A DNA stretch of 64,000 nucleotides, from positions 10,586 through 74,585 of the forward strand of contig JACRCE010000011.1 of the NCBI GenBank assembly GCA_016213015.1, written 5' to 3'. This document shows, in pieces, positions 1-64,000 of this stretch. The DNA comes from Deltaproteobacteria bacterium. GTDB taxonomy: Bacteria > Desulfobacterota > GWC2-55-46. How positions within the stretch are numbered: the stretch's first letter is position 1; every line of letters begins with the position of its first letter. The position numbers and the translations under genes were made by a program. The notes under the pieces were generated by a model. The model was not told where the DNA came from and did no database searches. It worked only from the letters and a program-made list of their open reading frames with translations.

Positions 1-273
1 CCGCCGAGGTTGACGCCGACTATGGGAACCTTCCTGCCGGCGATGAGGCGCGCCGCGGCAAGCATGGTGCCGTCGCCTCCAAGAACTATCATGGCCTCGA
101 TTGCATCCGGCAGGTCGTCAAACGAAAGAGCCTCAGCCGCGCTTATCCTGTCCGCTAGGTACGGCGGTATGAAGACCTCTTTCCCCTTGCCCTTGATCCA
201 TACAGCCGCCTCGCGCCCAAAGGCAACGGCCTCGGCGGACGACGACTTTACCATGAGACCTATGCGCTTCATG
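1..273 (-). CDS. nadK: NAD(+) kinase, N-terminal part; 3' end runs off the window start
   Basis: The reverse-complement translation from the ATG at 273 reads MKRIGLMVKSSSAEAVAFGREAAVWIKGKGKEVF...MIVLGGDGTMLAAARLIAGRKVPIVGVNLGG, which contains the GGDGT motif diagnostic of NAD kinases. The 6-frame track does not list it because it is truncated at the edge. Confidence 0.8.
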
Positions 274-357
274 TCGCGCTCCCGTGAAAAGATAGGCTGT
301 AGGAAGAAATTATACGTGGCTAACAGTCTACAGCCTAACAGTCTACAGCCGGCAGTC

Positions 358-1374
358 CTACGGCTCTATCACGACCTTGAGCGAATCAGCGGCCTTAGCA
401 ACAAGACTAAAGCCCTTTGCCGTCTCGGCAAGCGGCAGACGGTGTGAAACCATGTCGCTGACCTTTACCCTGCCGGAAGCGATAAGGTCTATTGCGAGCA
501 TTGTATCATAAGGCGGCGAGGCATAAGAGTTGACAATGGTGATATTGTCCTTCCACAGATCGAAAAGCGGCATCGGATAGGTCTCGCCCGGCGCCTTCGG
601 CGCAAAGAACATCACGGCCCCGGCGCGCTCGACCGAGGCCAATCCCTGCGCTATGGCCGAGTCCGCGGAGGCGCATATCACAACTATGTCAGCTCCCCTG
701 CCAAGGCCGCTCCTTATCTTTTGAACCGCGTCCTTATCCGCCTTCACTGCGACGTCGGCCCCGGAGGCAAGCGCGGCCTCAATCCTGAAGTCGCTTATGT
801 CCGTGGCCGCTATCCTGCCGGCCCCAAGCGCCCTTGCGACTTTTATGTGCAACAGCCCGGACATGCCGCTGCCTATCACGAGCACGGTCTTTCCAGGCTC
901 CATTCCGCAGGCGCGAAGCCCCCTTATGACGCATCCCAAAGGCTCTGAAAAACTGCCCTCGACGAAACTAACGCTCTCAGGCAGGTGAAATACGCCCCTG
1001 TCAACGTTAATGGCCGGAACCCTGACGTACTCGCAAAACCCGCCGGGGTCGAAGTTGGTTGCGCGCAGCGTGTCGCACACCGAGTGGTTGCCTGACAAAC
1101 AATGCCTGCATGTGTTGCACGGCACATGATGCGCCGCCGTTACCCTGTCGCCGTTCTTGAAGCGTACAACCCCTGCGCCGACCTCGACAACGGTTCCGGC
1201 TATCTCATGGCCGAGTATGATCGGCGCTTTCTTTATGCGATACCACTCCATCACATCGCTTCCGCATATCCCGGAAGCCGCTATCTTGACGAGTATCTCG
1301 CCGTCGCCTATTTTTGGCGTAGGCACATCCTGTATGCGGACGTCGCTATTGTTGTAATATACCGCGGCCTTCAA
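358..1374 (-). CDS. Zn-dependent alcohol dehydrogenase (MDR family)
   Basis: The 338-aa ORF carries GHEIAGTVVEVG and the Cys-rich structural-zinc loop CNTCRHCLSGNHSVC, plus a GSGMSGL Rossmann motif. It overlaps the downstream aldolase gene by 4 nt. Confidence 0.85.
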   Translation of the reverse strand: MKAAVYYNNSDVRIQDVPTPKIGDGEILVKIAASGICGSDVMEWYRIKKAPIILGHEIAGTVVEVGAGVVRFKNGDRVTAAHHVPCNTCRHCLSGNHSVCDTLRATNFDPGGFCEYVRVPAINVDRGVFHLPESVSFVEGSFSEPLGCVIRGLRACGMEPGKTVLVIGSGMSGLLHIKVARALGAGRIAATDISDFRIEAALASGADVAVKADKDAVQKIRSGLGRGADIVVICASADSAIAQGLASVERAGAVMFFAPKAPGETYPMPLFDLWKDNITIVNSYASPPYDTMLAIDLIASGRVKVSDMVSHRLPLAETAKGFSLVAKAADSLKVVIEP

Positions 1375-2171
1375 GCGAACACCGTCTCCTTTTCACGCGA
1401 CAACGTATCAAACATGTCGTAAGCCTCTTTAAGCGGCAGATTGTTATGCACTATCTCGCGCACCGTGCGTATCATGGCAACCGGATGAGTAGACTGGAAT
1501 ATGTTGCGTCCCATGTCAACGCCGATTGCGCCGTGACTCACCGCGTCGAAGGAGAGCTTCAAGGCGTCTTTCTCAGGTATCTTCTTACCGCCCGCGATCA
1601 CAACCGGCACGGGGCAGTTCTTCACGACCTTCTCGAAGTCGTCGCAATAGTAGGTCTTTACGTAGTGCGCGCCAAGCTCTGCCGCTATCCTGCACGCAAG
1701 CCCAAGATACCTTGCGTCCCGCGCCATCTCCTTGCCGACTGCGGTTACGGCAAGCACAGGTACGCCATGCTCCTCGCCCTCGTTGACAAGCTCCGCAAGG
1801 GCAAGGAGCGTCTTTCTCTCAAGCTCCGACCCGACGAATATGGAAAGCGCGATGCCGGCCACGTTAAGCCTCAAGGCGTCCTTCATGGATACGGTCGTGC
1901 CTTCATCGGCAAGGTTTCCCAGTATGCTCGTCCCGCCGCTCACCCTCAAGACTATCGGGATGTCGGTGGCCGGATTGACGCACGCCCTTAAAACGCCCCT
2001 CGTGAGCATCAACGTGTCGGCGTAAGGCAACAGCGGCGCTATGGTCTTTCCCGGCTCCTGCAGTCCGGTAGTAGGCCCAAGGAAATACCCGTGGTCAACG
2101 GCAAGCATCACGGTCCTGCCGGTTTCAGGCCGTATTATCTTCGACAGACGATTCTTCATGCCCCAATCCAT
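1371..2171 (-). CDS. class I aldolase of the DhnA/LsrF family (fructose-bisphosphate aldolase / ADH-synthase-like)
   Basis: The 266-aa ORF has the LAVDHGYFLGP...VKTYY...IAGG layout typical of DeoC/DhnA-type TIM-barrel aldolases. A 4-nt overlap with the ADH gene suggests an operon. Confidence 0.7.
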   Translation of the reverse strand: MDWGMKNRLSKIIRPETGRTVMLAVDHGYFLGPTTGLQEPGKTIAPLLPYADTLMLTRGVLRACVNPATDIPIVLRVSGGTSILGNLADEGTTVSMKDALRLNVAGIALSIFVGSELERKTLLALAELVNEGEEHGVPVLAVTAVGKEMARDARYLGLACRIAAELGAHYVKTYYCDDFEKVVKNCPVPVVIAGGKKIPEKDALKLSFDAVSHGAIGVDMGRNIFQSTHPVAMIRTVREIVHNNLPLKEAYDMFDTLSREKETVFA

Positions 2172-2192
2172 AAAAATCCTCCTTATCTATGT

Positions 2193-2678
2193 TTAATTTA
2201 TACGTCTTACCCCGGCAGCGAAGCTTACCACGCGAGCGAGCGCGGCAACGGTCTTTCCCGATACAGGATGAACGAACTCCGGCGCTATCTCCTCAAGCGG
2301 CACAAGCACAAATGCGCGTTCATGGACAAACGGATGCGGTATCACCAATTCCGTGCCATTATACACGAGGCCGCCGTAAAAGATAATGTCAAGGTCGATA
2401 ATCCTCTCGCCCCAGCGCCTTGTTATCCGCCTGCCCATCGTTGATTCGATTGATTTGAGAAACTCAAGAAGCGCATCGGGCTCCAAAGCCGTTGACATCT
2501 CGACGACGGAATTTATAAACTTCTCTTGGTCAATCAACCCCCACGGCTCGGTTTCGTAAAGCGAGCTGCGCTTGACGACCCTTGCCTTTCGGACATTCGC
2601 TCCGAGCAACTCGACGGCCTTCAGGCAGTTAGCCTCCCTGTCGCCTGCGTTGGAGCCTATTGAGATGAATACGCGCAT
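2193..2678 (-). CDS. folK: 2-amino-4-hydroxy-6-hydroxymethyldihydropteridine pyrophosphokinase (HPPK)
   Basis: The internal start MRVFISIGSNAGDR followed by ...ETEPWG...IDLDII is the HPPK signature. The ATG is at 2678; the longer track ORF (to 2771) is an upstream in-frame extension. Confidence 0.85.
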   Translation of the reverse strand: MRVFISIGSNAGDREANCLKAVELLGANVRKARVVKRSSLYETEPWGLIDQEKFINSVVEMSTALEPDALLEFLKSIESTMGRRITRRWGERIIDLDIIFYGGLVYNGTELVIPHPFVHERAFVLVPLEEIAPEFVHPVSGKTVAALARVVSFAAGVRRIN

Positions 2679-2682
2679 TAAG

Positions 2683-2710
2683 ACCGTGAACCGTGAACCG
2701 TGAACCGTGA
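2683..2710. repeat. tandem heptamer (CCGTGAA)x4 immediately upstream of the folK start codon
   Basis: The sequence is accgtgaaccgtgaaccgtgaaccgtgaa. The same heptamer recurs near 19000-19030. Confidence 0.8.
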
Positions 2711-2777
2711 AGGCCATAAACCGTATAAAAGAAGAATCCTTACACGGTAACGGACAACGGTCACGCATCACGGCCCT

Positions 2778-4007
2778 TCAGAACTCCAACTCCAACGCCT
2801 TTAGCCGCTTCTTCATCTCCTCTATAACCCTGAACTCGTCGTCCTTGCCCTTTGCGGCGAAGGTGGCGGAAAAACGGAGGTATGCGCCCACGTCGTCCCA
2901 CGGCACGGACGATATGTGCGCCTCCTTTATCAGAAACTCGGAGACGTCCTCGGCTGAGTTGAACTTGACGTTGCCCTTTGCCCCCTTGGGTGCCTTTGCG
3001 TACATATAAAAAGAGCCTTTGGGCACTGACGCCGAAAATCTGCATTCGCTCAAGGCCTCGGCCATGAGCACGAGCCTTCTTTTGTACTTTGCCGCTATCT
3101 TTTCCGTTATATCGGGATTATCCAGCGCGTACACGCCCGCCTTCTGGATGGCGATGAACTGGCCGGAGTCGCAGTTGTCCTTGACATGCCCGAATGCGCC
3201 CACCACCTTCTCATTGCCAACGACAAAGGCAAGGCGCCAGCCGGTCATGTTGAACGCCTTTGAGAACGAATGTATCTCTATGCCGACCTCCTTTGCGCCG
3301 TCAACGGACAGGAAGCTAAGCGGCGCGGAATCGAAGGAGAGCGCCGCATAAGCCGCGTCATGCACGACCAGCAGCTCATGGGTGTGCGCGAACTCGACGG
3401 TCTCCTTGAAAAACTCGGTCGTCGCCGACGCGCCCGTGGGATTATTGGGATAGTTGATGTACAGGAGCTTGGCATTCTTGAGGTCAACAGCCTTTATAGC
3501 CTTGTAGTCCGGCAAGAATCCCCTCTCCTCGACCAGCGGCAGTTTAACGACGCGCCCGCCGTTCCACTCGGTATGCGTTCCGATTATCGGATACCCCGGC
3601 ACCGTCATAAGCGTTACGTCCCCCGCGTTTATAAACGCGTCCGGCAGCATGGCAAGCGCCGGCTTAGAACCGATGGAGTGTATGACCTCCTTTGCCGGGT
3701 CAATGCCTGTTACGCCGTAGACCTTTTCAAGATAGCGGGCCGCGGCCTCCTTCAACTCCATTATGCCGTTGTCGGCATACCCGCGGTTCTCCGGCTTTGC
3801 GCTCTCATGTTTCAGAGCCTCGACGACAATGGGAAACGCCATCTCATCCGGCTCGCCCACGCCGAAGTCAAGAAGCTCCATGGCCGGATTGTTCTTCTTG
3901 GCCTCGGCCTTTGCCCTCTTGATCTTCTCAAACTTGTATATCTTTGTATCCTTGCCAAAGCCCTTGCCGCCGATCCGCTCGGCAAAGAGCATCTGAATGT
4001 AGTCCAT
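2778..4007 (-). CDS. dapL: LL-diaminopimelate aminotransferase (methanogen/DapL2-type)
   Basis: The 409-aa ORF has N-terminal MDYIQMLFAERIGGKGFGKDTKIYKFEKIKRAK and PLP-fold motifs NYPNNPTGA...HSFSKAFNMTGWRLAF, which are characteristic of DapL. Confidence 0.8.
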   Translation of the reverse strand: MDYIQMLFAERIGGKGFGKDTKIYKFEKIKRAKAEAKKNNPAMELLDFGVGEPDEMAFPIVVEALKHESAKPENRGYADNGIMELKEAAARYLEKVYGVTGIDPAKEVIHSIGSKPALAMLPDAFINAGDVTLMTVPGYPIIGTHTEWNGGRVVKLPLVEERGFLPDYKAIKAVDLKNAKLLYINYPNNPTGASATTEFFKETVEFAHTHELLVVHDAAYAALSFDSAPLSFLSVDGAKEVGIEIHSFSKAFNMTGWRLAFVVGNEKVVGAFGHVKDNCDSGQFIAIQKAGVYALDNPDITEKIAAKYKRRLVLMAEALSECRFSASVPKGSFYMYAKAPKGAKGNVKFNSAEDVSEFLIKEAHISSVPWDDVGAYLRFSATFAAKGKDDEFRVIEEMKKRLKALELEF

Positions 4008-4041
4008 TAAAACTCTGCCTCCTGTTTATTGGCGCTCGCAA

Positions 4042-4821
4042 CTACGATTGACGCAACGCCGCAACCCGATTGACAAGCGCCCCTATCCCGGCGATGCTTA
4101 CCTCCACCTCGTCGCCCGGCTTTAACTTTCCCACGCCCGACGGCGTGCCCGTCGCTATACAGTCACCGGGCAATAGCGTCATTACGCGGGATACGAAACT
4201 TACCAGTTGAAACACGTTGAATATCATGTCCGCCGTTGACGTATCCTGCTTCAATTCACAGTTCAAGCGCGTCTGAATCCTTACGTCGAGAGGATTAAAC
4301 TCCGTCTCGATCCACGGGCCTATCGGCGCAAAGGTGTCAAAGCCCTTTGCGCGGGTATACTGCACGTCCTTGCCCTGCAGATCCCTTGCCGTTACGTCGT
4401 TGAAGCAACTATAGCCCAGAATATGCCCAACGGCCTCCTCAACAGGAACGTCCTTTGCCCTTGAGCCTATTACTATTGCAAGCTCTCCCTCGTAGTCGAC
4501 TCGCCGCGACATGTGGGCAGGGTAGATTATCTCCTCCCCCGGCCCTATCACGGCGGTAGAGGGCTTCATGAAAAGCATCGGCTCCTCGGGGAGAGGCTTA
4601 TTAAACTCGGCCGCATGCGCCCTGTAGTTCAAGCCTATCGCGACTATCTTAGACGGGACGCAAGGGGCAAGAAGTTTAACATCACAGAGCCGGTATACGC
4701 CAGTTTTTTTTATCGCATGAGCGCCTGACACAAACGGAGAGGTTTCAAGCGCATATACCAGATCGCCTTCCACCATGCCCCATGAAACAACGTCGCCGAT
4801 TGAAAACCTGCAAAGCCTCAC
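4042..4821 (-). CDS. fumarylacetoacetate-hydrolase (FAH) family protein
   Basis: The 259-aa ORF ends in the FAH-fold C-terminal motifs ...[17 protein letters not shown]. It overlaps argG by 4 nt. Confidence 0.75.
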
Positions 4822-6047
4822 CTTCCGCGCCCCTTGCCCGCGCCTTTGTCCATCATGGCCTTTATCTTGAGCCTCAGCGCGTTTATCTTTATAAACCCTT
4901 CGGCGTCCTTCTGGTCATAAACCGTATCCTCCTCAAAGGTGGCGAAGTCCGGGTGATAGAGCGACTTATCCGCCTTCCTGCCGACAACGGTCGCGCTTCC
5001 TTTATATAGCTTCATGCGCGCAACGCCGGTTACACCAACCGTCGCCTCGTCCACGAGGCGTTGCATGACCAGCCTCTCAGGCGAGTACCAGTAGCCGTTG
5101 TATATAAGCTCCGAATATCGCGGTGTTATGGAGTCTCTAAGGTGCATGACCTCCCTGTCCATGGTAAGCGACTCGACCGCCCTGCGCGCGCCGTGCAGTA
5201 TGGTCCCGCCCGGGGTCTCGTACACGCCCCTCGACTTTATGCCCACGTACCTGCTCTCAACCATGTCCACTCTGCCGATGCCGTGCGCCCCGCCGATCTC
5301 ATTCAAAAGCGCAAGGAGCTTTGCCGGAGAGAGCCGCTTTCCGTCAATCGACACAGGGTTGCCGTCCTCAAAGCCTATCTCCACGTAAACTGGTTTTGCG
5401 GGCGCCTTCTCAGGGGAGCACGTAATAACATACATATCCGCAGGCGGCTCGGCCCACGGGTCTTCAAGTATGCCGCCCTCGAAACTGATGTGAAAAAGAT
5501 TCCTGTCGGAGCTATAAGGCTTTGCCTTGGTAACCGGCACGGGTATGCCGTGAGTCGCCGCGTAACGCACGAGGTCGGCCCTGCCCTTCATGTCCCACTC
5601 GCGCCACGGGGCAATGACCCTTATATGAGGGTCAATGGAGTAGCAGGTCAGCTCGAACCGCACCTGATCGTTTCCCTTGCCGGTTGCGCCGTGGGAGACC
5701 GCGTCGGCCTTGACCGCCATTGCCACGTCCATCTGAGCCTTTGCGATGAGCGGCCTTGCGATGGACGTGCCTAGGAGATATGCGCCCTCGTAAACCGAGG
5801 CCGCCCTCAACATGGGAAATACGAAGTCCTTTACGAACTCCTCACGGAGGTCTTTTATGAATATCTTTTTAGCGCCGGTCTTTATCGCCTTTTCTTTAAG
5901 CCCGGCAAGCTCCGCGCCCTGACCGATGTCCGCTGAAAAGGCGATGACCTCGCAGTTGTAGCGCTCTATGAGCCACTTGATTATGACCGATGTGTCAAGC
6001 CCGCCCGAATAGGCAAGCACCACCCTCTTTACCGGGTTGTTCATCAT
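4818..6047 (-). CDS. argG: argininosuccinate synthase
   Basis: The 409-aa ORF has the N-terminal [11 protein letters not shown]-loop and is conserved along its full length. Confidence 0.95.
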
Positions 6048-6973
6048 TGCCGCTCATCCCCCTTCGTCAACAAAAATTCCAATACCGCCTTCTGCGCGTG
6101 CAAACGGTTCTCCGCCTGATCCCACACAACGGATTGACGCCCTTCCATCACCTCTTCGGTAATCTCCTCGCCCCTGTGCGCCGGAAGGCAGTGAAGGACT
6201 ATCGCGTCTTTGGCGGCTATCTTCAACACGGCCTCGTTTATCTGATAGCCGGCAAATGCCTTGCGCCTTTCGGTAGACTCGGCCTCCTGCCCCATGGAAG
6301 CCCATACGTCGGTATTCAGCGCCTGAGCGTCTTTGGCCGCCTCGACAGCATCATCGCACATCCGTATCTTGGCGCCCGGCCTTGATGCGGCCTCCTTAAA
6401 AAAAGCCTCGTCAGGCCGATACCCTTCAGGACAGGCCAGCCTTAATTCAAAGCCGAGAATGGAAGCGGCTTCTATCCATGAATTGGCCATGTTGTTGCCA
6501 TCGCCGATCCAGCAAACGCTCATGCCATCGTATCCGCCCTTTTTCTCGATGATCGTCATCAGGTCCGCAAGCACCTGACACGGATGATGCGAATCGGTAA
6601 GACCGTTGATTACAGGTATATCCGAGTACCTTGCAAACTCGGCGACTATGGAATGGGCAAATGTCCTTATAACCACCGCGTCAAGGTAGCGGCTCATAAC
6701 GCGGGCCGTGTCCTTGATCGGCTCGCCCCTGCCCATCTGCGAATCCTTCGGGCTGATGAAGATAGAGTAGCCTCCAAGCTGACTCATCCCCGCCTCAAAG
6801 GACAGCCGCGTACGGGTTGACGCCTTCTCAAACACGAGCCCAAGGGTCTTGCCGATGAGCGGCCTATACGGGATGCCTCTCTTTTGCCTCGCCTTGAGAT
6901 GAACCGCCCTTTTAAGAAGGGCGTCCAACTCATCCTTTGTCAGGTCCGATAATCTGAGAAAGTGCCTTGTCAT
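6044..6973 (-). CDS. argF: ornithine carbamoyltransferase
   Basis: The ORF contains the STRTR carbamoyl-phosphate motif and the HCLPA motif. It overlaps argG by 4 nt. Confidence 0.9.
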
Positions 6974-6993
6974 GTTAGATTCAACCGTCCTCC

Positions 6994-8196
6994 TTACGCC
7001 TTTTGCACCGCCCCAAGCACCGTGCGCAATATTGCGATCATCTCGTCAATCTCGTCCTTCGTAACGGTAAGGGCGGGAATGAAACGGAGCACCTTGTCGC
7101 CTACGCAGTTCAAGAGAAGCCCTCTCGCCAAGCTCTCCCTTACTATGTCCGTGCCCTTTATCCCATCGGCAAGCTCCACGCCGATTAAAAGCCCCTTGCC
7201 GCGCACCTCGATTATGAAAGGATAGTCCTTCTTGAGCGCGTTAAGTTTCTCAACCAGATAGTCGCCTGACTTAACGCAGTTCTCCAGCGCGCCTTTGTTG
7301 ATAACGACGTTGAGCGTTGCCAGACCGGCCGCGGTTGCAAGCGGGTTGCCGCCGAATGTCGAGGCATGGGTCCCGGGGGTAAACGCCTTTGCAACGGCGT
7401 CGGCAGCTATCATCGCGCCTATGGCGACGCCGCCGGCCAGCCCCTTGGCAAGGGTCATTATATCGGGGGTTGCGCCCCAGTGCTCATGGGCAAAGAGTTT
7501 TCCGGTCCTGCCGACGCCTGACTGCACCTCGTCGAAAACGAGAAGTATGCCGGATGAGTCGCACACGGCGCGAAGTTCCTTGAGGTACGCCTCATGCGGC
7601 ACGTTGACTCCGCCCTCGCCCTGTATCGGCTCGACCATCACGGCGGCCGTTGAATCGTTAATGGCAGACTTTACGGCCTTTATGTCGTTGAACGGCACAT
7701 AAGTGAACTTTTCAAGGAGAGGGGCAAACCCCTCCTGAAACTTCTTTTGCCCTGTCGCGGCCAGAGCGCCGAAGGTGCGTCCATGAAAGGACTTCTCCAT
7801 CGTTATTATCTGAAACCTTTTGGAACCTTTCAGGCTAAAATACTTTCTCACGAGCTTCATGGCCGCCTCGTTGGCCTCAGCCCCTGAGTTGCAGAAAAAG
7901 ACCTTGTCCCCGAACGAATTGTCGGTCAGGAGCTTTGCAAGACGCGCCTGCGGCTCTATGTGATAAAGGTTCGATATGTGCAAGAGAGTACCGGCCTGCT
8001 CCCTGATTGCCTCGACCACGTCTGGATGACAGTGCCCGAGGTTGCAGACCGCAAGACCGGATGTGAAATCAAGATACTCTCTTCCGTCAGCGTCCTTAAC
8101 CCTCCTGCCGTCCCCGCTTACGATCGCAACCGGAAAGCGGCCGTAGGTGTTCATTACGTGGCTGGAGGTAAGCTCCATTATCTCTTTGTTGCTCAA
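6994..8196 (-). CDS. argD: acetylornithine aminotransferase
   Basis: The 400-aa ORF is a class-III aminotransferase with the DEVQSGVGRTG motif. Confidence 0.85.
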   Translation of the reverse strand: MSNKEIMELTSSHVMNTYGRFPVAIVSGDGRRVKDADGREYLDFTSGLAVCNLGHCHPDVVEAIREQAGTLLHISNLYHIEPQARLAKLLTDNSFGDKVFFCNSGAEANEAAMKLVRKYFSLKGSKRFQIITMEKSFHGRTFGALAATGQKKFQEGFAPLLEKFTYVPFNDIKAVKSAINDSTAAVMVEPIQGEGGVNVPHEAYLKELRAVCDSSGILLVFDEVQSGVGRTGKLFAHEHWGATPDIMTLAKGLAGGVAIGAMIAADAVAKAFTPGTHASTFGGNPLATAAGLATLNVVINKGALENCVKSGDYLVEKLNALKKDYPFIIEVRGKGLLIGVELADGIKGTDIVRESLARGLLLNCVGDKVLRFIPALTVTKDEIDEMIAILRTVLGAVQKA

Positions 8197-8228
8197 TTCG
8201 GATGTCCTTTCAGATGTTTTCGGTTGCT

Positions 8229-9098
8229 TTAATGAGCCGCGCCCCTTTTAAGCCCTATGGCCGTGCCGACCCCCTCATCGGTAAAGACCTCGAGGAGCAC
8301 GGCGTGTTCGACCCTGCCGTCAATGATATGCGCCGTGGTTACGCCTCCGGCCACTGCCTCCATGCAACAGTTGAGCTTTGGGATCATGCCGCCGACGGCA
8401 ACCTTTTTCGTTATCAGGGAGCGCGCCTCGGACAGGCTCAACGACGAGATGAGCTTCTTGTTCTTGTCCATGACGCCCGCTACGTCCGTAAGGAGTATCA
8501 GTTTTTCCGCCTTCAAGGCCGATGCGATCCTTCCGGCCACGGTATCGGCGTTGATGTTGTAGCTCTCGCCGTCATCCCCGGCGCCCACCGGCGCGATGAC
8601 CGGTATGAAGTTGTTGGCCTCGAGCGTCCTTATGACGGACGGATTTATGGCCGCGATATCTCCGGCAAAACCCATGTCCTCGCCCTTAATGGCGATCTTT
8701 TTTGCGGTTATCAGGCCGCCGTCCTTGCCGCCGATGCCCACGGCCTTGCCGCCGTAGTGGTTTATGAGTCCGACTATCTCCTTGTTTATCTTGCCGACCA
8801 GCACCATCTCGACCACGTCCATGGTCTCGTCGTCGGTTACGCGAATGCCCTTTACGAACCTCGACTCCTTGCCAAGGCGGGCAAGGAGAGAGCCTATCTG
8901 CGGCCCGCCCCCGTGCACGATGACAGGGTTGATGCCGACGTACTTCATCAGCACCATGTCGCGGGCAAAGCTCTTTTTGAGCCCCTCCTCGACCATCGCG
9001 TTGCCGCCGTACTTGATGACGATGGTCTTGTCGTTGAACTTCCTGATGTAAGGCAACGACTCGAAGAGCGTTCTTATCTTCTCTATGTTTTTTTGCAT
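8229..9098 (-). CDS. argB: acetylglutamate kinase
   Basis: The track ORF runs to 9152, but the conserved start [21 protein letters not shown]...KYGGNAM begins at the ATG at 9098, which has a GGAG-rich region upstream. Confidence 0.85.
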
Positions 9099-9205
9099 GT
9101 TTGCCGTCCCCCGCTCCATCTGATAAAAAAAGAAACGCCACGGGGTGTCCATCTATGGACGCTGCATCGCCGTGGGTTTCCGTTTCGGATGTTTATGCCC
9201 TGCTG

Positions 9206-11485
9206 TTACTTAATCCCTTTGAGCGTAAGCCTTGCCTCCTCCGCGCCCTTATGCTTGTCGTTGAGCTTCAATGACCGCGTCAATTCTTCCTTTGCAAGAC
9301 GCATGTCGCCCTTCTTGAAGTAGGCCATGCCGAGGTGATAGCGGATCATGGCGTCGTCAGGCTGTTTTTCGGCGGCCTCTTTGATGTGCGTAACGGCCTT
9401 CAGGTACGTCTGCTTTTTATAGTATATCCAGCCTAACGTATCCGATATTCCCGCGTTGTCAGGGAGTTCTCCCTTTGCGGTTTCGGCAAGCGAGAGCGCC
9501 ACGTCGATATTGCCGTTGCCTTCGGCGTACAGCCACGCAAGGTTATTAGCCGCAGGCGCGAACTTAGGGTTTATCTCCAGCGCCTTCTTGTAATTCTTAA
9601 TAGCCTCGTCCGTCTTGCCTTGCTTTTCATATATGAGTCCGAGAAGCATGTACGGAGGCAGATGATCCGGCCTCTTGACGGACGCCTCGGCGTAGTGCTT
9701 CGCGGCCTTGTCGAGATCGCCTTTCTGGGCGTAGACGTTGCCGAGGTCTATATAGGCGTCTATGAAGTCGGCCTTTGTTTCAATCGCCTTCAAGAGCGCA
9801 TCCTCGGCGCTCTTGAAGTCCTTCAGGTACAGGTACGTCCTCGCAAGGATATGCTGGAAGACGGGATTTTTGGGCGAGACGGCGATCTGCGCCTTTATCC
9901 TCTCGACGGCCTTGTTGTTTTCCTTGTTGGACAGGTGTATCGCCGCTATCATGCCGAGCACGTCGGCGATATCGGGGTTGAGGGAAAGCGCCTTTTCAAA
10001 CTGCTCAAGCGATGCCCTGTTGTTCTTTTGCAATTGATACAACAGACCGAGTTTTGCGTACCCCCTCGGGTCCTTCGGCATAGCGACGATGAATTTTTCA
10101 AAATGCCCGCGCGCCTCAGCGGTCTTCGACTGTTTAAGGAGGATGTCTCCCGCAAGGAGGTTTGCGGCCGGATTCCCCGGATTTTTTGCCAGCACCTTCC
10201 CTGCCTCTTCCAGCGCCAATTTATAATCCCCTGACGCCGCGTGGATGGATGCAATGGCCAGGCGAGCGCCGGAGGCGGCCGGGTTCAACTTCAACGCCTC
10301 GGCATACTCCGACTTTGCGGCCTGACTATTTCCAACCGCCTGATACGCGGCGCCAAGGAAGTAGTGAGACTCGGCGGCGCGCGGCTCTTCCTTGATGGAA
10401 GCGCTCAGGTTTTCGGCCGCCTCCTTCGGCTTGTTGGCCGTAAGGAGCAGCCTGCCGTTAAGGTAGAGCGCATAAGCGTCCTTGGGGTGTTTCTTTAAGA
10501 TGGCGGCTATGCGCTCCTCCGCCTCCTTTGTTTTGTTCAACTCAAGGAACAGATTGGCAAGACTTTTCTCGATTGGCAGCGTCTCGGATGCCTTTTCCAA
10601 TCCCTTTTTAAGGGTCGCTTCCGCGTCCGACACCCTGTTGGTCGCCGCATAGAACTCGGAGAGCATCAGGTACGCGGCCGGGGCGGCCGGCTTGAGTTCG
10701 ATTAAAGAGAGGAAGGTCTTGTCGGCATCGGTCATTTTCCGCACCGCTATGTAAAAATTGGCAAGGGCCGCGAGCGCGTCCGGATTTTTCGGGTTCATCT
10801 CAACGGCCTTTTTCATCTCCGCTTCGGCCTCGGTCTTGTTGCCGCTGCTGAGGTACAGATTCGCAAGCGCAAGACGCGGCTCGATGGCATCGGGCTTGAC
10901 GCCGAGCGCCTTCCTATAATGCTTCTTGGCCGACTCGACATCCTTGCCGGCAAGATAAATGGCCGCGGCGGCCATATAGTGCGTAGGTTCGGTGGGGCCT
11001 GACTTGAGAATATCCTCTATCATCGATATGGCTTCCCGCGTCTTACCCTTACCGGCTAAGGCCGAAGCAAATAAAACCTTGCCTTCGACGTTCTCCTTTT
11101 CCTTATTAACGACAAGTTCGGCCTTTTCCTTCGCCTTATCATACTCCTGCGACAACAGATATAGTTGACCGATCTTGAGTTGCGCGTCAATCAGGCCGGG
11201 ATTTAAGTCAACCGCCGTTGAAAACTCGCGGAAGGCAAGTTGAAGGTTCGTGACGTTGCCGAGCTTCAGGTACGCAAGCCCGAGCTTATAGTGAGCCTCG
11301 GCGCTTTTCGGGTTTATCTGCACGGCATTCTTGAACTCTATGGCCGCTTCCCTATATTGAGACTGGGCGATGTACTCATCCCCTTTTTTAATGTGGCCTG
11401 CAAGTTTTTTCTCGGGGCTTGCACCGCAAGCAACGACAAAAAACGTTATACACACTATAACAAGTATATTTTTGAGAACTGTCAT
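9206..11485 (-). CDS. TPR-repeat lipoprotein (PEP-CTERM-system PrsT-like?)
   Basis: This is a ~760-aa protein built of consecutive TPR units. It starts MTVLKNILVIVCITFFVVACG, which is a signal peptide plus lipobox. The ATG at 11485 is preceded by GGAGGAG. It is adjacent to tRNA-Glu and a PEP-CTERM gene. Confidence 0.75.
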   Translation of the reverse strand: MTVLKNILVIVCITFFVVACGASPEKKLAGHIKKGDEYIAQSQYREAAIEFKNAVQINPKSAEAHYKLGLAYLKLGNVTNLQLAFREFSTAVDLNPGLIDAQLKIGQLYLLSQEYDKAKEKAELVVNKEKENVEGKVLFASALAGKGKTREAISMIEDILKSGPTEPTHYMAAAAIYLAGKDVESAKKHYRKALGVKPDAIEPRLALANLYLSSGNKTEAEAEMKKAVEMNPKNPDALAALANFYIAVRKMTDADKTFLSLIELKPAAPAAYLMLSEFYAATNRVSDAEATLKKGLEKASETLPIEKSLANLFLELNKTKEAEERIAAILKKHPKDAYALYLNGRLLLTANKPKEAAENLSASIKEEPRAAESHYFLGAAYQAVGNSQAAKSEYAEALKLNPAASGARLAIASIHAASGDYKLALEEAGKVLAKNPGNPAANLLAGDILLKQSKTAEARGHFEKFIVAMPKDPRGYAKLGLLYQLQKNNRASLEQFEKALSLNPDIADVLGMIAAIHLSNKENNKAVERIKAQIAVSPKNPVFQHILARTYLYLKDFKSAEDALLKAIETKADFIDAYIDLGNVYAQKGDLDKAAKHYAEASVKRPDHLPPYMLLGLIYEKQGKTDEAIKNYKKALEINPKFAPAANNLAWLYAEGNGNIDVALSLAETAKGELPDNAGISDTLGWIYYKKQTYLKAVTHIKEAAEKQPDDAMIRYHLGMAYFKKGDMRLAKEELTRSLKLNDKHKGAEEARLTLKGIK

Positions 11486-11711
11486 GAACTCCTCCACGCG
11501 CTCGTCGTTTTCATCAATAATCAGACAATTTTTGATTATATTGAAGCTATGCAGGCATGTCAATCAATTAAAAGATGGTTAGTCTGAATGGGTTTAGGCT
11601 GAAGGCTGAAAAGACCGATCACCGTGAGTTGCCTCGCCTTCGGCTGCGGCAACTCCCCCGGTCGACCCTTCGGGTTCTCATCCCTTGCATTTCGGAAGAT
11701 TCTATCTTTCT

Positions 11712-11787
11712 TGGTGATCCTATCGGGATTCGAACCCGAGTTTTGGCCTTGAGAGGGCCACGTCCTAGGCCTCTAGACGATAGGACC
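11712..11787 (-). tRNA. tRNA-Glu (anticodon CTC)
   Basis: The 76-nt sequence GGTCCTATCGTCTAGAGGCCTAGGAC GTGGCC CTCTCAA GGCCA ... GGTTCGAATCC ... TAGGATCACCA folds as a cloverleaf. It has a 7-bp acceptor stem with one G-T pair, the canonical Glu D-arm, anticodon loop CTCTCAA, and an encoded CCA. Confidence 0.85.
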
Positions 11788-12019
11788 GACAATGCAAGAC
11801 AGATACAATACCCGAATCCTGTGTGCTTGTCAAATAAAACCTGCCTTTTGAAACGGAGGCACGATGTAAACATTCGGCAAAAAACACGACCGAAGTGTCC
11901 ATTTTTTTTACAAAAAAGCCTTTGTCCAAACTGTTGAAAACCAGCAAGCCGGCACAGGGGCTACGCAAAAGCCTTTAGAATCAACCAGTTACATTGTATG
12001 GCCTCTTGTATGCCTATTG

Positions 12020-12035
12020 TGGCATAGGTCTTGCA
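12020..12035 (+). promoter_or_regulatory. candidate sigma54 (-24/-12) promoter TGGCATAGGTCTTGCA
   Basis: The GG-N10-GC spacing is exact and it matches the TGGCAC-N5-TTGCA consensus. It lies about 35 nt upstream of the PEP-CTERM gene ATG. Confidence 0.5.
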
Positions 12036-12070
12036 TTTATTTTATGTAAGTGCCGTAAACTAACTGTACA

Positions 12071-12853
12071 GTGCAAAAAATGAAAAAACAACTTGAAACC
12101 ACGACAATCTTCCTGCTCGCATTCGTTGCGTTTGCATTAGCGGCGTTCATACCGGCTCAGGTTCAGGCACTCCCTACCTTGCAGCTTGACATAGCAAATG
12201 GAGTGTACGACCCTGTGAGCAAGACGATCGTTTCGTCCGCCGACAAATTTACGTTGTATGCATTCCTATTGCCTGGAAAAACTCAGGCGCCGGTAACCGG
12301 CGCATACTATATCTCCGCGGCGCTCGTTGCTACGAATGGCAAGACAATAGGGGCAGGCAACTTCGGCAGCTTCTCCTTCAACGGCGTTCAAAAGAACGTT
12401 ACCAACGATATGGTCTTTGGGACGCCGCCGCTTGAGGCCAATCTGGCATTTGACCCAGGCGATCTTTCCAAACACGGCATATACCCGACGTACTTCAACG
12501 AGTTTTCATTCAAGTTCAACTCCAACAACGAAACGGCTCAATACAACACGCAAGACAGGGCCAAGGCAGGTACGCCGATCAACATCGCGCCGAATCCTAA
12601 CAACGGCAACATGTATTACGCGGCGTTTTCGGTGGATACGACGCTTCTCGCGCCCGGCTATGCCATACATTTCGACCTGTACAACGAGAAGGTCAGACGC
12701 GGGGATACCGATGTAAATCTCTTTGCTCCCTTCTCGCACGACGCTCAGTCAAGGGCAAAGGTGCCGGAGCCTGCCACGGCGCTGTTGATTGGCGCCGGAT
12801 TTGCCGGTCTGTGGCTACATGGCAAAAAACAGAAGGGCACCTCTAAAAATTAG
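12071..12853 (+). CDS. PEP-CTERM sorting-domain secreted protein
   Basis: The ORF has an N-terminal signal peptide and a C-terminus VPEPATALLIGAGFAGLWLHGKKQKG (PEP motif, hydrophobic helix, basic tail). The last residues TSKN and the TAG stop are encoded by the terminal inverted repeat of repeat element B1. Confidence 0.8.
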   Translation: MQKMKKQLETTTIFLLAFVAFALAAFIPAQVQALPTLQLDIANGVYDPVSKTIVSSADKFTLYAFLLPGKTQAPVTGAYYISAALVATNGKTIGAGNFGSFSFNGVQKNVTNDMVFGTPPLEANLAFDPGDLSKHGIYPTYFNEFSFKFNSNNETAQYNTQDRAKAGTPINIAPNPNNGNMYYAAFSVDTTLLAPGYAIHFDLYNEKVRRGDTDVNLFAPFSHDAQSRAKVPEPATALLIGAGFAGLWLHGKKQKGTSKN

Positions 12854-12970
12854 AGATTTTTTCCGCAATCAAGGAATGGCGAAAATAAAAAGTGGAGCAT
12901 ATATGTGAATATGTGAGCATTTTTATTTTAGCCATGACACAGAGCCCGGAAAAAAGATCAATTTTTAGAG
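12842..12970. mobile_element. MITE-like element, family B, copy B1 (intact, ~129 bp)
   Basis: It has imperfect ~24-bp TIRs TCTAAAAATTAGAGATTTTTTCCG ... CCGGAAAAAAGATCAATTTTTAGAG. The interior is homologous to the other B copies. Confidence 0.6.
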
Positions 12971-13074
12971 GTGGCCATAAAATAAGCGCTTGATTTTTAA
13001 GAAATCTGCCGCTATAATGCCCAAAAAGCATGTAGGTTGAAAATCCCGTACTAATAAGGTGAACGGATTAACGA

Positions 13075-13437
13075 ATGAACACCAATATCTGCCCAAGATG
13101 TTTGGACAAATTTTACACCGCCGTTACAGGAGTAGACCTTACCTGCCCGTTTTGCGGATTCATTCTCAAGTATGCGGATGTCAAAAGGCGTTGCGAGATG
13201 CGCTCCTCCATTGAAAGGGGATGTCTCCTTTCAAAAGGCGAGACCATCGTGAGCGCCAAAACCTTCGACATCTCAAGCAAAGGCGTAGGCATCACCTCAA
13301 ACGGCATACTGCCGTTCGTTACCGACGAAGTGATGAACGTCATCGTCAAGGAGTTTGACATAGACTCCACGGCCCGCATCGTCTGGGTACAAAAGTTTGA
13401 AAGCGCCATTTACAAGGCTGGGCTGAAGTTTTGTTAG
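13075..13437 (+). CDS. PilZ-domain protein with N-terminal Cys4 zinc ribbon
   Basis: The ORF has a CPRC...CPFC ribbon followed by RRCEMRSS and DISSKGVGI, which match the PilZ RxxxR / DxSxxG c-di-GMP-binding motifs. The gene has lower GC than its neighbours. Confidence 0.55.
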   Translation: MNTNICPRCLDKFYTAVTGVDLTCPFCGFILKYADVKRRCEMRSSIERGCLLSKGETIVSAKTFDISSKGVGITSNGILPFVTDEVMNVIVKEFDIDSTARIVWVQKFESAIYKAGLKFC

Positions 13438-13594
13438 CTGACGGCAGTGAAGGCGCGTAAGCTGTAGCGGCTGTTGGCCGGGTCAACACCTTAGTAGCCC
13501 TACCCGCGAAAAACATCCTGCTGGAAATACCTCGCCGGATTTGTTAGTATCACCTCTCCCCGCTTAAAACGCGCGGGGACATGTCTTAATTCAC

Positions 13595-14851
13595 GTGAGT
13601 CCTGACAGAAAAAAAAGTATAGGCATTGCCCTCGATCTCGGCACGACCACCGTTGTCTGCGCGGCAATGACCCTGAACGACCGCGAAGTCATCGGCAGAC
13701 AGGCGCGTCCAAATCCGCAATCGGCATGGGGCGCGGACGTAGTGGCAAGGATGAGCGCGCTGAAGGCCGACGCTGAACTACTTCCGGCAATGTCGGAACT
13801 GACTGTCGGCGTCTGCAACGAAATGATACGCTCATTTGCATCGCCGGCCGAAATGGATGAGATTGTCGTTGCCGGTAATCCTGTAATGCAGGCGATCCTT
13901 CTGAGGGTGTCCCCTCTTTCCCTTGCCCTGCCGCCGTACAGGCCGCCGTTCAAGGAAGCGCAGAGGGTACAAGCCGATAGATTCGGCTTCGACACGCGGA
14001 CCGGCGCGGGGTTGTACGTCTTCCCGCAGATAGGCGGTTTCGTGGGCGGGGACGCCGTGGCGGTCGCTTTATCGCTCAACATGGGCAAGCGCCATAATGC
14101 CGATAACGCGGTCATTGCTATTGACATCGGCACGAACAGCGAGGTAATCCTCTCCGCTGGAGAAAAGCTGTTCGCGGCAAGCGCGCCTGCAGGCCCGGCA
14201 TTCGAGGCGGCGGGGGCAAGATGCGGCATGATTGCTCAGGCCGGCGCCATGCAGGGCGTGAGCATCACGGGCGACAGGGTAACGCTTGATGTAATAGGCA
14301 ACGTAGCGCCGAAAGGCATCTGCGGCTCCGGCCTTGTAGACGCGGTTGCCGCGTTGCTTGACAGAGGGGTCATCGCCCCTTCAGGCAGGATAAAAGACAA
14401 AGACGAGATACCGGACAACCTTTCAGGCAGAATAAAAAAGGACGGGGAGGCCAACGCATTCGTGCTCCACCGGGGAGCTTCAGGCGACATCTGTCTTTTT
14501 CAGGAGGACATACGCGCCCTTCAAAACGCGAAGGCCGCCATACGCGCAAGCATATCCATGCTCATGCTCAAAGCGAAGATAAGCCCTGGCCGCGTCGAGA
14601 AGATATATATATCCGGGGCCTTTGGATCCAATCTGAAGAGCGCGTCTTTATCAAGACTGGGCATCATTGATCCCCTCTGGCGCGATATCGTCTCTCCAGT
14701 CGGAGACGCGGCGCTTGACGGCGCAATGATGGCGCTTGGGTCCGACCCTGCCAAGAAAGAGGCCGAGCGGATAGCGGAAGACGCGAAGTTCGTAGCGTTA
14801 TCCGGAAGCGCGCAGTTCGAGCGGGAGTTCATAAGCAATATGACGTTTTAG
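13595..14851 (+). CDS. ASKHA-fold ATPase-like protein (DUF4445 / RACo C-terminal-domain-like)
   Basis: The 418-aa ORF has a GTG start, IGIALDLGTTTV and IAIDIGTNSE (two sugar-kinase/actin-like phosphate loops), and ICGSGL. Confidence 0.55.
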   Translation: MSPDRKKSIGIALDLGTTTVVCAAMTLNDREVIGRQARPNPQSAWGADVVARMSALKADAELLPAMSELTVGVCNEMIRSFASPAEMDEIVVAGNPVMQAILLRVSPLSLALPPYRPPFKEAQRVQADRFGFDTRTGAGLYVFPQIGGFVGGDAVAVALSLNMGKRHNADNAVIAIDIGTNSEVILSAGEKLFAASAPAGPAFEAAGARCGMIAQAGAMQGVSITGDRVTLDVIGNVAPKGICGSGLVDAVAALLDRGVIAPSGRIKDKDEIPDNLSGRIKKDGEANAFVLHRGASGDICLFQEDIRALQNAKAAIRASISMLMLKAKISPGRVEKIYISGAFGSNLKSASLSRLGIIDPLWRDIVSPVGDAALDGAMMALGSDPAKKEAERIAEDAKFVALSGSAQFEREFISNMTF

Positions 14852-14867
14852 AGAAACACTGGAAGAT

Positions 14868-15374
14868 ATGAAAAAAGCGATCCGCATATTAAATGAGCTT
14901 GTCGAAAAAGGCGTTGTCGAGCAATACGCCCTTGGCGGCGCCGTGGCGGTTTTATTCTATACGGAAACGCTCAACACCAAGGACGTGGATGTATTCGTAA
15001 CCACGCACGTTACAAAATCTAAAACCGGCATCGTACATCTCGGCTCCATATACGAGCATCTGAAAAAAGCCGGTTACAAAATGGACGGCCAATACTTCAT
15101 CGTAGACGGCGTCCCCGTTGACTTCATAGCGGCTTATGACGACCTAACCATGGAGGCCGTGGATAACGCGGCGGATAAATTGTACGGCGGGATAAAGGTC
15201 AGGGTTTTCAGACCGGAGCATCTCATGGCCATAGCCTTGCAAACCGGAAGGCCGCAGGACTTAAGAAAGATAGATTTGCTGAAGACGCAAACCGCGCTCG
15301 ACGAAAAATTTTTAATGGCCACATTGAAGCGCCACGGCTTGGTTGAAAAATGGAGAAGATATGCCGACGGATAA
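14868..15374 (+). CDS. nucleotidyltransferase-fold protein (minimal Pol-beta-like NTase)
   Basis: The 168-aa ORF contains LGGAVAVLFYTETLNTKDVDVFV, which fits the hG[GS]-x(9-13)-DxD NTase signature. Its function is unknown. Confidence 0.45.
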   Translation: MKKAIRILNELVEKGVVEQYALGGAVAVLFYTETLNTKDVDVFVTTHVTKSKTGIVHLGSIYEHLKKAGYKMDGQYFIVDGVPVDFIAAYDDLTMEAVDNAADKLYGGIKVRVFRPEHLMAIALQTGRPQDLRKIDLLKTQTALDEKFLMATLKRHGLVEKWRRYADG

Positions 15375-15564
15375 AAAAAGGCTTTTCAAGGAAGCCCTGA
15401 AACACAACCGCGCAATATTTGCCTCAAAGGAAAAGATGCGCCTGATATGGGCGAAAAAGCCGGTGGAGGAAAAGATTGCCGAGCTTATAAAACTGCAAGA
15501 GGCAACGGCCGTCCTTCATCCCGAGTTGAGGAGCTTAATCCCGTGGAGGTTGAAAAAACGATGA
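15343..15564 (+). CDS. small basic helical protein (73 aa), hypothetical
   Basis: It overlaps the NTase gene by 32 nt. Its TGA stop overlaps the purH ATG (ATGA), which suggests translational coupling. Confidence 0.35.
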   Translation: MKNGEDMPTDKKRLFKEALKHNRAIFASKEKMRLIWAKKPVEEKIAELIKLQEATAVLHPELRSLIPWRLKKR

Positions 15565-17138
15565 AGAAGATACACAGGGCGATAATAAGCGTAACAGACA
15601 AGACCGGCGTCGTGGAGCTGGCAAAGGAGCTTCACGCGGCCGGGGTGGAGATAATATCAACAGGGGGAACGGCCGATCTTCTCAAGAGGTCGGGCGTTGC
15701 CGTAATCCCCATATCGTCCTACACCGGCTTTCCAGAGATGCTTGACGGAAGGCTCAAAACGCTCCACCCCAAGATACACGGCGGCATCCTCGGACGCCGC
15801 GCCGACGAGGCGCATCTCAAGGACATGCGGACGCACGGGATACTGCCCATTGACATGGTGGTCGTGAACCTTTACGCCTTCGAGCAGACAATCGCCAAGG
15901 GGGCAGGCTTTGCCGAGGCCGTGGAAAACATTGACATCGGCGGGCCGACCATGATCCGCGCCGCGGCAAAGAACCACGAGGACGTGGCCGTGGTGGTTGA
16001 CCCTGCGGACTATCAAAAGATACTCTCAGAGATGAAGGCAAAGAAGGGGATGCTCTCGCTCAAGACGCGCCTTTCCCTTGCGAAAAAATGCTTTCAGCTC
16101 ACGGCGCGCTACGACGCCGCGATATCCAACTACCTCGGCGGCTTGCCGGACTCGGCGGAGGACGCGCCCAAGACCTTCCCTGACACCTATACCGTCCAGC
16201 TCGAGAAGGTGCAGGACTTGAGATACGGAGAGAACCCGCACCAGAGCGGGGCATTCTATAAACCTCATTCAAACGGCGACGACGCGGACGCCGGCTTTAC
16301 GCAGTTGCAGGGCAAAGAGCTTTCCTACAACAACATCCTCGACATGAGCGCGGCAATGAATCTCGTCGGCGACTTTCATGAAAAGGCCGCAGTCATCATA
16401 AAACACAACAACCCGTGCGGCGTGGCGCTGTCGAAGACAGGGTTGCTTGACGCTTACGCCTTGGCTTATGCGTGCGACAAGACCTCGGCCTTCGGCGGCA
16501 TAGTCGCTTTCAACGGCAAGGTGGACTCAACGCTCGCTCAGACGCTGAACGGAATATTCCTCGAGGCAATCATAGCCCCTGCCTTCGACGCTGCCGCGCT
16601 TTCAACCTTCAACGCCAAGAAGAACCTCCGCGTCATAGAAGCGCCATCGCTGGGCAAGCGCATGCCGCAAAATCGTTTCATCTACGACATAAAAAACGCG
16701 CTCTCAGGCGTACTCCTCCAGAGCCATGACGTTGAAAGCGCGAAGGAGTTGAAGACCGTGACGAAAAGGGCGCCTGATGAAGCCGAGCTTGAAGACCTGC
16801 TGTTTGCATGGACGTGCTGCAAACACGTAAAGAGCAACGCCGTCATTTTCGCGCATTGTCAAGCCGCCATAGGCATAGGCGCTGGACAGATGTCGAGGAT
16901 AGATTCAACGCGCATAGCGGCCATCAAGGCGCAGGAAGCCGGCCTTGAGGTCGAGGGCGCGGTCATGGCCTCCGACGCCTTCTTCCCATTCAGGGACAAC
17001 GTGGACATGGCGGCAAAGCACGGCCTCAAAGCCATTATCCAGCCCGGCGGCTCCATAAGGGACGAAGAGATCATAAAGGCCGCGGACGAGCACGGCATAG
17101 CAATGGTATTTACCGGCATAAGACACTTCAAGCACTAA
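15561..17138 (+). CDS. purH: bifunctional AICAR transformylase / IMP cyclohydrolase
   Basis: The conserved start is MKKIHRAIISVTDKTG at 15561, preceded by GGAGG. The track ORF begins earlier at 15447. Homology runs the full length. Confidence 0.95.
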   Translation: MKKIHRAIISVTDKTGVVELAKELHAAGVEIISTGGTADLLKRSGVAVIPISSYTGFPEMLDGRLKTLHPKIHGGILGRRADEAHLKDMRTHGILPIDMVVVNLYAFEQTIAKGAGFAEAVENIDIGGPTMIRAAAKNHEDVAVVVDPADYQKILSEMKAKKGMLSLKTRLSLAKKCFQLTARYDAAISNYLGGLPDSAEDAPKTFPDTYTVQLEKVQDLRYGENPHQSGAFYKPHSNGDDADAGFTQLQGKELSYNNILDMSAAMNLVGDFHEKAAVIIKHNNPCGVALSKTGLLDAYALAYACDKTSAFGGIVAFNGKVDSTLAQTLNGIFLEAIIAPAFDAAALSTFNAKKNLRVIEAPSLGKRMPQNRFIYDIKNALSGVLLQSHDVESAKELKTVTKRAPDEAELEDLLFAWTCCKHVKSNAVIFAHCQAAIGIGAGQMSRIDSTRIAAIKAQEAGLEVEGAVMASDAFFPFRDNVDMAAKHGLKAIIQPGGSIRDEEIIKAADEHGIAMVFTGIRHFKH

Positions 17139-17160
17139 TAAAACATAGGCACAATACCTC

Positions 17161-18408
17161 ATGAAAGTCCTTGTAATAGGAAGCGGCGGCAGGGAACACG
17201 CCCTTGTATGGAAGCTCAAGCAAAGTCCCCTCGTCAAGAAGATATATGCGGCGCCGGGCAACCCCGGAACAGCGGCGATTGCCGAGAACGTGCCCATCGA
17301 CTCGCTCGACGCGGGACGCCTTAAGGATTTTGCGCTCAAGAACAAGATAGACCTTACGATAGTTGGGCCCGAGGCGCCTCTTGCGCTCGGCTTATGCGAC
17401 CTGTTCAGGACGAACAAGCTTGCCGTCTTCGGCCCGTCGAAAAAGGCCGCCCAGCTTGAGGCGAGCAAGGTCTTTGCAAAATCATTGATGGTCAAGTACG
17501 ACATCCCGACAGCGGACTACCGCGCGTTTGATGCGCTTGACGAGGCCGTCAGGCACGTCAAACAGGGCAAGCCGCCGTTCGTCATAAAGGCGGACGGTCT
17601 TGCAGGCGGCAAAGGCGTCATAATCTGCAAAGAGACGGACGAGGCCGTTGTGGCCCTGAACGCGATGATGAGCGGCGCGGGGCGCGTGCTCATAGAGGAG
17701 TTTCTTGAGGGCGAGGAGGCTTCATTCCTCGCCATAACCGACGGCAGGGCCATCGCGCCGCTTGCCCCGGCGCAGGATCACAAGACCATCTTCGACGGAG
17801 ACAAAGGGCCGAACACCGGCGGCATGGGCGCGTACTCTCCGGCGCGGATAGTAACCCCGGCCATCGAAAAGGAGATAATGCAGACCATCATCCGTCCGGT
17901 GGTAGACGCCCTGCAGAGCGAATACATCCCGTTTTGCGGCGTAATCTATGCCGGGCTGATGATCGTCAACGGAAGACCGAAAACCCTGGAGTTCAATGCG
18001 CGTTTCGGAGACCCTGAAACACAGCCGATATTGATGCGTCTTGATGAAGACCTTGCCGGACTCCTGCTCCTCGCCGCACAGGGAAGGCTCAGAGAGAGGC
18101 CGCTCCGCTGGAAAGACAACGCCTCGGCCTGCGTTGTCATGGCATCGGAAGGGTATCCGGGAGAATATACCAAAGGCGCTGAGATAACCGGCATAAAAGA
18201 GGCCGAGGCCGAAGAGAACGTAAAGGTCTTTCACGCGGGCACCGCGATGAAGGACGGAAAACTCGTTACGGCCGGCGGCAGGGTGCTCGGCGTAACGGCT
18301 CAAGGACATGGTCTACGCGAGGCCGTTGACGCGGCGTACAAGGCGGTGGAAAAGATACACTTCAAAGGCGCGCAGTTCAGGCGCGACATAGGGAAAAAGG
18401 GGTTATAG
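17161..18408 (+). CDS. purD: phosphoribosylamine--glycine ligase
   Basis: The 415-aa ORF starts MKVLVIGSGGREHAL and has an ATP-grasp fold. Confidence 0.95.
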   Translation: MKVLVIGSGGREHALVWKLKQSPLVKKIYAAPGNPGTAAIAENVPIDSLDAGRLKDFALKNKIDLTIVGPEAPLALGLCDLFRTNKLAVFGPSKKAAQLEASKVFAKSLMVKYDIPTADYRAFDALDEAVRHVKQGKPPFVIKADGLAGGKGVIICKETDEAVVALNAMMSGAGRVLIEEFLEGEEASFLAITDGRAIAPLAPAQDHKTIFDGDKGPNTGGMGAYSPARIVTPAIEKEIMQTIIRPVVDALQSEYIPFCGVIYAGLMIVNGRPKTLEFNARFGDPETQPILMRLDEDLAGLLLLAAQGRLRERPLRWKDNASACVVMASEGYPGEYTKGAEITGIKEAEAEENVKVFHAGTAMKDGKLVTAGGRVLGVTAQGHGLREAVDAAYKAVEKIHFKGAQFRRDIGKKGL

Positions 18409-18416
18409 GCGGTTAA

Positions 18417-18470
18417 GGGTTGAAAGACGGTTCAGAGATAACCATAAACCGTCTTCCAACCGTCTTTAAC
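18417..18470. repeat. hairpin repeat, family E (GTTGAAAGACGGTT ... AACCGTCTT..AAC)
   Basis: This inverted repeat lies between purD and purE and is followed by the AGGAGG RBS of purE. A second copy is at 18967-19012. Confidence 0.6.
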
Positions 18471-18480
18471 AGGAGGCCAT

Positions 18481-18981
18481 ATGTCTTCAAAACCGGTCGT
18501 AGGCATTCTCATGGGGAGCGATTCAGACCTGGCCGTAATGCGGGAGGCGGAGAGCGCGCTCAAGACGCTTGGCGTGCCATGCGAGATGACCATATCGTCG
18601 GCGCACAGGACGCCTGAGAGGACCGGCGAGTATGCGAAAACGGCCGTAAAGCGCGGCATAAAGGTCATAATCGCCGGGGCCGGAAGCGCGGCTCATCTTG
18701 CAGGGTTCGTTGCCGCGCATACCCCCTTGCCCGTAATCGGCGTGCCCATCGATTCAGGTCCGCTCAAAGGGCTTGACGCCCTTCTTGCAACCGTTCAGAT
18801 GCCTGGCGGAGTGCCAGTCGCATCGATGGCGCTTGGCAAGGCAGGGGCAAGGAACGCGGGCATCTTCGCGGCCCAGATACTTGCCGTATCGGACAAGGCG
18901 CTGGCAAAAAGGCTTGCCTCATATAAAAAGACGCTCGCAAGACAGGTTGAGGAAAAGGCAAGGAAGTTGAAAGACGGTTGA
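18481..18981 (+). CDS. purE: N5-carboxyaminoimidazole ribonucleotide mutase
   Basis: The 166-aa ORF has the signature GILMGSDSDL...IAGAGSAAHL. Confidence 0.9.
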   Translation: MSSKPVVGILMGSDSDLAVMREAESALKTLGVPCEMTISSAHRTPERTGEYAKTAVKRGIKVIIAGAGSAAHLAGFVAAHTPLPVIGVPIDSGPLKGLDALLATVQMPGGVPVASMALGKAGARNAGIFAAQILAVSDKALAKRLASYKKTLARQVEEKARKLKDG

Positions 18982-19012
18982 GAAATAACCGTGAACCGTC
19001 TTTAACCATGAA
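18967..19012. repeat. hairpin repeat, family E copy 2
   Basis: The sequence is GTTGAAAGACGGTTgagaaataaccgtgAACCGTCTTTAAC. It overlaps the 3' end of purE. Confidence 0.6.
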
Positions 19013-19014
19013 CC

Positions 19015-19632
19015 GTGACCGTGAAACCTCTCATAATCACCGGCGAAGACCTCTTTGATTGCATCAAAGAGGTCTTCGCAAGAGGCGGGATAATAGCCTT
19101 TCCCACCGAGACCTTTTACGGCCTTTGCGTTGACCCGTTCAATCCAACGGCCATACAAGCCCTGTTCAACCTCAAGGGACGGCCTGAGTTAAACCCTGTT
19201 GCGCTCATCGTAAAAGACGCGCCCATGCTTGATACGATCGTCTCCGTGATACCGCCGGTTGCCCGGTCCCTCATGGACCGTTTCTGGCCCGGCCCGCTTA
19301 CCATCATATTCAAGGCAGGCCCCGGCTTGTCGATGGAACTCACGGCCGGAACAGGCACAATCGGCGCGCGCGTTTCAAGCAACGTCATTTGCCAAAGGCT
19401 TGTTGCCTCTTTCTCATCCCCGATCACCGCAACCAGCGCAAACCCGTCCGGTCTCCGAGCCGCAACGACGGCCCAAGAAGTGATCGCTTACTTCAACGGC
19501 TCTATTGACGTTGTAATTGACGGCAAGGAAACTCCGGGCGGACACGGCTCGACCGTCGTTGACGTAACCAATAACCGCGTCAAGATCATCCGCGAAGGCG
19601 TAATCCCTTCATCGTCCCTGTTCATAAAATAA
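19015..19632 (+). CDS. tsaC: L-threonylcarbamoyladenylate synthase (TsaC/YrdC family)
   Basis: The 205-aa ORF has the YrdC-fold motifs FPTETFYGL and SANPSG. Confidence 0.8.
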   Translation: MTVKPLIITGEDLFDCIKEVFARGGIIAFPTETFYGLCVDPFNPTAIQALFNLKGRPELNPVALIVKDAPMLDTIVSVIPPVARSLMDRFWPGPLTIIFKAGPGLSMELTAGTGTIGARVSSNVICQRLVASFSSPITATSANPSGLRAATTAQEVIAYFNGSIDVVIDGKETPGGHGSTVVDVTNNRVKIIREGVIPSSSLFIK

Positions 19633-19792
19633 TCCTAAAGGTGCGGCATTACTCCGCCGATAAGATAAATAGCGGCGGAATTACCTTGTTGTAACTCTTA
19701 TCAACAACACGGCTCAATCAAGTCAACGACTCTTCACAACCAAAGGTGTTAGGGTATGCTGCGCCATGACTCATCAGGGAGGGGGTATTGCC

Positions 19793-21913
19793 ATGAATAT
19801 TCTAAAGAGCGTGAGCATCAAAAACTTTCTCAGCGTCGTTGTATGGCTTCTTGTAGTGATGCTTGTGATACAATCCGCATTGGACATCAAAAGACTCGTA
19901 TACAACAACGACGAGCTTAAAAGGATACTGGCCGTAGACGAACTGTCAAACGGCATCCTCGTTGCCTCCGGTTTTGAGGCAAAGGAGCGCGGCGTTACGT
20001 CAATGGCGCTCTCTTCAAGCTCTGCCGTCGACTCCGGCGTGCGTCAAAAGATGCAGGATATGAGGGACAAGGGCGACGACGCCTATAAAAAAGCGCTGAC
20101 GGCCGGAGGCGTCCTGTCCGGCATGGGCGCGATGGGGAGCCTCCAACGCGAAGCGTTGCAAAGGTCTCAGAAGATGCACGCGGACCTTGAGGCCGCAAGA
20201 CGCGCAATTGACTTGGAACTCGGCAACGCGGTCAAGAACTACAGCCCGCAGGTGTGGATAAGGCTCATCACCTCGGTCATCGACTCCAAGGCCGAACTCC
20301 GGCTTGCCGCAAGGGAGCTGGCCAACGGCAGTGCGGTTCAGGACTCCCTGAGAGCCAACATGGATATGAAAGACGCCATCTGGCATGTGAGCGAGTACGC
20401 GGGCAGGGAGAGGGCCGCCATGGCCTATTATGTAACCTCCAGAAAGCCGATCGACGAAGCGGGCATGGCCAAACTCAATACCTTCAGGGCGGTAGTGGAG
20501 AAGAACCTGTTGCGCATCATGCAACTCAAGGCGTCCAAGGACACCGGCGCCGACGTGCTCTCCGCCATATCGAGGATGGAGGCGATATACCTCGGCAGTT
20601 TCAGCGAGGTGCGTAGATCGGTATACGACTCTGCCCAGACCGGCGCCTATCCCATAACCGGCAAGGAGTGGATAGAAAAGAGCACCGAGGCGATAGATAC
20701 GATACTCGCGGTTGACGTTGCCTCTGCAAAGATGATGGACGGCAAGGTCGAGACCGGTGTTGCCTCGTCAAGGCGCGATATGGCGATTACCGTCGGCGCT
20801 TTCGGCGTCATAATCGGCATCGGCCTCTTTGCGCTCCTCGTCATAAAACGCAAGGTTACGGCCCCCATGCGCCACCTTACCGAGGCCATAGCCGAGGTGG
20901 AAAAGAGCGGAGACCTTACCGTAAAGCTGAATATCACGTCAAAGGACGAGACCGGCATGATAGCCTCTTCCTTCAACAGGATGATGGACAAGTTCCATGA
21001 CATCATAAAGGAGATCCACGCCGGAGCCGAGCATCTGGCCTCGTCGTCCGAGGAGCTTTCCGCTACCGCGGCCCAGATAGCCGCGGGCACGCAGACGCAG
21101 GCGTCAAGGGCGACTCAGGTCTCGACCTCATCGAACGAAATGAGCTCGACCATCATAGAGGTTACGAAGAACATCGGAGGCGCGGCACAGGCGGCAAAGG
21201 AGGCCGGCGACGTGGCCGTAACCGGCGGCGTTCAGGTTCAAAAGACCATAAACAGCATGAAGGATATCTCCGGCACGGCGCGTGAGGCGAGCAGGATAAT
21301 ATCCGCGCTCGGCGGCCGTTCAAGCGAGATAGGCGGCATCATAGGCGTCATAAACGACATAGCGGACCAGACGAACCTCCTTGCGCTCAACGCGGCCATA
21401 GAGGCCGCAAGGGCCGGGGATCAGGGCAGGGGCTTTGCCGTGGTGGCCGACGAGGTGAGAAAACTCGCCGAAAAGACGATGCAGGCCACCAAGGAGATAG
21501 GCGCCATGATAAAGGCCATGCAGGACGAGACCAAAAGGGCCATCGCCTCGGTTGACGGCGAGGTAAAGGCGGTCGAGGGAGGCGTGAAACTGGCCGAGGA
21601 CGCCGGGGGCGCATTGAAGGCGATAGTCGGCAAGGTTGACGTCGTTACCTCTATGATACACCAGATAACCAGCGCCATGGAGGAGCAGTCCGCCGTAACC
21701 GAACAGATATGCGGGGACGTGGAGGCCGTGGCCAACGTCGCTACAGAGACCACGACGAGCGCAAAGCAGATAGCACGGGCGAGCGAGGAGCTGGCGCAGT
21801 TGGCGGCGGGCCTGAAGTCCAACGTGGACATGTTCAAGGTGATGAAGACGATAGGCGCGGCTGCCGGCACAGCCCTGCCCATGGCGCGAAAGCGCGTGCT
21901 CTCGGCCGTGTGA
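19793..21913 (+). CDS. methyl-accepting chemotaxis protein with a large periplasmic helical sensor (possibly NIT-type), HAMP and MA domains
   Basis: The ATG at 19793 is preceded by GGAGGGGG. The protein has two TM segments flanking a ~290-aa sensor, and the signalling-domain motif [32 protein letters not shown]. Confidence 0.9.
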
Positions 21914-21953
21914 TGCGGTTATCCGTTAACGGTTAACGATGAAGGCATAAAAG

Positions 21954-21995
21954 AAGCCCCTCCCCTTTTTTCAAGGGGAGGATGGGAGGGGTTGT
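21954..21995 (-). terminator. GC-rich hairpin with T-tract (read on the minus strand) downstream of osmC
   Basis: The hairpin is CCTCCCC-ttgaaaaaa-GGGGAGG followed by cttcttttat on the minus strand. A second hairpin, CCCCGTTGC...GCAACGGGG, sits at 22030-22062, between the convergent MCP and osmC genes. Confidence 0.4.
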
Positions 21996-22087
21996 CGTAA
22001 GGCGTAAATACAACCTCCCCGCTCCCCGTTGCAACGCTTCGCGGCAACGGGGGCCCCGCCTCCTTGGCAAGTAAGGGATTACAGAGG

Positions 22088-22609
22088 TCACCCTATCCTC
22101 AACTCCGTCTCAAGCGGAATCGGGTTGGTGAGGCAGTAGACCGCAGGGCATCTTTGCCTTGACAGCTCTTCAAGCTCTTTTATCTTCTCCTTGGGCGCGT
22201 CGGCCTCGACATACAGCGTGAACTTGACCTTCTCTGCAATGGGGTTTTCCGAAAGGCCGAAGACCTTTGAAAAGTCGATGTTGCTCTCGGCGATCACCCT
22301 GAGTTTTTTGAGTTGAATCCCCTCCATCGCAGCCATTGTCGCAAAGGTCGCCACGTAGCATGAGGCGCTACCGTAGAGGCAGTATATCATCGGGCCGGGC
22401 TTTAATCCGCCTCCGCCGAGAAACGACGGCTGGTCTGCCTCAAGAATGACCTTGCCGTTTTCAAAACTCACCTCTGCCTTGAACTGCGCCCCGGCGGAAA
22501 GACTCCACTCCCCTTCCACCTTGTTGGTCTTTTTGGCCTTTGATAAATCCTTTTGTACGGATGCAACGGTTTCCTTCAGCTTGTCCACGTTGACGTTATT
22601 GACGCCCAT
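22088..22609 (-). CDS. OsmC/Ohr-family peroxiredoxin-like protein
   Basis: The 173-aa ORF has the OsmC fold, with paired Cys in CLYGSASCYV and a second Cys in the C-terminal half. Confidence 0.8.
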   Translation of the reverse strand: MGVNNVNVDKLKETVASVQKDLSKAKKTNKVEGEWSLSAGAQFKAEVSFENGKVILEADQPSFLGGGGLKPGPMIYCLYGSASCYVATFATMAAMEGIQLKKLRVIAESNIDFSKVFGLSENPIAEKVKFTLYVEADAPKEKIKELEELSRQRCPAVYCLTNPIPLETELRIG

Positions 22610-22633
22610 ATTTCAAACCCCCCTTTTACAACG

Positions 22634-23680
22634 TTATTCAAGTTTCAATTGCCGGCCCCTTGTCCTCGACTCCACCCTGCCGATTATAGCGCATCCAGCG
22701 CCCTGCGCCACAAGCCGCTTTACAAGCCTTGCACAACTTGCCTTTGGCGCTGAAATCAGAAGACCTCCCGACGTCTGCGGGTCATATCCAAAAAGTTCCA
22801 TCGGCCCGCTCACTCCCGATACACGGACATCCTTTCCAAAAGATGCCCTGTTCCTCTCTAAGCCGCCCGGCCTTGCGGCCTTGTTGCCAACGAGCCGCAT
22901 GGCGGCTTTGAACACGGGCACATCCCCTGCCCTGATTACGATGTTCACGCCGGAGCCTTTGGCCATCTCCATCGCATGGCCAATGAGTCCATAGCCGGTT
23001 ATGTCGGTGCAGGCATTTACCTTGACGCCCGTCATGGACAGGGAAGCCGCTTTGTTCAGCGCCTTCATGCTCTTTATAGCCTCGGATGCGGCTGTGGTTG
23101 AAAGAATCCCGCGCTTCAAGGCGGTCGTTACTATCCCCGTGCCAATGGGTTTCGTGAGTATGAGCACATCCCCGGGACGCGCCGTAGAGTTCCTAATGAC
23201 CTTATCCCTGTCAACGAACCCGGTTACTGAAAGACCATATTTGACCTCGTTGTCTACAATGGAGTGTCCGCCCGCAAGGACCACCCCTGCCTCTTTGAGC
23301 TTTGAAAGACCGCCCTTCAATATACGCTCAAGCACGCCAAGGCCGAGCGTATCTGGAAAGCAGACGATATTGAGCGCAAAGGCGGGCGTGCCGCCCATTG
23401 CATAGATGTCGCTCAGGGCATTTGACGCGGCTATCTGGCCAAAGGTGAACGGGTCGTCAACAACCGGCGGGAAAAAATCCAGCGTCGCAACCACGGCCTT
23501 ATCGCCATGAATTTCATAGACCGCCGCGTCATCGGCCGTGCCGAAACCTACCATAAGCGAAGCGCTTTTTTGAACTGGCAAACGGCGCAGAACCTGCGCC
23601 AGAGGGCTTGCGCCCATCTTGGCCGCTCAACCGGCGCAGCTTGCCCAGTTCGTGAGCTTTATCTTGCGTCCTTGGTTCAA
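22634..23680 (-). CDS. selD: selenide, water dikinase (selenophosphate synthetase), Sec-containing, with a non-ATG (TTG) start and in-frame UGA
   Basis: The track ORF starts at the internal Met codon 23617. Extending upstream in frame gives (TTG at 23680) LNQGRKIKLTNWASCAG-U(TGA at 23629..23627)-AAKMGASPLAQVL..., which aligns with E. coli SelD IRLTQYSHGAGC17GCKISPKVL. The GGTPAFALNIV...LAGGHS motifs follow. Confidence 0.75.
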
Positions 23681-23697
23681 GGCTCAAGCCCTTTCTT

Positions 23698-25629
23698 TCA
23701 TCTCAGTGTTCGCACGTCGCCATTCCTGAGCGTAACGCGCTCCTTGTCAAAATATTCCAGTATCTCTATGGCGAGCTTTCTGCCACAACCGACGATGTCC
23801 CTGAACTCAGCCGCCTTTATGCCGTGCTTTGCCTTTATGTGCTCAATCATGGCAACGCGCGAGGCCGCCTCAGCCTCGACGCGGATATAACTGCCTTCCT
23901 TGAGCTTGACAAGCACACCGGTCTTTTGCAGATACCCCAACACCCGCTTAACGTCACTGTCTTTGAACAAGAGTTTCCCCAGCGCCTCAGTACCGATATG
24001 TCCGAAACCGTCGGCAACGATTGCGGCCCTTAGCGCGCGCTCTATATCGGCGTCAACGCCGGTAAGTTTCAATACCGGCGAATGAGAGGCCATTGCAACG
24101 AGATGCCCGTCCTTTTTCAAGACCTTCCGCTCGACAAGCGAGGCAATGACATCCGCAAAAAACTCATTTTTACGGTCTTTCATCCGCATTGCCGCATAGA
24201 GTGTTTCTTCATCAAGCCCGGCTTGAACGGGGCGCGCCGTATGATGCGCTGACAGAGCGCCAAGCGTCTTGCCCTCTATCTCCTCGGCCCATTTATTGCT
24301 TGCCGCCCAATGACCGATTACCTTGAGAGAGCGCGCAAAATCCTTTTCAGGCGCGCGCTCGTTGAGCATGAGGCCGAGCGTTCGCAAGTCGATTACAACA
24401 ACACTGTCAAGCAGACCGCAAATGACATCAGGCGTATCGTTATTATACAGAAATCCGGCATCCGCAAGACGCGGAGCAAGGGATGGCGACGGATACGGCA
24501 GGACAACAATGCCGCCGCCGATGGTCATGTTCCTTGCCGGGTCTCTCAATATGAATCTGTCCCCCCTTAGCATGGGCAAAGGGGTCTTGAGATACAACCT
24601 GCCAAGCACGGCCTTTTGACGCGCAACGGTAGTCCCGATAAAACGCACCGAGGCGAGCGTCTCGGCCGTGAGGTGATGCACCTTAACGTTTGAAAGGAAT
24701 TTTCCGTCAAAAGATGCCTCCTCCACAAATTCTATAAGGCAGTCCGCCTGAAACCTGTTGGCCGGCGAAGCGTTGAAAAAGGCCGCGAGTTCCTTGGAAC
24801 ATACCATAAAACCCCTGCGAACGTCCTTATGTTCAACGCCGGACAGGTTCAGGGCAACACGCTGTCCGGTACGCGCCGCGTACGCGTCCTTATGTGTGCT
24901 TTGTATGCCGCGCACCCTGACATGAGCGCCGGTCGGAAATATCATTGCCTCATCGCCCTTTTTGATCGAGCCTGACGCAACCGTGCCTGTAACGACCGCT
25001 CCAAACCCCTTTACCGCGAATGAACGGTCTATCGGCAGTCTGAACGGAACGTCATCGGAATCTCTAACAGACCTTTCAACGTATCCGGCGATCAGCGCCT
25101 TGAGTTCCTCAATCCCCTGCCCGGTGCGCGTTGACGTGGAGCACACGGGGGACACTGAAAGCGTTGTGCCTTTTACAAGCGCCTCGATGTCGCGTTTAAC
25201 CGCCTTCAAACGCTCGCCGGTTGCGAGGTCGGCCTTCGTTATGACGAATATCGCGCCCCTTATGCCGAGGAGCCTGATTATCTCAAGGTGCTCCCTTGTC
25301 TGCGGCATCACGCCGTCATCCACGGCCACGCACACGAGGGCAAGGTCGATCCCCGTCGCGCCCGCGAGCATGTTGCGTATGAACCGCTCATGCCCAGGCA
25401 CGTCGACTATGGCGATGCGCGCAAGGCCGCGTCGGGTTTGAACGTCCGTGTGTGCGAAGCCCAAGTCAATGGAGATGCCGCGCCTCTTCTCCTCTGCAAG
25501 AGAGTCCGTGTCCATGCCGGTCAAAGCCCTCACGAGCGCGGTCTTGCCGTGGTCGATATGCCCGGCAGTGCCAAGGGTGAAGGTCAAAGGGATTGGACTA
25601 TCCGATGTTTTGTCTGATGATTGCATCAT
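23698..25629 (-). CDS. selB: selenocysteine-specific translation elongation factor
   Basis: The ORF has [11 protein letters not shown] and DVPGHERF G-domain motifs and a long C-terminal extension typical of SECIS-binding winged-helix domains. The probable start is ATG 25629 or 25626; the track uses TTG 25656. Confidence 0.85.
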
Positions 25630-25707
25630 GGCAATTATGTGGGTCTTTCCAAACAAGGCGTCTTATAAAAATATCTTGTCCGCGTCGAGTTGTCCAGCCC
25701 TAAGTAA

Positions 25708-25787
25708 GACGGTTATCTGTGGACGGTTATCGGTTTAAGGATAATTATTCTTTCACCTGCACCGATAATTGATAACCGATAACCGTC
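25708..25787. repeat. palindromic intergenic repeat, family D, copy D1 (GGTTATCGG / CCGATAACC arms)
   Basis: The sequence is gacGGTTATCtgtggacGGTTATCGGTTTAAGGATAATTATTCTTTCACCtgcaCCGATAAttGATAACCGATAACCgtc. Confidence 0.65.
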
Positions 25788-25904
25788 TTTGCTGATTTTA
25801 CAGACCGGCCTTTGTGTGGTAGGATTGAGCATTCGATCGGCATAACTCAAACTGTAAGCACACCGGACAAACCTGACGGCTTGGATAAAGGATAACAAAT
25901 TATT

Positions 25905-27608
25905 ATGGCTAATATACTTTTTGAACCCGGTTCCCCATCTTTCATGGATCTCATTGGAAACGGCAAGATACACGTCGTTCCCAGATACCAGAGGGATTAT
26001 TCGTGGAATTATGAAGAATGGGATGATCTATGGAATGACATTGAAGGCATTAAAACCGAAAAGATACATTATATGGGTTACGTGGTTTTGCAAAAAACAG
26101 ATGACCCGCTGAAATTTTTGGTTATAGACGGCCAACAAAGAATAACCACGTTAAGCATTCTGGCGCTTGGCGTTATCAAGGTATTGGAAGACTGGGTCGA
26201 GCAAGGCGTGGACGCGGCCAACAACAAAAGAAGGATTGCAATTCTTTCGGATAAATTTATCGGATTTACTCCAGCCGCGTCTCTCATGCCTGTAAGCAAG
26301 TTACACCTTAACCGCAACAATGACGGCTTTTATAAAAGTTATTTGATACGGCGGCGCAAACCAACGGCGATTGGAAAGTTGAAGCCGTCGGAAAAAAAGA
26401 TGTGGAGGGCATTCGAGTTCTTTTGCGATAAATTGAAAAAAAGATTCGATGACGATAAGGACGGGGCAACGCTTTCGGACTTTCTGGAAACGACCATTTC
26501 AATGAATCTTGTCTTTACCTCTATTACGGTAGGAAATGATCTGAATGCCTATAAAGTATTTGAGACTCTGAATGCAAGGGGCGTCAAACTTTCAACAGGA
26601 GACCTGATTAAAAACTATCTGTTTGCCGAGGTGGCAAAAACAAGCGAGCATGATCTGGATGAAGCGGAAAGACAATGGCAAAGGATAAACGACATCCTGC
26701 AACAGATCGAACTGCCTGTATTTTTAAGGCACTATTGGAATTCAGCTCATACATTGGAACGAAAAAATACCCTTTACAAAGCCCTGAATAGCGAAGTAAG
26801 AGGCGCCGCCGCCGTATTTAATCTACTTGGGGACATGGATAAGCTGGCTCTTGTTTATACGGCACTTGACAAACCATCCGATACCTTATGGAGCAAGGAA
26901 CAAGCCGTCCTTATAGAAGAACTGTCTTTAGTCAGTAGAACACAGCCTTTTCCTTTATTGCTGGCCGCTTACAAGCATATAAAGCCGTTAGATGAGGCGG
27001 AATTTACCAAGATAATAAGGGATTTAGTTGTCGTGTCTTTTCGTTATAATACCGTCAGCGGATTGAATCCCAATACACAGGAAGAAGCATATAACAAAAC
27101 GGCTATTGGTATCAGTAAGGGAACGTATAAAACCGCGCGCGACGTGTTTAACGGTTACACAAAGGAATTATATGTGGCTGATGAGAAATTTGAAAACGAC
27201 TTTACCTACATGACAATGAACACCACGCGCAATAAAACACTGGCAAGGTATCTTTTATGCAAAATGGAAAGACAACTCTCCGCCATACCGGTTGATTGGA
27301 ACGACAGTAAAGTTACCATTGAACATATACTTCCTGAAAATCCCAATTCCGAATGGGAAAAATGGTTCGACGCTGAACAACAGAATGAAAGCATCTACCG
27401 TATAGGCAACCTTACCTTGCTGGAAACAGGCAAAAACAAAGATTGCGGAAATAAGCTTTTTGCCGAAAAAAAAGACATCTATGCGACAAGTCAATACCTG
27501 CTTACCAAAAACAAAACATGCTTTAACGAATGGAAGCCTGAAGTCTTATTAAGAAGACAGCAAGGGATGGCCTCTCTTGCTAAAACCGTTTGGAAGGTTC
27601 AGTATTAA
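25905..27608 (+). CDS. DUF262/DUF1524 protein (GmrSD-like type IV restriction / ParB-like NTPase + His-Me-finger nuclease)
   Basis: The N-terminal motifs are VPRYQRDYSW and IDGQQRITT. The C-terminal motif is TIEHILPEN...RIGNLTLLETGKN. GC content is markedly lower (~40-45 %) than the ~60 % of flanking genes. Confidence 0.75.
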   Translation: MANILFEPGSPSFMDLIGNGKIHVVPRYQRDYSWNYEEWDDLWNDIEGIKTEKIHYMGYVVLQKTDDPLKFLVIDGQQRITTLSILALGVIKVLEDWVEQGVDAANNKRRIAILSDKFIGFTPAASLMPVSKLHLNRNNDGFYKSYLIRRRKPTAIGKLKPSEKKMWRAFEFFCDKLKKRFDDDKDGATLSDFLETTISMNLVFTSITVGNDLNAYKVFETLNARGVKLSTGDLIKNYLFAEVAKTSEHDLDEAERQWQRINDILQQIELPVFLRHYWNSAHTLERKNTLYKALNSEVRGAAAVFNLLGDMDKLALVYTALDKPSDTLWSKEQAVLIEELSLVSRTQPFPLLLAAYKHIKPLDEAEFTKIIRDLVVVSFRYNTVSGLNPNTQEEAYNKTAIGISKGTYKTARDVFNGYTKELYVADEKFENDFTYMTMNTTRNKTLARYLLCKMERQLSAIPVDWNDSKVTIEHILPENPNSEWEKWFDAEQQNESIYRIGNLTLLETGKNKDCGNKLFAEKKDIYATSQYLLTKNKTCFNEWKPEVLLRRQQGMASLAKTVWKVQY

Positions 27609-27635
27609 AAATATTCGACGGTTACGAGCCAATCC

Positions 27636-28397
27636 ATGTCCATCAAACCCAAGGCGGCCTTTTTCTCGTTCACCTGTTGCGAGGGGTGCCAGCTCATGAT
27701 ACTGAGCTGCGAGAAGGAACTGCCGTCCATACTCGAACATATCGAGATAGTCAACTTCCGCGAGGCCATGACCGAACGGAGCGAGGACTATCAGGCGGCC
27801 TTCATCGAAGGCTCCGTCAGCAAACGTGAAGAAATCAAAAAACTCAAAAAGATACGTGAAAAGGCAAAGGTGGTGGTTGCCCTTGGCGCGTGCTCCGCAA
27901 TTGGCGGACTTAATTGCCTTAAAAACCGCTTCCAGATGGACTATCTAAGGAAAGAGGTCTACGGGCAGGACGGCCTGAAGTTCAAGGCCTTTGAAACCAT
28001 ACCGGCAAGGCCCATTGACTCGATAATCCATGTCGACTACTATATACACGGCTGTCCCATACCCAAAAAAGAGTTCCTGTCCGTCCTGACCTCCCTGCTC
28101 ATGGGAAGCGTCCCACGCATCGTGAACCACCCGGTTTGCGTAGACTGCAAGATAGCGGGAAATATCTGCGTGTTCGAGAAGGGCTTAACCTGCCTCGGCC
28201 CGATAACAAGGGCCGGATGCGACGCGGTCTGTATTACTTACGGATGCGTATGCTGGGGATGCAGGGGGCCGGTCGACGACCCGAACACCGCGGCGCATAA
28301 GGAAACGCTTCTAAGACACGGCCTTTCAGCCGATGACGTATCGCTCGCTTTGAGTCTTTACGGCGCTCACAAAACAAAGACTACCTCTAAAAATTAG
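27636..28397 (+). CDS. [NiFe]-hydrogenase small subunit, group-3 (MvhG/VhuG-like)
   Basis: The ORF has the N-terminal FSFTCCEGCQ motif and distal [4Fe-4S] Cys clusters (CVDCK...C, CxxGCxxxC...CWGCRGP). The TAG stop at 28395-28397 lies within the terminus of repeat B2. Confidence 0.85.
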   Translation: MSIKPKAAFFSFTCCEGCQLMILSCEKELPSILEHIEIVNFREAMTERSEDYQAAFIEGSVSKREEIKKLKKIREKAKVVVALGACSAIGGLNCLKNRFQMDYLRKEVYGQDGLKFKAFETIPARPIDSIIHVDYYIHGCPIPKKEFLSVLTSLLMGSVPRIVNHPVCVDCKIAGNICVFEKGLTCLGPITRAGCDAVCITYGCVCWGCRGPVDDPNTAAHKETLLRHGLSADDVSLALSLYGAHKTKTTSKN

Positions 28398-28654
28398 GGA
28401 AGCTCTGATTAATTCGCCAATCCGTCATTCTCGCTCCGCGAAGCAATCTCGTCTTCAAGGAAATCAATAAGTTACGAGATTGCCGCGCCGCAAAAGCGCG
28501 GCTCGCAATGACAAATAAGAATTAATCAGAGCTTCCTTAGATAGTTTTCCCGAGGTCAAGGAAGGGCGAAAATAAAAAGCGTAGCATATATGCAATATGT
28601 GAGCATTTTTATTTTAGCCATGACGCAGAGATCGGGAAAAATAGCAATTTTTAA
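28385..28654. mobile_element. family-B MITE-like element copy B2 carrying a nested family-A MITE
   Basis: The B TIRs are cctctaaaaattag ... gggaaaaatagcaatttttaa. The interior is homologous to B1 (agcatatatgcaatatgtgagcatttttattttagccatgac). Confidence 0.6.
28398..28536 (+). mobile_element. MITE family A, copy A1 (139 bp)
   Basis: It has perfect 17-bp TIRs GGAAGCTCTGATTAATT / AATTAATCAGAGCTTCC and is flanked by a 4-bp direct duplication TTAG (28394-28397 and 28537-28540). Confidence 0.8.
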
Positions 28655-29944
28655 ATGAAAAAAGACCTCCACATAAAGATAGATGAAATAACCCGCGTCG
28701 AGGGACACGGCAACGTGGTCATTGACGTAAAGAAGGGCGTGGTTAAGGATGTCGCTCTTGAGATAATCGAGTCCCCCCGGTTTTTCGAGATGATGTTAAG
28801 GGGCAGAAGATACGACGAGGCACACCACATCATGTCGCGCATCTGCGGCATCTGCGCGGTGAGCCATACGTCGGCCTCTCTCAAGGCCATAGAGTCGGCA
28901 ATGGGCATTCGCATCTCAAGGCAGGCGACGCTATTGAGGAAACTCGCCTTTGCGGGCGAGATGCTTCAGAGCCATATACTGCATCTGTACTTTCTCGTAT
29001 TCCCTGACTTTTTAGGCGAAGGCTCGATAGTGCCGATATTGAAGACCCATCCTGAGATAGCAAGGAAGGGTCTTGAACTCAAGAGGCTCGCCAACGAGAT
29101 ATGCGCCGTCGTGGCCGGCAGGCACATCCACCCGATATCGCTCGCCCCCGGAGGCGTGGCGCATCTGCCGACCGCTCAGGAACTTAAAAAACTCCGCTCC
29201 AGCCTCGATGCCTCCTTTGACGACCTTGAGTTCACTTATGACCTGCTCTCAAAGGTTCACGTGCCGGAGTTCGAGAAAAGGCGCGACTTCGTGTCGCTGA
29301 AGTCGCGGGGAGAGTACGGCGCTTACGCCGGAGAGCCGGCATCAAGCGAGGGCTACGCCATTACGGCCAAGACCTACACGAAAAAGATTCGGGAGTACAC
29401 GGTTGCCCACTCCGCGGCAAAGCAGGCAAGAAGTCCGAAGGGCGCCTTCATGGTAGGCGCCCTCGCAAGGGTCAACAACAACTGGAAAAGGCTCTCACAG
29501 CGCTCGCGCGCTATAGCCGAGAAGGCCGGATTGAGGCCGCCATGCTTCAATCCGTTTCACAACAACACGGCCCAACTCGTGGAATGTTTTCAGATGACCG
29601 GGGACGCGATACGGATGATAGACGCCCTGCTTGAGGCCGGATTGAAGCCGGAGCCGTTGAAAAAACCCAAGGGATGGGGCATCGGCATAGGCATCGTCGA
29701 GGCCCCGCGAGGGACGCTCTACCACGAATACCGGATAAACAGGGACGGCTTTGTCGAGGCCGCGGAGTGCGTCATACCCACGGCGCAGAATCTAAGGGCT
29801 ATCGAAGAAGACCTCCGCGCCTTCGTGCCGCTCATAATGGATAAGCCGAAAGAGGAGATACGGCGTATAGTGGAGACGCTCGTAAGGGCCTATGACCCGT
29901 GCATATCGTGTTCGACGCATATAATGGACGTAAGATTCGTTTAG
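28655..29944 (+). CDS. [NiFe]-hydrogenase large subunit, group-3
   Basis: The ORF has the N-terminal RICGICAVSH motif and the C-terminal DPCISCSTH motif, followed by a short IMDVRFV tail. The first Cys is Cys and not Sec, so this is NiFe, not NiFeSe. The ATG directly abuts the end of MITE B2 and no SD is visible. Confidence 0.9.
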   Translation: MKKDLHIKIDEITRVEGHGNVVIDVKKGVVKDVALEIIESPRFFEMMLRGRRYDEAHHIMSRICGICAVSHTSASLKAIESAMGIRISRQATLLRKLAFAGEMLQSHILHLYFLVFPDFLGEGSIVPILKTHPEIARKGLELKRLANEICAVVAGRHIHPISLAPGGVAHLPTAQELKKLRSSLDASFDDLEFTYDLLSKVHVPEFEKRRDFVSLKSRGEYGAYAGEPASSEGYAITAKTYTKKIREYTVAHSAAKQARSPKGAFMVGALARVNNNWKRLSQRSRAIAEKAGLRPPCFNPFHNNTAQLVECFQMTGDAIRMIDALLEAGLKPEPLKKPKGWGIGIGIVEAPRGTLYHEYRINRDGFVEAAECVIPTAQNLRAIEEDLRAFVPLIMDKPKEEIRRIVETLVRAYDPCISCSTHIMDVRFV

Positions 29945-29953
29945 AGGGAAAGA

Positions 29954-31075
29954 TTGCGTATAAACATCGCTAAAGCGCCGCTCCTTGAGCGGATACTCCA
30001 GAGGCAGATAGTCTCTTCCAAATCCGAAGACGTTGACCTCAAGGCCGTGCTCCGGGAGATACTCCTTCGGGCAAACAGGTTCGTGCCCTCGGAGTCGGGT
30101 TCCATACTGCTTGACGCGCCCGCCGGGGATGAAACCGACAAGGCGCTTGCCAAGCTCTACTTTGTGGCATGCTTCGGCAAGGGTTCCGTCGCTCTCGTCA
30201 ATACCACGCTGCCTTCAAGCACGGGTATAGCGGGCAGGACATACTCGACAGGAAAGCCGTACATAAGCAAAAAGGTGTCCAGAGACAAATGCTTCTACCC
30301 GGGCCTCGACAAAAAAACAAAGTTCTGCACGAAGTCCATCGTATGCGCGCCGATAAAATTGAAAAAACATACAATCGGCGTAATAGAGTTGATCAACAGG
30401 CTCTCCGACATAAACTACACGTCAAAGGATTTGTCGCTCCTTAAGATATTCGCCGAATACACCTCAAAGCTCATCCAGAACGCGCTTGACGCAAAGACCT
30501 TCGAAATACTCTCGAAAAAGGACAACCTCACGTCGCTTTACAACGACCGGTACTTCTACAATCAGCTTACAAAGGAAACGGCGCGCTCAATCAAGCGCGG
30601 GACGGACTTGAGTCTCATCTTCATGGATCTGGACAGGTTCAAGGAGGTCAACGACACCTACGGACACCTTGCCGGAAGCCGGGTGCTGACCGAGGTCGGC
30701 TGTATAATAAAAGATACGCTTCCCACCGCTGATTCAAGAGGCATTCGCTACGGCGGGGACGAATACGTCGTGATACTGCCGGGGTTGAATCTCGACGAGG
30801 CGGCCGACTACGCGGAAAAACTGAGAATGGCCATTCAGGAGTTCACGTTCCTGACGAAAAGGCTCCACGCAAACGCCAAACCCATAATGCTCAAGGGTCA
30901 TATAACAAGCTCGATCGGGGCGGCCTCTCTCATGGAGAACGTGGAGGAGGCCGGCAGCGTCAACGAGATACGCGACAACCTGATAAAACAGGCGGACACG
31001 GCCATGTACAAGTCCAAACAGAACGGCAGAAACCTTATAACAGTTGCCCCGGCCGGAGGCAAAAAGAAAAGCTGA
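29954..31075 (+). CDS. GAF-domain diguanylate cyclase (GGDEF)
   Basis: The ORF has a TTG start with gagggaaag upstream. An N-terminal GAF domain is followed by RYGGDEYVV (intact GGDEF-type A-site). The upstream inhibitory-site motif RxxD is not clearly seen. Confidence 0.8.
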   Translation: MRINIAKAPLLERILQRQIVSSKSEDVDLKAVLREILLRANRFVPSESGSILLDAPAGDETDKALAKLYFVACFGKGSVALVNTTLPSSTGIAGRTYSTGKPYISKKVSRDKCFYPGLDKKTKFCTKSIVCAPIKLKKHTIGVIELINRLSDINYTSKDLSLLKIFAEYTSKLIQNALDAKTFEILSKKDNLTSLYNDRYFYNQLTKETARSIKRGTDLSLIFMDLDRFKEVNDTYGHLAGSRVLTEVGCIIKDTLPTADSRGIRYGGDEYVVILPGLNLDEAADYAEKLRMAIQEFTFLTKRLHANAKPIMLKGHITSSIGAASLMENVEEAGSVNEIRDNLIKQADTAMYKSKQNGRNLITVAPAGGKKKS

Positions 31076-31077
31076 AA

Positions 31078-31167
31078 ACGGTTATCAGTTATCGGTAGTC
31101 GGTTATCGGTTTGAAAACAATGATTCTTTCACCTTCGCCGATAACCAATTACCGATTACCGATAACC
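31078..31167. repeat. family D palindromic repeat, copy D2
   Basis: The sequence is aacGGTTATCagttatcggtagtcGGTTATCGGTTTgaaaacaatgATTCTTTCACCttcgCCGATAAccaattaCCGATtaCCGATAACC. It has the same orientation as D1. Confidence 0.65.
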
Positions 31168-31544
31168 TTCTTCACCAGCCTCAACTCCTCAGGCAACCTC
31201 ATCGGCTTGCCGTCATTTCCGACCGAGGCAAGCGTTACGCTGCCCTCAACCAGAGTCTTCTCCTGCTTGAACAAGACGTGTTCAAACGTAATGGTCGCGC
31301 CCGTTGCGCCTGAGAGACGCGTATCGAGGATGAGCAGGTCGTCATATCTCGCCGGTGCGATATATCGCGCCTCCACGCTCCGCACCACGAATATCACGCC
31401 TGAGGTGTGCAGTTCTCCAAGCGAAACACCCCGCTCTCTCAACAACTCCGTCCTGCCGCGCTCGAAGTATCGCAGATAGTTGGCGTAGTAGACCACGCCT
31501 CCGCAGTCGGTGTCCTCGTAATATATCCTTATCGGTATACGCAT
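31149..31544 (-). CDS. acyl-CoA thioesterase, YbgC/4HBT family
   Basis: The 131-aa ORF begins MRIPIRIYYEDTDCGGVVYYANYLRYFERGR, a hotdog-fold signature. Confidence 0.8.
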   Translation of the reverse strand: MRIPIRIYYEDTDCGGVVYYANYLRYFERGRTELLRERGVSLGELHTSGVIFVVRSVEARYIAPARYDDLLILDTRLSGATGATITFEHVLFKQEKTLVEGSVTLASVGNDGKPMRLPEELRLVKKVIGNR

Positions 31545-31547
31545 CTC

Positions 31548-32270
31548 CTATGTATGCCCCTTGAGCCTCTCAAGCGCCTCCTTTGCGGCCATCTGCTCGG
31601 CCTCCTTCTTGGACCCGGCGACGCCCCTTCCTTGTCGGAGTCCGTTTATCACGACCTCCACCTCAAAGGTCTTTTTATGGGACGCGCCGGTCTCGTTGAT
31701 AAGGACATACTTGGGGGCCTGCTTATAGAGGCTCTGAACAAGCTCCTGCAGAGCGGGCTTATAATCGAAATGACCTTGTCCGCCCTGCGCCTGCTCGATT
31801 GACGCTGAAAAAAGGGACGCAACATAAGAGGCGGTCAGGTCATGGCCGCGCTCGAAATACACGGCGGCGATGAACGCCTCGAACACGCCGGCGAGTATGG
31901 CCGTATTCTCCCTGCCATTGGATGCGCGTTCTCCCTTGCCGAGGAGCAGGTACTTGCCGAGCTTCATCGCCTTTGCCGTCTCGGCAAGCGCCCTTCTGTT
32001 TACAAGCCGCGCGCGAAGGCGCGTCAGTTCGCCCTCGTTGACGGCGGGGAACATCCGGTAGAGCGTCTCGCTTATGGCCGCGCTCAGGATAGCGTCCCCA
32101 AAAAATTCCAGCCTTTCGTTGCACTCCAGCGCGGCAAACCCCAAGGCGCCCGGCTCGTTAAGGAATGACTTGTGGGTAAAGGCGGTCTTCAAGATCGCTG
32201 TTGACGCAAACCCGAAAGGCAGGGTTGAGATGAACTCGGCCATGGATTCGTCGAACGTCTTGTTATTCAT
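31548..32270 (-). CDS. rnc: ribonuclease III
   Basis: The ORF has the ERLEFFGDA catalytic signature and a C-terminal dsRBD (KKTFEVEVVINGL...GSKKEAEQMAAKEALERL). The ATG is at 32270; the track ORF extends further to 32441. Confidence 0.9.
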   Translation of the reverse strand: MNNKTFDESMAEFISTLPFGFASTAILKTAFTHKSFLNEPGALGFAALECNERLEFFGDAILSAAISETLYRMFPAVNEGELTRLRARLVNRRALAETAKAMKLGKYLLLGKGERASNGRENTAILAGVFEAFIAAVYFERGHDLTASYVASLFSASIEQAQGGQGHFDYKPALQELVQSLYKQAPKYVLINETGASHKKTFEVEVVINGLRQGRGVAGSKKEAEQMAAKEALERLKGHT

Positions 32271-32877
32271 CCAACTCCCTGAGCACGGATTGTATATGCG
32301 CCCATGTATCGTTCCTGAGCGATTTTTGTTTGTCAAGCGCGTCAAGGCCGTGCGTAAGCATGAGCCTTGCGCCGTTGTAGTCGTAAAAACTTCCGTATCG
32401 AAGGGCCTCGTCATCGAGCAACGCCCTTCCCGCGCATTCACCGAAGGCGACTATAACCCGAAAGGACATGGTTGACAACTCTCTTGCGAGAAAACTTCTG
32501 CACAGCCGGACGCGCTGAAAGGCCGCCTCAAGGCCGCCTTCCGGCGGCGAAGGGCACTTGAAGGCGCATGTTACGTAAACCTTGTCCCTAACCAGTCCTG
32601 ATTTTTCAAGGAGGCTCGCAAGGAGCGCGTCTTCGGATTTATTGCACGACGCGCTCAGCACGATGACCAGTCCTGATACAGCCTCTCCGACGCCATAAAC
32701 CTTGTTTGCGCTCGCGCCTGAGTCGCACAGCGCGCAAGAGGCGATCTCGGCGCGCAATGCGGCCTGAGCGCCTCTTGCACCCTCGCGCCGGATAAAGTTC
32801 ACCCCGGATGAGCGCAAAAGATCAAGAGAGCCGACAAGGCTTGAGAGTATGTCGTTATATTCCCTGATTATATCCAT
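32263..32877 (-). CDS. uracil-DNA glycosylase, family 4
   Basis: The ORF has the family-4 UDG Cys pattern CALCDS...GEAVSGLVIV..., with the ATG at 32877. It overlaps the rnc start by a few nt. Confidence 0.75.
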   Translation of the reverse strand: MDIIREYNDILSSLVGSLDLLRSSGVNFIRREGARGAQAALRAEIASCALCDSGASANKVYGVGEAVSGLVIVLSASCNKSEDALLASLLEKSGLVRDKVYVTCAFKCPSPPEGGLEAAFQRVRLCRSFLARELSTMSFRVIVAFGECAGRALLDDEALRYGSFYDYNGARLMLTHGLDALDKQKSLRNDTWAHIQSVLRELDE

Positions 32878-32880
32878 TAG

Positions 32881-33062
32881 CGCGGTTATCGGTGGACGGT
32901 TATCCGTTATCGGATTAAGGATAAGGAAAACCACCTCACCCTACCCTCTCCCCCTTGGGGAGAGTAGAAAAAAACGAAACTCTTTCTTAGGGAAGCAATT
33001 AATCAGAGCTTCCTTAATTATCTTTTTCCTTCACCGATAACCGTCAACTGATAACCGATAAC
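32881..33062. repeat. family D palindromic repeat, copy D3, expanded by an internal insertion containing a family-A MITE remnant
   Basis: The D arms are gcGGTTATCGGtggacGGTTATCcGTTATCGGaTTAAGGATAA ... TTATCTTTTTCCTTCACCGATAACCgtcaactGATAACCGATAAC. The interior carries the hairpin ctctcccccttggggagag and, at 32991-33013, GGAAGC+AATTAATCAGAGCTTCC, flanked by TTAG/TTAA. Confidence 0.6.
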
Positions 33063-33083
33063 AGCCTTTACATATATGCGGCC

Positions 33084-33956
33084 TTGCTGTACCATATTTT
33101 TATGGTACTAACAGCGGTTGTCTTACTTGTCGTCCTGCTCGTCATGCCGGATGCCGCCGATGCGTGGGGGCCGGCGACGCACCTTGAACTCGCGCTCACG
33201 GCGCTCAACAACGCCTCCGTCGTTTCCGCACCGGTCAGGTCGCTCATCGAACATTTCCCTTACGACTTCCTTTACGGCAACATAAGCGCAGACATCTATG
33301 TCGGTAAAAATCTCGTTGAGGAGTTGAAGCACTGCCATAACTGGAAGGCCGGTTTCGCCCTCCTGAAAAACGCAAAGTCCGGCTCTCAGAGGGCGTTTGC
33401 CTACGGGTATCTCTCCCATCTCGCGGCGGACACCGTGGCTCATAATCACTTCATCCCCGAAAGGATGCTTCGCTCGTTCTCCGCAAGGACATTGAGGCAC
33501 GTCTACTGGGAGATGCGGGCCGACGCCCTGGCCGACAAACGTGTCTGGCGCCTGCCGAAAAGGATCGCGGCTCAGGCCGCTGAAGACAACGACGCCCTGT
33601 TGAACGCAACTATTGAGGGCGCTCCGTTATCGTTCAGAACGAACAAGACCATATTCTCAAGCATCATGAGCATCAACAGGATGAAGCACTGGCACAGGAT
33701 GCTCGATCTGCTCTCCGTTACGTCAAGATGGTCTCTCGACAAACAGGAAAGGGAGTTGCACTTCAACGACTCCCTTGACGCCATAATGGGACTTCTCAAA
33801 TCCCCGCTCAAGGCGCCTTGCCTCAAAAAAGACCCCATCGGCAGACTCAACCTTGCCCTTGCCTCCACGGCGAGAAAACGCCTGAGGGCAATGAAAAAGG
33901 CCGGCCTCGCATGGGAAGAGGCGCTTTCAGAGGAACTCGCCAAAGTAGCGCCCTGA
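33084..33956 (+). CDS. secreted zinc-dependent phospholipase C / S1-P1 nuclease-like protein
   Basis: The ORF has a signal peptide, then AWGPATHLELA...HLAADTVAHNHF His-rich zinc-ligand motifs. Family assignment is tentative. Confidence 0.5.
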   Translation: MLYHIFMVLTAVVLLVVLLVMPDAADAWGPATHLELALTALNNASVVSAPVRSLIEHFPYDFLYGNISADIYVGKNLVEELKHCHNWKAGFALLKNAKSGSQRAFAYGYLSHLAADTVAHNHFIPERMLRSFSARTLRHVYWEMRADALADKRVWRLPKRIAAQAAEDNDALLNATIEGAPLSFRTNKTIFSSIMSINRMKHWHRMLDLLSVTSRWSLDKQERELHFNDSLDAIMGLLKSPLKAPCLKKDPIGRLNLALASTARKRLRAMKKAGLAWEEALSEELAKVAP

Positions 33957-34320
33957 TAAAAATTAGAAATTTTTTTCGAGGTCAAGGAAGGGCGAAAATA
34001 AACTTGTCCTCGTGGTATCTATCGAGCAAAGCGGAGCATATAATTAAGGAAGCTCTGATTAATTCGCCGACCCGTCATTCTCGCTCCGCGAAGCAATCTC
34101 GTCTTCAAGGAAATCAACAACTTAGAGATTGCCGCGCCGCGAAAGCGCGGCTCGCAATGACAAAATAAGAATTAATCAGAGGTTCCTTAATATATGAACA
34201 TTGGGCCAACCGCAAAAGCGCGGTTAGGCCCTGCAAGGAAGCTCACGCTCTCTTTGAAGCCCGTCTTATTGCGCCCTGACGCCCGTAACGTAACAGTCGG
34301 GGAAAATAGCAATTTTTACC
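33957..34320. mobile_element. family-B element copy B3 (long variant) carrying a nested family-A MITE at a different internal site
   Basis: The left TIR is aaaaattagaaatttttttcgaggtcaagg and the right TIR is cggggaaaatagcaatttttacc. Its terminus overlaps the TAA stop of coaBC (34316-34318). Confidence 0.55.
34048..34186 (+). mobile_element. MITE family A, copy A2 (139 bp)
   Basis: The TIRs are GGAAGCTCTGATTAATT / AATTAATCAGAGGTTCC (one mismatch). It is flanked by the 4-bp duplication TTAA (34044-34047 and 34187-34190). Confidence 0.8.
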
Positions 34321-35500
34321 GCGACTTGAGCCTTACCACCCTGTCCAGTATCCTGTCCGCGATATCATCCTTGTTGAGAGGCGGAACCGCCTCAATCTCG
34401 CCGTCCCTATTGATTATCAGCACCTCGTTGGTCGCGCCGGCGAGACCGGCTGGGCCGTTCGCAACCACCATGTCGAGATTCTTGTCTTTAAGTTTCTTCC
34501 TCGCGTTCTCTTCAAGGTTTTCGGTCTCGAGCGCGAAACCGACGAGGAACTGTCCCTTCTTTTTCCTGCCCATCTGCTTCAATACGTCCTCAGTCCTTTC
34601 AAGCTCAACGCTCAGCGTGCTTGCGTCCTTCTTGACCTTCTCGGAATAGCTCTTTTTCGGCCTGTAATCGGATATCGCCGCGGCCATTATCACCAGAGTG
34701 GACTGCGGGTAGTACCTTACCGCGGCCTCGTTCATCTCCTCGGCGGTAGAGACGCTCACGCAGGTTACGCCGGACGGCCTCGGCAGATCTGTGGGCCCGC
34801 TTATGAGCACGACCTCCGCCCCTCTTCTTTTGGCCGCCCTCGCAAGGGCGTAGCCCATCCTGCCGGACGAGGCGTTGGACACGAAACGCACCGGGTCTAT
34901 GGCCTCCCTTGTAGGCCCGGCCGTAACCAGCGCCTTTTCACCCTTCAAATCCTTGCGCGTCAGCGCCTCGCAAGCGGCCTCAAATATCTCCTCAACCCCG
35001 GCAAGCCTGCCCTTGCCGATGCTTCCACACGCAAGCGCGCCCTCGCCGGGTCCCACGAACTTATAGCCGACGGATAGCAGCCCTTCGACGTTGCCCTTTA
35101 CAATCGGGTTTTCCCACATGCGATCGTTCATGGAAGGCGCTATGAGCACCGGGCACGCCGCGGCCATTATTATCGTGGTAAGCGGATCGTCGGCAATGCC
35201 TGACGCGATCTTGCCGATGACGTTTGCCGTCGCGGGAGCAACGATGATCAGGTCGGACTTTTGCGCCAGTTCGATATGATTGATTGAAACATCGCTTCCC
35301 CGCTCGAAAAGAGAGGTTGAGACAAGGTTCTTCGCGAGCGTTGAAAGGCTCAAAGGCGTTATAAACTCCTGAGCCGAGCTTGTCATCACGGGCAAAACCG
35401 TTGCCTCGCCCTTGACAAGCAACCGGACAAGCTCAAGCGCCTTGTACGCGGATATGGCGCCGCTAACGCCCAAGACTATCCTCTTATCCTTGATTATCAA
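34316..35500 (-). CDS. coaBC: bifunctional phosphopantothenoylcysteine decarboxylase / phosphopantothenate-cysteine ligase
   Basis: The 394-aa ORF has an N-terminal flavoprotein domain (RIVLGVSGAISAYKA) and a C-terminal CoaB domain. Confidence 0.9.
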   Translation of the reverse strand: MIIKDKRIVLGVSGAISAYKALELVRLLVKGEATVLPVMTSSAQEFITPLSLSTLAKNLVSTSLFERGSDVSINHIELAQKSDLIIVAPATANVIGKIASGIADDPLTTIIMAAACPVLIAPSMNDRMWENPIVKGNVEGLLSVGYKFVGPGEGALACGSIGKGRLAGVEEIFEAACEALTRKDLKGEKALVTAGPTREAIDPVRFVSNASSGRMGYALARAAKRRGAEVVLISGPTDLPRPSGVTCVSVSTAEEMNEAAVRYYPQSTLVIMAAAISDYRPKKSYSEKVKKDASTLSVELERTEDVLKQMGRKKKGQFLVGFALETENLEENARKKLKDKNLDMVVANGPAGLAGATNEVLIINRDGEIEAVPPLNKDDIADRILDRVVRLKSR

Positions 35501-36135
35501 CCGCCGGCCTCCCCGGTTATATACGGATTCGTCTTCTCTTCTTTTCCAATGGTCGTGGCATCGCCGTGTCCGGGATAGACCTTGACGGCATGGCCAAGCG
35601 GCAGAATCTTATTGCGTATCGAATCCATTATTACAGCGAACGAACCGCCGTCCAAATCGGTCCTGCCGACGCTTCCGGCAAAGAGCGTATCGCCGGTAAA
35701 AAGCCGTCCACCCGCTTCGTCGTAAAGACAGACCCCGCCGCGTGTGTGTCCCGGCGTATGGATGACCCTGAGCGTGATGCCGCCCGCGTTTATAAGGGAG
35801 CCGTCTTCAAGTATGACGTCCGGCCGTTTCTGCGGCTCGGTCTTTACGCCGAATATCACGCCGTGCTCGTGCGCCTCAAGAAGCATGTCCACGTCCACGC
35901 CGTGCATGGCCACCGGACAGTTGAAGACTCGCCTAAGCTCCTCGTCGGCCCCGACGTGATCAAAATGCCCGTGCGTGTTGACGATCCACCTGACCTTGAA
36001 CCCGTTTTTTTTCACGACGGAGATTATCGCCTGAGCGTCCCCGCCCGGGTCTATTATAACGGCCTCCTTGCTCGAATCATCGGAGAGGACGTAGCAGTTG
36101 ACCTCCAGAGCCCCTACCGTAAGCGTTTTCAGCAT
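35497..36135 (-). CDS. MBL-fold metallo-hydrolase (glyoxalase-II-like)
   Basis: The ORF has the HGHFDHVGA zinc-binding motif. It overlaps the coaBC start by 4 nt. Confidence 0.8.
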   Translation of the reverse strand: MLKTLTVGALEVNCYVLSDDSSKEAVIIDPGGDAQAIISVVKKNGFKVRWIVNTHGHFDHVGADEELRRVFNCPVAMHGVDVDMLLEAHEHGVIFGVKTEPQKRPDVILEDGSLINAGGITLRVIHTPGHTRGGVCLYDEAGGRLFTGDTLFAGSVGRTDLDGGSFAVIMDSIRNKILPLGHAVKVYPGHGDATTIGKEEKTNPYITGEAGG

Positions 36136-36288
36136 AATACTCCCTGCCTTATGAATATATGCAAGCGAGGAACGTCAGAACAAAGCAGACCAAGGCGCGA
36201 CGAGAGTGAGGAGCGAGGCGCGCTTTTTCTGTGCGCCGCAACGACGAGCCGGGAGCAACGCAGGTATGCGAAGTTATGACGTTCCTCG

Positions 36289-38802
36289 TCATGCCTGCCA
36301 TTTCTTTATCTTCTCCACGTACCTCGTAACGAGCGACATTGCCTCGCGCTCGGTAGCGGCCTCGGCAATGATATGGAAGTAGGGCTGGTCCTGACTCGGA
36401 TAGGCCACGAGCCAGTCCTCCCCTAAGTTTATCTTTATGCCGTCGATCAACATAGTGCTGAGGTCCTGCGCGTCCTCGGCGAGCCGCCTCATCACCATGC
36501 CCTTGTGCTCGAACGGACACGTAACCTTCTCCTTAACTATAATGCTCGGCGGCAGTTCTCTTATGAGCCTATGGAGTCTCGTCTGTTGCCTTGCAAGCAT
36601 CTCCAGTATCTTCACGATTGCGTACATGCCGTCGAAGTTCGGCTGAAACTGCGGAAATATGAAGCCTCCTGTCGGCTCGCCCACGAGGAGCGTTCCCTCG
36701 TCGGATGCGGCCTCCATAAGCCCCCTCGCGCTCGTCTTGGTGCGCTTTACGGTAAAGCCGTAGGTCTGGGCAAGCCTGTCAACGGCGCGGGATGCGGTAA
36801 CCGGCACGGCCACAGCCCCCTTCTTTTCGTCGTCCCTGTGGCACTTGAGCGCAAGGAGCGTAACCATGTTCAGGGCCGTGTCGCCGTCGAGTATCTCGCC
36901 GGTATCGTCCACGAGGAATATCTTTTCACCTCCGGCGTCGAGGAGCACGCCGAGGTCCGCCTTCAATGACCTGACTATCGACGAGAGCTGGTTGAGCGCC
37001 CTTTGAAACTCCTCGGCGGTCTTCGTGGTCTTTGAGCCGTCGAGATTGGCGTTGAGCGCGATTACGTCGCAGTTGAGCGCCCCGAGTATCGCCGGGAATA
37101 TGCGCGATGAAGAACCGTAGGAGTAGTCGAGCACGAGTTTGAAGGCCGCTTTTTTGACGACCCCGGCGCCCACCGTGGACATGAAGCCGTTCTGGTAGCG
37201 CTCAAAGCCGTGTATTGGAAAGGACATCTCCCCTGTCTCGTCCATCGCCATCCTTGCGAAGTCCTCCCTGAAAAAGAGCCGCTCAACCGACTTTTCATAA
37301 CCGGGATGCAGGTCAAGCCCCTTGTTGTCGAAGAACTTCATGTCGAGTATCTGAGACTCGAAAGGCGACCTGCGCGTGTGTATCCCGCCCGCCTCCAAGC
37401 CGCCCCTTGCAAGAAACCGGCAGACCGGCATGGGCGTTACGCCGTAGTCGTAGACGTTCACGCCGGATGAGAGTATGCCCGTCATCACGGCCCTGTTTAT
37501 CATCCTTGACGTCTTGTGCGCGTCCCTGCTCGTCGACACGGCCGACCCCTTGGGGAGAGAGGCGCCGTAGGCCGCGCCGAGCTTTGCCGCAAACTCCGGG
37601 GTTATCTCTATGTTGGCGAGGCCGGTTACGCCGTAGGTGGAGAAGATGTGCCTCGACCACTTCTCACCCCATATAAGGCTTGATGCAAGGGTGGCCTCGT
37701 CCTCGACCGTCTTTCTCGGCCAGACCTTTACGTTGGCCTTTACCGTGGCCATTCGCCCTATCGAACAATGGTCGCTGACTATGACCCCTTCGGCAAGATG
37801 CGCGCCTTCGTGTATCTCGGTTGAAGAGCTTACCACGGCCTCCTGCATGACGGCGCGCCCTCCCACCTTTACGCCGTCCCAAAGCACGGAGTCTATGATG
37901 GTCGCGCCCTGCTCCACGACCGTGCCTGAGCCGATAATGGAGTTCACTATCCTCGCGTCCGCGGCGACAGAGCAGTTGTCGCCTATTACGACCGTTCCTT
38001 CAAGCTTTGTCGTGAAGTCTATCTTCGAACCCGCGCCTATCCATATCCGCCTGTCGTTTATCTTTTCCCCGGGTATCCTGACGCTGACGCGGCCGGAGAG
38101 GATGTCCATATTGGCGGCGCGGTACTCCTCAAGGCTCCCCACGTCCTTCCAATACCCCTCGGTTACATAGCCGTACAAGGCTCTCCCATCGGCCAGAAGG
38201 CGCGGAAAGAGGTCCTTGCTGAAGTCGAACTCCTTGTCTTGCGGGATGTACTCGATCACCTCTTTTTCAAGTATATAGATGCCGGTGTTTATGGTGTCGC
38301 TGAAGACCTCTCCCCAGCCCGGTTTTTCAAGAAATCTGATGATCCTGCCGTCCTTGTCCGTTATGACTATGCCGAACGACAGGGGGTTGTCAACGCGGGT
38401 AAGGACGATGGTCGCGATGGCCTTTGACCTCGCGTGAAACTCAAGCGCCTTTTGTATGTCTATGTCGGTAAGCACGTCCCCGCTTATGACGAGCGTGGTC
38501 ACGCCCTCGCCTTCCCATCTCCTCATGGCAAGGCCCACGCTTCCGGCGGTGCCGAGGTCAACGCCGGCCGTTATGTAATCAATGTTGACGCCAAGGCCGC
38601 CCCCGTTGCCGAGGTGAGCGGTTATCATCTCCGGCTGAAAAAAAAGAAGGGCGGTAATGTCCGTAATCGAATGGGTCTTCAAAAGCTCTATGATGTGCGC
38701 GATCATGGGCCTGTTGGCCATCGCCACCATAGGTTTGGGCAGGTTGTTGGTAAGCGGCCTCAATCTCGTGCCGAATCCGCCGGCCATTATAACGCTCTTC
38801 AT
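36289..38802 (-). CDS. sugar-phosphate nucleotidyltransferase fused to a phosphohexomutase-like domain (837 aa)
   Basis: The N-terminus MKSVIMAGGFGTRLRPLT is a GMPP/G1P-NTase fold with a left-handed beta-helix. The C-terminal ~450 aa resembles PGM/PMM, but the catalytic-loop position reads GGIHTRRSPF rather than the canonical TASHNP. Confidence 0.7.
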   Translation of the reverse strand: MKSVIMAGGFGTRLRPLTNNLPKPMVAMANRPMIAHIIELLKTHSITDITALLFFQPEMITAHLGNGGGLGVNIDYITAGVDLGTAGSVGLAMRRWEGEGVTTLVISGDVLTDIDIQKALEFHARSKAIATIVLTRVDNPLSFGIVITDKDGRIIRFLEKPGWGEVFSDTINTGIYILEKEVIEYIPQDKEFDFSKDLFPRLLADGRALYGYVTEGYWKDVGSLEEYRAANMDILSGRVSVRIPGEKINDRRIWIGAGSKIDFTTKLEGTVVIGDNCSVAADARIVNSIIGSGTVVEQGATIIDSVLWDGVKVGGRAVMQEAVVSSSTEIHEGAHLAEGVIVSDHCSIGRMATVKANVKVWPRKTVEDEATLASSLIWGEKWSRHIFSTYGVTGLANIEITPEFAAKLGAAYGASLPKGSAVSTSRDAHKTSRMINRAVMTGILSSGVNVYDYGVTPMPVCRFLARGGLEAGGIHTRRSPFESQILDMKFFDNKGLDLHPGYEKSVERLFFREDFARMAMDETGEMSFPIHGFERYQNGFMSTVGAGVVKKAAFKLVLDYSYGSSSRIFPAILGALNCDVIALNANLDGSKTTKTAEEFQRALNQLSSIVRSLKADLGVLLDAGGEKIFLVDDTGEILDGDTALNMVTLLALKCHRDDEKKGAVAVPVTASRAVDRLAQTYGFTVKRTKTSARGLMEAASDEGTLLVGEPTGGFIFPQFQPNFDGMYAIVKILEMLARQQTRLHRLIRELPPSIIVKEKVTCPFEHKGMVMRRLAEDAQDLSTMLIDGIKINLGEDWLVAYPSQDQPYFHIIAEAATEREAMSLVTRYVEKIKKWQA

Positions 38803-38822
38803 CCGTATGCCCCATTCCGAAG

Positions 38823-38911
38823 CCGATAATCGGTTGACGGTTATCAGTGAAGGTGAACGAATAATTATCCTTAAACCGATAACTGATAACCGTCTTATAA
38901 CCGATAACCGT
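38823..38911. repeat. family D palindromic repeat, copy D4 (inverted orientation)
   Basis: The sequence is ccGATAAtCGGttgacGGTTATCagtGAAGGTGAAcGAATAATTATCCTTAAACCGATAActGATAACCgtcttataaCCGATAACCG. Confidence 0.65.
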
Positions 38912-38917
38912 TCTTAC

Positions 38918-39715
38918 TTACAACGTCTGCATTACCCATGTTACCCTGCCGACAATCGCAACTTCTCCGGCGCTCGCCGTAAGCTCCGGGAACTGCGGGT
39001 TATCGGGCCGCATAATCAACGCATTATTGCCCTTGAATATGCGCCGCACTGTGACGCTTCCGCTTGCCGTCCTTACGATGTATATCGCGCCGTCCCTTAG
39101 CGTTAAATCCCTATACTGTATCCCGACGATTGCGCCGTCTCTTATGGTGGCCTCCATGCTGTCGTCCGACACGCTAAAGGCAACCGGGCCCGCCTTTGCC
39201 AGAAGCTCTGAAACGATCAGCGTATCAACCGGTACGCGCAGGAGCGCGTTAGCAGGGTCTTTCAACAACTCAAGCCTGTACACGTTGATCGAGATCATCT
39301 CTTGCGGGGAGCGCTCGTCTTGGACGCCGCCCCCGGCCTCAAGGCCGCGCCAATCTATCACCGGCTCCTCTGCCCTCGCGTATTGATTGAGCGCGGCATC
39401 AACCACGGCGTACATGCCTTCATCGTTGACGTGTCCATACTGCCCTTGTGCCCGCGCAGGGACCTGCGAAGGCATAATCCCCTTGCCTGACATAAGCCAC
39501 TCCATGTTAACGCCTAACTTCAGGCATATTAACTCGGTTAACGACGCGCCGGGAGACCTCTTGCCCTGCTCAATCATGGTTATATAAGCCGGAGATACGT
39601 TCAATAAGGCCGCAAATTCAGCGCGGTTAAGCCTGCCGCGTACGATGCCGATCCTGCTTGCGATGCTTGACTTCCGACGGCCTTCCGAACCGTTGTTAAT
39701 TCTTTTTCTTGACAT
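38918..39715 (-). CDS. XRE-type HTH + S24 (LexA/CI-like) peptidase repressor
   Basis: The N-terminal HTH is AEFAALLNVSPAYITMIEQGKRSP, followed by a long linker. The C-terminal S24 fold (...SMEATIRDGAIVGIQ...) has a conserved Ser-Lys dyad region. Confidence 0.7.
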   Translation of the reverse strand: MSRKRINNGSEGRRKSSIASRIGIVRGRLNRAEFAALLNVSPAYITMIEQGKRSPGASLTELICLKLGVNMEWLMSGKGIMPSQVPARAQGQYGHVNDEGMYAVVDAALNQYARAEEPVIDWRGLEAGGGVQDERSPQEMISINVYRLELLKDPANALLRVPVDTLIVSELLAKAGPVAFSVSDDSMEATIRDGAIVGIQYRDLTLRDGAIYIVRTASGSVTVRRIFKGNNALIMRPDNPQFPELTASAGEVAIVGRVTWVMQTL

Positions 39716-39738
39716 TGTTAACTTTGTTAAGTTATCAT
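39709..39738 (+). promoter_or_regulatory. sigma70-like promoter (TTGACA-N18-TATCAT) with embedded direct repeat TGTTAAC / TGTTAAG; the -35 element overlaps the start codon of the divergent repressor gene
   Basis: The sequence is cTTGACAttgttaactttgttaagtTATCATacc. The CAT inside TTGACAT is the ATG of the minus-strand S24 repressor. Confidence 0.45.
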
Positions 39739-39876
39739 ACCTTCAACGAAGCGGTGACTCTCAGCCAATGAATAAAGTCTAATGTGTTTTTGCCCGCAAG
39801 TCAACGTCTAAGACGCACGGGGTATCGTATGCCGCGCTATCCGTTGATTATAAACCTTCTTCGGGATGATACGGAC

Positions 39877-40020
39877 ATGGACGAGAAAAAAAACGACGAG
39901 ACATTCATCTGCCCGGTATCCGGCATGGAGGTAACCATGAAGATTTGCGAACTGTCCATCGAGGCAAACCCGGACGTCTGCAGACTATGCACAGTCCATC
40001 GCCCGCCGTTTAACTCGTAA
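39877..40020 (+). CDS. small Cys4 protein (47 aa), hypothetical
   Basis: The product is MDEKKNDETFICPVSG...ICELSIEANPDVCRLCTVH. No clear SD is present. The track ORF starts further upstream at 39784. Confidence 0.3.
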   Translation: MDEKKNDETFICPVSGMEVTMKICELSIEANPDVCRLCTVHRPPFNS

Positions 40021-40122
40021 CTGTAAATCCTGCCGACGTCTTGCTGAAAACCATTGACTTTACCATGTCCGTATGTTAAAAATCACCGACCAATCGAAAT
40101 GAAAGGTCGCGGTAGAAACGCC

Positions 40123-40353
40123 ATGTCCGAGCCTGAAAAAGATACCGGCCCAGGTGGAGTGCTCAGGGGGCTGTCCACGCTCGCCTCGATGGGCATTACA
40201 ATGGTTGCCTCTACCTTTATCGGACTGATTATCGGCATCTATCTGGACAAATATTTCTCGACAAAGCCGTGGCTCACGATAATCTTTCTCGTTTTCGGCA
40301 TAGCGGCGGGCTTTAAGAACATACATACACAGACGAAAAAGTATGTCTCATAA
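40123..40353 (+). CDS. atpZ: AtpZ-like small membrane protein (putative F0F1-ATPase-associated subunit)
   Basis: It has two TM helices (LSTLASMGITMVASTFIGLIIGIYL / WLTIIFLVFGIAAGF) and sits immediately upstream of atpI-atpB. Confidence 0.55.
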   Translation: MSEPEKDTGPGGVLRGLSTLASMGITMVASTFIGLIIGIYLDKYFSTKPWLTIIFLVFGIAAGFKNIHTQTKKYVS

Positions 40354-40759
40354 CCCCGCTGAAAAGGGCGATGTCAACAAGGCCGGAGCCGCAAAAACGG
40401 CAAGCGGTTTTGCGCGCATGGCGATTTGGGGCGGCGCAATAGCCGCAGTTGCAGGCTTGCTGCTCAGCAACCGGCCTACAACGGGTTTTGCGGTCGGATG
40501 GATGATAGCCGCCGTCAACATGTCATGGCTTTTAAGGATTGCAAGGCGTTGCCTTGAGCTAACCCCGGAAAAAGCGGCGAGGTCGGGCGCGCGTACCTAT
40601 TACCTGAGATTCGCGGCAACGGCGCTTGTGTTCACTATAGTCGTATCAAGGAAGCTCATAGATCCTGTGCCGCTTCTGGCCGGGTTTAGCGGTTCGTTGT
40701 TTCTTATCATCGGCATTATGATCGCGGTTGCAAGGGAGGAGTTCAGACAAGATGCATGA
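40343..40759 (+). CDS. atpI: ATP synthase protein I
   Basis: It is a 138-aa multi-TM protein in the canonical position before atpB. It overlaps atpZ and atpB. Confidence 0.6.
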   Translation: MSHNPAEKGDVNKAGAAKTASGFARMAIWGGAIAAVAGLLLSNRPTTGFAVGWMIAAVNMSWLLRIARRCLELTPEKAARSGARTYYLRFAATALVFTIVVSRKLIDPVPLLAGFSGSLFLIIGIMIAVAREEFRQDA

Positions 40760-41408
40760 GATAATACTGCCGACTTTCGGGCTGTACGCGCACACGGCGA
40801 TGATGATCTACATAATCATCGGCCTTGCGATATTTTCAATCCTCCTTACAAAAAGGCTTGCCCTCGTGCCGGGACAGACTCAATCGCTCATAGAGCTTGT
40901 GATCAGCGCCTTCGCAGGCATGGTGGACGAGAACATGGGGCACAAGGGAAGAAAATACTTTCCGCTTGTCATGACCCTTGCGGTCTTGATATTCGCGTCG
41001 AACGTCATGGGACTCATACCGGGTTTCTTGCCGCCGACCGCCAATCTCAACGCTACCGCCGGGCTCGCCCTTGTAGTGTTCTTCGCAACCCATATAATAG
41101 GCTTCAAGGAGCATGGCGTTAAATACCTCAAACACTTCGTCGGGCCTGTCTGGTGGATGTTCCCGATCATGATACCTATAGAGATAATCGGCCATCTGGC
41201 AAGGCCGCTCTCATTGTCACTCCGTCTGTTCGGCAACATGATGGGCCATGAGCAGATAGTCATGGTGCTCCTGATACTCATGCCTGTAGCCTATCCGCTT
41301 CTTGCCATATCAACGGTGATGGGTGTGCTCGTCGTATTTCTGCAGACGTTCATCTTCTCGCTCCTTACCATGCTGTACATCGCCAGCGCGCTCGAAGAGG
41401 CGCACTGA
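40752..41408 (+). CDS. atpB: F0F1 ATP synthase subunit a
   Basis: The ORF has the LSLSLRLFGNMMGHE essential Arg-helix motif, with the ATG at 40752. No atpE follows. Confidence 0.9.
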   Translation: MHEIILPTFGLYAHTAMMIYIIIGLAIFSILLTKRLALVPGQTQSLIELVISAFAGMVDENMGHKGRKYFPLVMTLAVLIFASNVMGLIPGFLPPTANLNATAGLALVVFFATHIIGFKEHGVKYLKHFVGPVWWMFPIMIPIEIIGHLARPLSLSLRLFGNMMGHEQIVMVLLILMPVAYPLLAISTVMGVLVVFLQTFIFSLLTMLYIASALEEAH

Positions 41409-41644
41409 TATGGCGGGCGGACCTGTAGGGTGGGCAATGCCCTTCCTACGACTGTCCAATAACCTTACAACTCCTTTTTGAATCTAACCTATTGATATAA
41501 TTTAAAAACCATCGCAATTGAAGCCGCTGGTTCGCCCCGTGCTGTAACCGTGCTGTAAAAATATCTGACAGTCTTTGGTTTTACAAAAGTGTGCGCCCTA
41601 TTAATTTGCTAATAAAATCAAGCTGTTTTGAATATTGGTTGGTT

Positions 41645-41660
41645 TGGCACGAAGAATGCG
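41645..41660 (+). promoter_or_regulatory. candidate sigma54 (-24/-12) promoter TGGCACGAAGAATGCG
   Basis: The GG-N10-GC spacing is exact. It lies about 45 nt upstream of the PEP-CTERM gene ATG at 41704. Confidence 0.45.
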
Positions 41661-41703
41661 TCACTAATATGTAAGGCATATCTATTCCATATCGGAGGAG
41701 AAA

Positions 41704-42345
41704 ATGAAAAAGTTTATTCTGTCCTGCGTATTCGCCATCGGGCTGGTTTTTTGTGGCTCAAAGGCTCAGGCAGCGCCTGTCTCATGGATTGACTGGTCTA
41801 CCACCTCATCCGGCACGCTGACAATCGGGTCAACAACCTCTGGCGTTTCCTTAACAGGTCCTGCAGGCAGCCTTGTTAACGGCAACTACTACTACAGTTC
41901 CTTCCCCGCCACATACAACGGATTGGCCCCATCTGATCTAATTCAAATTTGGGGCACAGGCATCTTTAATCTGACATTCAGCAGCCCTGTTCTCGACCCT
42001 TACATTGCGCTGGTCAGCGTTGGGCAAGGCGGCCTTCCGGTTACATACAGCTTTAACAATCCGTTCTCCGTCATATCGTCAGGCCCGAACTTCTGGGGAT
42101 ATGGGGGCTACTCAGTGAGCGGGAATAACTTTACAGGGTATGAGTACAACGGCGTACTGCAATTCACCGGGGCATATAGTTCCATATCCTTCAGCGTCAA
42201 CCAACCGGAGTATTGGCACGGCTTCAACTTCGGCGCTTCCAGCTTGGCGCAAACGGCCGCCGTGCCCGAACCTTCCACGCTTCTCCTTCTCGGCACTGGC
42301 CTTGTCGGACTTGCGATAAGAAAAAGGTTTAAGACAAAAGGTTAA
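41704..42345 (+). CDS. PEP-CTERM sorting-domain secreted protein
   Basis: The ORF has a signal peptide, a Ser/Gly/Thr-rich body, and the C-terminus VPEPSTLLLLGTGLVGLAIRKRFKTKG. The ATG is preceded by GGAGGAG. Confidence 0.8.
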   Translation: MKKFILSCVFAIGLVFCGSKAQAAPVSWIDWSTTSSGTLTIGSTTSGVSLTGPAGSLVNGNYYYSSFPATYNGLAPSDLIQIWGTGIFNLTFSSPVLDPYIALVSVGQGGLPVTYSFNNPFSVISSGPNFWGYGGYSVSGNNFTGYEYNGVLQFTGAYSSISFSVNQPEYWHGFNFGASSLAQTAAVPEPSTLLLLGTGLVGLAIRKRFKTKG

Positions 42346-42377
42346 TTGTGGTTTCCTGCAGGCTACCGGGTCGTATT

Positions 42378-42417
42378 AAAAAAACCCCGTCGCTCGTTGA
42401 AGAGCGACGGGGTTTTT
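42378..42417. terminator. bidirectional rho-independent terminator
   Basis: The hairpin is aaaaaaaCCCCGTCGCTCgttgaaGAGCGACGGGGttttt. It sits between convergent genes. Confidence 0.8.
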
Positions 42418-42453
42418 AACGTTGTGGCAAGTCCTTCTTGCTCCTCGTAAGCC

Positions 42454-43404
42454 TTACTTCACCTCGCTTACCAGCACCTTGCCTTCCAGCATCTTCGGCA
42501 TCCACATCAAGCCGTGCTTCCTGACGTACAGAAAATCGGCAGGCCCGCGCACCTCTTCGCTGAGTGAGCGCGTTGACAACTCGCCTGTCTTGAGATTAAA
42601 GACGCGCAGGACGCCGGACTTGTCAAACGAAACCCAGTCCGAGAATATCAGGTTGTCGTCGTCAAACCTTGCGAGGCCGTCGAGATAACCAAGCGGCTTG
42701 GTCAAACTTTGATAGCTGTGCTCGCCGCCCTTATACTCAACTACGCCAAGCTCTCCGTTGCCTTGTTTGCCGTCGCCGAATCCCGCCACATAAAGTTTAT
42801 CCGCCTTTTTATCGTAATACAGGCCGTTTGGGCCTTTGATGCCATGTGCAATTGCCTTGTAAGAGGTTGAGTCCGCATCCTGCCCGATGGTTATCATGTA
42901 GACCTTGCCGATGTCGGTCGCCGACAAAAAGAGGGTCTGCTCATTGAACACCTCAAGATCATTCAAAAAGCCGCTCTTCTCCGACGACAGGTCAAGGTCA
43001 AAGACCTTCTCCCGCGTCTTTATATCAAAGCCGACGACCCTGTCAACGTCGGCAACATAGAGCGTATCCTTGATGATCGCCATGCCCTTTGGCGAATTGA
43101 GATGCCCATCCTTTGGCAGATAGTTCCTGTTCAGTATCATACCGTCATGGCCTATCTCGGTTATGAAGCCGTCGTTGTCCTTTGCGTAGTGGACAAGTTT
43201 GTCCCCCATGTTAGATACGAATATCCGCTTGCAGTCCTCGGTCATAACAACTGATTCAGGGGAAGAAAAACCCTGAATGGTCATTGGAGAGACGGCCTTG
43301 TGCTTCATGGCCATACATCCGGCAATCATAATGACGGACGCAGCCACGAGGACGGTCTTGACGAACCTTACGACATCATTGCTCTTCATACGCTGCCTCC
43401 TCAT
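42454..43404 (-). CDS. lipoprotein with predicted beta-propeller (SMP-30/NHL-like) fold
   Basis: The ORF has a signal peptide plus lipobox (IMIAGC). Repeated ...G.D....YV.D... blades suggest a beta-propeller. Its start overlaps the glyQ stop (ATGA). Confidence 0.5.
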
Positions 43405-44294
43405 TCTTGTACGACGTTTGTCGGGTCTTTTTTCAACAACGGGAAGCCCATCTCTTCGCGGGTCTTGAGATATGTCCGTGCGGTGTCCCTTGCAAGCGCC
43501 CTTACGCGGCCTATATAGCTCGTCCTCTCGGCAACGCTTATCGCGCCCCTTGCGTCAAGGAGGTTGAACGTATGCGAGCACTTGAGGCAGTAGTCATAAG
43601 CCGGGAGTGAAAGTCCCTTTTCAATAAGTCGTTTCGATTCGGCCTCGTACATGTCGAACAGTTTGAAGAGCATGGCCTTGTCCGATTCGTCGAAGTTGTA
43701 GCCTGACTGCTCGATTTCATTCCTCTTGTGCACGTCCCCATAGGCAACGCCATCAGTCCACTTAAGGTCGAAGACGTTGTCAACGCCCTGCAGATACATG
43801 GCTATCCTTTCAAGGCCATAGGTTATCTCGCCTGAGACGGGCTTCAAGTCAATGCCGCCGGCCTGCTGGAAGTACGTGAACTGGGTTATCTCCATGCCGT
43901 CAAGCCAGACCTCCCAGCCAAGCCCCCACGCGCCGAGCGTCGGAGACTCCCAGTCGTCCTCCACGAACCTTATGTCATGGGCAAGCGGGTCGATGCCCAA
44001 CTCCTTAAGGCTCATCAGGTATATGTCTTGAATATCGTCCGGCGACGGTTTAAGTATAACCTGAAATTGATAGTAGCGCTGGAGCCTGTTGGGGTTTTCG
44101 CCGTAGCGCCCGTCCGTGGGACGCCTCGACGGCTCCACGTAGGCCGCCTTCCACGGCTCAGGCCCGAGCACGGCCAAAAAGGTCGCGGGGTTAAAGGTGC
44201 CTGCGCCCTTCTCGATGTCGTAAGGCTGTTGTATGACGCAGCCCCTTTTTGCCCAAAACTGCTGGAGCCTCATTATCACGTCCTGAAAAAGCAT
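43401..44294 (-). CDS. glyQ: glycine--tRNA ligase alpha subunit
   Basis: The ORF begins [26 protein letters not shown] and is conserved along its full length. The ATG at 44294 is preceded by AGGAGG. The track ORF starts at GTG 44309. Confidence 0.9.
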
Positions 44295-44324
44295 AGCCCT
44301 CCTTGCCACATGCGATTATGATAG

Positions 44325-44462
44325 GGAAGGTCTGATTAATTCTTATTTTGTCATTGCGAGCCGCGCTTTCGCGGCGCGGCAATCTCTAAGTTGTTGATTT
44401 CCTTGAAGACGAGATTCTACGCTGCGCGAGAATGACGGGTCGGCGAATTAATCAGAGCTTCC
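44325..44462 (-). mobile_element. MITE family A, copy A4 (138 bp, inverted orientation)
   Basis: The TIRs are GGAAGGTCTGATTAATT / AATTAATCAGAGCTTCC. It is flanked by the 4-bp duplication ATAG (44321-44324 and 44463-44466) and lies about 30 bp upstream of the glyQ start. Confidence 0.8.
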
Positions 44463-44597
44463 ATAGGCAAACATAGCAAAAAAAAGCGCGAAAGTCATCA
44501 TGGAAATAATCAGGCGGCTTATACCTCCGGGACGCACAAAAACAACGTTCAGGGTGTATACTGTAACGTCGTCAGGATTACCAAAAGGATACCCACT

Positions 44598-45062
44598 ATG
44601 ATAATTATAAAATTTCTTCATCTCCTCAGCCTTTCGATATGGGTCGGCTCAATGGTATTTTTCAGCTTCCTTGCGGCTCCGGCCATATTCAAGAAACTGC
44701 CGAGGGAAACGGCTGGCGACGTGGTAGGCGAGATATTTCCGAAGTACTGGCTCCTCGGTTATACAGCTTGCGTAACCGCCGTCCTTACGCTCGTAATAAT
44801 GTCGGTTGAGGGAGGTTCAATTCCGACGGCACGAATGACGGTCATCGCGGCTATGACGCTCATTGTCTTTTGTAACGGCCTTGTCGTGGCGACAAAGGCA
44901 AGAAGGATAAAGGCCGAAATAAGAGTTGCCGGGCAACAGGATGAAAAGGACGGGCTCAAGGCACGGTTCAAAAGACTTCACGCCGTGAGCGCAGTCCTTA
45001 ACATGGCAAGCCTTATCCTCGGTACCGCCTTGATATTCCTTACCACAATGGAACTACGCTGA
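44598..45062 (+). CDS. DUF4149-like integral membrane protein
   Basis: The 154-aa ORF has four TM helices and begins FLHLLSLSIWVGSMVFFSF. Confidence 0.5.
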   Translation: MIIIKFLHLLSLSIWVGSMVFFSFLAAPAIFKKLPRETAGDVVGEIFPKYWLLGYTACVTAVLTLVIMSVEGGSIPTARMTVIAAMTLIVFCNGLVVATKARRIKAEIRVAGQQDEKDGLKARFKRLHAVSAVLNMASLILGTALIFLTTMELR

Positions 45063-45189
45063 TGACTTTAACATCGCCATCCGGTAAAACCGCGCCTGAT
45101 AAGCATATCTCAACGATATTGCAAAATCTTGAAGATGATTTCATCCCTTTTCATCTATCTCTCCTTACTTACCTTGTAAATCAGGTCGC

Positions 45190-45217
45190 CTTGACAATCT
45201 CCCTCCAACTGTTATAA
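45190..45217 (+). promoter_or_regulatory. near-consensus sigma70 promoter TTGACA-N16-TATAAT
   Basis: The sequence is cTTGACAatctccctccaactgtTATAATat. It sits about 215 nt upstream of the OMP gene, implying a long 5' UTR that contains a GGCGAA/TTCGCC hairpin. Confidence 0.5.
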
Positions 45218-45434
45218 TATAACTATTAGCACCGCTTGACATGAGGCATAACCATGCTAAGATTAAACGGTTTCATCGTGTTCATGTCTTTTTTTCCATT
45301 GGCCATCGGTTTTTTGATCTATTGCATCTGGTCAGGCGAAAGCCGCGATTCGCCGGAAAGAGGCAACCTCGACGCAAGCGCTCAAGCATCATGAAAACCA
45401 TCCAACGGCTCAATACCTAAACAAAGGAGGTTTT

Positions 45435-46727
45435 ATGCTACGGAGCATGTCGATTGCACTCGCAACAATCTTTCTGGCGATAACGGCCGTATTCTACGTC
45501 TCGCAAGACAGCCTTGCGGCCCCGACGTTCGCAAGACAAACGGGCATGGCCTGCAACACCTGCCACTTTCAGCACTTCCCGACCCTGAACGCCTTTGGCA
45601 GGGCATTCAAATCAGGCGGCTACACCATGGCAGGGGGACAGAGCCTTCTGGAGGGGGATCTCCTTTCCATGCCGTCGAGCCTCAACGCCTCTCTTGTAAC
45701 GAAGATACGGTATCAGAAAAGAAACGGCGACAGCGGCAACGCCGGCGCCTCTACGTCCAATCAGGAGATGAACAAAGGCACGTTGCAGTTCCCTGACGAG
45801 GCCGCGCTTCTTATCGGCGGACGCGCAGGGGAACATATCGGCTTTTTGCTTGAGGCTTCATTGAAGGACTCGGCCACGACCGGGACGACCATGTTCACGT
45901 CTTACAAGATGCCGGTGGTATTCGACGCGGCAGGGACGAAGTTGAGCGTGATACCGTTCACCACGGACGCGGCAGGGCCGTCTTACGGCTTTGAGATATT
46001 GAACACCGGCGCGGTAAGGATGCTTCGTCCTCTTGAACACCGCAATGACACGTCGGCGCAACAGTACGTCGGCACCGACGGCGCGGCAACCGGCTTTGCA
46101 TTCGTTGCCGCTCATAACCTCGTGCATGCCAACTACACGGCATGGTACCCGGCGCACGGGGACTCGGACGCGGGGCCGTACATGGGTTATTTCAGGGCCG
46201 CAATAACCCCGACGATCGCGGGCTGGGACATTGCCGCAGGCACTCAAGTTTGGCGCGGAAGCTCCAAATCAGGCGGAGAGACTGCGCCGACGCGCGTGGC
46301 GGGCAGGGCATTCGCGCTTGACGCACAGGCGCAGGGCACTGCGGGAAAATTGCCATTGGGAGCGTATCTCACCTACACACGCGCCCCTAAATCAAAACCC
46401 ACGTGCACGACCTGTACCGACTCCAACACTAATATGTATAATACGAGCCTTAACAAAACAAAATCCGCATGGACCGCAACGGCCGAGGCCGGCGTCATCC
46501 CGAACAGGGTTACGCTTGCGGCAAGCTACAGGAACGGCAAGGATGGGGACCCTGACGGAGACAACAAGGACGGGGACAACGCAAAGATGCTTGGCGCGGT
46601 CTATACGATCGCGCAGAATCTACAACTTCAACTAAATAACTCTTGGTTCTCTGGAAGCGCAAAAACAGGCAGCATGAGGGCTAACGGCAATATGCTTACC
46701 ACTGTGATGCTGTTCGGCGCGTTTTAG
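45435..46727 (+). CDS. outer-membrane beta-barrel protein with an N-terminal CxxCH motif
   Basis: The ORF has a signal peptide, then ARQTGMACNTCHFQHFP (a single CXXCH), then alternating amphipathic beta-strand-like segments. The C-terminal residue is Phe (...VMLFGAF), typical of OMPs. RBS AAGGAGG is upstream. Confidence 0.6.
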   Translation: MLRSMSIALATIFLAITAVFYVSQDSLAAPTFARQTGMACNTCHFQHFPTLNAFGRAFKSGGYTMAGGQSLLEGDLLSMPSSLNASLVTKIRYQKRNGDSGNAGASTSNQEMNKGTLQFPDEAALLIGGRAGEHIGFLLEASLKDSATTGTTMFTSYKMPVVFDAAGTKLSVIPFTTDAAGPSYGFEILNTGAVRMLRPLEHRNDTSAQQYVGTDGAATGFAFVAAHNLVHANYTAWYPAHGDSDAGPYMGYFRAAITPTIAGWDIAAGTQVWRGSSKSGGETAPTRVAGRAFALDAQAQGTAGKLPLGAYLTYTRAPKSKPTCTTCTDSNTNMYNTSLNKTKSAWTATAEAGVIPNRVTLAASYRNGKDGDPDGDNKDGDNAKMLGAVYTIAQNLQLQLNNSWFSGSAKTGSMRANGNMLTTVMLFGAF

Positions 46728-46746
46728 TCGGCTTCCATTCGTCGTC

Positions 46747-46783
46747 AAAAGGGGAGGGCTGATAAAACCCTCCCCTTTTTATT
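46747..46783 (+). terminator. rho-independent terminator
   Basis: The hairpin is aaaaGGGGAGGGctgataaaaCCCTCCCCttttt. Confidence 0.8.
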
Positions 46784-46793
46784 GGAATAAGGG

Positions 46794-47696
46794 GTGCTGA
46801 TGAACAACACGCAACCACAGCGCAACAGGACAGGCGCGGCCTATCCAACTATTTTTTCTCTTTTTCTTCTGCTCTCGGCCTGCGCCGCCCCGCTTGAGAT
46901 CAACACGCGCATCGATAAAGCCTCCCTTCATGACAAGGCGCTGGTCAGCGCACCGGTTACAGTGTACATCCAACCGTTCATTGACAACCGCGACCAATCG
47001 AAAAGTCCATTCAAAGACCCGCGCACCATCGGACGGGTGAACGTGCCGATCTCGGACATGATCGGCGACTCCTTGACACTTTCAGAGGACATACCGGTAA
47101 TAGTAACAAGCGCGTTTGCAAACGGACTAATCGCCGCCGGTTATGCGATAGCCCAAGAGGAGAAGGACGCGGACTTCATGATCTCAGGCACGGTTGAGGA
47201 GTTTTCGCTTAACCTCGACGCAAGGGATGCGTTGAACATCGGCCTGTCGGGACGGATCGTCGAGAGGGAAACCAACAGGGTGATATGGGCGGGTGTCGAA
47301 ACGGAAAAGACGGACAGATACGCTGGAGTGATGGGCAACTCAAGGGCAACGATAACCAAGTACATCGCCTCGTCGCTGTACAAGCTGGTCAACAACGTGC
47401 TTGTCAAGGCCACCCCAATGATTGAAAACACCCGCGCCGTCTACCGGCCGAACATTGACAAAGAAAACACAGCGATACCGGCCTCCACGGGCAGGGCCGT
47501 CGTGCTTGCCGAGCCGGTGCGTTCAAAGGTCTATATAAACGACGTCTACTACGGCCTCACCCCGCTGAAATTGGACATCGCTCCGGGCGTATACGAGATT
47601 ACCGTAAAACACAGAGGCTTTAAGGACGCAATGGAAAATATCTCGGTCAGACAAGGGCAGATTACCGAGATGGAGGTTGTATTGGAAAAGGAGTAG
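46794..47696 (+). CDS. PEGA-domain lipoprotein
   Basis: The ORF has a signal peptide plus lipobox (LLLSAC). The C-terminal ~70 aa is VYINDVYYGLTPLKLDIAPGVYEITVKHRGF, a PEGA-like beta-sandwich. Confidence 0.55.
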   Translation: MLMNNTQPQRNRTGAAYPTIFSLFLLLSACAAPLEINTRIDKASLHDKALVSAPVTVYIQPFIDNRDQSKSPFKDPRTIGRVNVPISDMIGDSLTLSEDIPVIVTSAFANGLIAAGYAIAQEEKDADFMISGTVEEFSLNLDARDALNIGLSGRIVERETNRVIWAGVETEKTDRYAGVMGNSRATITKYIASSLYKLVNNVLVKATPMIENTRAVYRPNIDKENTAIPASTGRAVVLAEPVRSKVYINDVYYGLTPLKLDIAPGVYEITVKHRGFKDAMENISVRQGQITEMEVVLEKE

Positions 47697-47767
47697 CCTG
47701 AACAAATTTTGAGTTTTTCAACAAATTGGAGGTCCATGCGATACTCATTCCAGCCTTTTATTGGTTG

Positions 47768-48238
47768 CCTTTAAAAATTAGGGAGGCTCTGATTAATTCT
47801 TATTTTGTCATTGCGAGCCCAGCACCACTTTGGATTATGAAAGCGTGTTCCTTGGCAAATTCCTTCGTGCAACAAAGTGGTGCTGGGTTGATTTCCTTGA
47901 AGACGAGATTCTACGCTGCGCGAGAATGACGGATCGGCGAATAAATCAGAGCTTCCTTAGATAGTTTTTCCGAGTTCAAGGAAGGGCGAAAATAAACTTG
48001 TCCTCGCGTGTATTTAGCGGGGAAAGCGCAGCATATACGTTAATATGTGAGCATTGGGCTACCTCCCCCATTCCCCCCCTTAGTAAGGGGGGGAATGGGG
48101 GAGGTAGCCTCGGCAAGGAATTGCTCATTTTGAAAGCGCGTCTTATCGCGCCTGCGGCGCGAGCCGACGGGCAACCGATGTATTTTCGCCCTGACACCCG
48201 TAACGCAATCGGTCGGGAAAAATAGCAATCTTTAGAGG
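47768..48238. mobile_element. composite repeat: family-B long variant (B4) with nested A3 and a 53-bp perfect palindrome
   Basis: The B TIRs are cctttaaaaattag ... cgggaaaaatagcaatctttagagg. The interior is homologous to B3. The palindrome is ggctacctcccccattccccccc-ttagtaa-gggggggaatgggggaggtagcc at ~48057-48109. Confidence 0.55.
47782..47956 (+). mobile_element. MITE family A, copy A3 (175 bp; internal hairpin module replaced)
   Basis: The TIRs are GGAGGCTCTGATTAATT / AAATCAGAGCTTCC. The TSD is TTAG (47778-47781 and 47957-47960). The internal hairpin is CCCAGCACCACTTT...AAAGTGGTGCTGGG instead of CCGCGC...GCGCGG. Confidence 0.75.
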
Positions 48239-48244
48239 CAGCCA

Positions 48245-49627
48245 CTACATCTCCACCATCTCCCCGTCCTCCGGCGTATGCACCTTGAAGCCGAACCTCT
48301 CCCTTGCAAGGGATGCAAGCGACTCTCTCGCCTCTTTTTCGCCGTGCACCATATAGACCTCAGGCGAATCGTTGAAGGCGGCAAGCCATTCAAGAAGTTC
48401 CTCTCTCCCTGCATGTGCTGAAAAGCCGTTTATCGTGTATATCGGCGCCTTGACGACCACCTGTTCGCCGAGCACTGACACGGACTTTGCGCCGTCAACG
48501 AGCCGTCTGCCAAGCGTGCCTTCGGCCTGATAGCCGACGAATATTATCCCGCATTCGGAGCGCCAGAGGTTATGCTTGAGGTGATGCCGTATCCTGCCCC
48601 CTTCGCACATGCCGCTTCCGGCTATGATGATGCAACCGGATTTGACCATGTTGAGCTTCATGGAGTCTTCCACGGAGCGCACGAAATGCATCCTCATGGA
48701 AAAGTCCTTCTGCTTGCCGGTAAAGAGCCTTCTTGCCTCGTCGTCAAAGCACTCCGGGTGCGCCGCGTATATCCTTGTAACCGCCTCGGCCAGCGGGCTG
48801 TCAAGATATACGTCTATCTTGTAAAGACGCCCCTCGCGCACGAGGTTGTTGATGATGTAAAGCAGGTCTTGCGTCCTGCCGACCGCGAAAGACGGGATGT
48901 AGACGTTGCCGCCGCGCTTGAAGGTGGTCTTGATGGCGGCCGTCAATTCGCCTATGCTCTCGTTTATCGGCTTATGAGACCTGTTGCCGTAGGTGGACTC
49001 CATGATAACGTAGTTCGCGCCCTCGGGCTTGAACGGGTCTTTTATTATTGGGTTGTCCTTTTTGCCGATGTCTCCTGAGAAGACTAATTTCTTTTCGACG
49101 CTCGAGTCCTGAAACCATATCTCCACCGAGGCCGAACCAAGGATATGCCCGGCATCCAGAAACCTGTACTTGACGCCGTTGCCGAGATGAAAGACCTTGT
49201 CATACGGTTTGGTATCGAAGAGCGGCAGGAGGTTTTCAACGTCTTCGGTGGTGTAGAGCGGTTCGGCCGGGGCCATGCCTGTCCTCATCCCCTTTTTCGT
49301 AAGCCACTCGGCGTCGCTTTGCTGGATACCGGCCGAGTCATAGAGCATCGGCTCAAGCAGGTCCCGCGTGGGAGAGGTCGTTATTACCCTGCCCTTGAAG
49401 CCTTCCTTCAGCGCCTTTGGCAGCATCCCTGAATGGTCTATGTGCGCGTGGGTTACGAAGATGTAGTCCAACTCAACGGGATTGAACGGGAAGGGGCGCT
49501 TGTTGGCATCGTCTGAGCCGTTGCCCTGACGCATGCCGCACTCCACCAGAATCCTGAGCCTGTTGACCTCTATATAATAACAGGACCCGGTTACGGTGCT
49601 TGCGCCTCCTACGAATCGAAGCTTCAA
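48245..49627 (-). CDS. beta-CASP / MBL-fold ribonuclease (RNase J / CPSF-like RNA-metabolising metallo-beta-lactamase)
   Basis: The ORF has the HAHIDHSG motif followed by beta-CASP and C-terminal RNA-specificity domains. It is 460 aa. Confidence 0.75.
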   Translation of the reverse strand: MKLRFVGGASTVTGSCYYIEVNRLRILVECGMRQGNGSDDANKRPFPFNPVELDYIFVTHAHIDHSGMLPKALKEGFKGRVITTSPTRDLLEPMLYDSAGIQQSDAEWLTKKGMRTGMAPAEPLYTTEDVENLLPLFDTKPYDKVFHLGNGVKYRFLDAGHILGSASVEIWFQDSSVEKKLVFSGDIGKKDNPIIKDPFKPEGANYVIMESTYGNRSHKPINESIGELTAAIKTTFKRGGNVYIPSFAVGRTQDLLYIINNLVREGRLYKIDVYLDSPLAEAVTRIYAAHPECFDDEARRLFTGKQKDFSMRMHFVRSVEDSMKLNMVKSGCIIIAGSGMCEGGRIRHHLKHNLWRSECGIIFVGYQAEGTLGRRLVDGAKSVSVLGEQVVVKAPIYTINGFSAHAGREELLEWLAAFNDSPEVYMVHGEKEARESLASLARERFGFKVHTPEDGEMVEM

Positions 49628-49888
49628 GGTTATGCTCCCTCAAGCTGTGTTGGCGTCGTTACCTTAATTTTACCATAACGAGACGGCAAAGAATAGACGG
49701 ATGTTTTCCGGATGTCAAAAAAATGTCGAACAACGGCTTGAAACATTTGGACATGTAGAGCAGCGGCGTCAAAAGCATGGTTGACAGACAAATAAAATCG
49801 TGTTTAATTATGCTTATGGATGTTAACGGGGCGAGGCGTCTCAAGCTGTTTACCAATGCAATCAAAAGACGGAAGGGAGGCAGACAAG

Positions 49889-50083
49889 ATGCTGATGGAA
49901 GAGATAAAGAAAAAGGCTAAGGCCGCTGGAATCAAGACCGTGCCCGCAAGGACGAAAAAGCTGGAGCTTGTAAGGCAGATACAGACCGCTGAGGGCAACT
50001 TCCCGTGCTTTGGGACGGCTGACGGCTTTTGTGATCAATTGACCTGCTGTTTTTATAAGGACTGCATAGGCAAGGATTACTGA
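49889..50083 (+). CDS. small protein with Rho-N/HeH-like N-terminus and Cys-rich C-terminus
   Basis: The product is MLMEEIKKKAKAAGIKTVPARTKKLELVRQIQ (HeH-like) followed by CFGTADGFCDQLTCCFYKDC. The ATG at 49889 is preceded by GGGAGG. The track ORF starts at 49820. Confidence 0.45.
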   Translation: MLMEEIKKKAKAAGIKTVPARTKKLELVRQIQTAEGNFPCFGTADGFCDQLTCCFYKDCIGKDY

Positions 50084-50171
50084 TACGGTAGTGCAAGTCA
50101 AGCCGTATCATTGGAAAGTATTAACGTTTGCGGAACATCACGATTGTTATTTTCACGCTTGAGGCTCAAAC

Positions 50172-50203
50172 AATAGAGCCGCCAATTCATGGGCGGCTCT
50201 ATT
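50172..50203. terminator. bidirectional terminator hairpin AATAGAGCCGCC-caattcatg-GGCGGCTCTATT
   Basis: It sits between convergent genes. A T-tract follows on the minus strand. Confidence 0.6.
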
Positions 50204-50223
50204 CCATTTCAATCGGACGACCT

Positions 50224-50709
50224 TCATACCTGCTCAACGTTCTTTATCTCATGGGCGTATTTTTTAATAGTGGCTTCCACGCCGGATTTGAGAGTCAATG
50301 CCGCTGACGGACAACCGTTGCAAGCGCCTGTCAGCTTTACCCTTACCGTGCCGGACGCCTCTTGAATCTCCACAAGCTCGACGTTTCCGCCATCCGCCTG
50401 AAGGTGCGGACGCACCTCGGCGAGCGCGGTATTAACCTTGCTCAGGAGCGCCTCTCCCGTTGCCTTGGGCAGTGCGAGTTTTTTGATATTGACCACCCAT
50501 CCGTCTGTTGTTCCCTTTGACACGTAGTCCCATGCGTAGGTATCCTTGTACGCACCCTCGAACTGATACCTAAGCGGCTTGGGGTCGAAATCATTCGTTA
50601 TCTGGAGCGTGGCCTCCTCGGCCAGCTTATCCCACGTATCGAGCACACGCGGGTGTCTCTCATGCACAGGTACCTTCCGCAAATCCATCTTAACGACGCT
50701 GGCATCCAT
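50224..50709 (-). CDS. NifU/Nfu-like Fe-S cluster protein with N-terminal DUF2249-like domain
   Basis: The C-terminal segment VELVEIQ...VRVKLTGACNGCPSAALTLKSGVE is a Nfu-type CxxC domain. Confidence 0.65.
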   Translation of the reverse strand: MDASVVKMDLRKVPVHERHPRVLDTWDKLAEEATLQITNDFDPKPLRYQFEGAYKDTYAWDYVSKGTTDGWVVNIKKLALPKATGEALLSKVNTALAEVRPHLQADGGNVELVEIQEASGTVRVKLTGACNGCPSAALTLKSGVEATIKKYAHEIKNVEQV

Positions 50710-50863
50710 GATGGCCTCCGAGTACGATGTCTTTGACGTATCTTGTTATATTATACTAAAAAGGGTCATTATGCGAGGAGATTTATGTCAGCTTCGAACG
50801 TCTTGCTGAAAAGGGACTAATGCCGAAGGGGACTCGGTCTTCGCTCCTCGCTCCCGCTTCCTC

Positions 50864-50965
50864 CCCAGCACCACTTGAATGAAAATTCAGCATCTAAGGC
50901 ATATACGCGGCTTTTTAGTATTTAACGTTTCTGAAGGCATGCTTACACAAACAAGTGGTGCTGGG
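50864..50965. repeat. long hairpin repeat (family C): CCCAGCACCACTTG ... CAAGTGGTGCTGGG
   Basis: It has 14-bp perfect arms separated by ~70 nt. The same arm sequence forms the internal hairpin of MITE A3 (47812-47890). Confidence 0.55.
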
Positions 50966-51009
50966 TCGGCGCTCGTAAGGCGTTCTATTCCCTCATCAAA
51001 ATCAGAATT

Positions 51010-51049
51010 AAAAATGGGGAGACAGAAAAAAACCTGTCTCCCCATTTTT
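51010..51049. terminator. bidirectional rho-independent terminator downstream of tRNA-Leu
   Basis: The hairpin is aaaaaTGGGGAGACAGaaaaaaaCCTGTCTCCCCAttttt. Confidence 0.8.
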
Positions 51050-51054
51050 AATTC

Positions 51055-51139
51055 TGGTGCCGAAGGGGGGACTCGAACCCCCATGGATCTCTCCACTACC
51101 CCCTCAAGATAGCGTGTCTACCAGTTTCACCACTTCGGC
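51055..51139 (-). tRNA. tRNA-Leu (anticodon GAG)
   Basis: This is an 85-nt class-II tRNA: GCCGAAG TG GTGAAACTGGTAGACAC GCTATC TTGAGGG GGTAG, a long variable arm TGGAGAGATCCAT, GGGGGTTCGAGTCCCCC, and CTTCGGC ACCA. The anticodon loop has U33, G37 and GAG. Confidence 0.85.
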
Positions 51140-51153
51140 ATTTGAAAAAAAAC

Positions 51154-51492
51154 TTATTTGTTCGTTGTCGGCTGCGGGAGCGCGTCGGGCTGTGCCTGCG
51201 TCGCCTGCGGAGCGGCAGGCGCCGTTACCGCCGGAACGTCGCTCATCACGGACGTCTGCTTTACCCTTGACGACTGATACGTAAGGTACAAAGATGTCAG
51301 CATGAATATTCCGGCGCATACGCCCGTAACCTTGGCAAGAAGGGTTGCCGGACCCGCGCTTCCGAAAAGGGTCTGACTCCCCGCGCCGCCAAAGGCCGAA
51401 CCCATGTCCGCGCCCTTTCCGACCTGCAAGAGCACGGACACGATCATCGCTATACTCACGAGGATATGGATTACGATTATCGCTGTATACAT
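51154..51492 (-). CDS. secG: preprotein translocase subunit SecG
   Basis: The ORF has the motif LLQVGKGADMGSAFGGAGSQTLFG and two TM helices. Confidence 0.85.
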   Translation of the reverse strand: MYTAIIVIHILVSIAMIVSVLLQVGKGADMGSAFGGAGSQTLFGSAGPATLLAKVTGVCAGIFMLTSLYLTYQSSRVKQTSVMSDVPAVTAPAAPQATQAQPDALPQPTTNK

Positions 51493-51773
51493 TGGTTGTC
51501 CTGTAGCCCTGCGTAAACGTTGTTCTCAAAGATGAAGACAAGCGGACATTTTACACGGTTGGCAAAATAATGCAAGCATTTTAATTACCCGCCTTTTTTG
51601 TAAAAAAGGCGGGCCAAAAAACTTCTAATTGGGGATAATCAATCTTACCTGACGGAAACTCATGTTGCCCGCGACGCTTCACACATACCCTTCCTTATGT
51701 TAAGATTGCCTTGAATGACAAACGGCTATAGTTTCAGCGCAAATCTAAGCGCTTCGCCTCCCTAACACGTCAG

Positions 51774-52295
51774 ATGGCCGAAAACAACGGTAAACGCAAC
51801 AACAATAAAAATCATCCGCTGAATAAAATCAAGCGGCGCGCACGGCTTTGGTATCTCAAGTTGCTGCGTCTCGACGACCCGCCTGAGAGGATAGCGCGCG
51901 GGGCTGCCATTGGCGTACTCATGGGCGTTTTGCCCACGTTCGGCCTCGGAGGTCTGCTGTCTCTGGCCTTTGCATGGGCGCTTCGTGGCAACAAGGCCGC
52001 GGCCATAATAGGAAGCGCCATCGTGAATCCGCTGACCGCGCCATTCTTCTGGACAGCGAGCATACTGACCGGAAGCGTTATCCTCGGTCGGGACTCCGAC
52101 GCCGTATTCGCAACCTTTAAGAACGAAGACCTGCTTAACGCCGCAGGCGAGGCCGCGCTGGTATATATGGCGGGCAACGCCGTGCTTTCAGCGGTCTTTA
52201 CGATCGCGTCGTACTTTCTGGTGAAAACGGCCATAACCGGCTACAGGGCGAGGAAGGAACGAAAAAGACGGGAACGGGAGGCCAACCTCTCTTGA
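51774..52295 (+). CDS. DUF2062-family membrane protein
   Basis: The ORF has a basic N-terminus followed by LRLDDPPERIARGAAIGVLMGVLPTFGLG. Confidence 0.5.
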   Translation: MAENNGKRNNNKNHPLNKIKRRARLWYLKLLRLDDPPERIARGAAIGVLMGVLPTFGLGGLLSLAFAWALRGNKAAAIIGSAIVNPLTAPFFWTASILTGSVILGRDSDAVFATFKNEDLLNAAGEAALVYMAGNAVLSAVFTIASYFLVKTAITGYRARKERKRREREANLS

Positions 52296-52409
52296 TGCAA
52301 GATGCGGCTTTACCGTCCGACTACCTTGCAAATATCTTGTAAAAGCAGTAGACGCTCACGCCTGCCACCACTCCCCACGATGTAATGAGAAATATCCATC
52401 CCGCGTAAC

Positions 52410-53960
52410 TCAAAGGCGCCTCCTTTTCCACGCGACCCTGACCAGCCAGAGATGGACGAGGAGGAGAAGCGCGAGAAAACCCCGCGTAATCCAGATGCCG
52501 CCGTCCCCCTTTGCGAGGACGCCGGGAAGCTGTTCATAAGTCCACGCCATCAGTATGGCCGCGATGAAGACAGGCGTTACGTACTTCATTATGTAGAAAA
52601 AAAACTTGGGTATCTTTATCTGAGCGCCCCTTTGCATCTCCTCCCATGCGTTAGACGATCCGAATATCCAGAAAAATATCATTACCTCGAAAAATGCCAG
52701 CACGACCAGTCCGAAGGTCCCTGCCCAGAAGTCCATCTCGTCGAGCGCGCCGCTTACGAGCATGGGCAAATGCGCGGAGCCGAAGAAAAAGACGGCAAGC
52801 GCGATGACGGAGCGCTTCCTTGACCAGCCAAGCTCATCCTCAAGAAAGGCTATTGCCGGCTGAGCAAGCGCGACAACAGACGTTATGCCCGCGAAGAACA
52901 GGAGCATGAACCATAGGAATCCGAAGAACTGGCCATAGCTTATATGCGTGAATATCGCGGGCATGCTTATGAAGCCCAGCTTGAACGCCCCGCCGTGCGA
53001 AATATCCCGCGCCCCGTCAAGGCCGAAGAATATCACGGCGGCCGTGAGCGCGATGGTCGAGCCGATGATCACCTCGGCAAATTCGTTGAGGGAGGCCGCA
53101 GTAAGGCCGGAGAGCGCTATGTCGTCGTCTTTTTTCATGTAGCTTGCGTAGGTAACGATGGCCCCCATGCCGAGCGAGAGCGTGAAAAAGACCTGTCCGG
53201 CGGCGGCAAGCCACGTCTTTGCGCTGAAAAGCCCTGTAAGGTTCGGCTCCCACAGGAACGACAGCCCTGCCTGCGCCGTATAATCAGGATTCGTCGGCGA
53301 ACTCATGGAGAGCACCCTTACAAACAGGACAAGGCCGAATACGAACAGAAGCGGTATGGCGATCTTGTTGAGTATCTCGATGCCCTTTGAAACGCCCTTG
53401 CCCAATATCCACATGCCCATTCCAAGGGTGATGATGAAGAACAGATAGGCCAGCGGCGTAGGCGACATGATGGCTCCGCTTGTGGTCTGGCCTATGTAAT
53501 CGCCCAGATACCTCTGGTACGGGGCGAGATAAGCCGCGGTTGACAACGCCTGAACCCCTGCCTCTGGATGAGGATACGAGCCGAACAGCGAAAAGATGCT
53601 GAAGGCAAGGGTCCATGAGCAGATGTAAATATAATATACGAGCACCACGAGCGGCAGAAATATGCCGAGGATGCCGACGTACTTGGCGGCCCTGTTCTTC
53701 CACAGCGCGTCGAACATGCCCGGGGTCGTGCCGTGCCCCAACGAGCCGCCGTAGCGTCCTATGCCCCATTCAATCCACATAAGCGGCACGCCAAGGACGA
53801 GGAGCGACACGAAGTACGGGATCATGTACGCGCCGCCGCCGTTCTCAGCGGCCTGCACCGGAAAGCGAAGGAAGTTGCCGAGCCCAATGGCGTTGCCCGC
53901 CATCGCCAAGATAAGCCCCCACCTTGAGTTCCACTGCTCCCTCTTGCCGTTATCGGCCAT
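52410..53960 (-). CDS. sodium-dependent transporter (NSS/SNF family)
   Basis: The N-terminal motif is WNSRWGLILAMAGNAIGLGNFLRFP, and the protein has ~12 TM helices. Confidence 0.85.
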   Translation of the reverse strand: MADNGKREQWNSRWGLILAMAGNAIGLGNFLRFPVQAAENGGGAYMIPYFVSLLVLGVPLMWIEWGIGRYGGSLGHGTTPGMFDALWKNRAAKYVGILGIFLPLVVLVYYIYICSWTLAFSIFSLFGSYPHPEAGVQALSTAAYLAPYQRYLGDYIGQTTSGAIMSPTPLAYLFFIITLGMGMWILGKGVSKGIEILNKIAIPLLFVFGLVLFVRVLSMSSPTNPDYTAQAGLSFLWEPNLTGLFSAKTWLAAAGQVFFTLSLGMGAIVTYASYMKKDDDIALSGLTAASLNEFAEVIIGSTIALTAAVIFFGLDGARDISHGGAFKLGFISMPAIFTHISYGQFFGFLWFMLLFFAGITSVVALAQPAIAFLEDELGWSRKRSVIALAVFFFGSAHLPMLVSGALDEMDFWAGTFGLVVLAFFEVMIFFWIFGSSNAWEEMQRGAQIKIPKFFFYIMKYVTPVFIAAILMAWTYEQLPGVLAKGDGGIWITRGFLALLLLVHLWLVRVAWKRRRL

Positions 53961-53965
53961 ATTCG

Positions 53966-54382
53966 TTAATTTCCCTTTTGCCTCGGACAGACTATCTTCG
54001 TAAGTTTTGCCTCGTAGCTTTCAGGCACTATGTAGCCCCACCTTGTCGGGTACATCTCAGAGGCGTTCGGGAGTTCCACGACGACGCCGCTTACGCCATC
54101 GTAGCCGTACTTTATAAGGGTGCGTAGTTTCCGCTCGGAACAGCTTATCTCCCAAAGGGCAAGCGAGTATACCTTTGACTTGACCTCCAGCTTTACCCAG
54201 ACGTTTACAATGTTCGCCGAAGGAAAGACAACGCTCTCCGCGTCGTAGTAGTACGATATGGAGTTATCGCCGCTCGTGTGAAAAAACCTCCACTCCGCGG
54301 CCGTTTGAGACGCGCCGCTGCCCGACGGCATGAGACTCGCGCCTATCACAGCCAAAACAATCAGCGTTGAAAGCCTACGCAT
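53966..54382 (-). CDS. secreted hypothetical protein (138 aa)
   Basis: It has a signal peptide (MRRLSTLIVLAVIGASLMPSGSGA) and no recognisable domain. Confidence 0.4.
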   Translation of the reverse strand: MRRLSTLIVLAVIGASLMPSGSGASQTAAEWRFFHTSGDNSISYYYDAESVVFPSANIVNVWVKLEVKSKVYSLALWEISCSERKLRTLIKYGYDGVSGVVVELPNASEMYPTRWGYIVPESYEAKLTKIVCPRQKGN

Positions 54383-54408
54383 GGCATCCTCCTCTTATAA
54401 CCCTTGAA

Positions 54409-55854
54409 CTATTGCCTCGCAAAATCATCGTCAAATCTGACGATATCGTCCTCCTCGACAATAGCGCCGTTCTGCACCTCGATTATCTCAAGCGGCTTAT
54501 CCACCGGGTTTTCCAACCTGTGCTTCACCCCGCGCGGTATGTATGTGCTCTGGTTGACGCCTATCTCCACCGTCTCTTCGCCGCGTTGCACCCGCGCCGT
54601 GCCTGAAATCACCACCCAGTGCTCGCTCCGATGTGCGTGCATCTGCAAACTCAGCCTTCTGCCGGGAAGCACGCAAATCTTCTTTATCTTGTATCCCTGG
54701 CCCTGTTCGAGGAGGGTATACGAACCCCAAGGACGATTGATTGTCCTATGATGCTCATATTCGGAATAGCCCTTCTTCTTCACCAACCCGACTATGTCCT
54801 TGACCTCCTGCGCCCTGTCCTTGGGGCATACAAGGGTCGCATCCGGCGTATCTACTATTATGAAATCCTCGAGGCCGATGGCCGCGACAAGCCGCTCGCA
54901 ACCGAAGATTATCGAGTTACGGCTCCCTATCTCAACGACCCTGCCCCTTATGACGTTGCCTCTCTCGTCGGATGGAAGTACGTCCGACATGGAGCGCCAA
55001 CTGCCGACGTCGGACCAGTCGAAGGCCGTTGGTATGACGACCATGTCTTTGGCCTTTTCAAGCACGCCGTGATCTATTGAAATGGCCTCCATGCCTTTAT
55101 AGGCGTCCTCTATGGGCGCTCCGCGCCTTAACGCATCAAGACCGGCCCTTATGCCGGGCAGGTGTTTTTCTATCTCAGCAAGGATGACGCTCGCCTTCCA
55201 CGCGAAGATACCGCTGTTCCAATAGTAGCCGCCGTCTTTCAGATATTGCTTGGCGCGCCTCATGTCCGGTTTTTCCACGAAGCTGTCGACTCGCATCACC
55301 TCAAACCCGTTGACCTTGTTCAGCGGCTTGCCGTGGGCCTTGATGTACCCGTAACCGGTCTCAGGCGACGTGGGCGCTATGCCGAGGGTTACGAGACGAT
55401 CGTCCTGAGCTACGCTTACGGCTGCTTTGAGCGTTTTAACAAAACTTTTTCCGTCGCCGATGATATGGTCGGCGGGCAGGACGGCCATTATCGCGTCAGG
55501 GTCTTTTTCCTGTATCCTGAAGGCCGCAAGGGCTATGGCAGGAGCCGTGTTCCTGCCGAACGGCTCGATGATGTAACCGGGAAGGGCGGCGATGCCGTCA
55601 TAAGCAAGGTGCGTCCTTATTATCTCGGCCTGAGCCGCGCTGGTAACTATATTGACGCACTCATGCGGCATGAGCGGTTCAAGCCGCCTTATGGTCGCCC
55701 TCAACAGGCTCTCATCCCCTGCGACCTTCAAGACCTGCTTAGGGGCGGTCTCCCTGGACAAAGGCCAGAAACGGCTGCCGATGCCTCCGGCAAGTATGGC
55801 CGCATAGAATCCGCCGGTTGTGCGCGTCCCTTTTCCCGTTGCCTTCTTTTTCAC
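54409..55854 (-). CDS. manC: mannose-1-phosphate guanylyltransferase / mannose-6-phosphate isomerase (cupin C-terminus)
   Basis: The ORF has AAILAGGIGSRFWPLSRETAPKQ and a C-terminal cupin. The start is reassigned to the GTG at 55854, which overlaps the rfbB TGA stop (GTGA). The track start at 55932 would overlap rfbB by 82 nt. Confidence 0.8.
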   Translation of the reverse strand: MKKKATGKGTRTTGGFYAAILAGGIGSRFWPLSRETAPKQVLKVAGDESLLRATIRRLEPLMPHECVNIVTSAAQAEIIRTHLAYDGIAALPGYIIEPFGRNTAPAIALAAFRIQEKDPDAIMAVLPADHIIGDGKSFVKTLKAAVSVAQDDRLVTLGIAPTSPETGYGYIKAHGKPLNKVNGFEVMRVDSFVEKPDMRRAKQYLKDGGYYWNSGIFAWKASVILAEIEKHLPGIRAGLDALRRGAPIEDAYKGMEAISIDHGVLEKAKDMVVIPTAFDWSDVGSWRSMSDVLPSDERGNVIRGRVVEIGSRNSIIFGCERLVAAIGLEDFIIVDTPDATLVCPKDRAQEVKDIVGLVKKKGYSEYEHHRTINRPWGSYTLLEQGQGYKIKKICVLPGRRLSLQMHAHRSEHWVVISGTARVQRGEETVEIGVNQSTYIPRGVKHRLENPVDKPLEIIEVQNGAIVEEDDIVRFDDDFARQ

Positions 55855-56954
55855 GACCTCTCCTTCAACCTTGCCCCGTAGTTGGACTCGTAAAAACGCA
55901 TATATTCGCCGGACAGTATTCTTTCCCACCATCGGCGATTGGCTATATACCAGTCAACCGTCCTTTGCAGACCGTCTTCAAAGGAATGGCGCGGACTCCA
56001 GCCAAGCTGGGCCTCTATCTTGGAGCAGTCTATCGCGTATCTTCTGTCGTGCCCGGGCCTGTCCTTGACAAAGGTGATGAGGCTCTCTCGCGGCTTATCG
56101 CAAGGATAGAGCGCGGCCAATCCCTTATCCTTGACCGCCTCGTCTATCATGGAGCAGACGCGCCTTACTATGTCGATGTTGGCTCTCTCGCTCCTCCCGC
56201 CGACGTTGTATGTCTCGCCAAGAGCGCCATGTTCAAGCGCAAGATAGAGCGCCTCGCAGTGATCCTCCACGTACAGCCAGTCCCTTACGTTCCGCCCGTC
56301 GCCGTAGACCGGAATAGGAGCGCCTTTCAATGCGTTTATTATTACAAGCGGCATGAGCTTTTCAGGAAACTGATACTGCCCGTAGTTGTTCGAGCAGTTG
56401 GTCGTTATCACGGGCAGGCCGTAAGTATGAAAGTAGGCGCGGACGAGATGATCCGACCCTGCCTTTGTCGCCGAGTACGGGGAGTTCGGGCTGTACGCGG
56501 TCTTCTCGGTAAAATAACCTTCATCTCCGAGAGAGCCGTATACCTCGTCGGTGGAGACGTGCAAAAACCTTGCGCCATGCGCCTTCAACGCGCCGTCTGA
56601 GAGCCAATGCCTCTTTGCTGTCTCAAGGAGCGTAAACGTGCCTAATACGTTCGTCTCTATGAACGCCTTAGGGCCGGTTATCGAACGGTCTACGTGCGAC
56701 TCGGCGGCAAGATGCGCCACCGCGTCGATCGCCTCCTTGGCAAAGATAGATTCGACAAGAGGCGCATCGGTTATATCTCCCTTGACAAAGTTGAAACCGG
56801 TCTCCTTTTCAACTGCCTTGAGGTTTTCAATGTTCCCGGCATAAGTGAGTTTGTCGAGAACCGTAACGCGCGCGTCCGGTCTTTTCGAGCGCAGATAAGC
56901 AACGAAGTTGGCGCCTATGAAACCGGCCCCTCCTGTAACGAGGATGCTACGCAT
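55851..56954 (-). CDS. rfbB: dTDP-glucose 4,6-dehydratase
   Basis: The ORF has MRSILVTGGAGFIGANFV and the YSATKAGSDHL catalytic triad region. Confidence 0.9.
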   Translation of the reverse strand: MRSILVTGGAGFIGANFVAYLRSKRPDARVTVLDKLTYAGNIENLKAVEKETGFNFVKGDITDAPLVESIFAKEAIDAVAHLAAESHVDRSITGPKAFIETNVLGTFTLLETAKRHWLSDGALKAHGARFLHVSTDEVYGSLGDEGYFTEKTAYSPNSPYSATKAGSDHLVRAYFHTYGLPVITTNCSNNYGQYQFPEKLMPLVIINALKGAPIPVYGDGRNVRDWLYVEDHCEALYLALEHGALGETYNVGGRSERANIDIVRRVCSMIDEAVKDKGLAALYPCDKPRESLITFVKDRPGHDRRYAIDCSKIEAQLGWSPRHSFEDGLQRTVDWYIANRRWWERILSGEYMRFYESNYGARLKERS

Positions 56955-57837
56955 AGCTTTTACCGTAAAGCGCGGACATGGTGTTTTTAAGCGCCGCCGC
57001 CCAATGAGGTATGACGAGGCCGCACGCCTTTTTTATCTTTGTCTTGTCAAGAACCGAATAGGCCGGTCTTCTCGCGCTCGTCGGATAGTCCTTGCTCAAT
57101 ATAGGCTCTATGGAGCGGCACTTCAAAGACAAGCCGTGCAAACGCGCCTCATTGAGTATAGCCACGGCAAAGTCATACCAGCTTGCCACGCCTTCGTTCG
57201 AGAAATGATACACACCGCTCTTCGCGGTCCCGTCAAAGCGCCTCTGCAGGAGAGCGATGACGGCGTCCGAAAGGTCTGTTGTGCTCGTCGGCGCTCCGAC
57301 CTGATCATACACTACGTTGAGCCTCTCGCGCTCCGAGGCCAGTCTGATTATCGTCTTCACGAAGTTGGCGCCTGATGCGCCGTAGAGCCATGACGCGCGG
57401 ATTATCGCATATTCGCTCATGCGCCTTGCGATCTCAATCTCTCCGGCGAGCTTTGATTCACCGTACACGTTCAAAGCGGCAGTTTGGTCGTCTTCGTTGT
57501 ATGGCGAGGATTTTTTCCCGTCGAACACGAAGTCGGTGGATATGTGTATGAGTTGCGCGCCATGTCCTTGAGCAGTCCTCGCAAGGAGCGCCGGGCCGTC
57601 CCTGTTGACTGAAAACGCCTTGTCTCTTTCCTTTTCCGCAAGGTCTACCTTGGTGTACGCGGCGCAGTTGATTATAGCGTCCGGCTTTAACGAGCCGACA
57701 ACCCTCGCAATCGCCCTTGCGTCGGTTATGTCCAGCGCCTCCCTGTCAAAGGGGATTACAATTGCGCCGGACTTGTCAAGACGCAACAAGAGGTCTGTCC
57801 CAAGTTGTCCGTTAGCTCCCGTTATTAGTATCTTCAC
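56947..57837 (-). CDS. rfbD: dTDP-4-dehydrorhamnose reductase
   Basis: The ORF begins MKILITGANGQLG and has an SDR fold. Confidence 0.85.
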   Translation of the reverse strand: MKILITGANGQLGTDLLLRLDKSGAIVIPFDREALDITDARAIARVVGSLKPDAIINCAAYTKVDLAEKERDKAFSVNRDGPALLARTAQGHGAQLIHISTDFVFDGKKSSPYNEDDQTAALNVYGESKLAGEIEIARRMSEYAIIRASWLYGASGANFVKTIIRLASERERLNVVYDQVGAPTSTTDLSDAVIALLQRRFDGTAKSGVYHFSNEGVASWYDFAVAILNEARLHGLSLKCRSIEPILSKDYPTSARRPAYSVLDKTKIKKACGLVIPHWAAALKNTMSALYGKSYA

Positions 57838-57852
57838 GGCAGGAAATCCATT

Positions 57853-58332
57853 TTAATCGAGCTTGTACGGCGATGCAGCGTCTTCTTCGTGGCGAATCTC
57901 GTCAACCGCCTCGCATCGATCCTTGCCCTTGAACAGCCTGTTCGGGCAGTTTATGACGACGCCGTCGTTGTTGCCTACGTTCTTGTATGCGTGGACTATG
58001 CCCTTTGGAACGATGACGATACTCGGTGAGGATTCACCGGCGATGAAGACCATCTTATGGTTGCGCGTCAAGGACGACCCTCTATTGTCCCAAAGATATA
58101 CCTTGAAGTCCGAAGGGCCGATGAAACAGAAGTAATCGGCCTGTTCAACATGCTCATGCGGGCCGCGCGCAACGCCGGGTCTTGTGAGGGAAACATAAGT
58201 CATGACCGGCAGATATTCGCCCTCAAGCTCGTCCGAGCGGAAAAGTTCCATGAGCCAGCCGCGCCCGTCCGAGTATCTCTTGAGCGGCCTTATGAGCACG
58301 TCCTTTATGTCCGCGTCAATGAAGGTGGTCAT
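57853..58332 (-). CDS. rfbC: dTDP-4-dehydrorhamnose 3,5-epimerase (short cupin-type RmlC)
   Basis: The 159-aa ORF has an RmlC-like cupin fold. Its position between rfbA and rfbD supports the call. Confidence 0.7.
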   Translation of the reverse strand: MTTFIDADIKDVLIRPLKRYSDGRGWLMELFRSDELEGEYLPVMTYVSLTRPGVARGPHEHVEQADYFCFIGPSDFKVYLWDNRGSSLTRNHKMVFIAGESSPSIVIVPKGIVHAYKNVGNNDGVVINCPNRLFKGKDRCEAVDEIRHEEDAASPYKLD

Positions 58333-58333
58333 G

Positions 58334-59419
58334 TCAAACCTCTACCACGGAATCATCGCCTATCATGAGCCTTAAAGCCTCGTGCTTATGAAGGCATTTT
58401 ACGACCTTCGCGTTCCTGCCGATGAGGCTGTCCTCAAGCCGGGAGATGCCGGTTATCTCGGCTCCGGCCAGAATGACCGAATGTTCGATAATCGACCGGC
58501 GTATGACCGCGCCCGGGCCCACGCTCGTAAAAGGCCCTATAAAACTGTCCTCAACGACGGCCCCGTTGCCGACGACTATGGGGCCGCGAAGCGTGCTGTT
58601 TTTTATCATTGCGCCGTCCTCCACGGTAACGCGCCCGGTTATGGTCGAAGAGTCGTCTATTGCGCCCGACAGAGAACGCTTGAACCACTCGTCGAGCACC
58701 ACCGTGTTGGCCGCAAGCAGGTCGTCTTTTTTTCCGGTATCGAGCCACCATGTGTCGAGGATGAAGCTCTTCACCGGCCTTTTCATCTCGATGAGCCGTT
58801 GCACCGCGTCGGTAATCTCAAGTTCGCCTCTGTTGGAAGGCCGTATCTTGTCGATGGCCTTATGTATGGCCTTTGAGAATATGTAAACACCGACAAGCGC
58901 AAGGTTGCTCCTTGGCTCAACCGGCTTTTCCTCAAGCCCGAGTATCTTACCCGCCTCGTCCACCTCAGCCACGCCGAAGGCCGACGGATTATCTACCGGT
59001 TTTAAGAGTATCATGGCGTCGACCCGGGAGGAGCGAAACGTCTTGACGAAATCGCTGATGCGGCAGCCGATGAGGTTGTCCCCAAGGTACATGACGAACG
59101 GAGAATTACCGAGAAAACGCCGTCCCGTGAGCACCGCATGGGCAAGTCCCTTTGGCTCGGCCTGAAGGATATAGGTGATATTCAGCCCCCAAAAAGAGCC
59201 GTCTCCCATCACGGCCTTTATCTCCTCGCCGGTCTCCGGGGAGATGATGACGCCGACCTCTTTTATGTCCGCGTCGGCTATGTTGTCGAAGACGTAGGAA
59301 AGTATGGGCCTATTAGCTATCGGCACAAGCTGCTTTGCGCCCGTGTAGGTCAGGGGCCTTAGCCTCGTGCCCTTGCCGCCCGCAAGCACCAGCGCCTTCA
59401 TGTCAATGGTCTTTGTCAT
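58334..59419 (-). CDS. rfbA: glucose-1-phosphate thymidylyltransferase (long form with C-terminal LbH)
   Basis: The ORF has MKALVLAGGKGTRLRPLTYTGAKQL. Confidence 0.85.
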   Translation of the reverse strand: MTKTIDMKALVLAGGKGTRLRPLTYTGAKQLVPIANRPILSYVFDNIADADIKEVGVIISPETGEEIKAVMGDGSFWGLNITYILQAEPKGLAHAVLTGRRFLGNSPFVMYLGDNLIGCRISDFVKTFRSSRVDAMILLKPVDNPSAFGVAEVDEAGKILGLEEKPVEPRSNLALVGVYIFSKAIHKAIDKIRPSNRGELEITDAVQRLIEMKRPVKSFILDTWWLDTGKKDDLLAANTVVLDEWFKRSLSGAIDDSSTITGRVTVEDGAMIKNSTLRGPIVVGNGAVVEDSFIGPFTSVGPGAVIRRSIIEHSVILAGAEITGISRLEDSLIGRNAKVVKCLHKHEALRLMIGDDSVVEV

Positions 59420-59427
59420 GTATTGCC

Positions 59428-60876
59428 TTATATCCCCGCCGAAAGCCCCGATTCAACCGCCTCAAGCCGTCCCTTCATAAACGCCTTTGCCCCGTCGAGA
59501 AGCGATAAATCCGTTGCCTCGAACCTGAGCACCAGCACGGGCTGCGTGTTAGACGCCCTCACCAGCGCCCATCCGCCGTCGAAGTTTATCCTCAGCCCGT
59601 CTATCCTTATTACGTCCTTCACCCGTATGCCGCTGTCGCCGGCGCCGATGGCCTTGTCAAGCCTTTCGATTACCTCGAACTTTTTGTCGTCGGCGCAATC
59701 GATGCGTATCTCCGGCGTAACGATCGTCTCGGGCATACCGGCAAGGAGGCTGGAAAACACGAAGGCAGGATTCTTTACGCGCATATCAGCCATTATCTCT
59801 ACCAGCCTGCACGAGGCGTATATCGCGTCGTCAAAACCGAAGTACCTGTCCGCGAAGAATATATGGCCGCTCATCTCGCCGGCCATGGCGGCCTTCAACT
59901 CCTTCATCCTCGCCTTTATGAGTGAGTGTCCGGTCTTCCACATGACGGGAACGCCTCCGGCCTTTGCTATCTCGTCGTACATGGTCTGCGAGCACTTGAC
60001 CTCTCCGACTATGGTCGAGCCGGGTTTTACCGCGAGTATCGCCTTCGAGAAGATAACCATGAGCCTGTCTCCCCAGACCACGGCCCCCTTTTCGTCAACC
60101 ACCCCGATCCTGTCCGCGTCCCCGTCATAAGATACTCCGAAGTCGGCCTTCTCGCGCCCAACCGCCTCCATGAGATGCTTTAGGTTGGCCTCTACCGTGG
60201 GGTCGGGATGATGATTAGGGAAACGTCCGTCAGGCTCGGAAAAAAGCTCTATCACCTCGCAGCCAAGTCTCCTTAAAAGCGCGGGGGCAACAGGCCCTGC
60301 CGTGCCGTTGCCGGAATCAAGCACTACCTTAATAGGCTTATTAAGAGTCGGCAGGTTGAAAAGAGAGGCCGCATGAGCGACGTAACGCTCCACTATGTCA
60401 ACGGCCTCCACGCTTCCATGCTTCACGGCCTCAAGCGGCTTGCCGACGACCTCGGCGCGTATTATCCTTTTCAACTCCTGAATCTCGCCGCCGTGTATGG
60501 TCTCACATCCGACGCTGACCTTGAACCCGTTGTACTCAGGCGGGTTGTGGCTTCCGGTTATCATCACGCCGCCGTTGATGTCGTCAATAACGCGCATGGA
60601 AAAATACTGGAGGGGCGTGGGGCAGACGCCTATGTCAACGCAGTCAACACCGCTTGTGGTAAGCGCGTTGATGAGCGCGTCACGCAAAGCCGCCCCGCTT
60701 AATCTCACGTCCCTGCCCACGGTTATCTTCAATCGGCCCTTCTTGAACGCGCCGCGCCTCTTGGCATACAGGGCATAACCCCGGCCTATCAAGGCGGCCG
60801 TCTCCGGCGTAAGGTCCTTGCCGAATATGCCCCTTATGTCATACTCCCTGAAGATAGCATCCGATAGTCCCGCCAT
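59428..60876 (-). CDS. phosphomannomutase / phosphoglucomutase
   Basis: The ATG at 60876 is preceded by AGGAAGGGA. The product MAGLSDAIFREYDIRGIFG ... contains the TGSHNPPEYNGFK active-site loop. Confidence 0.85.
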   Translation of the reverse strand: MAGLSDAIFREYDIRGIFGKDLTPETAALIGRGYALYAKRRGAFKKGRLKITVGRDVRLSGAALRDALINALTTSGVDCVDIGVCPTPLQYFSMRVIDDINGGVMITGSHNPPEYNGFKVSVGCETIHGGEIQELKRIIRAEVVGKPLEAVKHGSVEAVDIVERYVAHAASLFNLPTLNKPIKVVLDSGNGTAGPVAPALLRRLGCEVIELFSEPDGRFPNHHPDPTVEANLKHLMEAVGREKADFGVSYDGDADRIGVVDEKGAVVWGDRLMVIFSKAILAVKPGSTIVGEVKCSQTMYDEIAKAGGVPVMWKTGHSLIKARMKELKAAMAGEMSGHIFFADRYFGFDDAIYASCRLVEIMADMRVKNPAFVFSSLLAGMPETIVTPEIRIDCADDKKFEVIERLDKAIGAGDSGIRVKDVIRIDGLRINFDGGWALVRASNTQPVLVLRFEATDLSLLDGAKAFMKGRLEAVESGLSAGI

Positions 60877-60877
60877 T

Positions 60878-61378
60878 CTATAGTCCCTTCCTGGCCAATC
60901 GTTTTTCTTTTCTGAGCGCCTTGAAAAAACCCTTGAGAAGGCTTGTTGCCTCGTGTTCCATGACCCTTGACGTAACACGCACCCTGTGGTTGAGCCTTGA
61001 GTCGTTTGATAGATCGTAAAGCGTCCCGCATGCCCCGGCCTTCGGGTCAAAGGCCGCGAAGACCAGTCTTGGGACGCGGGCCTGAATGATAGCGCCCATG
61101 CACATGAGACAGGGTTCCAGCGTAACGTAGAGCGTCGTAGCCTCAAGACGCCATGACTTCAATTGCTTGGACGCGCGCCTTAGAACGATCATCTCGGCGT
61201 GCGCAAGAGGGTCTTGACCCGACTCACGGAGGTTATGAGCGGCGCAGATGACCTCCTGATCTCTGACCATGACCGCGCCGATGGGAACCTCGCCTTTGTT
61301 CGCGGCCTTTTGAGCCTCTTTTATCGCCTTTGCCATGAAAAAGGCGTCCACGTCCTCGTGTATTTGCATTGATTTCAA
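60878..61378 (-). CDS. tadA: tRNA-specific adenosine deaminase
   Basis: The ORF has the CDA-fold zinc motifs HAEM and PCLMC. Confidence 0.85.
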   Translation of the reverse strand: MKSMQIHEDVDAFFMAKAIKEAQKAANKGEVPIGAVMVRDQEVICAAHNLRESGQDPLAHAEMIVLRRASKQLKSWRLEATTLYVTLEPCLMCMGAIIQARVPRLVFAAFDPKAGACGTLYDLSNDSRLNHRVRVTSRVMEHEATSLLKGFFKALRKEKRLARKGL

Positions 61379-61504
61379 GAGAAAAACAACTGGTCAACCG
61401 GCAGTATAATATCCCTTAAATCGCCGGTTTTTGCAAATATTTTCTGTACTCTGTACTATCGTCCCCAGAGCTTCCAGCTTTGGAACGAGGGACCTGCGAG
61501 TCGC

Positions 61505-64000
61505 TCACCACTCCACCCACGCCGAATGAGCCGGATAATACAACCCTTTGCGTATCTCCCTTGTTTCACCAAGCGCCTTGAGCGCAACGGCGTAGCGCTC
61601 CAATTGCGGGGCGTATCTTTCCTTCTCGTTTTTTATGAACTCATCGAGTCCGCCGCCTTCGTGGGCGCCGGTCTTGTAGTCAATAATCCATCTTACGCCA
61701 TCTGCGACAAACGTCCTGTCAATCACGGATTTGACAAGGCGATTGTCAATGACGGACGTTATCGGCCATTCAGCGGCGCTCTCGGGGTGAGACTCAAGTA
61801 TCCAGCGTCCCCGCGCATCCTTCAATGTCCTTGCAATGGCCGCGATGCAGTCATCGGCAGAGGCCGAGGCGTCCGCCGCGTTAAGACCAAGGGACTTCAG
61901 ATGCGCCAGCGCCCTGTTTTTTCCCGCCTTGACGCGGGCATCATCCCATTTGTCAGAGCCTTCCCTTGAAATAACGGCAAGGCAGCGATGCACCACGCTT
62001 CCGACATGCCGTATCCTCGCCCCGGCCCAATCGTACACCGGTTCAAGGTCATTGCTCTCGACATCCGGCGCTGTCACTGATGCAACCGCAGGCACAGCCA
62101 AAGGAAGCGTAAACGGACATGGAAGCCTTCTCAACAAAGGTTGAACGGCCCGCGCCTCTTGCGTTGTTTCGGAAGGCCCTGTCGCCTCCGGCTCAGGCAG
62201 CAGATCGCGTATCAAGGCGAAAAAAGATTTTTTGTCAATCTTGCTCTCAACGCCTTCCTCCCTCAAATTAATGCCGACATGGCCGAAAAGAAACAGCCGC
62301 TTTCTTGCCCGCGTGCAGGCCACGTAGAAAAGCCGCGCTTGTTCAAGATCGGCCTTTGTGTTTTGCATACGACGGAGGTAGTCATATACGCCGCTTGACT
62401 CGGATGCGTCCTTTTTCTCCATCGGCGCAAGCAAAAGAGCGTCCTCCCTTTCCAACCACAAGAGGAGCTTTTTCCCTTCCGGCCGAGGCCGCCTGCCGAG
62501 GCCCGGCAGTATGACGTTGTCGAATTCAAGCCCCTTTGCCTTGTGTATGGTCATAATGTCAATGTGTGCATCAGGCGCGGCATGAGCGGCATAGAGCGCC
62601 TTCAACCTTGCCTCAACGTCCTTGGTGGCGTCAAGGCCCCCTGCCGTTGACACTGATTCTATAACCCTGAAGAACGCCTCGGCATCCTTCATTCCGGCAT
62701 CGGTACGCGCCGTTGCCGGGCCGCCGAGTTCTATCCACAGCCCCTCCACAAGCCCTCTGAAGCCGACCCTTCCGACAAGGCTCAACGCCTTTGACAGAAA
62801 CTCGCGGATATGAAGGGCGCGGTCGCGACCGTCATCAGAGAGGCCGCGCAGACGCTCATCGTCATTGAGAAGCGACGATACCGCGCTTTTCGACGCCCCC
62901 GCGCAAAGGCGCAAAAGGTCGTCGAGTTTCATGCCGCAAAGCGGAGAGCGAAGAACGGCAAGCCAAGCTATCCTGTCATAAGGATGCGAGAGCGCCCTTG
63001 CAAGCGCATACAAATCCTGCACTACCGGGGTATGCCGGAGCTGGTCGAAATCCTGCGCCCTGAACGGGACGCCTCCTTTTTTCAACGCGGACACGATACC
63101 GGCCGCATGGGAGCGCGACCTGCATAGCACGGCAACGCTCTCATCTTTAGGGATGCTCTCTATCAAGGACACAATCCTGTCCGCCTCGGTTGCGTCTGTC
63201 CGTCCGGCAAAGGACGCAATCTCCGGCGGAGAGCCGCCGGGAATCACGGCGCTTGACTTAGAATATCGTATCGCGCCGACTACTGCGTCGTCCTTTGAAG
63301 GCATGGCCCGGCCAAAGGCGTCGTTAACCCAATCCACAATGCCTGCATCGCTCCTGAAGTTGCTCCTGAGGTCGATGGGGATAAGATTGACGTTGCCGAT
63401 GCCATTGCGCTTCGCGTCGAGAAAAAGCCCCACGTCCGAGTCCCTGAAAAGGAATATGGACTGCATCGGGTCTCCAACGACAAACAGGGTTCTGCCGTCG
63501 CCCCTCTCCCATCCACGGACAAGGGACGCGAGGAGCGCAAGCTGCGCGTAAGAGGTGTCCTGATATTCATCAACGAGTATGTGGCGGATACTCCAATCCA
63601 GCGAAAGCATCAGATCGGTCGGCGCATCGTCCGGCCCGAGCGCCTCCACGGCTGAAAGCGCGACCGACTGAAAGTCCACCTCGCGCCTTTCCATAAACAC
63701 CTCCTCAAGGCGCTTGACCGCGGATGGAAGCAGATGAATAAGCGCCGACAGGGTGCGCCACTCCTCGTCCGTATATGCCGGAGCAGGGAGTTGCTTCAAA
63801 GCGGCCAGCCTTCCAAGAAGGCCGTCCTGCTCGGAGAGCGCGGCAACGAGTTCAAGGAAGTCCGTCTTTCTCTCCTTGCCTGCCTTGTCGGCTGGAAAGC
63901 CGTTTCTCTTATCCACTTTAATGCGCCATTTGTCATCATCGGTCAAAAGGAGCTTCCTTATGGCCTGCCAGCGTCCGAAATCATCGGCGCTTGCCGACGG
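61505..64000 (-). CDS. UvrD-family helicase / PD-(D/E)xK nuclease (AddA/RecB-like); C-terminal ~830 aa are in the window and the N-terminus runs past the window end
   Basis: Helicase motifs ILVDEYQDTS and VVGDPMQSIYLFR are present, and the C-terminal RecB-type nuclease motif is RWIIDYKTG. The reading frame remains open to position 64000, so the Walker-A N-terminal domain lies outside the window. Confidence 0.75.
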   Translation of the reverse strand, partial: PSASADDFGRWQAIRKLLLTDDDKWRIKVDKRNGFPADKAGKERKTDFLELVAALSEQDGLLGRLAALKQLPAPAYTDEEWRTLSALIHLLPSAVKRLEEVFMERREVDFQSVALSAVEALGPDDAPTDLMLSLDWSIRHILVDEYQDTSYAQLALLASLVRGWERGDGRTLFVVGDPMQSIFLFRDSDVGLFLDAKRNGIGNVNLIPIDLRSNFRSDAGIVDWVNDAFGRAMPSKDDAVVGAIRYSKSSAVIPGGSPPEIASFAGRTDATEADRIVSLIESIPKDESVAVLCRSRSHAAGIVSALKKGGVPFRAQDFDQLRHTPVVQDLYALARALSHPYDRIAWLAVLRSPLCGMKLDDLLRLCAGASKSAVSSLLNDDERLRGLSDDGRDRALHIREFLSKALSLVGRVGFRGLVEGLWIELGGPATARTDAGMKDAEAFFRVIESVSTAGGLDATKDVEARLKALYAAHAAPDAHIDIMTIHKAKGLEFDNVILPGLGRRPRPEGKKLLLWLEREDALLLAPMEKKDASESSGVYDYLRRMQNTKADLEQARLFYVACTRARKRLFLFGHVGINLREEGVESKIDKKSFFALIRDLLPEPEATGPSETTQEARAVQPLLRRLPCPFTLPLAVPAVASVTAPDVESNDLEPVYDWAGARIRHVGSVVHRCLAVISREGSDKWDDARVKAGKNRALAHLKSLGLNAADASASADDCIAAIARTLKDARGRWILESHPESAAEWPITSVIDNRLVKSVIDRTFVADGVRWIIDYKTGAHEGGGLDEFIKNEKERYAPQLERYAVALKALGETREIRKGLYYPAHSAWVEW

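Follow-up and report, generated by a model that had tools for sequence, protein, structure and literature searches.

A predicted solitary GmrSD-like nuclease gene of the HEC-06 clade inserted into the leader of a hydrogenase operon

HEC-06 (Hma-embedded candidate 06; PADLOC models PDLC04154-04157) is a single-gene GmrSD-like anti-phage system. It protects E. coli against phages, and each of the substitutions Q79A, R80A, E471A and H472A abolishes defence (10.1101/2024.01.29.577857). Phage T4 is blocked by HEC-06, and a homologue of HEC-06 protects against modified T-even phages and gives no protection against the unmodified T4-GT7 (10.1101/2025.02.28.640651). HEC-06 is sufficient alone in E. 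coli K-12. Other GmrSD-like proteins used here for comparison are the GmrSD/BrxU type IV modification-dependent restriction enzymes (Eco94GmrSD, EcoCTGmrSD and BrxU, PDB 7P9K/7P9M) and the phosphorothioate-sensing effectors DndI and SspE, which act with adjacent dnd or ssp modification genes. DndI senses phosphorothioate (PT) through tyrosine Y25 of its YQRDYSW motif.

A gene of this kind is found at positions 25905..27608 (+ strand) of the window, the 64-kb stretch of DNA that was analysed. The open reading frame, hereafter gmrSD, starts with ATG and codes for a 567-aa protein currently annotated at NCBI as a DUF262 protein (MBI5234820.1). Its translation contains the intact motifs YQRDYSW (residues 28-34), DGQQR (75-79) and EHILPEN (473-479), and residues 501-517 (GNLTLLETGKNKDCGNK) belong to the EH...N...N nuclease motif, which comprises E473-H474, N502 and N511. 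An N-terminal DUF262/ParB-like NTPase domain (Pfam GmrSD_N, PF03235; 2e-34, residues 15-240) is joined by a helical linker to a DUF1524 His-Me finger nuclease domain at the C terminus (GmrSD_C, PF07510; 5.3e-27, residues 425-556). A preliminary description of this DNA had noticed a 567-aa ORF at 25905-27608 with DGQQR, QRxYxW and a C-terminal His-Me motif, and both the translation and Pfam confirm it.

A PADLOC search attributed the protein to HEC-06 through model PDLC04154 (E = 3.7e-201, 667.7 bits), with an end-to-end match covering residues 1-566 of the protein and positions 1-567 of the 569 in the profile. Among 40 homologues (44-77% identity), Q29, R30, D75-R79, E473, H474, N502 and N511 are invariant. 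The AF2 model is confident (pLDDT 91, pTM 0.80), and its only fold matches in the PDB at E < 0.001 are DndI, SspE and BrxU, all of which are GmrSD-like defence proteins. The features of the GmrSD-like superfamily are all present, namely DUF262 with DGQQR, DUF1524 with (D/E)H...N...N and the overall fold. The earlier proposal of a GmrSD-like DUF262/DUF1524 defence gene is thus borne out by Pfam, PADLOC, the 40 homologues and the fold matches. Judged from sequence and structural model, gmrSD is a solitary GmrSD-like nuclease of the HEC-06 clade with a predicted anti-phage function.

The same description had likened the architecture to type IV enzymes and BrxU. This holds as far as a GmrSD-like nuclease is concerned; the clade is that of HEC-06 and not BrxU, as indicated by PADLOC and by the lack of the BrxU motif RLFDS in the translation, which agrees with HEC-06 having been reported without RLFDS (10.1101/2024.01.29.577857). 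The gmrSD protein shares with the GmrSD/BrxU enzymes both Pfam domains and, by prediction, the logic of an NTP-dependent His-Me nuclease. The fold match to BrxU is significant (E = 8e-4) with a poor global superposition (TM 0.33), BrxU is absent among the PDB sequence matches at E < 0.01, and no BREX genes occur near gmrSD in the 64-kb window. Membership in the BrxU subfamily was rejected on these grounds.

The best full-length structural match to the AF2 model is DndI (PDB 9JFL; TM 0.72-0.75, E = 4e-19), followed by SspE. DndI is also the top PDB sequence match (1.1e-16), SspE models appear among the secondary PADLOC matches, and the PT-sensing Y25 of DndI aligns to Y28 of the gmrSD protein. 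The protein could accordingly be imagined as a PT-sensing effector, its NTPase stimulated and the enzyme released from self DNA by host PT marks made by dnd or ssp genes located elsewhere, and unmarked phage DNA being nicked. We regard this as unlikely. What the protein has in common with DndI and SspE (6JIV/7DRS) are the DUF262 and DUF1524 cores and the YQRDYSW motif, at a sequence identity of 15-18%, and SspE is ~200 aa longer; for DndI the identity is just 17-18%, against 668 bits for the HEC-06 model. Since the structure of HEC-06 is unsolved, DndI may rank first by default, and Y28 is non-discriminating because every DUF262 protein has the motif to which it belongs. The adjacent dnd or ssp genes with which DndI and SspE act are missing from both the inserted unit, a single ORF, and the 64-kb window, where 30 further large ORFs gave no dnd, ssp, BREX or other defence match; HEC-06, moreover, functioned without such partners in E. 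coli K-12.

As a HEC-06-clade nuclease, and by what is known of the family, the protein would bind and hydrolyse NTP through DGQQR in its DUF262 ParB-like domain, and this would allow invading DNA to be cleaved by the C-terminal His-Me finger (E473/H474, N502, N511). Its target would most likely be phage DNA with modified bases, amounting to type IV-like modification-dependent restriction. Such modification dependence is likely by analogy, the in vivo support coming from relatives, i.e. HEC-06 and the homologue 22% identical to HEC-06. The target-discrimination step is uncertain because the closest solved fold, DndI, senses phosphorothioate on self DNA and not modified phage DNA.

To the left of the insertion site, selB (23698..25656, - strand, start codon approximate) is divergent from the hyd/gmrSD promoter. 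To the right, on the + strand, are three native genes, hydS (27636..28397), coding for the small (delta) subunit of a [NiFe]-hydrogenase of the sulfhydrogenase/group-3b type, hydL (28655..29944), coding for the large (alpha) subunit with motifs L1 RICGICAVSH and L2 DPCISCSTH, and a GAF-GGDEF diguanylate cyclase gene (29954..31075). In the relatives L115-L117, selB directly adjoins hydS and all other genes are collinear. Blastn breakpoints and junction alignments indicate that this empty site lacks only the gmrSD ORF with some 12 nt before it and 27 nt after it. The inserted segment (25893..27635, + strand, ~1,743 nt) is thus the ORF preceded by 12 nt (TAACAAATTATT) and followed by 27 nt (AAATATTCGACGGTTACGAGCCAATCC), with edges good to a few nt, and 8 nt (CGGCATGC) of L115/L116 stand in its place. 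A second relative, H52 (L001 and L113), carries gmrSD with junction sequences identical to those of the window.

Homology with the empty site stops right after a Shine-Dalgarno sequence, AAAGGA (25887..25892, + strand), which belongs to the native hydS leader and now serves gmrSD, hydS having become the second cistron. A promoter-like site, TTTACA-17 nt-TAGGAT with an upstream TG (25797..25825, + strand), was found by promoter scan and is conserved in the window, in H52 and in L115, being located upstream of hydS in the empty-site genomes as well. It is inferred to be the putative native hyd promoter, now driving gmrSD as first cistron. Since gmrSD separates the hydS start codon from the Shine-Dalgarno sequence of the native hyd leader, gmrSD, hydS, hydL and GGDEF are probably all transcribed from the old hyd promoter, a reading based on this conservation and on the 27-nt gmrSD-hydS gap, in which no terminator was predicted. 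The common 5'-UTR also contains a 37-nt insertion (25850..25886, + strand) specific to the window and absent from H52 and L115. The comparison thus shows acquisition of the gene as a bare, promoterless ORF cassette that landed in the native hydrogenase leader before hydS.

The composition of gmrSD sets it apart from its neighbours. Its GC content is 0.418 and its GC3 0.452, the lowest GC3 of the 56 ORFs of >= 120 aa compared in the window, versus GC 0.53-0.57 and GC3 0.61-0.72 in the neighbours and a window mean of 0.544. The low GC recognised earlier is therefore real, against neighbours at about 55% and not about 60%. In every context examined, the homologues of gmrSD are AT-rich relative to their own hosts (GC3 0.30-0.34 elsewhere, 0.45 in the window), and they are spread over several phyla in unrelated neighbourhoods. 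Composition, the precise empty site in L115-L117 and these scattered homologues establish gmrSD as a horizontally acquired insertion, which upholds the suggested acquisition next to the hydrogenase. Homologues at the same position in all related genomes had been named as an argument to the contrary; one of the two related lineages, H52, does have the gene there, and L115-L117 are empty.

The preliminary description went further and suggested that gmrSD, hydS, hydL and GGDEF may have moved or been assembled as a 5.3-kb unit between two palindromic repeats in direct orientation, D1 (25708-25787) and D2 (31078-31167). Such a unit would resemble a composite element. Both repeats exist at these positions and in this orientation, with a common part of 74 nt at 80% identity (25712-25785 and 31088-31161), and the four full D copies are all clustered in 13 kb around the gmrSD region. 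The low-GC tract is nevertheless confined to the gmrSD ORF; the GC profile shows hydS, hydL and GGDEF to be of native composition, with a host-like GC3 of 0.67-0.71. Their linkage is retained in relatives down to 56-69% identity (56-60% for GGDEF) without gmrSD or D repeats, and the trio is syntenic throughout the relatives, its chromosomal position being unchanged in L115-L117 and H52, which both lack D1 and D2. Only the gmrSD ORF is missing from the empty site, H52 has gmrSD with the same junctions and no D1, and the block contains no transposase or integrase. Joint movement of the block is, in our judgement, extremely improbable, and the claim of a D-bracketed unit is abandoned.

The hairpins themselves are D1 (25704..25791, + strand), between the divergent selB and hyd/gmrSD promoters, and D2 (31077..31177, + strand), between the convergent GGDEF and thioesterase genes. 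Two further full copies had been overlooked, D3 (32879..33065) in the same orientation as D1/D2, and D4 (38815..38925, - strand) in the opposite one. Both D1 and D2 fold into long hairpins (z -6.6 and -8.3 versus shuffles), and 32 occurrences of the core motif CGGTTATCGG were counted at <= 1 mismatch versus 4.9 expected. D3 is broken by unrelated inserted sequence, including a solo terminal repeat of a second repeat family. Each of the four is absent at its orthologous site in both related lineages, including the gmrSD-carrying H52: D1, which lies outside the gmrSD insertion, is missing at this site in H52 and L115, the D2 site holds other short sequences in both, and the D4 site in relatives has only a short half-site-like remnant (CCGATAACCG...CGTCTTAC). 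The D elements resemble REP/BIME and MITE repeats in being 80-110-nt imperfect palindromes, strictly intergenic, multicopy, in both orientations, and variable in their presence at orthologous sites of close lineages. They differ from these in their 7-nt-phased GGTTATC/GATAACC units around a conserved asymmetric loop. Comparison of the orthologous D2 and D4 sites gave no demonstrable target-site duplication, nor could a cognate transposase (RAYT or other) be assigned to the family. The D hairpins are an independent, dispersed REP/MITE-like family turning over between genes, with no role in the acquisition of gmrSD.

This acquisition was not recent, since the window and H52 copies of gmrSD differ by a dS of 0.61, versus 0.35-0.52 in the flanking genes. 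By sequence comparison, and with an event order that rests on a three-taxon distance tree (L115-H52 90.2%, window-L115 87.9%, window-H52 86.3%), the insertion is estimated to be older than the split of the window and H52 lineages, so that its absence from the L115-type lineage would be through loss or allelic replacement. Because the tree is mosaic, the window being nearest to L115 by hydS and hydL, either loss in L115 or lateral spread of the occupied allele may account for the distribution. In H52 the copy spans two contigs, with the L001 end diverging and reaching a stop after codon 54, and it may be disrupted. Old age, absence from one sister lineage and this possible interruption would fit a decaying, non-functional passenger of an old transfer, of interest for its low GC alone. 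Such decay is highly improbable for the window copy, as its frame is unbroken at 567 aa, the length of the homologues, its catalytic residues are all invariant, its structure model is confident and its dN/dS of 0.10-0.20 is comparable to the 0.11-0.30 of housekeeping neighbours. These rates indicate that gmrSD has been kept under purifying selection, and its composition is partly ameliorated.

We therefore hold it very probable that gmrSD is a HEC-06-clade nuclease that entered the hyd leader long ago by horizontal insertion as a bare ORF, has been kept by selection and is unrelated to the D hairpins. Besides the hyd leader of the window and H52, homologues occupy the gcvPA-gcvPB interval in L081, separated from the two genes by 6 nt and 38 nt; in L122 one follows a HAD hydrolase gene at 5 nt and has an 8-nt overlap with a pyrD-like gene; in L082 and L084 they follow thrS at 35 nt and rlmL at 49 nt. 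One might speculate from these settings that HEC-06-clade genes spread as minimal promoterless ORF-only cassettes, inserting with near-codon precision into housekeeping operons, either in a 5'-UTR or between two cistrons, and taking over the host promoter and ribosome-binding site. We consider this very unlikely; if true, it could reflect a dedicated mechanism such as homing-like mobility by the gene's own His-Me/HNH nuclease, or alternatively illegitimate recombination at random, with selection retaining those copies that are expressed.

The main value of the locus resides in the resolution of the event: across three related uncultured lineages the site is seen both occupied, with identical junctions, and empty, which documents how the leader of a metabolic and signalling operon (hydrogenase and diguanylate cyclase) captured a defence gene as a bare ORF. 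The gene has long been maintained by purifying selection and was apparently lost again from one lineage. Solitary defence genes need neither a defence island nor a recognisable mobile element, and low GC can outlast acquisition by a long time. A note of caution concerns dispersed palindromic repeats, which can be misread as the boundaries of mobile blocks.

Compared with known systems, this is a clear but ordinary defence-gene acquisition. The gmrSD protein resembles HEC-06 in its end-to-end HMM match, equal length, DUF262-linker-DUF1524 layout and single-gene organisation, the indel containing one ORF amid housekeeping neighbours and with no other defence match in the window. The defence-essential Q79, R80, E471 and H472 of HEC-06 correspond to Q78, R79, E473 and H474 here, an equivalence based on the motifs, not on a direct alignment with the tested protein. 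In the nuclease motif, EHILP here stands against EHICP in the tested HEC-06. Unlike that protein, which is encoded inside an Hma defence system, the present copy is solitary and occupies a hydrogenase operon's 5'-UTR in an uncultured 'Deltaproteobacteria' MAG. The gmrSD gene is a further member of a defence family already included in PADLOC and validated by experiment.

The candidate defence gene, hereafter gmrSD, lies between selB and hydS at 25905-27608 on the forward strand, where the preliminary description had placed it; it opens with ATG and encodes a 567-aa protein (NCBI record MBI5234820.1, P0001). Its translation contains the announced ParB-like and His-Me motifs, VPRYQRDYSW (residues 25-34), IDGQQRITTL (74-83) and TIEHILPEN (471-479), the last followed by IGNLTLLETGKNKDCGNK. 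The GC profile drops from 0.55-0.62 to 0.40-0.44 over exactly this gene and recovers beyond it. With a GC content of 0.418 and a GC3 of 0.452, next to 0.53-0.57 and 0.61-0.72 in the eleven genes around it, gmrSD ranks lowest in GC3 among the window's 56 ORFs of 120 aa or more. Only two other ORFs fall below 0.55, and both overlap tRNA genes and are probably spurious.

A SelB-anchored scan of species-representative genomes returned a single close relative, the Hainich H52 MAG (SelB 81% identical), on a 4.7-kb contig (L001) that stops 197 nt into a gene starting MANILFEPGSPSFM and divergent from selB just as in the window. Scanning metagenomes with hydL as the anchor brought up nothing but relatives at 63-69% identity, and the contigs that decided the insertion question came from the 90% hydL cluster. 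In three contigs of relatives (L115, L116 and L117), the gene order OsmC-selD-selB / hydS-hydL-GGDEF-thioesterase-rnc-UDG-PLC-coaBC is identical to that of the window minus gmrSD, and selB directly adjoins hydS. Blastn against L115 delimits a window-specific segment at 25704-27631, in place of 78 nt. In a finer alignment, what precedes gmrSD in both the window and H52 turned out to be homologous to the stretch in front of hydS in L115. This leader holds a promoter-like TTTACA-17-TAGGAT and a Shine-Dalgarno AAAGGA, directly after which homology stops, to start again on the downstream side at the hydS ATG. The insert therefore consists of TAACAAATTATT, the ORF and 27 nt (~25893-27635) and stands in place of CGGCATGC of the empty site, the remainder of the 25704-27631 difference being the D1 repeat and a window-specific 37-nt insertion in the leader. 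In a second contig of the H52 lineage (L113), the C-terminal 224 codons of gmrSD precede hydS with the identical 27-nt junction, so that one insertion event lies behind both copies. Horizontal acquisition, previously proposed from base composition, is thereby supported and can be refined to the entry of an ORF-only cassette into the hyd leader.

No terminator-like site was found in the 27 nt between gmrSD and hydS. We infer that gmrSD now heads the hyd operon as its first cistron and that hydS is left without the ribosome-binding site it originally had. The sequence before hydS (27609-27635) reads ACGAGCCAATCC-ATG, without a clear Shine-Dalgarno, and empty sites (L115:6288-6304) read AAAGGA-CGGCATGC-ATG; coupling to gmrSD may now be needed to translate the hydrogenase small subunit.

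The preliminary description had also viewed gmrSD, the hydrogenase genes and the GGDEF gene as a block bracketed by D-family palindromic repeats. D1 (25704-25791) and D2 (31077-31177) are indeed in direct orientation, with 74 nt in common at 80% identity (family D9), and both fold as long hairpins (z = -6.6 and -8.3 relative to shuffles). The D core decamer CGGTTATCGG occurs 32 times at one mismatch or less, for 4.9 expected. Two further full copies had gone unnoted: D3 (32879-33065), interrupted and in the same orientation as D1 and D2, and D4 (38815-38925), in the opposite orientation. An Rfam search over the window returned two tRNAs only, with nothing at the D repeats. Each of the four copies coincides with a homology gap relative to both L115-type and H52-type contigs, the flanks aligning; L001 has no D1 hairpin upstream of gmrSD, and the sole D-like copy in H52 lies elsewhere (L001:3919-3983). 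A scripted search of the other ~1.7 Mb of fetched loci found no D clusters, and no convincing target-site duplications or common flanking motifs were seen around D2 and D4; the relatives keep a half-site-like remnant at D4. Since the window is the outgroup, each copy represents either a gain in its lineage or a loss in the L115/H52 ancestor. In either case, D elements turn over independently of gmrSD and the hydrogenase genes, and the most fitting description for them is that of REP/MITE-like intergenic palindromes.

The bracketed block is consequently rejected, D1-D4 being absent at the orthologous sites of relatives, and the fact that two of the four local copies flank a 5.3-kb segment is uninformative on mobility. 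The genes hydS, hydL and GGDEF have a host-like GC3 of 0.67-0.71, keep their position in all close relatives and are linked in relatives of only 56-69% identity, in whose vicinity gmrSD, selB and D repeats are all absent. At 18419-18456, 18966-19003 and 21916-21948 lie short degenerate hairpins (AAGACGGTT...AACCGTCTT) and a half-copy, also degenerate; they resemble D-family ends and could represent older or minimal forms of the family.

A second dispersed repeat family occupies the AT-rich 258-nt gap between hydS and hydL (28392-28653), with related copies or parts at 12832-12967, 32990-33021, 33945-34318, 44317-44466 and 47770-48234. The first part of the hydS-hydL insert (~28395-28539) is a 148-nt MITE-like element (fold z = -6.7) with perfect 19-bp terminal inverted repeats, GGGAAGCTCTGATTAATTC / GAATTAATCAGAGCTTCCC-like. 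The hydS stop codon sits at its edge, and the last 8 residues of hydS differ between the window and L115, where the spacer is just 70 nt; H52 has only the distal part of the window's insert. About 100 nt of foreign sequence (32915-33020) interrupts the D3 hairpin; it includes a small G/C hairpin (CACCCTACCCTCTCCCCCTTGGGGAGAGTAG) together with a solo terminal repeat from the second family, one repeat thus being nested in another. A perfect 26-nt inverted repeat with 1-nt spacing (48057-48109; GGCTACCTCCCCCATTCCCCCCCTTA / TAAGGGGGGGAATGGGGGAGGTAGCC) adjoins a copy of this family.

The genes downstream of gmrSD (27636-31075) code for a two-subunit group-3b-like [NiFe]-hydrogenase (delta, alpha) and, after it, a GAF-GGDEF diguanylate cyclase; the window showed no genes for beta or gamma subunits. 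A group 2c sensory hydrogenase, considered because of the GGDEF partner, was ruled out by the L2 motif (DPCISCSTH, not SFDxCLVCTVH) and by the best NCBIfam matches, which are to the alpha and delta subunits of sulfhydrogenase. A [NiFeSe] large subunit with selenocysteine, considered since selB and selD adjoin, was likewise discarded, the ORF being uninterrupted with Cys in DPCISC. The trio is kept down to 56-69% identity (L086-L088, L090), which suggests an H2- or redox-linked c-di-GMP signalling module other than the described group 2c type. From hydL nt 36 on, L113:1805-10205 and L119:10037-18420 are 99.6% identical over 8.4 kb; upstream of this point the two contig types, from related samples (also L112 and L120), are unrelated. 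One type carries gmrSD-hydS-spacer, and the other hydB (Fer4), hydG (FAD/NAD) and a different hydS, 43% identical, which overlaps hydL by 4 nt; together these make up a full 4-subunit sulfhydrogenase-type operon. Either the two arrangements are a real polymorphism of structure that breaks at the hydL start, or chimeric assembly occurred in two independent assemblies.

Homologues of gmrSD above 44% identity are carried by Calditrichota, Elusimicrobiota, Omnitrophota, Bacteroidota, an Altiarchaeales archaeon and others. The nearest copy (P0002, 77%) lies between gcvPA and gcvPB in a host of ~40% GC; others come after thrS, after rlmL, or in the interval from a HAD hydrolase gene to a pyrD-like gene, and in every context compared the homologue is more AT-rich than its flanks. 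Phage and plasmid collections yielded no close relatives (at best 29% and 39% identity, respectively), and 260 plasmids carry the wider family. No vehicle or integrase was found for gmrSD, nor any convincing common flanking motifs or target-site duplications in five contexts. Genes of this clade frequently sit, co-directional, in very tight spaces between housekeeping genes: the gaps are 6 and 38 nt in the gcvPA-gcvPB interval (L081:677-2430), 35 nt downstream of thrS (L082:7965-8001), 49 nt downstream of rlmL (L084:7951-8001), and 5 nt downstream of a HAD hydrolase gene, where the pyrD-like gene is overlapped by 8 nt (L122:3995-5695). Between L001 and L081, similarity ends exactly at the ATG, though the ORF interior is 94% identical. 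Such tight embedding, seen in five of the seven contexts, suggests that the clade could move as precise promoterless cassettes through a dedicated mechanism, an idea to which we attach very little probability.

Over 10.4 kb of eleven flanking genes, nucleotide identity is 90.2% between L115 and H52, 87.9% between the window and L115 and 86.3% between the window and H52; gmrSD is therefore carried by the two lineages that lie further apart and is lacking in L115, the partner of H52. The dS of gmrSD between the window and H52 is 0.61 (0.35-0.52 for flanking genes), and that to the L081 copy is larger (0.93-1.29). These values fit an insertion that predates the separation of the lineages, with later loss or empty-allele replacement in the L115 lineage. 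Per-gene distances are mosaic, hydS and hydL placing the window nearest L115, so that recombination among the three lineages is likely. A GC3 of 0.45 in the window, versus 0.30-0.34 in homologues elsewhere, fits partial amelioration, and an old rather than recent acquisition is supported. In the H52 stub (L001:1-197, reverse strand), the first 160 nt are 94% identical to L081:684-880, from an unrelated organism of ~40% GC, and only 82% identical to the window copy (25905-26100); the C-terminal part (L113) is nearer to the window copy. Past codon 54, the L001 end departs from both copies and carries a stop codon, and its last bases (…TAAAAATTAGAGG…) look like a motif of the second repeat family. 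A mosaic allele, MITE interruption or assembly artefact is possible.

The identification as a GmrSD-like defence gene is supported and narrowed to the HEC-06 clade. Pfam returned GmrSD_N (2e-34) and GmrSD_C (5.3e-27), and the PADLOC model of HEC-06 (PDLC04154) matched end to end (E = 3.7e-201, 668 bits); the 'Orf5', SspE and type IV models of that library matched more weakly. Forty homologues (44-77% identity) share invariant Q29, R30, W34, D75-G76-Q77-Q78-R79, E473, H474, P477, N502 and N511. An AlphaFold2 model built from their alignment is confident (pLDDT 91, pTM 0.80) and predicts an alpha/beta N-domain, a long helical linker and a C-terminal beta-beta-alpha region. Foldseek matches in the PDB at E < 0.001 are GmrSD-like defence proteins only, namely DndI (9JFL, TM 0.72-0.75), SspE (7DRS and 7DRR) and BrxU (7P9M, TM 0.33), and a PDB sequence search agrees. 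The dN/dS of gmrSD, 0.10-0.20 relative to two homologous copies, is close to that of its housekeeping neighbours (0.11-0.30), which indicates purifying selection.

HEC-06 was chosen as a gene embedded in Hma systems; several coliphages plaqued less in E. coli carrying it, Q79A, R80A, E471A or H472A abolished its activity, and it has little in common with BrxU, whose RLFDS motif it is without (10.1101/2024.01.29.577857). A later study states that it blocks T4, and a Bacteroides homologue protected against T-even phages with modified cytosines and not against T4-GT7 (10.1101/2025.02.28.640651). For DndI, PT marks on self DNA stimulate the ATPase and release the protein, and unmarked phage DNA is nicked (PMC11662687). 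Neither the inserted unit nor 30 other ORFs of the 64-kb window contain dnd or ssp genes. Because of this, of the overwhelming sequence assignment to HEC-06 and of the ability of HEC-06 to act alone in E. coli K-12, we favour a modification-dependent, type IV-like mechanism for gmrSD. That it would instead be a PT-sensing effector is improbable, a small chance being retained because the genome is known here from the 64-kb window alone. DndI, the solved structure closest in fold to gmrSD, works differently from what is described for HEC-06 and its Bacteroides homologue.

Follow-up and report, generated by a model that had tools for sequence, protein, structure and literature searches.

The mobility of Tourist elements depends on PIF/Harbinger transposases, which are eukaryotic relatives of IS5, and these elements prefer TTA/TAA in AT-rich DNA. 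The nested Tourist and Stowaway MITEs of maize and rice are said, in work of Jiang and Wessler in the Plant Cell of 2001, to reveal a target preference. In bacteria, IS1111 inserts into QMITE2 of Coxiella burnetii (PMC5896051), and insertions of IS elements into REP sequences have been reported (Tobes & Pareja 2006, as related in PMC3184786). The same source gives, after Chen et al. (2008), the features of Chunjie, a MITE of Geobacter uraniireducens: a length of 178-235 bp, TIRs of 21 bp and direct repeats of 9 bp. For IS5 itself, mutation-accumulation lines of E. coli gave YTAR as the target motif of de novo insertions (PMC5009759). Here we describe two families of MITEs, A and B, from an uncultured groundwater deltaproteobacterium. 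The window, by which we mean the whole 64-kb stretch of DNA that was analysed (54% G+C), contains B in several copies, and three of these have a copy of A inside them. We think it very probable that these are layers of unrelated MITEs, and that the IS5-type element A hit B three separate times through a target preference, the nesting being documented in one genome (n = 3).

Element A is a MITE of the IS5 type, 138-175 bp in length and without an ORF. Its TIR is GGAAGCTCTGATTAAT, from which the ends of the complete window copies depart by 0-1 mismatch (8/8 ends). With at most one mismatch allowed, the A end occurs nine times in the window, in four complete elements and as one isolated end (32998-33013). 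The copies and the remnant to which the isolated end belongs are as follows.

28398..28536, + strand: A in B2, 139 bp, with the TSD TTAG at 28394-28397 and 28537-28540
34048..34186, + strand: A in B3, 139 bp, at the centre of B3, with the TSD TTAA at 34044-34047 and 34187-34190
44325..44462, - strand: solo A, 138 bp, with the TSD ATAG at 44321-44324 and 44463-44466
47782..47956, - strand: A in B4, 175 bp, with a different, 66-bp central hairpin and the TSD TTAG at 47778-47781 and 47957-47960
32990..33013, - strand: A remnant, 23 bp (GGAAGC followed by AATTAATCAGAGCTTCC), with TTAG/TTAA flanks, inside a family-C repeat at 32878-33063

The solo A (44325-44462) and the 23-bp remnant (32990-33013) are additional to the copies that were first noted. 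The repeat that hosts the remnant belongs to a third palindromic family, C. Perfect 4-bp TSDs flank all of the complete window copies of A (4/4), namely TTAG twice, TTAA and ATAG. Recognisable IS5 sequence is limited to the first ~18-20 bp of the element, and the interior is made up of unrelated hairpin modules. The RNA fold predicted for the A in B2 has -59.8 kcal/mol (z = -7.8), and the z values of A folds are -7.8 and -4.1. None of the A or B elements wholly contains an ORF of at least 100 aa, and no transposase gene was found within the 64-kb window.

Element B is a genuine family of hairpin-forming MITEs of ~142 bp, which also includes long variants. The window contains four copies.

12835..12976, + strand: B1, an intact short B of 142 bp, with flanks AGAA/ATAA; the TTAG at 12850-12853 is free
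28379..28653, + strand: B2, a short B with an A; the right outer arm (~9 bp) is absent
33958..34317, + strand: B3, a long variant of B with an A; the outer ~10 bp are gone at both ends and the TTAG at 33963-33966 is free
47763..48243, + strand: B4, a long variant of B, 302 bp without A, with an A; both outer arms are kept

The losses of arms in B3 (both ends) and in B2 (right end) all stop at the same internal boundary. A motif scan of the window found the ends of B four times and its core four times. With A and one copy of the duplication removed, the four copies align along their full length with 79-87% identity. The similarity therefore extends beyond the AT-rich termini, and the possibility that the B copies are AT-rich sequences alike only by chance, which the earlier note had kept in mind, is refuted. 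The four copies listed in that note stand and their boundaries do not, as in an alignment with copies from MAGs the true ends lie 7-8 bp farther out. These ends are GGCTGCCTCTAAAAATTAG...CAATTTTTAGAGGCAGCC, and GGCTGCCTCTAAAAATTAG recurs in inverted form at the other end of the element. On any longer partner element the end of B would be expected to read GGCTGCCTCTAAAAATT. B1 folds into one long hairpin (-60 kcal/mol, z = -10.3), and it provides the final codons and the stop (T-S-K-N-TAG) of the ORF at 12071-12853; stop codons are given to two genes by B.

A 19-nt query from the B core was searched against 185,579 species-representative genomes, a set to which the source genome does not belong. 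The scan returned 66 loci, and full B copies were present in 17 of them, all from five related MAGs labelled 'Deltaproteobacteria bacterium'. These 17 loci hold 19 copies, with 72-95% identity to the window copies, so that the total is 23 copies in six genomes. As far as seen, B occurs only in uncultured deltaproteobacteria that form a small clade. Among the 12 copies in which both ends are present, 5/12 have perfect 4-bp TSDs (TTTA, TTGT, TTTC, GAAA and TTAA), where ~0.05 perfect would be expected by chance, and a further 4/12 match at 3 of 4 bases; no TSD is recognisable around B4. These TSDs are A/T-rich but not YTAR. They were therefore probably not made by the A enzyme, and the transposase of B, to judge from these duplications, is probably a distinct one. 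An autonomous partner of B was found neither in the fetched loci nor among PLSDB plasmids, in which a search with the B end gave chance matches only, and a scan of all loci returned no long element with B ends.

The genes next to B2 and B3 are the following.

27636-28397: NiFe hydrogenase small-subunit gene
28655-29944: NiFe hydrogenase large-subunit gene, with B2 and its A in between the two subunit genes
33084-33956 and 34316-35500: convergent genes flanking B3

The solo A is located between glyQ and a DUF4149 gene. A protein with 100% identity places the window in an NCBI MAG with the locus tag HY886_, whereas an exact search with the hydrogenase large subunit gave no match. An independent Logan assembly contig from the same sample (L192) is 99.97% identical to the window, and both the junction of the left part of B4 with A and the solo-A junction are reproduced in it. 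These junctions are therefore not an artefact of a single assembly. The L192 assembly ends within A, on both sides. Orthologous sites were read in contigs of close relatives with 83-92% nucleotide identity to the window. At the solo-A locus, one relative (L195) has a single GCGATTATGATAG, which is the empty site of what in the window is ATAG-A-ATAG. The B4 locus is occupied in three relatives (L193, L194 and L195) by 54-64 bp of unrelated spacer, with no B. In two (L189 and L191) the hydrogenase genes at the B2 locus overlap, leaving zero spacer, and in two (L189 and L190) the B3 locus has 13 bp, versus 360 bp in the window, between identical flanks.

The breaks in B2 and B4 both follow an identical ...AAAAATTAG, and TTAG is duplicated there; B3 is broken at an internal TTAA, which is likewise duplicated. 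The TSDs of A consist of B sequence, and B was therefore already present when A inserted; the sequences thus indicate that B came first and A later. The earlier note had read the locus as nested MITEs with A inside B and an ordered history, and had placed A at the same TTAG in B2 and B4 and at another internal TTAA in B3. Both readings hold, as the positions can be read in the sequence with their duplications and as some copies of B have a single, intact TTAG. Copies free of A at the TTAG position, for which a check had been suggested, are B1, the TTAG of B3 and 19/19 of the MAG copies. All of the latter retain a single TTAG-equivalent site (TCAG in a few), and an A was found in none of them (0/19).

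The exact 18-nt end of A, GGAAGCTCTGATTAATTC, was used as a query against metagenome contigs and is present in at least 120 of them. Among the loci listed, most are elements of 98-241 bp that are closed by the inverted end and have very different interiors; B was seen in none of these listed loci (at least 120). Relatives of the 139-bp window subtype of A are present in five contigs, at 74-80% identity. Perfect 4-bp TSDs flank 42/83 metagenomic A-type elements (window copies excluded), and 35 of these 42 TSDs are YTAR (TTAA 19, CTAA 8, TTAG 6 and CTAG 2), a motif that equals that of E. coli IS5. In one contig (L082) the exact A end, with a CTAA flank, is followed by an ORF that is truncated at the contig end. 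Over 63 residues this ORF shows 59% identity with E. coli InsH (E = 3e-25), and it matches NCBIfam NF033581 (IS5) with E = 1.5e-12. Two further contigs, L197 and L198, were reached as homologues of the L082 ORF fragment. They hold a complete element of 1,169 bp with GGAACCTCTGATTAAT and GGAAGCTCTGATCATT as its ends and CTAA/TTAA as its flanks, and its InsH-like frame, which has one frameshift, shares 44-53% identity with E. coli InsH over residues 12-312. An IS5-family element on a plasmid of Pseudomonas antarctica has the end GGAGGCACTGATTAATTC, identical to that of A at 16/18 bases, flanks TTAG/TTAA and a transposase that scores 308 bits with NF033581. The end of E. coli IS5A, GGAAGGTGCGAATAAG, has GGAAG in common with A and matches it at 11-12/18 bases. 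Between A-like ends, then, there is an InsH-type DDE transposase (NF033581; DUF772 + DDE_Tnp_1). When 50 one-ended metagenome matches to A were screened for a transposase, the adjoining ORFs were ordinary genes, and tblastn was positive in L082 only. These matches indicate that autonomous, transposase-encoding elements with ends like those of A exist in other genomes, and we infer that A may have been mobilised in trans by a transposase of the genome studied here.

A target profile was derived from 42 metagenomic A-type sites and symmetrised, and the window was scored with it after the removal of A (63,378 positions). The profile consists of YTAR with 64-74% A/T at positions -6..-2 and +5..+9 and ~50% farther out, in loci with 49% A+T overall. 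The three occupied sites in B rank #1, #2 and #3 among the 63,378 window positions, and the unoccupied TTAG sites of B3 and B1 rank #4 and #9. The ATAG of the solo A is a poor site (rank 427), and the preference is thus not absolute. This ranking holds for five profile widths, and when the flanks only are scored the occupied sites rank 1, 2 and 4 of 271 YTAR sites. The comparison supports the view that what A prefers would be a generic IS5-type YTAR with ~5 A/T-rich flanking bases, and not B as such. Site-preferential targeting of the B terminus had been proposed for this locus; the preference is borne out by the ranks, and a recognition specific to B is not. A appears to have landed in B repeatedly because B holds the region's best match to the AT-rich target of A-type elements. 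Since a profile from unrelated metagenomes predicts the exact sites, the nesting needs no special mechanism. The profile is drawn from insertions that have survived in nature, and its AT-rich flank signal could partly reflect survival in intergenic DNA. The harmlessness of an insertion into a dead element therefore probably contributes to the presence of A in B too, and the relative weights of targeting and survival are our own judgement.

Several other explanations may be weighed against repeated targeted insertion. One of them, already considered in the earlier note, is that A inserted into B once and that the resulting B+A composite multiplied as a unit, with B2 and B4 as its descendants. 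The insertion point and the TTAG duplication of B2 and B4 are identical, and the 40 bp of B adjoining A contain 2 differences. This is contradicted by A itself, which at the same TTAG has the opposite orientation in B4 to that in B2. Moreover, the A in B2 is nearer to the A in B3 (95.7% identity) and to the solo A (93.4%) than to the A in B4 (81.8%, that is, subtypes 82% alike), and a diagnostic GCGCAGCGTAG-AATC variant is common to the A in B4 and the solo A. The A copies of B2 and B4 also have different central modules, and their hosts are a short and a long B, respectively. Many A-free MAG copies of B have the TTAGATAGTTTT variant. The opposite orientation, the different A subtype and the different B variant together argue for separate insertions, and the sequences indicate three independent A-in-B events and no propagated composite, which we regard as extremely improbable. 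It might instead be that A enters any YTAR and that B is a neutral safe haven left after selection and not a favoured target. The intergenic space of the window is tiny, and in relatives the genes at these places overlap or are 5-13 bp apart, so that there are few harmless insertion sites, and insertions of IS5 in E. coli are biased toward non-coding DNA (PMC5009759). Yet A has used the same one of several YTAR sites in B twice, the flank preference in the metagenomes is local (±6 bp) and not regional, and the flank-only ranks speak for targeting. Selection is compatible with targeting and a safe-haven effect probably contributes; that it accounts for the nesting in place of targeting is unlikely.

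It is also conceivable that the A transposase reads DNA structure, that is, the hairpin or cruciform of B, as IS110/IS1111 types do on REP or QMITE2 palindromes. The hairpin of B is very stable, the A of B3 lies at the palindrome centre, a fourth A, the remnant, is within another palindromic repeat (family C), and 7/77 metagenomic A-type elements have unusually strong inverted-repeat flanks where ~1 would be expected, a weak excess. On the other hand, the A sites in B2 and B4 are close to the base of the hairpin and not to its tip. The majority of metagenomic A-type sites are without palindromic context, in a test that is insensitive, as the nested cases of the window score at background in it because A is far from the B centre. 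The sequence profile by itself predicts the sites in B, and the partner is of the DDE IS5 type, for which targeting of a sequence motif is established (PMC5009759). We therefore consider recognition of structure to be very unlikely. There is hardly any chance that A and B are conserved functional non-coding sequences, such as regulatory RNAs or terminators, and not mobile at all. Their strong secondary structure, their regular placement at gene ends and the stop codons that B supplies to two genes would be in agreement with a function of this kind, but the target duplications, the presence and absence of the elements at orthologous sites and the transposase-bearing relative with the same ends all contradict it. 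In Rfam, the whole window gave only 2 tRNAs at the gathering threshold, and positions 28300-28720 gave no match at E ≤ 1. No promoter-like or terminator-like site was found inside B2 and its A, and the sole terminator-like match lies outside the elements, on the opposite strand.

Repeated insertion of A through its target preference, the explanation that we favour, suggests a simple course of events. B arrived first, as a near-perfect hairpin of ~142 bp with GG... ends and 4-bp TSDs, landing in very short spacers near stop codons. A would be derived by deletion from an insertion sequence of the IS5 group, or at minimum have the same ends as one. An InsH-like DDE transposase presumably acts in trans, binding the GGAAGCTCTGATTAAT ends and making a 4-bp staggered cut at YTAR, and this enzyme would favour ~5 A/T-rich bases on either side of the motif. 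In a genome with 54% G+C the best sites of this kind are those offered by B, namely TAAAAA-TTAG-ATAGTT in its inverted repeat and ATATAA-TTAA-TATATG at the centre of B3. A therefore entered B three times, twice at one TTAG and in opposite orientations. Insertion into an already non-functional element would be harmless, and this would help the inserted copy to persist.

The variability of both elements is also suggestive of an exchange of parts. Two features of the long B variants, neither of which is assigned to a strand, are relevant here.

34203..34230: hairpin tip of B3 (GGGCCAACCGC...GCGGTTAGGCC), at the same place as the long palindrome of B4
48057..48109: perfect palindrome of B4, with 26-nt arms and 1 nt between them

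The earlier description of B3 and B4 as long variants with interchangeable hairpin cassettes is correct, and the arms of the B4 palindrome, then given as 23 bp, have the length listed here. Another MAG has a free-standing hairpin to which the central module of the A in B4 is similar. This likeness, together with the differing tips of B3 and B4, indicates that modules are exchanged. The 13 bp at the B3 site of the two relatives, TCAGGGCTGCCTC, match the outer arm of B at 9/9 positions, and the chance of such a match is estimated at ~4e-5. A simple slippage deletion was considered for this remnant and rejected, as the closest microhomology model leaves 2 surplus bases. The remnant can be read as duplication, terminal remnant and duplication. 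We speculate, tentatively and with considerable doubt, that B is composed of modules (an arm pair GGCTGCCTC/GAGGCAGCC, a body and a replaceable tip) and that TCAGGGCTGCCTC in L189 and L190 is an excision footprint; the symmetrical loss of both B3 arms in the window does not follow from the footprint reading. If true, the footprint would be natural evidence of cut-and-paste excision for a bacterial MITE. The modular reading of B, if true, would describe a serially nested repeat 'ecosystem' in which the AT-rich ends of MITEs are safe landing pads that divert IS5-type insertions from genes.

A limited literature search found no description of families A and B. They are two undescribed MITE families, and their mechanism is ordinary for IS5-group elements. 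What the locus adds is a case of bacterial MITE-in-MITE nesting that has been worked through and its cause identified, with two new nested families and a hot spot that is predictable; it is a tidy example and no new kind of system, and the current understanding of transposons is not overturned. A represents a single branch of an IS5-type group that is very widespread and that keeps its 18-bp end in many environmental bacteria while its interior is swapped; B is restricted to a clade of groundwater deltaproteobacteria. Elements of both families break assemblies and generate spurious ORFs. They can also alter operons: two hydrogenase subunit genes, which overlap in relatives, are split by B2 with its A. 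For related MAGs, the pattern of occupied and empty sites serves as a relative clock.

The closest bacterial parallels are IS1111 in QMITE2 and IS in REP, and the closest parallel overall is the nests of Tourist and Stowaway in cereals. The cereal nests are reportedly numbered in hundreds, are eukaryotic and have 3-bp duplications, whereas those described here are bacterial, have 4-bp duplications and are three in 64 kb. In the IS1111/QMITE2 and IS/REP systems a small palindromic repeat is repeatedly used as a landing site, as it is here, and occupied and unoccupied copies order the events in the same manner. The incomer in those systems is an IS110/IS1111-type IS of full length, which targets a specific palindrome. 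Here the incomer A is a MITE of the DDE IS5 type, and what it prefers is a short motif with A/T-rich flanks and not a structure specific to B. Chunjie, as described in PMC3184786, resembles the A and B elements in being deltaproteobacterial, in having very stable hairpins and in lying within an operon and overlapping gene ends. Given the 9-bp repeats reported there, A and B, which have 4-bp duplications and different ends, are therefore neither of them Chunjie. Nor is A or B a REP/BIME, these being RAYT-associated G+C-rich palindromes of ~35 bp with a GTAG head and no TSD, versus 130-300 bp, AT-rich ends and 4-bp TSDs. In the IS5 group, full-length relatives of 1,169 bp code for an InsH-like protein, whereas A itself has 138-175 bp and no ORF. 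It also differs from IS5 of E. coli in its host, an uncultured deltaproteobacterium, and in its interior of unrelated hairpin modules. What A has in common with IS5 of E. coli (InsH) and with the IS5 group are its GGAAG ends and its 4-bp YTAR TSD.

In addition to A (138-175 bp, IS5-type) and B (a hairpin element of ~142 bp with long variants), the two MITE families of the window, a third palindromic repeat family, C, is present, with units CGGTTATCGGT / ACCGATAACCG. Its members in the window are as follows.

25706-25795, family C copy
31075-31173, family C copy
32878-33063, family C copy
38820-38918, family C copy
18419-18456, short family C relative
18966-19003, short family C relative
21916-21948, short family C relative

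The orthologous sites in L189 and L190, contigs of close relatives, are without the C copies of window 32878-33063 and 38830-38916, and relatives of family C are also found in two other contigs of this kind, L191 (1361-1457) and L193 (6127-6180). The centre of the copy at 32878-33063 is enlarged by ~96 bp, and this extra sequence contains the hairpin CCCTCTCCCCC...GGGGAGAG together with a 23-bp A remnant between TTAG/TTAA. Insertions of A-type elements have therefore occurred in family C too.

At window 36137-36287 there is an insertion of 151 bp, bounded by the inverted ends GAGGAACGTCAGAAC... / ...GTTATGACGTTCCTC, versus 5 bp in L189 and L190; this is probably one more small TIR element. In L193 (792-833, orthologous to window 44321-44466) a different insertion, of 42 bp and flanked by a 14-bp duplication, TGCGATTATGATAG, lies at the exact ATAG used by the solo A of the window (44325-44462). 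At the site of B3 (window 33958-34317), L189 (15148-15160) and L190 (15073-15085) have only 13 bp, TCAGGGCTGCCTC, which match the outer arm at B's left end, and it is exactly this arm that is missing from both sides of B3. The 13 bp may be an excision footprint or a sign of separable modules. All four B copies (12835-12976, 28379-28653, 33958-34317 and 47763-48243) share one orientation, on the + strand, which with n=4 is not significant.

Two unrelated ORFs, those of a PEP-CTERM protein and of the NiFe hydrogenase small subunit, receive identical final codons and stop (T-S-K-N-TAG) from B1 (in the region 12835-12853) and B2 (in the region 28379-28657), respectively. The hydrogenase small- and large-subunit genes overlap in relatives (ATGA / ATGCCGGTAA) and are 257 bp apart in the window through B2 and its nested A. 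The truncated end of B2 directly adjoins the large-subunit ATG, and no obvious ribosome-binding site precedes this ATG. A recombination or operon-replacement breakpoint adjoins B2, because similarity to the closest relative begins 36 nt inside the large-subunit gene (window ~28655-28691, L189 ~10001-10037) and because the subunits differ in identity: the large subunit shares 89.5% identity with its L189 counterpart, while the small subunit shares only 42% with L189 and 68% with L191.

Both ends of L192, an independent Logan assembly contig from the window's own sample, fall within A copies. Short-read assemblies are therefore broken by A, and the source genome probably holds multiple copies of it. 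Among the matches listed, metagenomic elements with A-type ends (L067-L186) form length clusters at ~98, 110, 130, 141, 151 and 161 bp, and their interiors are unrelated G+C-rich hairpins, for example GTAGGGTGCGCCGTGCGCACC, CCCCTCTCCC...GGGAGAGGGG and GTCATTGCGAGC. The 66-bp central hairpin of the A copy inside B4 (window 47816-47890) shows 76% similarity to a hairpin that stands alone in an intergenic region of a related MAG (L049, 2098-2178). This likeness suggests that A elements capture hairpin modules, or that such modules insert into A.

Follow-up and report, generated by a model that had tools for sequence, protein, structure and literature searches.

Bacterial MITEs attributed to IS families, IS5 among them, are already known, as are their insertion into operons and their overlap with gene ends (PMC3184786, PMC5896051, PMC4596501, PMC10969869). 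Chunjie of Geobacter uraniireducens and the QMITEs of Coxiella are found inside operons and overlapping gene ends; Chunjie has 21-bp repeats and a 9-bp duplication, and the duplications measure 2-4 bp for QMITE1 and 7-11 bp for QMITE2 (PMC3184786, PMC5896051). A MITE of Porphyromonas gingivalis that contains a minisatellite has been attributed to an IS5-family parent as its non-autonomous derivative (PMC4596501). Here we compare with these systems a family of short repeats, MITE A, carried by a 64,000-nucleotide stretch of deltaproteobacterial DNA (the window).

We searched the window with the 17-mer GGAAGCTCTGATTAATT, allowing at most one mismatch, and obtained 9 matches where 0.14 were expected (mean of 100 dinucleotide-preserving shuffles, 0/100 of which reached 9). 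These matches resolve into four paired elements of 138-175 bp and a solitary right end at 32997-33013 belonging to a 23-bp remnant. The initial annotation had described a MITE family of four copies plus a remnant, and all its coordinates and sequences were verified. Its “perfect 17-bp TIRs” apply to copy 1, where the terminal inverted repeat is in fact 18 bp long (GGAAGCTCTGATTAATTC), but not to copies 2-4, which have one mismatch in one or both repeat arms. The copies do lie in both orientations, as had been described, with 1 and 2 running one way and 3 and 4 the other, and their pairwise identity is 92-96% (4-8% difference). All four of the 4-bp duplications that had been claimed (TTAG, TTAA, ATAG and TTAG for copies 1 to 4) are exact when read from the sequence, the ATAG of copy 3 being the only one of the four that departs from YTAR. 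A TA duplication of the IS630/Tc1 type was considered and rejected, as it would need the repeat tips to mismatch in copy 3. The G+C content is 47-50% in the elements, ~40% in their AT-rich flanks and 54% in the window, and the longest stop-free stretch spans 34-58 codons per copy. MITE A thus combines the features of a MITE: small size, no coding capacity, inverted repeats, duplications with corresponding empty sites (see below) and multiple dispersed copies (four plus the remnant within 64 kb). The coordinates of all repeats are collected in Table 1.

Table 1. Coordinates of the repeat elements in the window and of palindromes made of two fused MITE A ends in other genomes
Feature	Position	Strand	Description
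MITE A copy 1	28398-28536	+	139 bp; perfect 18-bp repeats; TTAG at 28394-28397 and 28537-28540; nested in MITE B
MITE A copy 2	34048-34186	+	139 bp; TTAA at 34044-34047 and 34187-34190; in central AT-rich part of partial MITE B
MITE A copy 3	44325-44462	-	138 bp; ATAG at 44321-44324 and 44463-44466; ~30 bp upstream of likely glyQ start
MITE A copy 4	47782-47956	-	175 bp; TTAG at 47778-47781 and 47957-47960; nested in MITE B
MITE A remnant	32991-33013		23 bp; GGAAGC then full right repeat AATTAATCAGAGCTTCC; TTAG at 32987-32990, TTAA at 33014-33017
MITE B, intact copy	12835-12981	+	nhmmer E = 2e-44; after PEP-CTERM gene; paralogous empty site for copies 1, 2 and 4
MITE B with MITE A copy 1	28376-28658	+	both together form the spacer between hydrogenase genes
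MITE B, partial, with MITE A copy 2	33945-34200	+	own TTAG (…GATAAAAATTAGAAATTTTT…) unoccupied
MITE B with MITE A copy 4 and further insertions	47762-48246	+	nhmmer pieces 47957-48055 and 48180-48246
27-bp TIR-TIR palindromes	L001 2137-2163; L026 4515-4541; L039 122-148; L077 2450-2476; L083 978-1004		other genomes
Third repeat family	18419-18456; 18966-19003; 21916-21948; 25710-25795; 31086-31173; 32883-32915 with 33040-33074; 38824-38920		intergenic palindromes

The interior of MITE A is free of genes and made up of two inverted hairpin modules (GTCATT…GCAATCTC). The element as a whole is thus predicted to form a long, branched stem-loop, whose stability far exceeds that of shuffled sequences (z = -4.5 to -8 across the copies; -38.2 kcal/mol and z = -8 for copy 1, folded as single-strand DNA). 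Copy 4 owes its greater length (175 bp) to the exchange of its central hairpin for a different, longer one with a 15-bp stem (47818-47887). The interior arms are formed by a small hairpin unit, GTCATT[GC][CT]GAG…GAAG[CA]AATCTC, located at 28424-28452 and 28476-28512 in copy 1, and we also observed stand-alone units that lack MITE A ends (at about L088 247, 6914 and 6997; L070 5560; L006 3751; L099 509). This unit is probably an independent REP-like module captured between IS5-type ends. At L030 99-1483 (contig JACQXV010000308.1), a MITE A relative is split by an IS110-family element encoding a 349-aa transposase (152-1201, minus strand). The insertion falls inside the GTCATTGCGA hairpin module and resembles the IS1111 insertions in Coxiella QMITE2/REP elements.

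Correcting the initial annotation, we found that three of the four MITE A copies (1, 2 and 4) lie within another repeat family, MITE B, a second dispersed MITE-like repeat of ~147 bp whose inverted ends approximate GGCACCTCTAAAAATT / AATTTTTAGAGGTGGCC; the flanks of copy 3 are unrelated. We discarded the possibility that the shared flanks were paralogous hydrogenase operons: the gene at 12071-12853 encodes a PEP-CTERM protein, so the flank common to the copies is the dispersed repeat itself. The intact MITE B copy reads CTCTAAAAATTAGAGATTTTTT and has a single TTAG. Copies 1 and 4 are placed directly after this same TTAG, which is repeated on their far side, and they are opposite in orientation and hence the products of independent insertion events. 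Copy 2 occupies a TTAA that is single in the paralogues, which read …ATACGTTAATATG… there. In total, MITE B copies provide three paralogous empty sites within the window (12835-12981; 33945-34047). In another genome (L108), a relative of MITE A lies in the same TTAG of MITE B, and MITE B itself was detected in several deltaproteobacterial MAG loci (L006 269-417, L101 4888-5038, L108 1896-2044 and 5274-5408, L063 5798-5908).

MITE B showed further peculiarities. Its left end gives a TAG stop codon to the genes that abut it, namely those of the hydrogenase small subunit and the PEP-CTERM protein (12071-12853). The copies starting at 33945 and 47762 have in common a 27-bp insert (CTTGTCCTCG…; 34003-34029 and 47997-48024), the latter copy contains a G/C-rich hairpin block of ~125 bp after 48055 (48056-48179), and in the relative L286 (927-1069) a different insert of ~143 bp carries two AGCCTGCCCCCGAATGTTT…CGGGGG hairpins. 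Small insertions appear to favour MITE B.

The copies had been described as all intergenic, which is true, but copy 1 sits within an operon, between the small-subunit (27636-28397) and large-subunit (28655-29944) genes of a NiFe hydrogenase, and its TTAG duplication contains the small-subunit stop codon. Together, MITE B and copy 1 make up a 257-bp spacer in this operon. We retrieved orthologous loci using the hydrogenase small-subunit protein. In two of them, L286 and L287, the small subunit is 91% identical in amino acids to that of the window, the DNA is 86% identical, and MITE B is present at the hydrogenase junction with its TTAG unoccupied (GTCTCTAAAAATTAGATAGTTTTTCCGAGG), another insert of ~143 bp lying farther in. 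The empty site there reads …CTCTAAAAATTAG|ATAGTTTTT… (= CTCTAAAAATTAGATAGTTTTTCCGAGG), and the occupied site in the window reads CTCTAAAAATTAG[139 bp]TTAGATAGTTTTCCCGAGG, or, with a longer left context, CCTCTAAAAATTAG[139 bp]TTAGATAGTTTTCCCGAGG. The initial annotation had suggested comparing related strains for empty sites and had taken MITE A for a transposed element and not a structural repeat; this orthologous empty site of copy 1 in a close relative and the paralogous empty sites in the window bear that out, and demonstrate that MITE A inserted with a 4-bp duplication. The family had also been called recently active, which is accurate in a relative sense only: the copies differ by 4-8%, and copy 1 is younger than the split from a lineage 86% identical in DNA.

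An earlier state of the junction is found on the syntenic contig L288 (selB, hydrogenase small and large subunits, GAF-GGDEF gene; 81-87% DNA identity), where 4 bp (ATGA) are shared by the small- and large-subunit genes and the window segment 28371-28652 is absent. These sequences give the order of events: the genes overlapped at first, MITE B was then inserted into their junction, and MITE A in turn entered MITE B, creating its 4-bp duplication. The small subunit now takes its TAG stop codon from the left end of MITE B. In the relative L289 (1060-1168), the hydrogenase spacer is filled by a palindrome (CCGTGAACCGTGACCGT…) similar in flavour to the third repeat family described below. Upstream of the operon, the window contains a low-GC segment (25704-27634; 0.435 vs 0.54) with a GmrSD-type restriction endonuclease gene (25905-27608), bounded on the left by a palindromic repeat (25710-25795). 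This segment is absent from the syntenic L288, which has 148 bp there, is present in the L287 lineage, and looks like a small acquired defence island.

To place the ends of MITE A, we ran a short BLAST search of the repeat against plasmids, which retrieved the end of an annotated IS5-family element on the Pseudomonas antarctica plasmid pP27494_1. This end (GGAGGCACTGATTAATTCGG) is 17/20 identical to that of MITE A, and the tetramers on either side of the element are TTAG and TTAA. The element encodes a transposase with DDE_Tnp_1 and DUF772 domains that shares 49% identity with the one of E. coli IS5, which makes it an IS5-group element; similar ends, with CTAA and TTAG duplications, were seen in its relatives from P. 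syringae and Hydrogenophilus. Using an alignment of IS5-group transposases, we then retrieved 80 metagenome loci, 64 of which allowed both ends to be placed. These 64 elements are 1.16-1.25 kb long and have ends of the form GGAA(A/G)C(G/T)CTGA…TC (consensus GGAAACGCTGAATAATTC; the end of IS5 itself is GGAAGGTGCGAA…). Over their 128 ends, the base found in MITE A is the commonest or second commonest at 18/18 positions, and the best single ends are 16/18 identical to MITE A (L137, GGAAGCACTGATTTATTC; L164, GGAAACGCTGATTAATTC). Perfect 4-bp duplications flank 27 of the 64 elements, and 26 of these are YTAR (CTAG 12, TTAG 5, TTAA 5, CTAA 4), the remaining one being TAAA; most of the other elements are flanked by two YTAR tetramers that differ by one base. 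Given the match of the ends and the same YTAR duplications, MITE A has a standard IS5-group end and leaves an IS5-group footprint. The IS5-type assignment of the initial annotation, made from a 4-bp duplication at a YTAR/WTAR target, is thereby strengthened by ends 16/18 to 17/20 identical to those of autonomous IS5-group elements that make the same duplications.

As had been noted, the window encodes no transposase of this type (tblastn with an IS5-group transposase, no match at E<=10). An IS with the exact ends GGAAGCTCTGATTAATTC, i.e. with T at position 7 and TTAATTC, was not found in the window, in at least 112 genome loci, in 80 metagenome loci or in 80 viral-contig loci, and no ORF recurred beside the unpaired exact repeat matches among the at least 112 genome loci. 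Repeat pairs 900-2500 bp apart were rejected as candidate parents: they comprise host genes between two separate MITEs and, in L030, the MITE split by an IS110-family insertion. The whole of MITE A had no BLAST match in plasmids. In viral contigs, the 17-mer occurred at six loci, none with a transposase, and a scan of these contigs with an alignment of those IS5-group transposases whose elements have T at end position 7 returned mostly IS5 proper and no closer ends. We infer that this genome has, or once had, an IS5-group transposase to match.

We scanned one genome per species for exact matches to the 17-mer and obtained at least 112 loci. Since ~70 chance matches are expected in 596 Gb, most of the unpaired matches are probably due to chance. 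At least 54 matches are paired with an inverted partner, delimiting elements of 99-297 bp in other genomes. Among the paired matches listed, 33/54 have perfect 4-bp duplications, 32/33 of them YTAR (TTAG 11, CTAA 10, TTAA 10, CTAG 1), the other one being TGAA. According to the record labels of the matches listed, which may be affected by errors in MAG binning, the hosts are mostly Gammaproteobacteria MAGs and the isolate Microbulbifer thermotolerans DSM 19189, together with several groundwater Deltaproteobacteria MAGs, Nitrospiraceae, Nitrosomonas, Mariprofundaceae and Gemmatimonadales. Several copies per MAG are found elsewhere too (e.g. JACRNN01, WFVC01, JANOGQ01), and JABTVA01 and M. thermotolerans DSM 19189 are likewise rich in the element. 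Between genomes, only the element ends are conserved, and the interiors differ widely. Nearest to the window's copies among the matches listed are those of groundwater Deltaproteobacteria MAGs (L095, L108, L006), a label that is also carried by homologues of the window's hydrogenase, so that this uncultivated lineage is the most likely origin of the window.

The remnant lacks everything between position 6 of the left repeat and the start of the right repeat, and occupies the centre of a palindromic repeat of the CGGTTATCGG type. Because each MITE A end has an inner part that is itself palindromic (AATTAATT), the remnant is most simply explained by slippage or recombination that deleted sequence across the long hairpin, and it presumably arose by deletion between the two palindromic repeats. 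The proposal that it is an internal-deletion derivative is plausible, and comparable mini-palindromes recur in other genomes, where two MITE A ends are fused into perfect or near-perfect 27-bp TIR-TIR palindromes (GGAAGCTCTGATTAATTCAGAGCTTCC and variants). The one in L077 has TTAA on both sides. These could be deletion scars or minimal elements. In some Lysobacterales loci (L003, L004, L035 and L053), such a palindrome is one end of a larger element. The window also contains a third family of repeats, intergenic palindromes whose units are CGGTTATCGG / CCGATAACCG.

A broader reading is that the end GGAAGCTCTGATTAATTC marks a very widespread, horizontally spreading MITE superfamily, in which only the transposase-binding ends are conserved and the interior consists of swappable hairpin modules. 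It is motivated by the presence of the same ends in MAGs labelled Gamma-, Delta-, Beta- and Zetaproteobacteria, Nitrospiraceae and Gemmatimonadales, by the swapped interior hairpin of copy 4, by the GTCATT…AATCTC module that occurs alone and, once, as an IS110-family insertion site, by the repeated use in independent genomes of one TTAG in another MITE, and by 23-27 bp TIR-TIR palindromes that could represent either scars of excision or deletion or the smallest form able to move. We regard it as speculative and unlikely.

Taking these results together, we put the probability that MITE A copies are non-autonomous transposons, moved in trans by an IS5-group DDE transposase of the IS5 family, at about 0.9. 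By analogy with the known behaviour of IS5, this transposase would bind both 18-bp terminal inverted repeats (GGAAGCTCTGATTAATTC), excise or copy the element and, by cutting an AT-rich YTAR tetranucleotide with a 4-bp stagger, insert it there; repair of the cut would create the 4-bp duplication. Short duplications could also be made by a transposase from outside the IS5 group, whether from IS427 or ISL2, two other groups of the IS5 family, or from the IS701 family, which makes 4-bp duplications as well. A duplication of this length does not by itself identify a family, the exact parent was not found in the collections searched (best metagenomic end match 16/18), and the ATAG of copy 3 is off the YTAR rule. 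Against such a mobiliser, which we hold to be very improbable, the ends of MITE A can be aligned, from their outermost base inwards, with the ends of 64 autonomous elements making the same YTAR 4-bp duplications, the transposases of these elements show 50-67% identity to a query whose own identity to IS5 is 49%, and both transposases scanned with Pfam (n = 2) carry DDE_Tnp_1 and DUF772. Still more improbable, to the point of being hardly credible, is a reading of MITE A as a structural or regulatory palindrome of the REP type that multiplied through recombination, gene conversion or segmental duplication, its 4-bp repeats being incidental; the empty sites already contradict it. The strong fold of the element would suit such a palindrome, and the MITE B flanks shared by 3/4 copies look at first sight like the duplication of a larger block. 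Yet copies 1 and 4 occupy the same MITE B TTAG in opposite orientations, MITE B exists without the element, its TTAG single, both in the window and at the relative's orthologous site, copy 3 has unrelated flanks, and exact 4-bp duplications accompany 33/54 listed elements of unrelated genomes, 32 of them YTAR.

A role for the host would add to transposition by an IS5-group enzyme and not replace it: copies that arose by transposition might now be kept as an mRNA-stabilising or processing hairpin in the hydrogenase operon, or as a promoter or operator of glyQ. Copy 1 lies between two genes that need co-expression and have a 4-bp overlap in a relative, copy 3 is placed ~30 bp upstream of glyQ, and the predicted structure is stable. 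For glyQ, reading the sequence points to ATG at 44294 (minus strand), preceded by AAGGAGG, as the likely start, and copy 3 ends ~30 bp upstream of it, in the leader or promoter region; the mechanical ORF (43401-44309, minus strand) begins at GTG 44309, and the ATG at 44294 is the more likely start. Consensus scans revealed no promoter-like or terminator-like sites inside copies 1 and 3, Rfam at the gathering threshold matched two tRNAs and nothing else over the window, and the orthologous sites of relatives function without the element. We therefore consider a host function improbable; copy 1 in the hydrogenase operon and copy 3 ahead of glyQ are presumably tolerated and co-transcribed.

As an IS5-type MITE from a deltaproteobacterial lineage without cultivated members, MITE A is a clean and fully documented case. 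Its main points of interest are the hydrogenase insertion series, the repeated use of one TTAG in another MITE and the breadth of genomes with the same ends. The hydrogenase locus amounts to a stepwise record of insertion, from the 4-bp gene overlap kept in a relative, through a first MITE that splits the genes and donates a stop codon, to a second MITE inside the first. For annotation, elements of this type give rise to spurious small ORFs, broken assemblies and confused gene starts and stops, and here the glyQ start and the end of the hydrogenase small subunit are affected. Since these ends recur in many environmental genomes, naming the family and building a profile for it would improve repeat masking in MAGs and help to find the parent IS. 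How such elements are known to work is unchanged by these findings.

Searches of the literature found no match to the MITE A repeat and only unrelated primer matches to the GTCATTGCGAG motif, in line with the suggestion that the family is probably undescribed, as far as the open literature, the only place compared, is concerned. Among autonomous elements, MITE A is closest to IS5-group IS (E. coli IS5, the pP27494_1 element, L137 and L164), with which it shares ends that start with GGAAG, have CTGA (GCGA in IS5) at positions 8-11 and are AT-rich thereafter, an end identity of 16/18 to 17/20, and a 4-bp target duplication at YTAR in AT-rich targets; unlike MITE A, with 138-175 bp and no gene, these IS are 1.16-1.25 kb long and encode a DDE_Tnp_1 transposase. 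Classical MITEs (Correia/NEMIS of Neisseria, ERIC, RUP, Nezha, Chunjie, QMITE1/2) resemble MITE A in being small and non-coding, with inverted repeats, duplications, a strong stem-loop and AT-rich intergenic sites, but none shares sequence with it, and their ends and duplication lengths differ; Correia duplicates TA. Membership of MITE A in the Chunjie or Coxiella QMITE families was likewise rejected on duplication lengths and ends. The P. gingivalis MITE appears to stand apart by its other host phylum, other IS5 subgroup and other ends. Next to these systems, MITE A is an ordinary, well-documented kind of bacterial mobile DNA, belonging to a family that is itself apparently new and possibly very widespread.

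Follow-up and report, generated by a model that had tools for sequence, protein, structure and literature searches.

Probable insertion of two successive MITEs into the stop/start overlap of a group-3b-like [NiFe]-hydrogenase gene pair still under purifying selection

The two subunits of a [NiFe] hydrogenase are obligate partners, and their genes usually touch or overlap. In the 64,000-nucleotide stretch of deltaproteobacterial DNA analyzed here (the window), the small- and large-subunit genes are separated by exactly 257 bp (28398..28654). A preliminary description of the locus raised the possibility that this gap leaves the operon polar or down-regulated. Three questions follow: what the spacer is made of, how it came to lie between the two genes, and whether the large subunit is still produced downstream of it.

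Subunit genes and the large-subunit start codon

The genes at the center of the analysis are as follows.

27636..28397, + strand: [NiFe]-hydrogenase small (delta-like) subunit gene; 253 aa; Pfam PF01058 Oxidored_q6
28652..28654, + strand: in-frame TAA directly 5' of the large-subunit ATG
28655..29944, + strand: [NiFe]-hydrogenase large (alpha-like) subunit gene; 429 aa; Pfam NiFeSe_Hases; Cys type
29954..31075, + strand: GAF-GGDEF diguanylate-cyclase-type gene, 10 nt downstream of the large-subunit gene

The ORF calls agreed with the 257-bp spacer reported in the preliminary description. Almost all of the best 120 homologs of the large subunit are 429 to 431 aa long and align over 100% of the query, the N-terminus MKKDLHIK is common to relatives, and the in-frame TAA at 28652..28654 rules out an N-terminal extension. 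These comparisons indicate that ATG 28655 is the true start. Other starts were considered and rejected, since upstream codons are blocked by the TAA and the next in-frame GTG comes only after the conserved RVEGHGN motif. The preliminary description had allowed for a true start elsewhere with a proper ribosome-binding site; instead, ATG 28655 is the native start.

The large subunit contains the L1 motif RICGICAVSH (RxCGxCxxxH) and the L2 motif DPCISCSTH (DPCxxCxxH), and all metal-site motifs are intact. A test for the [NiFeSe] class found no in-frame TGA, and the reading frame runs through DPCISCSTH with Cys codons, so the enzyme is of the Cys and not the Sec type, as had been proposed. An exact-sequence lookup of the window's large-subunit protein returned no record.

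The spacer is composed of two nested repeat elements

The preliminary description had filled the spacer with two nested mobile elements. This was borne out, since both element families recur and a copy of one without the other was found in a relative. For convenience the elements are called A and B. Copies of A and its flanking duplications in the window are the following.

28394..28397: TTAG target-site duplication of the spacer A copy, left (a single TTAG in the related locus L004)
28398..28536, + strand: A-family MITE in the spacer; 139 bp; terminal inverted repeats GGAAGCTCTGATTAATTC; predicted long hairpin
28537..28540: TTAG target-site duplication of the spacer A copy, right
34048-34186: A copy (blastn match 34048-34189, 94%); TTAA duplication; nested in the central loop of a B copy
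44325..44462, - strand: solitary A copy (blastn match 44322-44462, 91%); ATAG duplication
47782-47956: A copy (blastn match 47779-47957) inside a B copy, in the orientation opposite to that of the spacer A

The arms of the spacer copy are 18 to 21 nt long and 95% complementary over 21 nt, and the ORF list contains no ORF of note on its + strand. At three or fewer mismatches, the terminal repeat GGGAAGCTCTGATTAATTC matched the window nine times (0.04 matches expected), a recurrence that identifies the spacer as repeat derived and excludes a chance inverted repeat. In all, the 64-kb window holds four full copies of A and one 23-bp remnant (32991-33013), and three of the four full copies sit within copies of B. 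The TTAG in the left end of B was targeted by A twice (28398 and 47782). Because the two insertions have opposite orientations, they were independent events at a hot spot.

Element A occurs widely in sediment metagenomes. A scan of metagenome contigs for the exact 18-nt A terminal repeat identified at least 120 contigs, and among the matches listed the forward and reverse repeats could be paired into 76 elements, mostly of 130 to 152 bp. Identical 4-bp flanks were present in 39 of these 76 (TTAA in 16, CTAA in 8, TTAG in 6). The flanks of the metagenomic copies, which include TTAA, CTAA, TTAG, and CTAG, mostly conform to YTAR. IS5 makes a 4-bp target duplication with a YTAR motif (PMC5009759), a property that A shares, and the transposase that moves A likely comes from the IS5 family. 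The ends of A may also resemble those of IS5, which begin with GGAAGG. Unlike IS5, A was not found in a transposase-bearing form: no copy with the A terminal repeats carried a transposase gene in the fetched loci (at least 120) or in plasmids. Thus, no autonomous parent of A was found in these metagenomic loci, and a distant-mode search of the plasmid database gave no match. Among the matches listed, long repeat pairs that might mark an autonomous copy were seen only in L061 (1673 bp) and L124 (925 bp). The L061 pair was rejected as a candidate, since it encloses an outer-membrane-like ORF between two MITEs and no transposase. Judged on sequence, A presents the complete case for a prokaryotic MITE: it is short, noncoding, and multicopy, with inverted repeats, a target duplication, and an empty site.

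The window copies of B, with the parts of the spacer copy, are the following.

~28384-28653, + strand: B-family MITE in the spacer, interrupted by A in its left end
28384..28397, + strand: left terminus of this B copy, CCTCTAAAAATTAG, which may reach a few nt further left, to ~28381
28541..28653, + strand: remainder of this B copy, short form; internal hairpin 28545-28638; right terminus ...TCGGGAAAAATAGCAATTTTTA
12840..12971, + strand: uninterrupted short-form B copy, used as reference (blastn match 12850-12967, 86%); ends ORF 12071..12853
33957..34318, + strand: long-form B copy (blastn match 33963-34318) with A nested in its central loop
47768..48238, + strand: long-form B copy (blastn match 47939-48234) with A at the same TTAG and further palindromic inserts

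The terminal inverted repeats of B are CCTCTAAAAATTAG ... CAATTTTTAGAGG. The first account of the element extents was correct in that nested elements fill the spacer and incorrect in that B begins upstream of 28398, at ~28384. As a consequence, the last four codons of the small-subunit gene and its TAG stop (28395-28397) are supplied by the left terminus of B. The same 14-mer also ends ORF 12071..12853, which has the same ...TSKN tail before its stop. Copies of B were found at the four window sites and in the related loci L004 and L010; in the more distant L010, B again interrupts this operon, there separating hydA from the GGDEF gene. The window copy at 33957-34318 is absent from the orthologous site in L001/L004.

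TA flanks the core of B in five of five copies, and the inverted repeat appears to run outward beyond it (GGnnnCCTC.../...GAGGnnnCC); this leaves a margin of a few nucleotides on where the element ends exactly. In the hydrogenase copy, the right end is missing the outer GAGG that the other copies carry. Two models of the ends were set aside. In the first, B would have inserted into a preexisting palindrome, CACCTCTAGAGGTG. This sequence had no match in the window at three or fewer mismatches, and without an empty palindromic target there, the outer CCTC/GAGG is more likely part of B. In the second, B would duplicate only TA, and its removal would leave ...TCT AAA TGA overlapping the ATG, an attractive arrangement. 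The related locus L135 has AAG ATG AAA TGA at this place, which shows the extra CTACCTC to be element derived. No autonomous parent IS was found for B, and a distant-mode search of the plasmid database gave no match. A and B are apparently two undescribed MITE families.

Related loci preserve the states before each insertion

The preliminary description had proposed comparing the same locus in relatives. This comparison yielded three states: L135 is empty, L004 has B only, and the window has B and A. L135 (Logan, SRR22388064), whose small subunit is 87% identical to that of the window, shows full synteny (OsmC, AIRS, selB, small subunit, large subunit, GAF-GGDEF, 4HBT, RNase III, UDG). Its B-empty site reads ...AAG ATG AAA TGA, in which the small-subunit gene shares a 4-nt ATGA overlap with the large-subunit start, ATG AAA AAA GAC. 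L004 (MAG JBBTCG010000224) is ~91% identical to the window in both subunits and ~87-88% identical in DNA (~12% diverged). It carries B at the identical position and in the identical orientation, without A, in a spacer of 292 bp that contains a private insert of ~140 bp. At its A-empty site, AAAAATTAG continues uninterrupted into ATAGTTTT; the window has A at this point, with TTAG on both sides. The right end of B in L004 is atypical in the same way as in the window, with CAATCTTTA followed directly by AATG (CAATYTTTA and then AATG, with no GAGG).

The wider set of relatives upheld the earlier statement that the subunit genes are normally adjacent or overlapping. Gene spacings of -4, -4, -4, -8, and -10 nt, i.e., overlaps of 4 to 10 nt, were found in L135, L006, L010, L011, and L003, respectively. 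Among more distant MAGs, L007 and L008 have short spacers of 16 and 37 bp, L009 has a spacer of 101 bp, and L002 has one of 92 bp that is an unrelated palindromic insert. L001, with a large subunit 90% identical to that of the window, was considered as an empty site and rejected. Its similarity to the window begins only at 28691, upstream of which it has a canonical hydB-hydG-hydD arrangement. It was treated as a chimeric assembly or recombinant and left out of the junction comparison.

Repeats break assemblies, and the spacer could in principle be a repeat-induced mis-join, as the chimeric appearance of L001 illustrates. A Logan contig, L134 (SRR12113407), indeed ends 13 nt into A. Over its match to window positions 26164-28410, the same contig is 100% identical to the window, confirming the passage from the small-subunit gene through the B terminus to the start of A, and this independent match shows that the left junction is not an assembly artifact. 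In the L004 MAG, which comes from another species, B is continuous with the subunit genes on either side, and both flanks of the spacer are collinear with L135. An artifactual spacer is therefore extremely improbable.

On this comparison, the history began with the ATGA overlap, into which B landed in an ancestor shared with the L004 lineage. Its left terminus replaced the end of the small-subunit gene, creating the new tail ...SKN and the TAG stop, and its shortened right terminus came to lie one base (A, 28654) 5' of the native large-subunit ATG; that this ATG abuts the B terminus had been seen in the preliminary description. The IS5-like element A later entered the TTAG in the left terminus of B, in the window lineage only. 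The order from overlap to B to A in the window lineage follows from the junction states of L135, L004, and the window, and a single B event is indicated by the shared position, orientation, and atypical right end of B in L004 and the window. The main caveat on a single event is the branching order of the three lineages, which is poorly resolved by the sequences. The window, L004, and L135 form a near trichotomy in which nucleotide synapomorphies (28, 29, and 17) are not discriminating and protein synapomorphies (11, 4, and 4) favor the window with L004. Were L004 and L135 sister lineages, either two gains or one clean loss of B would be required. Overall, we consider it quite probable that the spacer arose by two successive MITE insertions into the 4-nt stop/start overlap of a group-3b-like hydrogenase, both genes of which are still under selection.

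Both hydrogenase genes have remained under purifying selection

The small-subunit genes of the window and L004 differ with a dN/dS of 0.107 at dS 0.51; their large-subunit genes give 0.156 at dS 0.35. Neighboring genes gave values of 0.12 to 0.27 (GGDEF, 0.17; CoaBC, 0.145; phospholipase-like, 0.12; thioesterase, 0.27), and comparison of the hydrogenase genes with those of the B-free L135 gave 0.12 to 0.17. All of the divergence between the window and L004 postdates the shared B insertion. The ratios bear on B and not on the younger A, which is lineage specific. Both hydrogenase ORFs are intact in the window and in L004. Purifying selection since the shared insertion indicates that the hydrogenase still works and that its large subunit is still made and needed. 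The substitution data thus show the B-split arrangement to be compatible with function; selection of this kind demonstrates function and not expression level or stoichiometry. A changed expression level, or a quantitative down-regulation of the hydrogenase, may still accompany the insertion.

These data also bear on whether the insertion is harmful, being polar or blocking translation of the large subunit, with the hydrogenase in the course of being down-regulated or lost. Such an outcome would be understandable, given that the ancestral ATGA coupling has been destroyed, that coupling works only across overlaps or very short spacers (PMC10666635), and that the ribosome now meets 257 nt of untranslated, highly structured spacer RNA and no Shine-Dalgarno sequence. 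We nevertheless regard it as unlikely. B is common to the window and L004 across a dS of ~0.35-0.5, the dN/dS values are not above those of neighbors or of the B-free comparisons, no metal-site motif has been lost, and the L010 operon also tolerates B between hydA and the GGDEF gene. A polar or decaying operon is contradicted by ORFs that are intact in both B lineages and by dN/dS of 0.11 and 0.16 between them. The insertion is a tolerated, fairly ordinary MITE insertion.

Transcription and processing of the spacer

A consensus scan of positions 25600-30100 detected neither a sigma-70-like promoter nor an intrinsic terminator within the spacer, and an Rfam scan of 27500-29500 gave only a chance match (E = 0.77). 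With no such site in the spacer, co-transcription of the small- and large-subunit genes is the simplest assumption and is probably retained. Alternatively, an outward promoter in B or A could drive the large-subunit and GGDEF genes separately from the small-subunit gene. Promoters at element ends are known for some MITEs, Correia elements among them (PMC2649163), and the native promoter region may have been disrupted by a GmrSD gene that inserted upstream (25905-27608). The consensus scan found no sigma-70-like site in 28398-28654, though, and the best candidate found by hand, ATGACG-17-AGCAAT (7/12), is weak and not conserved in L004. Separate transcription would also unbalance two obligate partner subunits. 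An element-borne promoter is thus very unlikely.

The RNA of the spacer has a predicted fold of -98.6 kcal/mol (z = -6.97). Hairpin A is predicted at 28395-28539, with a ~21-bp perfect stem and a base that includes the UAG stop of the small-subunit gene, and hairpin B is predicted to span 28545-28638. An RNase III gene lies at 31548-32441. Given the long perfect stem and the RNase III gene nearby, Correia-like processing of the spacer is plausible by analogy: the two strong hairpins, including the 21-bp stem, could serve as an RNase III substrate, and cutting there could let the stabilities of the two cistrons vary independently, as with Correia elements.

Translation of the large subunit across the spacer

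To place the large-subunit start among those of its genome, anti-Shine-Dalgarno duplex energies were computed for 50 long window ORFs and for random positions. Energies of -4.5 kcal/mol or lower were obtained for 52% of the ORFs versus 22% of the random positions, and many of the window's long ORFs show GGAGG, indicating that the organism uses Shine-Dalgarno sequences. The large- and small-subunit genes gave -3.3 and -2.8 kcal/mol, against a median of -5.0 for the 50 ORFs. The preliminary description was thus right that the large-subunit ATG lacks a Shine-Dalgarno sequence. Its linking of this lack to the insertion does not hold, since the small-subunit gene also lacks one, and none was found upstream of the large-subunit ATG in B-free relatives with overlapping genes. 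The absence is therefore ancestral and not due to the insertion.

Before the insertion, translation of the large subunit was presumably coupled to that of the small subunit by termination-reinitiation. Experiments in E. coli and Haloferax show this mechanism failing once the spacer reaches ~20 nt (PMC10666635), so a 257-nt spacer must have abolished it; by analogy with these organisms, we infer that coupling has been lost in the window. A+U makes up 76% of positions -20 to +13 around the AUG, and predicted accessibility there is above average, with the AUG region partly open. In the partition function, the AUUUUUA preceding the AUG has a weak pairing partner (~0.6) inside the coding region, at 28674-28680. 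The codons that follow the AUG are AAA AAA. The A/U-rich, accessible start region and these codons favor initiation de novo on an A/U-rich leader, independent of a Shine-Dalgarno sequence, by which the large subunit would probably be translated.

The elements might instead have been co-opted, their hairpins bringing stop and AUG closer together or acting as an RNA switch or processing site, so that large-subunit translation or mRNA stability would now depend on the MITEs. The very stable fold, with the stop codon in the base of hairpin A, agrees with this, and the folded state leaves ~25-30 unpaired nucleotides between stop and AUG. Precedents exist in Correia and ERIC elements (PMC2649163, PMC10969869). 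Pairing of the two B termini was considered as a way of juxtaposing stop and AUG and was rejected, since the predicted ensemble does not pair them. Post-termination scanning seldom if ever spans long spacers (PMC10666635), and the hairpin content differs completely between the window and L004. The 25 nt upstream of the AUG could also be taken as a sign of co-option, being identical at 24 of 25 positions in the window and L004 while the spacer interior has been remodeled. Because the B terminus is equally conserved in unrelated copies (e.g., 48213-48238), this identity is better read as a transposition signal and probably reflects conservation of the element terminus, not a local function. Taken together, these observations make co-option rather improbable.

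The enzyme is group 3b like and is accompanied by a GAF-GGDEF gene

The best NCBIfam matches were HydD (sulfhyd_HydD; 2e-59) for the small subunit and ShyA (1e-82) and HydA (1e-78) for the large subunit, all below the curated equivalog cutoffs. Against the PDB, the large subunit matched best, over its full length, to 5yxy, the alpha subunit of a Thermococcus cytosolic NiFe hydrogenase (2e-72); a second entry, 9nez, also matched over the full length at ~1e-72. Mvh-type scores were far lower (MvhA, 9e-51; VhuA, 1e-45). By these matches, the enzyme is a group-3b-like catalytic pair and not Mvh-like. It shares with group 3b (HydBGDA) the best matches of both subunits, their sizes (253 and 429 aa), and the L1 and L2 motifs. 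It differs in that scores stay below the equivalog cutoffs, in the lack of HydB and HydG, and in the GAF-GGDEF gene that follows instead. A tblastn search with the beta and gamma proteins of L001 found no match in the window, and none of the flanks of L002 to L011 and L135 carries a HydB or HydG gene. MvhD and Hdr domains were likewise absent from the ~47 window ORFs. That absence had been pointed out before; it is real, and these are the wrong partners to expect for a group-3b-like enzyme.

The GAF-GGDEF gene follows the large-subunit gene in the window, L001/L004, L002, L003, L007, L009, L010, and L135, and it lies further downstream in L006; across these loci, the gene is a conserved partner of this hydrogenase clade. 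The conserved pair of hydrogenase and GGDEF genes merits separate study. The arrangement recalls HydDB group 2c, putative diguanylate-cyclase-linked hydrogenases, which belong to a different hydrogenase group (PMC5037454). Upstream, selB adjoins the hydrogenase locus, although the enzyme has no selenocysteine; it is divergently oriented in L003/L005, L006, L007, L008, and L135.

A more elaborate proposal would have the B terminus, with or without the hairpins, domesticated as a Shine-Dalgarno-less initiation or processing module that sets the small:large ratio, and the enzyme with its GAF-GGDEF partner forming an H2-responsive c-di-GMP signaling unit. We consider this distinctly improbable. 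If it were true, the MITE insertion would be a regulatory innovation in an undescribed sensory hydrogenase clade, not neutral baggage.

Comparison with known intraoperonic elements

MITEs inside operons are already well known, and the insertion itself is not new. The value of this locus lies in a clean three-state series, from ATGA overlap to B to B plus A, in which a heterodimeric metalloenzyme can lose coupling, gain 257 to 292 nt of structured RNA, and keep normal purifying selection. It offers a natural test case for the weight of coupling in subunit stoichiometry and for the workings of Shine-Dalgarno-less starts in these bacteria, and it reveals two apparently undescribed MITE families besides. 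A and B share no sequence with Chunjie, Correia, or ERIC elements, and their target duplications differ.

The ERIC/IRU elements of Yersinia and other enterobacteria use hairpins and RNase E sites to modulate flanking mRNA levels (PMC10969869). Like the elements here, they are palindromic and occur in intercistronic positions or at the 3' ends of genes; they represent a different family in different hosts. The hairpins of Correia elements (CREE) of Neisseria are bound or cleaved by RNase III and alter expression of adjacent genes, with which the elements are co-transcribed (PMC2649163, PMC10969869). CREE share with B a size of ~100-150 bp, terminal inverted repeats, and TA at the ends. Unlike CREE, B has no promoter-like ends that we could detect, there is no sequence similarity, and RNase III processing would be a parallel drawn from the predicted hairpins.

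The closest precedent is Chunjie, a MITE that lies inside the pst operon of Geobacter uraniireducens Rf4 and leaves the operon undisturbed (PMC3184786, PMC10969869). It has 21-bp terminal repeats, 9-bp direct repeats, and RNA folds of ~-98 to -130 kcal/mol (PMC3184786, PMC10969869). Chunjie and the elements described here are A+T-rich, multicopy deltaproteobacterial MITEs of variable size in an intact operon, with very stable RNA hairpins; the -98.6 kcal/mol of the hydrogenase spacer matches the Chunjie folds. The elements differ in sequence, with no relationship between them, and in target duplication, which is a 4-bp YTAR for A and at most TA for B. The hydrogenase locus also stands apart from Chunjie in having two nested families placed exactly in the stop/start overlap of the two subunit genes of one enzyme.

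Insertions in and around the hydrogenase operon

In L010, a related locus whose large subunit is 66% identical to that of the window, a short-form copy of the B-family miniature element (B) also lies within the hydrogenase operon. Because this operon too carries B, more than one B insertion has occurred into the same operon in the group. The features considered here are as follows.

Insertions and neighboring genes
22634-25656, window: selB and the adjoining gene for an AIRS/AIRS_C protein, beside the hydrogenase genes
25905-27608, window: GmrSD-type restriction gene (PF03235 and PF07510), between selB and the small-subunit gene
32991-33013, window: 23-bp remnant of the A-family element (A), GGAAGCAATTAATCAGAGCTTCC, flanked by TTAG and TTAA
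2214-2342, L010: short-form B copy, flanked by the large-subunit and GAF-GGDEF genes
1077-1168, L002 (a further related locus): 92-bp insert unlike that of the window, at the same small/large junction

The edges of the L002 insert are imperfect inverted repeats of GTGAACC/GGCCGTG-like units. Short GATAACC/GTGAACC-type repeats resembling those of this insert also occur in the window, near 32870-32905 and 33030-33065 and upstream of 19015.

The GmrSD-type gene is missing from L135, a B-free locus, and from L003, where the gap between selB and the hydrogenase genes is noncoding and spans 227 bp and ~155 bp, respectively. Homology between the window and L004, a locus with B at the same small/large junction, restarts at 27605, exactly at the stop codon of the GmrSD-type gene. 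The native hydrogenase promoter has probably been displaced or separated by this gene.

The downstream parts of L001 (a contig of ENA ERZ2470813) and L004 match with identical alignment statistics, and 5′ of the point equivalent to window position 28691, L001 carries a canonical hydB-hydG-hydD arrangement with an ATGA overlap. L001 is either a real recombinant of two 3b paralogues or an assembly chimera, at low coverage (4x), joined across the conserved region that encodes RVEGHGN.

Target sites of A and B

The left end of B was oriented toward the 3′ end of the upstream same-strand gene in all five copies seen (four in the window and one in L010). The hydrogenase small subunit and the PEP-CTERM protein encoded at 12071..12853 are unrelated but end in the same C-terminal tail, ...TSKN*; in each, tail and stop codon are both supplied by the B left terminus (28384-28397 and 12840-12853, respectively).

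All but one of the four complete A copies in the window lie inside B (28394-28540, 34044-34190, and 47778-47960), and one TTAG in the B left terminus was taken by A twice, in opposite orientations. A/T-rich sites in B that fit YTAR, the target duplication motif of A, are evidently preferred targets for A. The 23-bp A remnant, which retains hardly more than the outermost few bases of both terminal repeats, is located in the divergent intergenic region between UDG-like and phospholipase-like genes.

Small palindromic inserts are also present in the B/A composite (47768-48238), at 47820-47890 and 48055-48115. Its A core is replaced by a hairpin, CCCAGCACCACTTTG...CAAAGTGGTGCTGGG, and a second hairpin, GGGCTACCTCCCCCATTCCCCCCC...GGGGGGGAATGGGGGAGGTAGCC, lies within B. 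These inserts may represent additional repeat families.

The hydrogenase clade and its neighbors

The hydrogenase belongs to a group-3b-like clade with small- and large-subunit genes only, lacking hydB and hydG (window 27636-31075; L002, L003/L005, L004, L006, L007, L009, L010, and L135). In many members, selB lies upstream of the pair in divergent orientation. The AIRS/AIRS_C protein encoded beside selB is possibly the selenophosphate synthetase SelD; despite these adjoining genes, the hydrogenase is of the Cys type and not the selenocysteine type. A GAF-GGDEF gene of the diguanylate cyclase type is the consistent downstream neighbor of the pair in this clade, and together they could be an H2-linked c-di-GMP module. 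Among the groups of HydDB, only one in group 2 (2c) is listed as putatively linked to diguanylate cyclases (PMC5037454).
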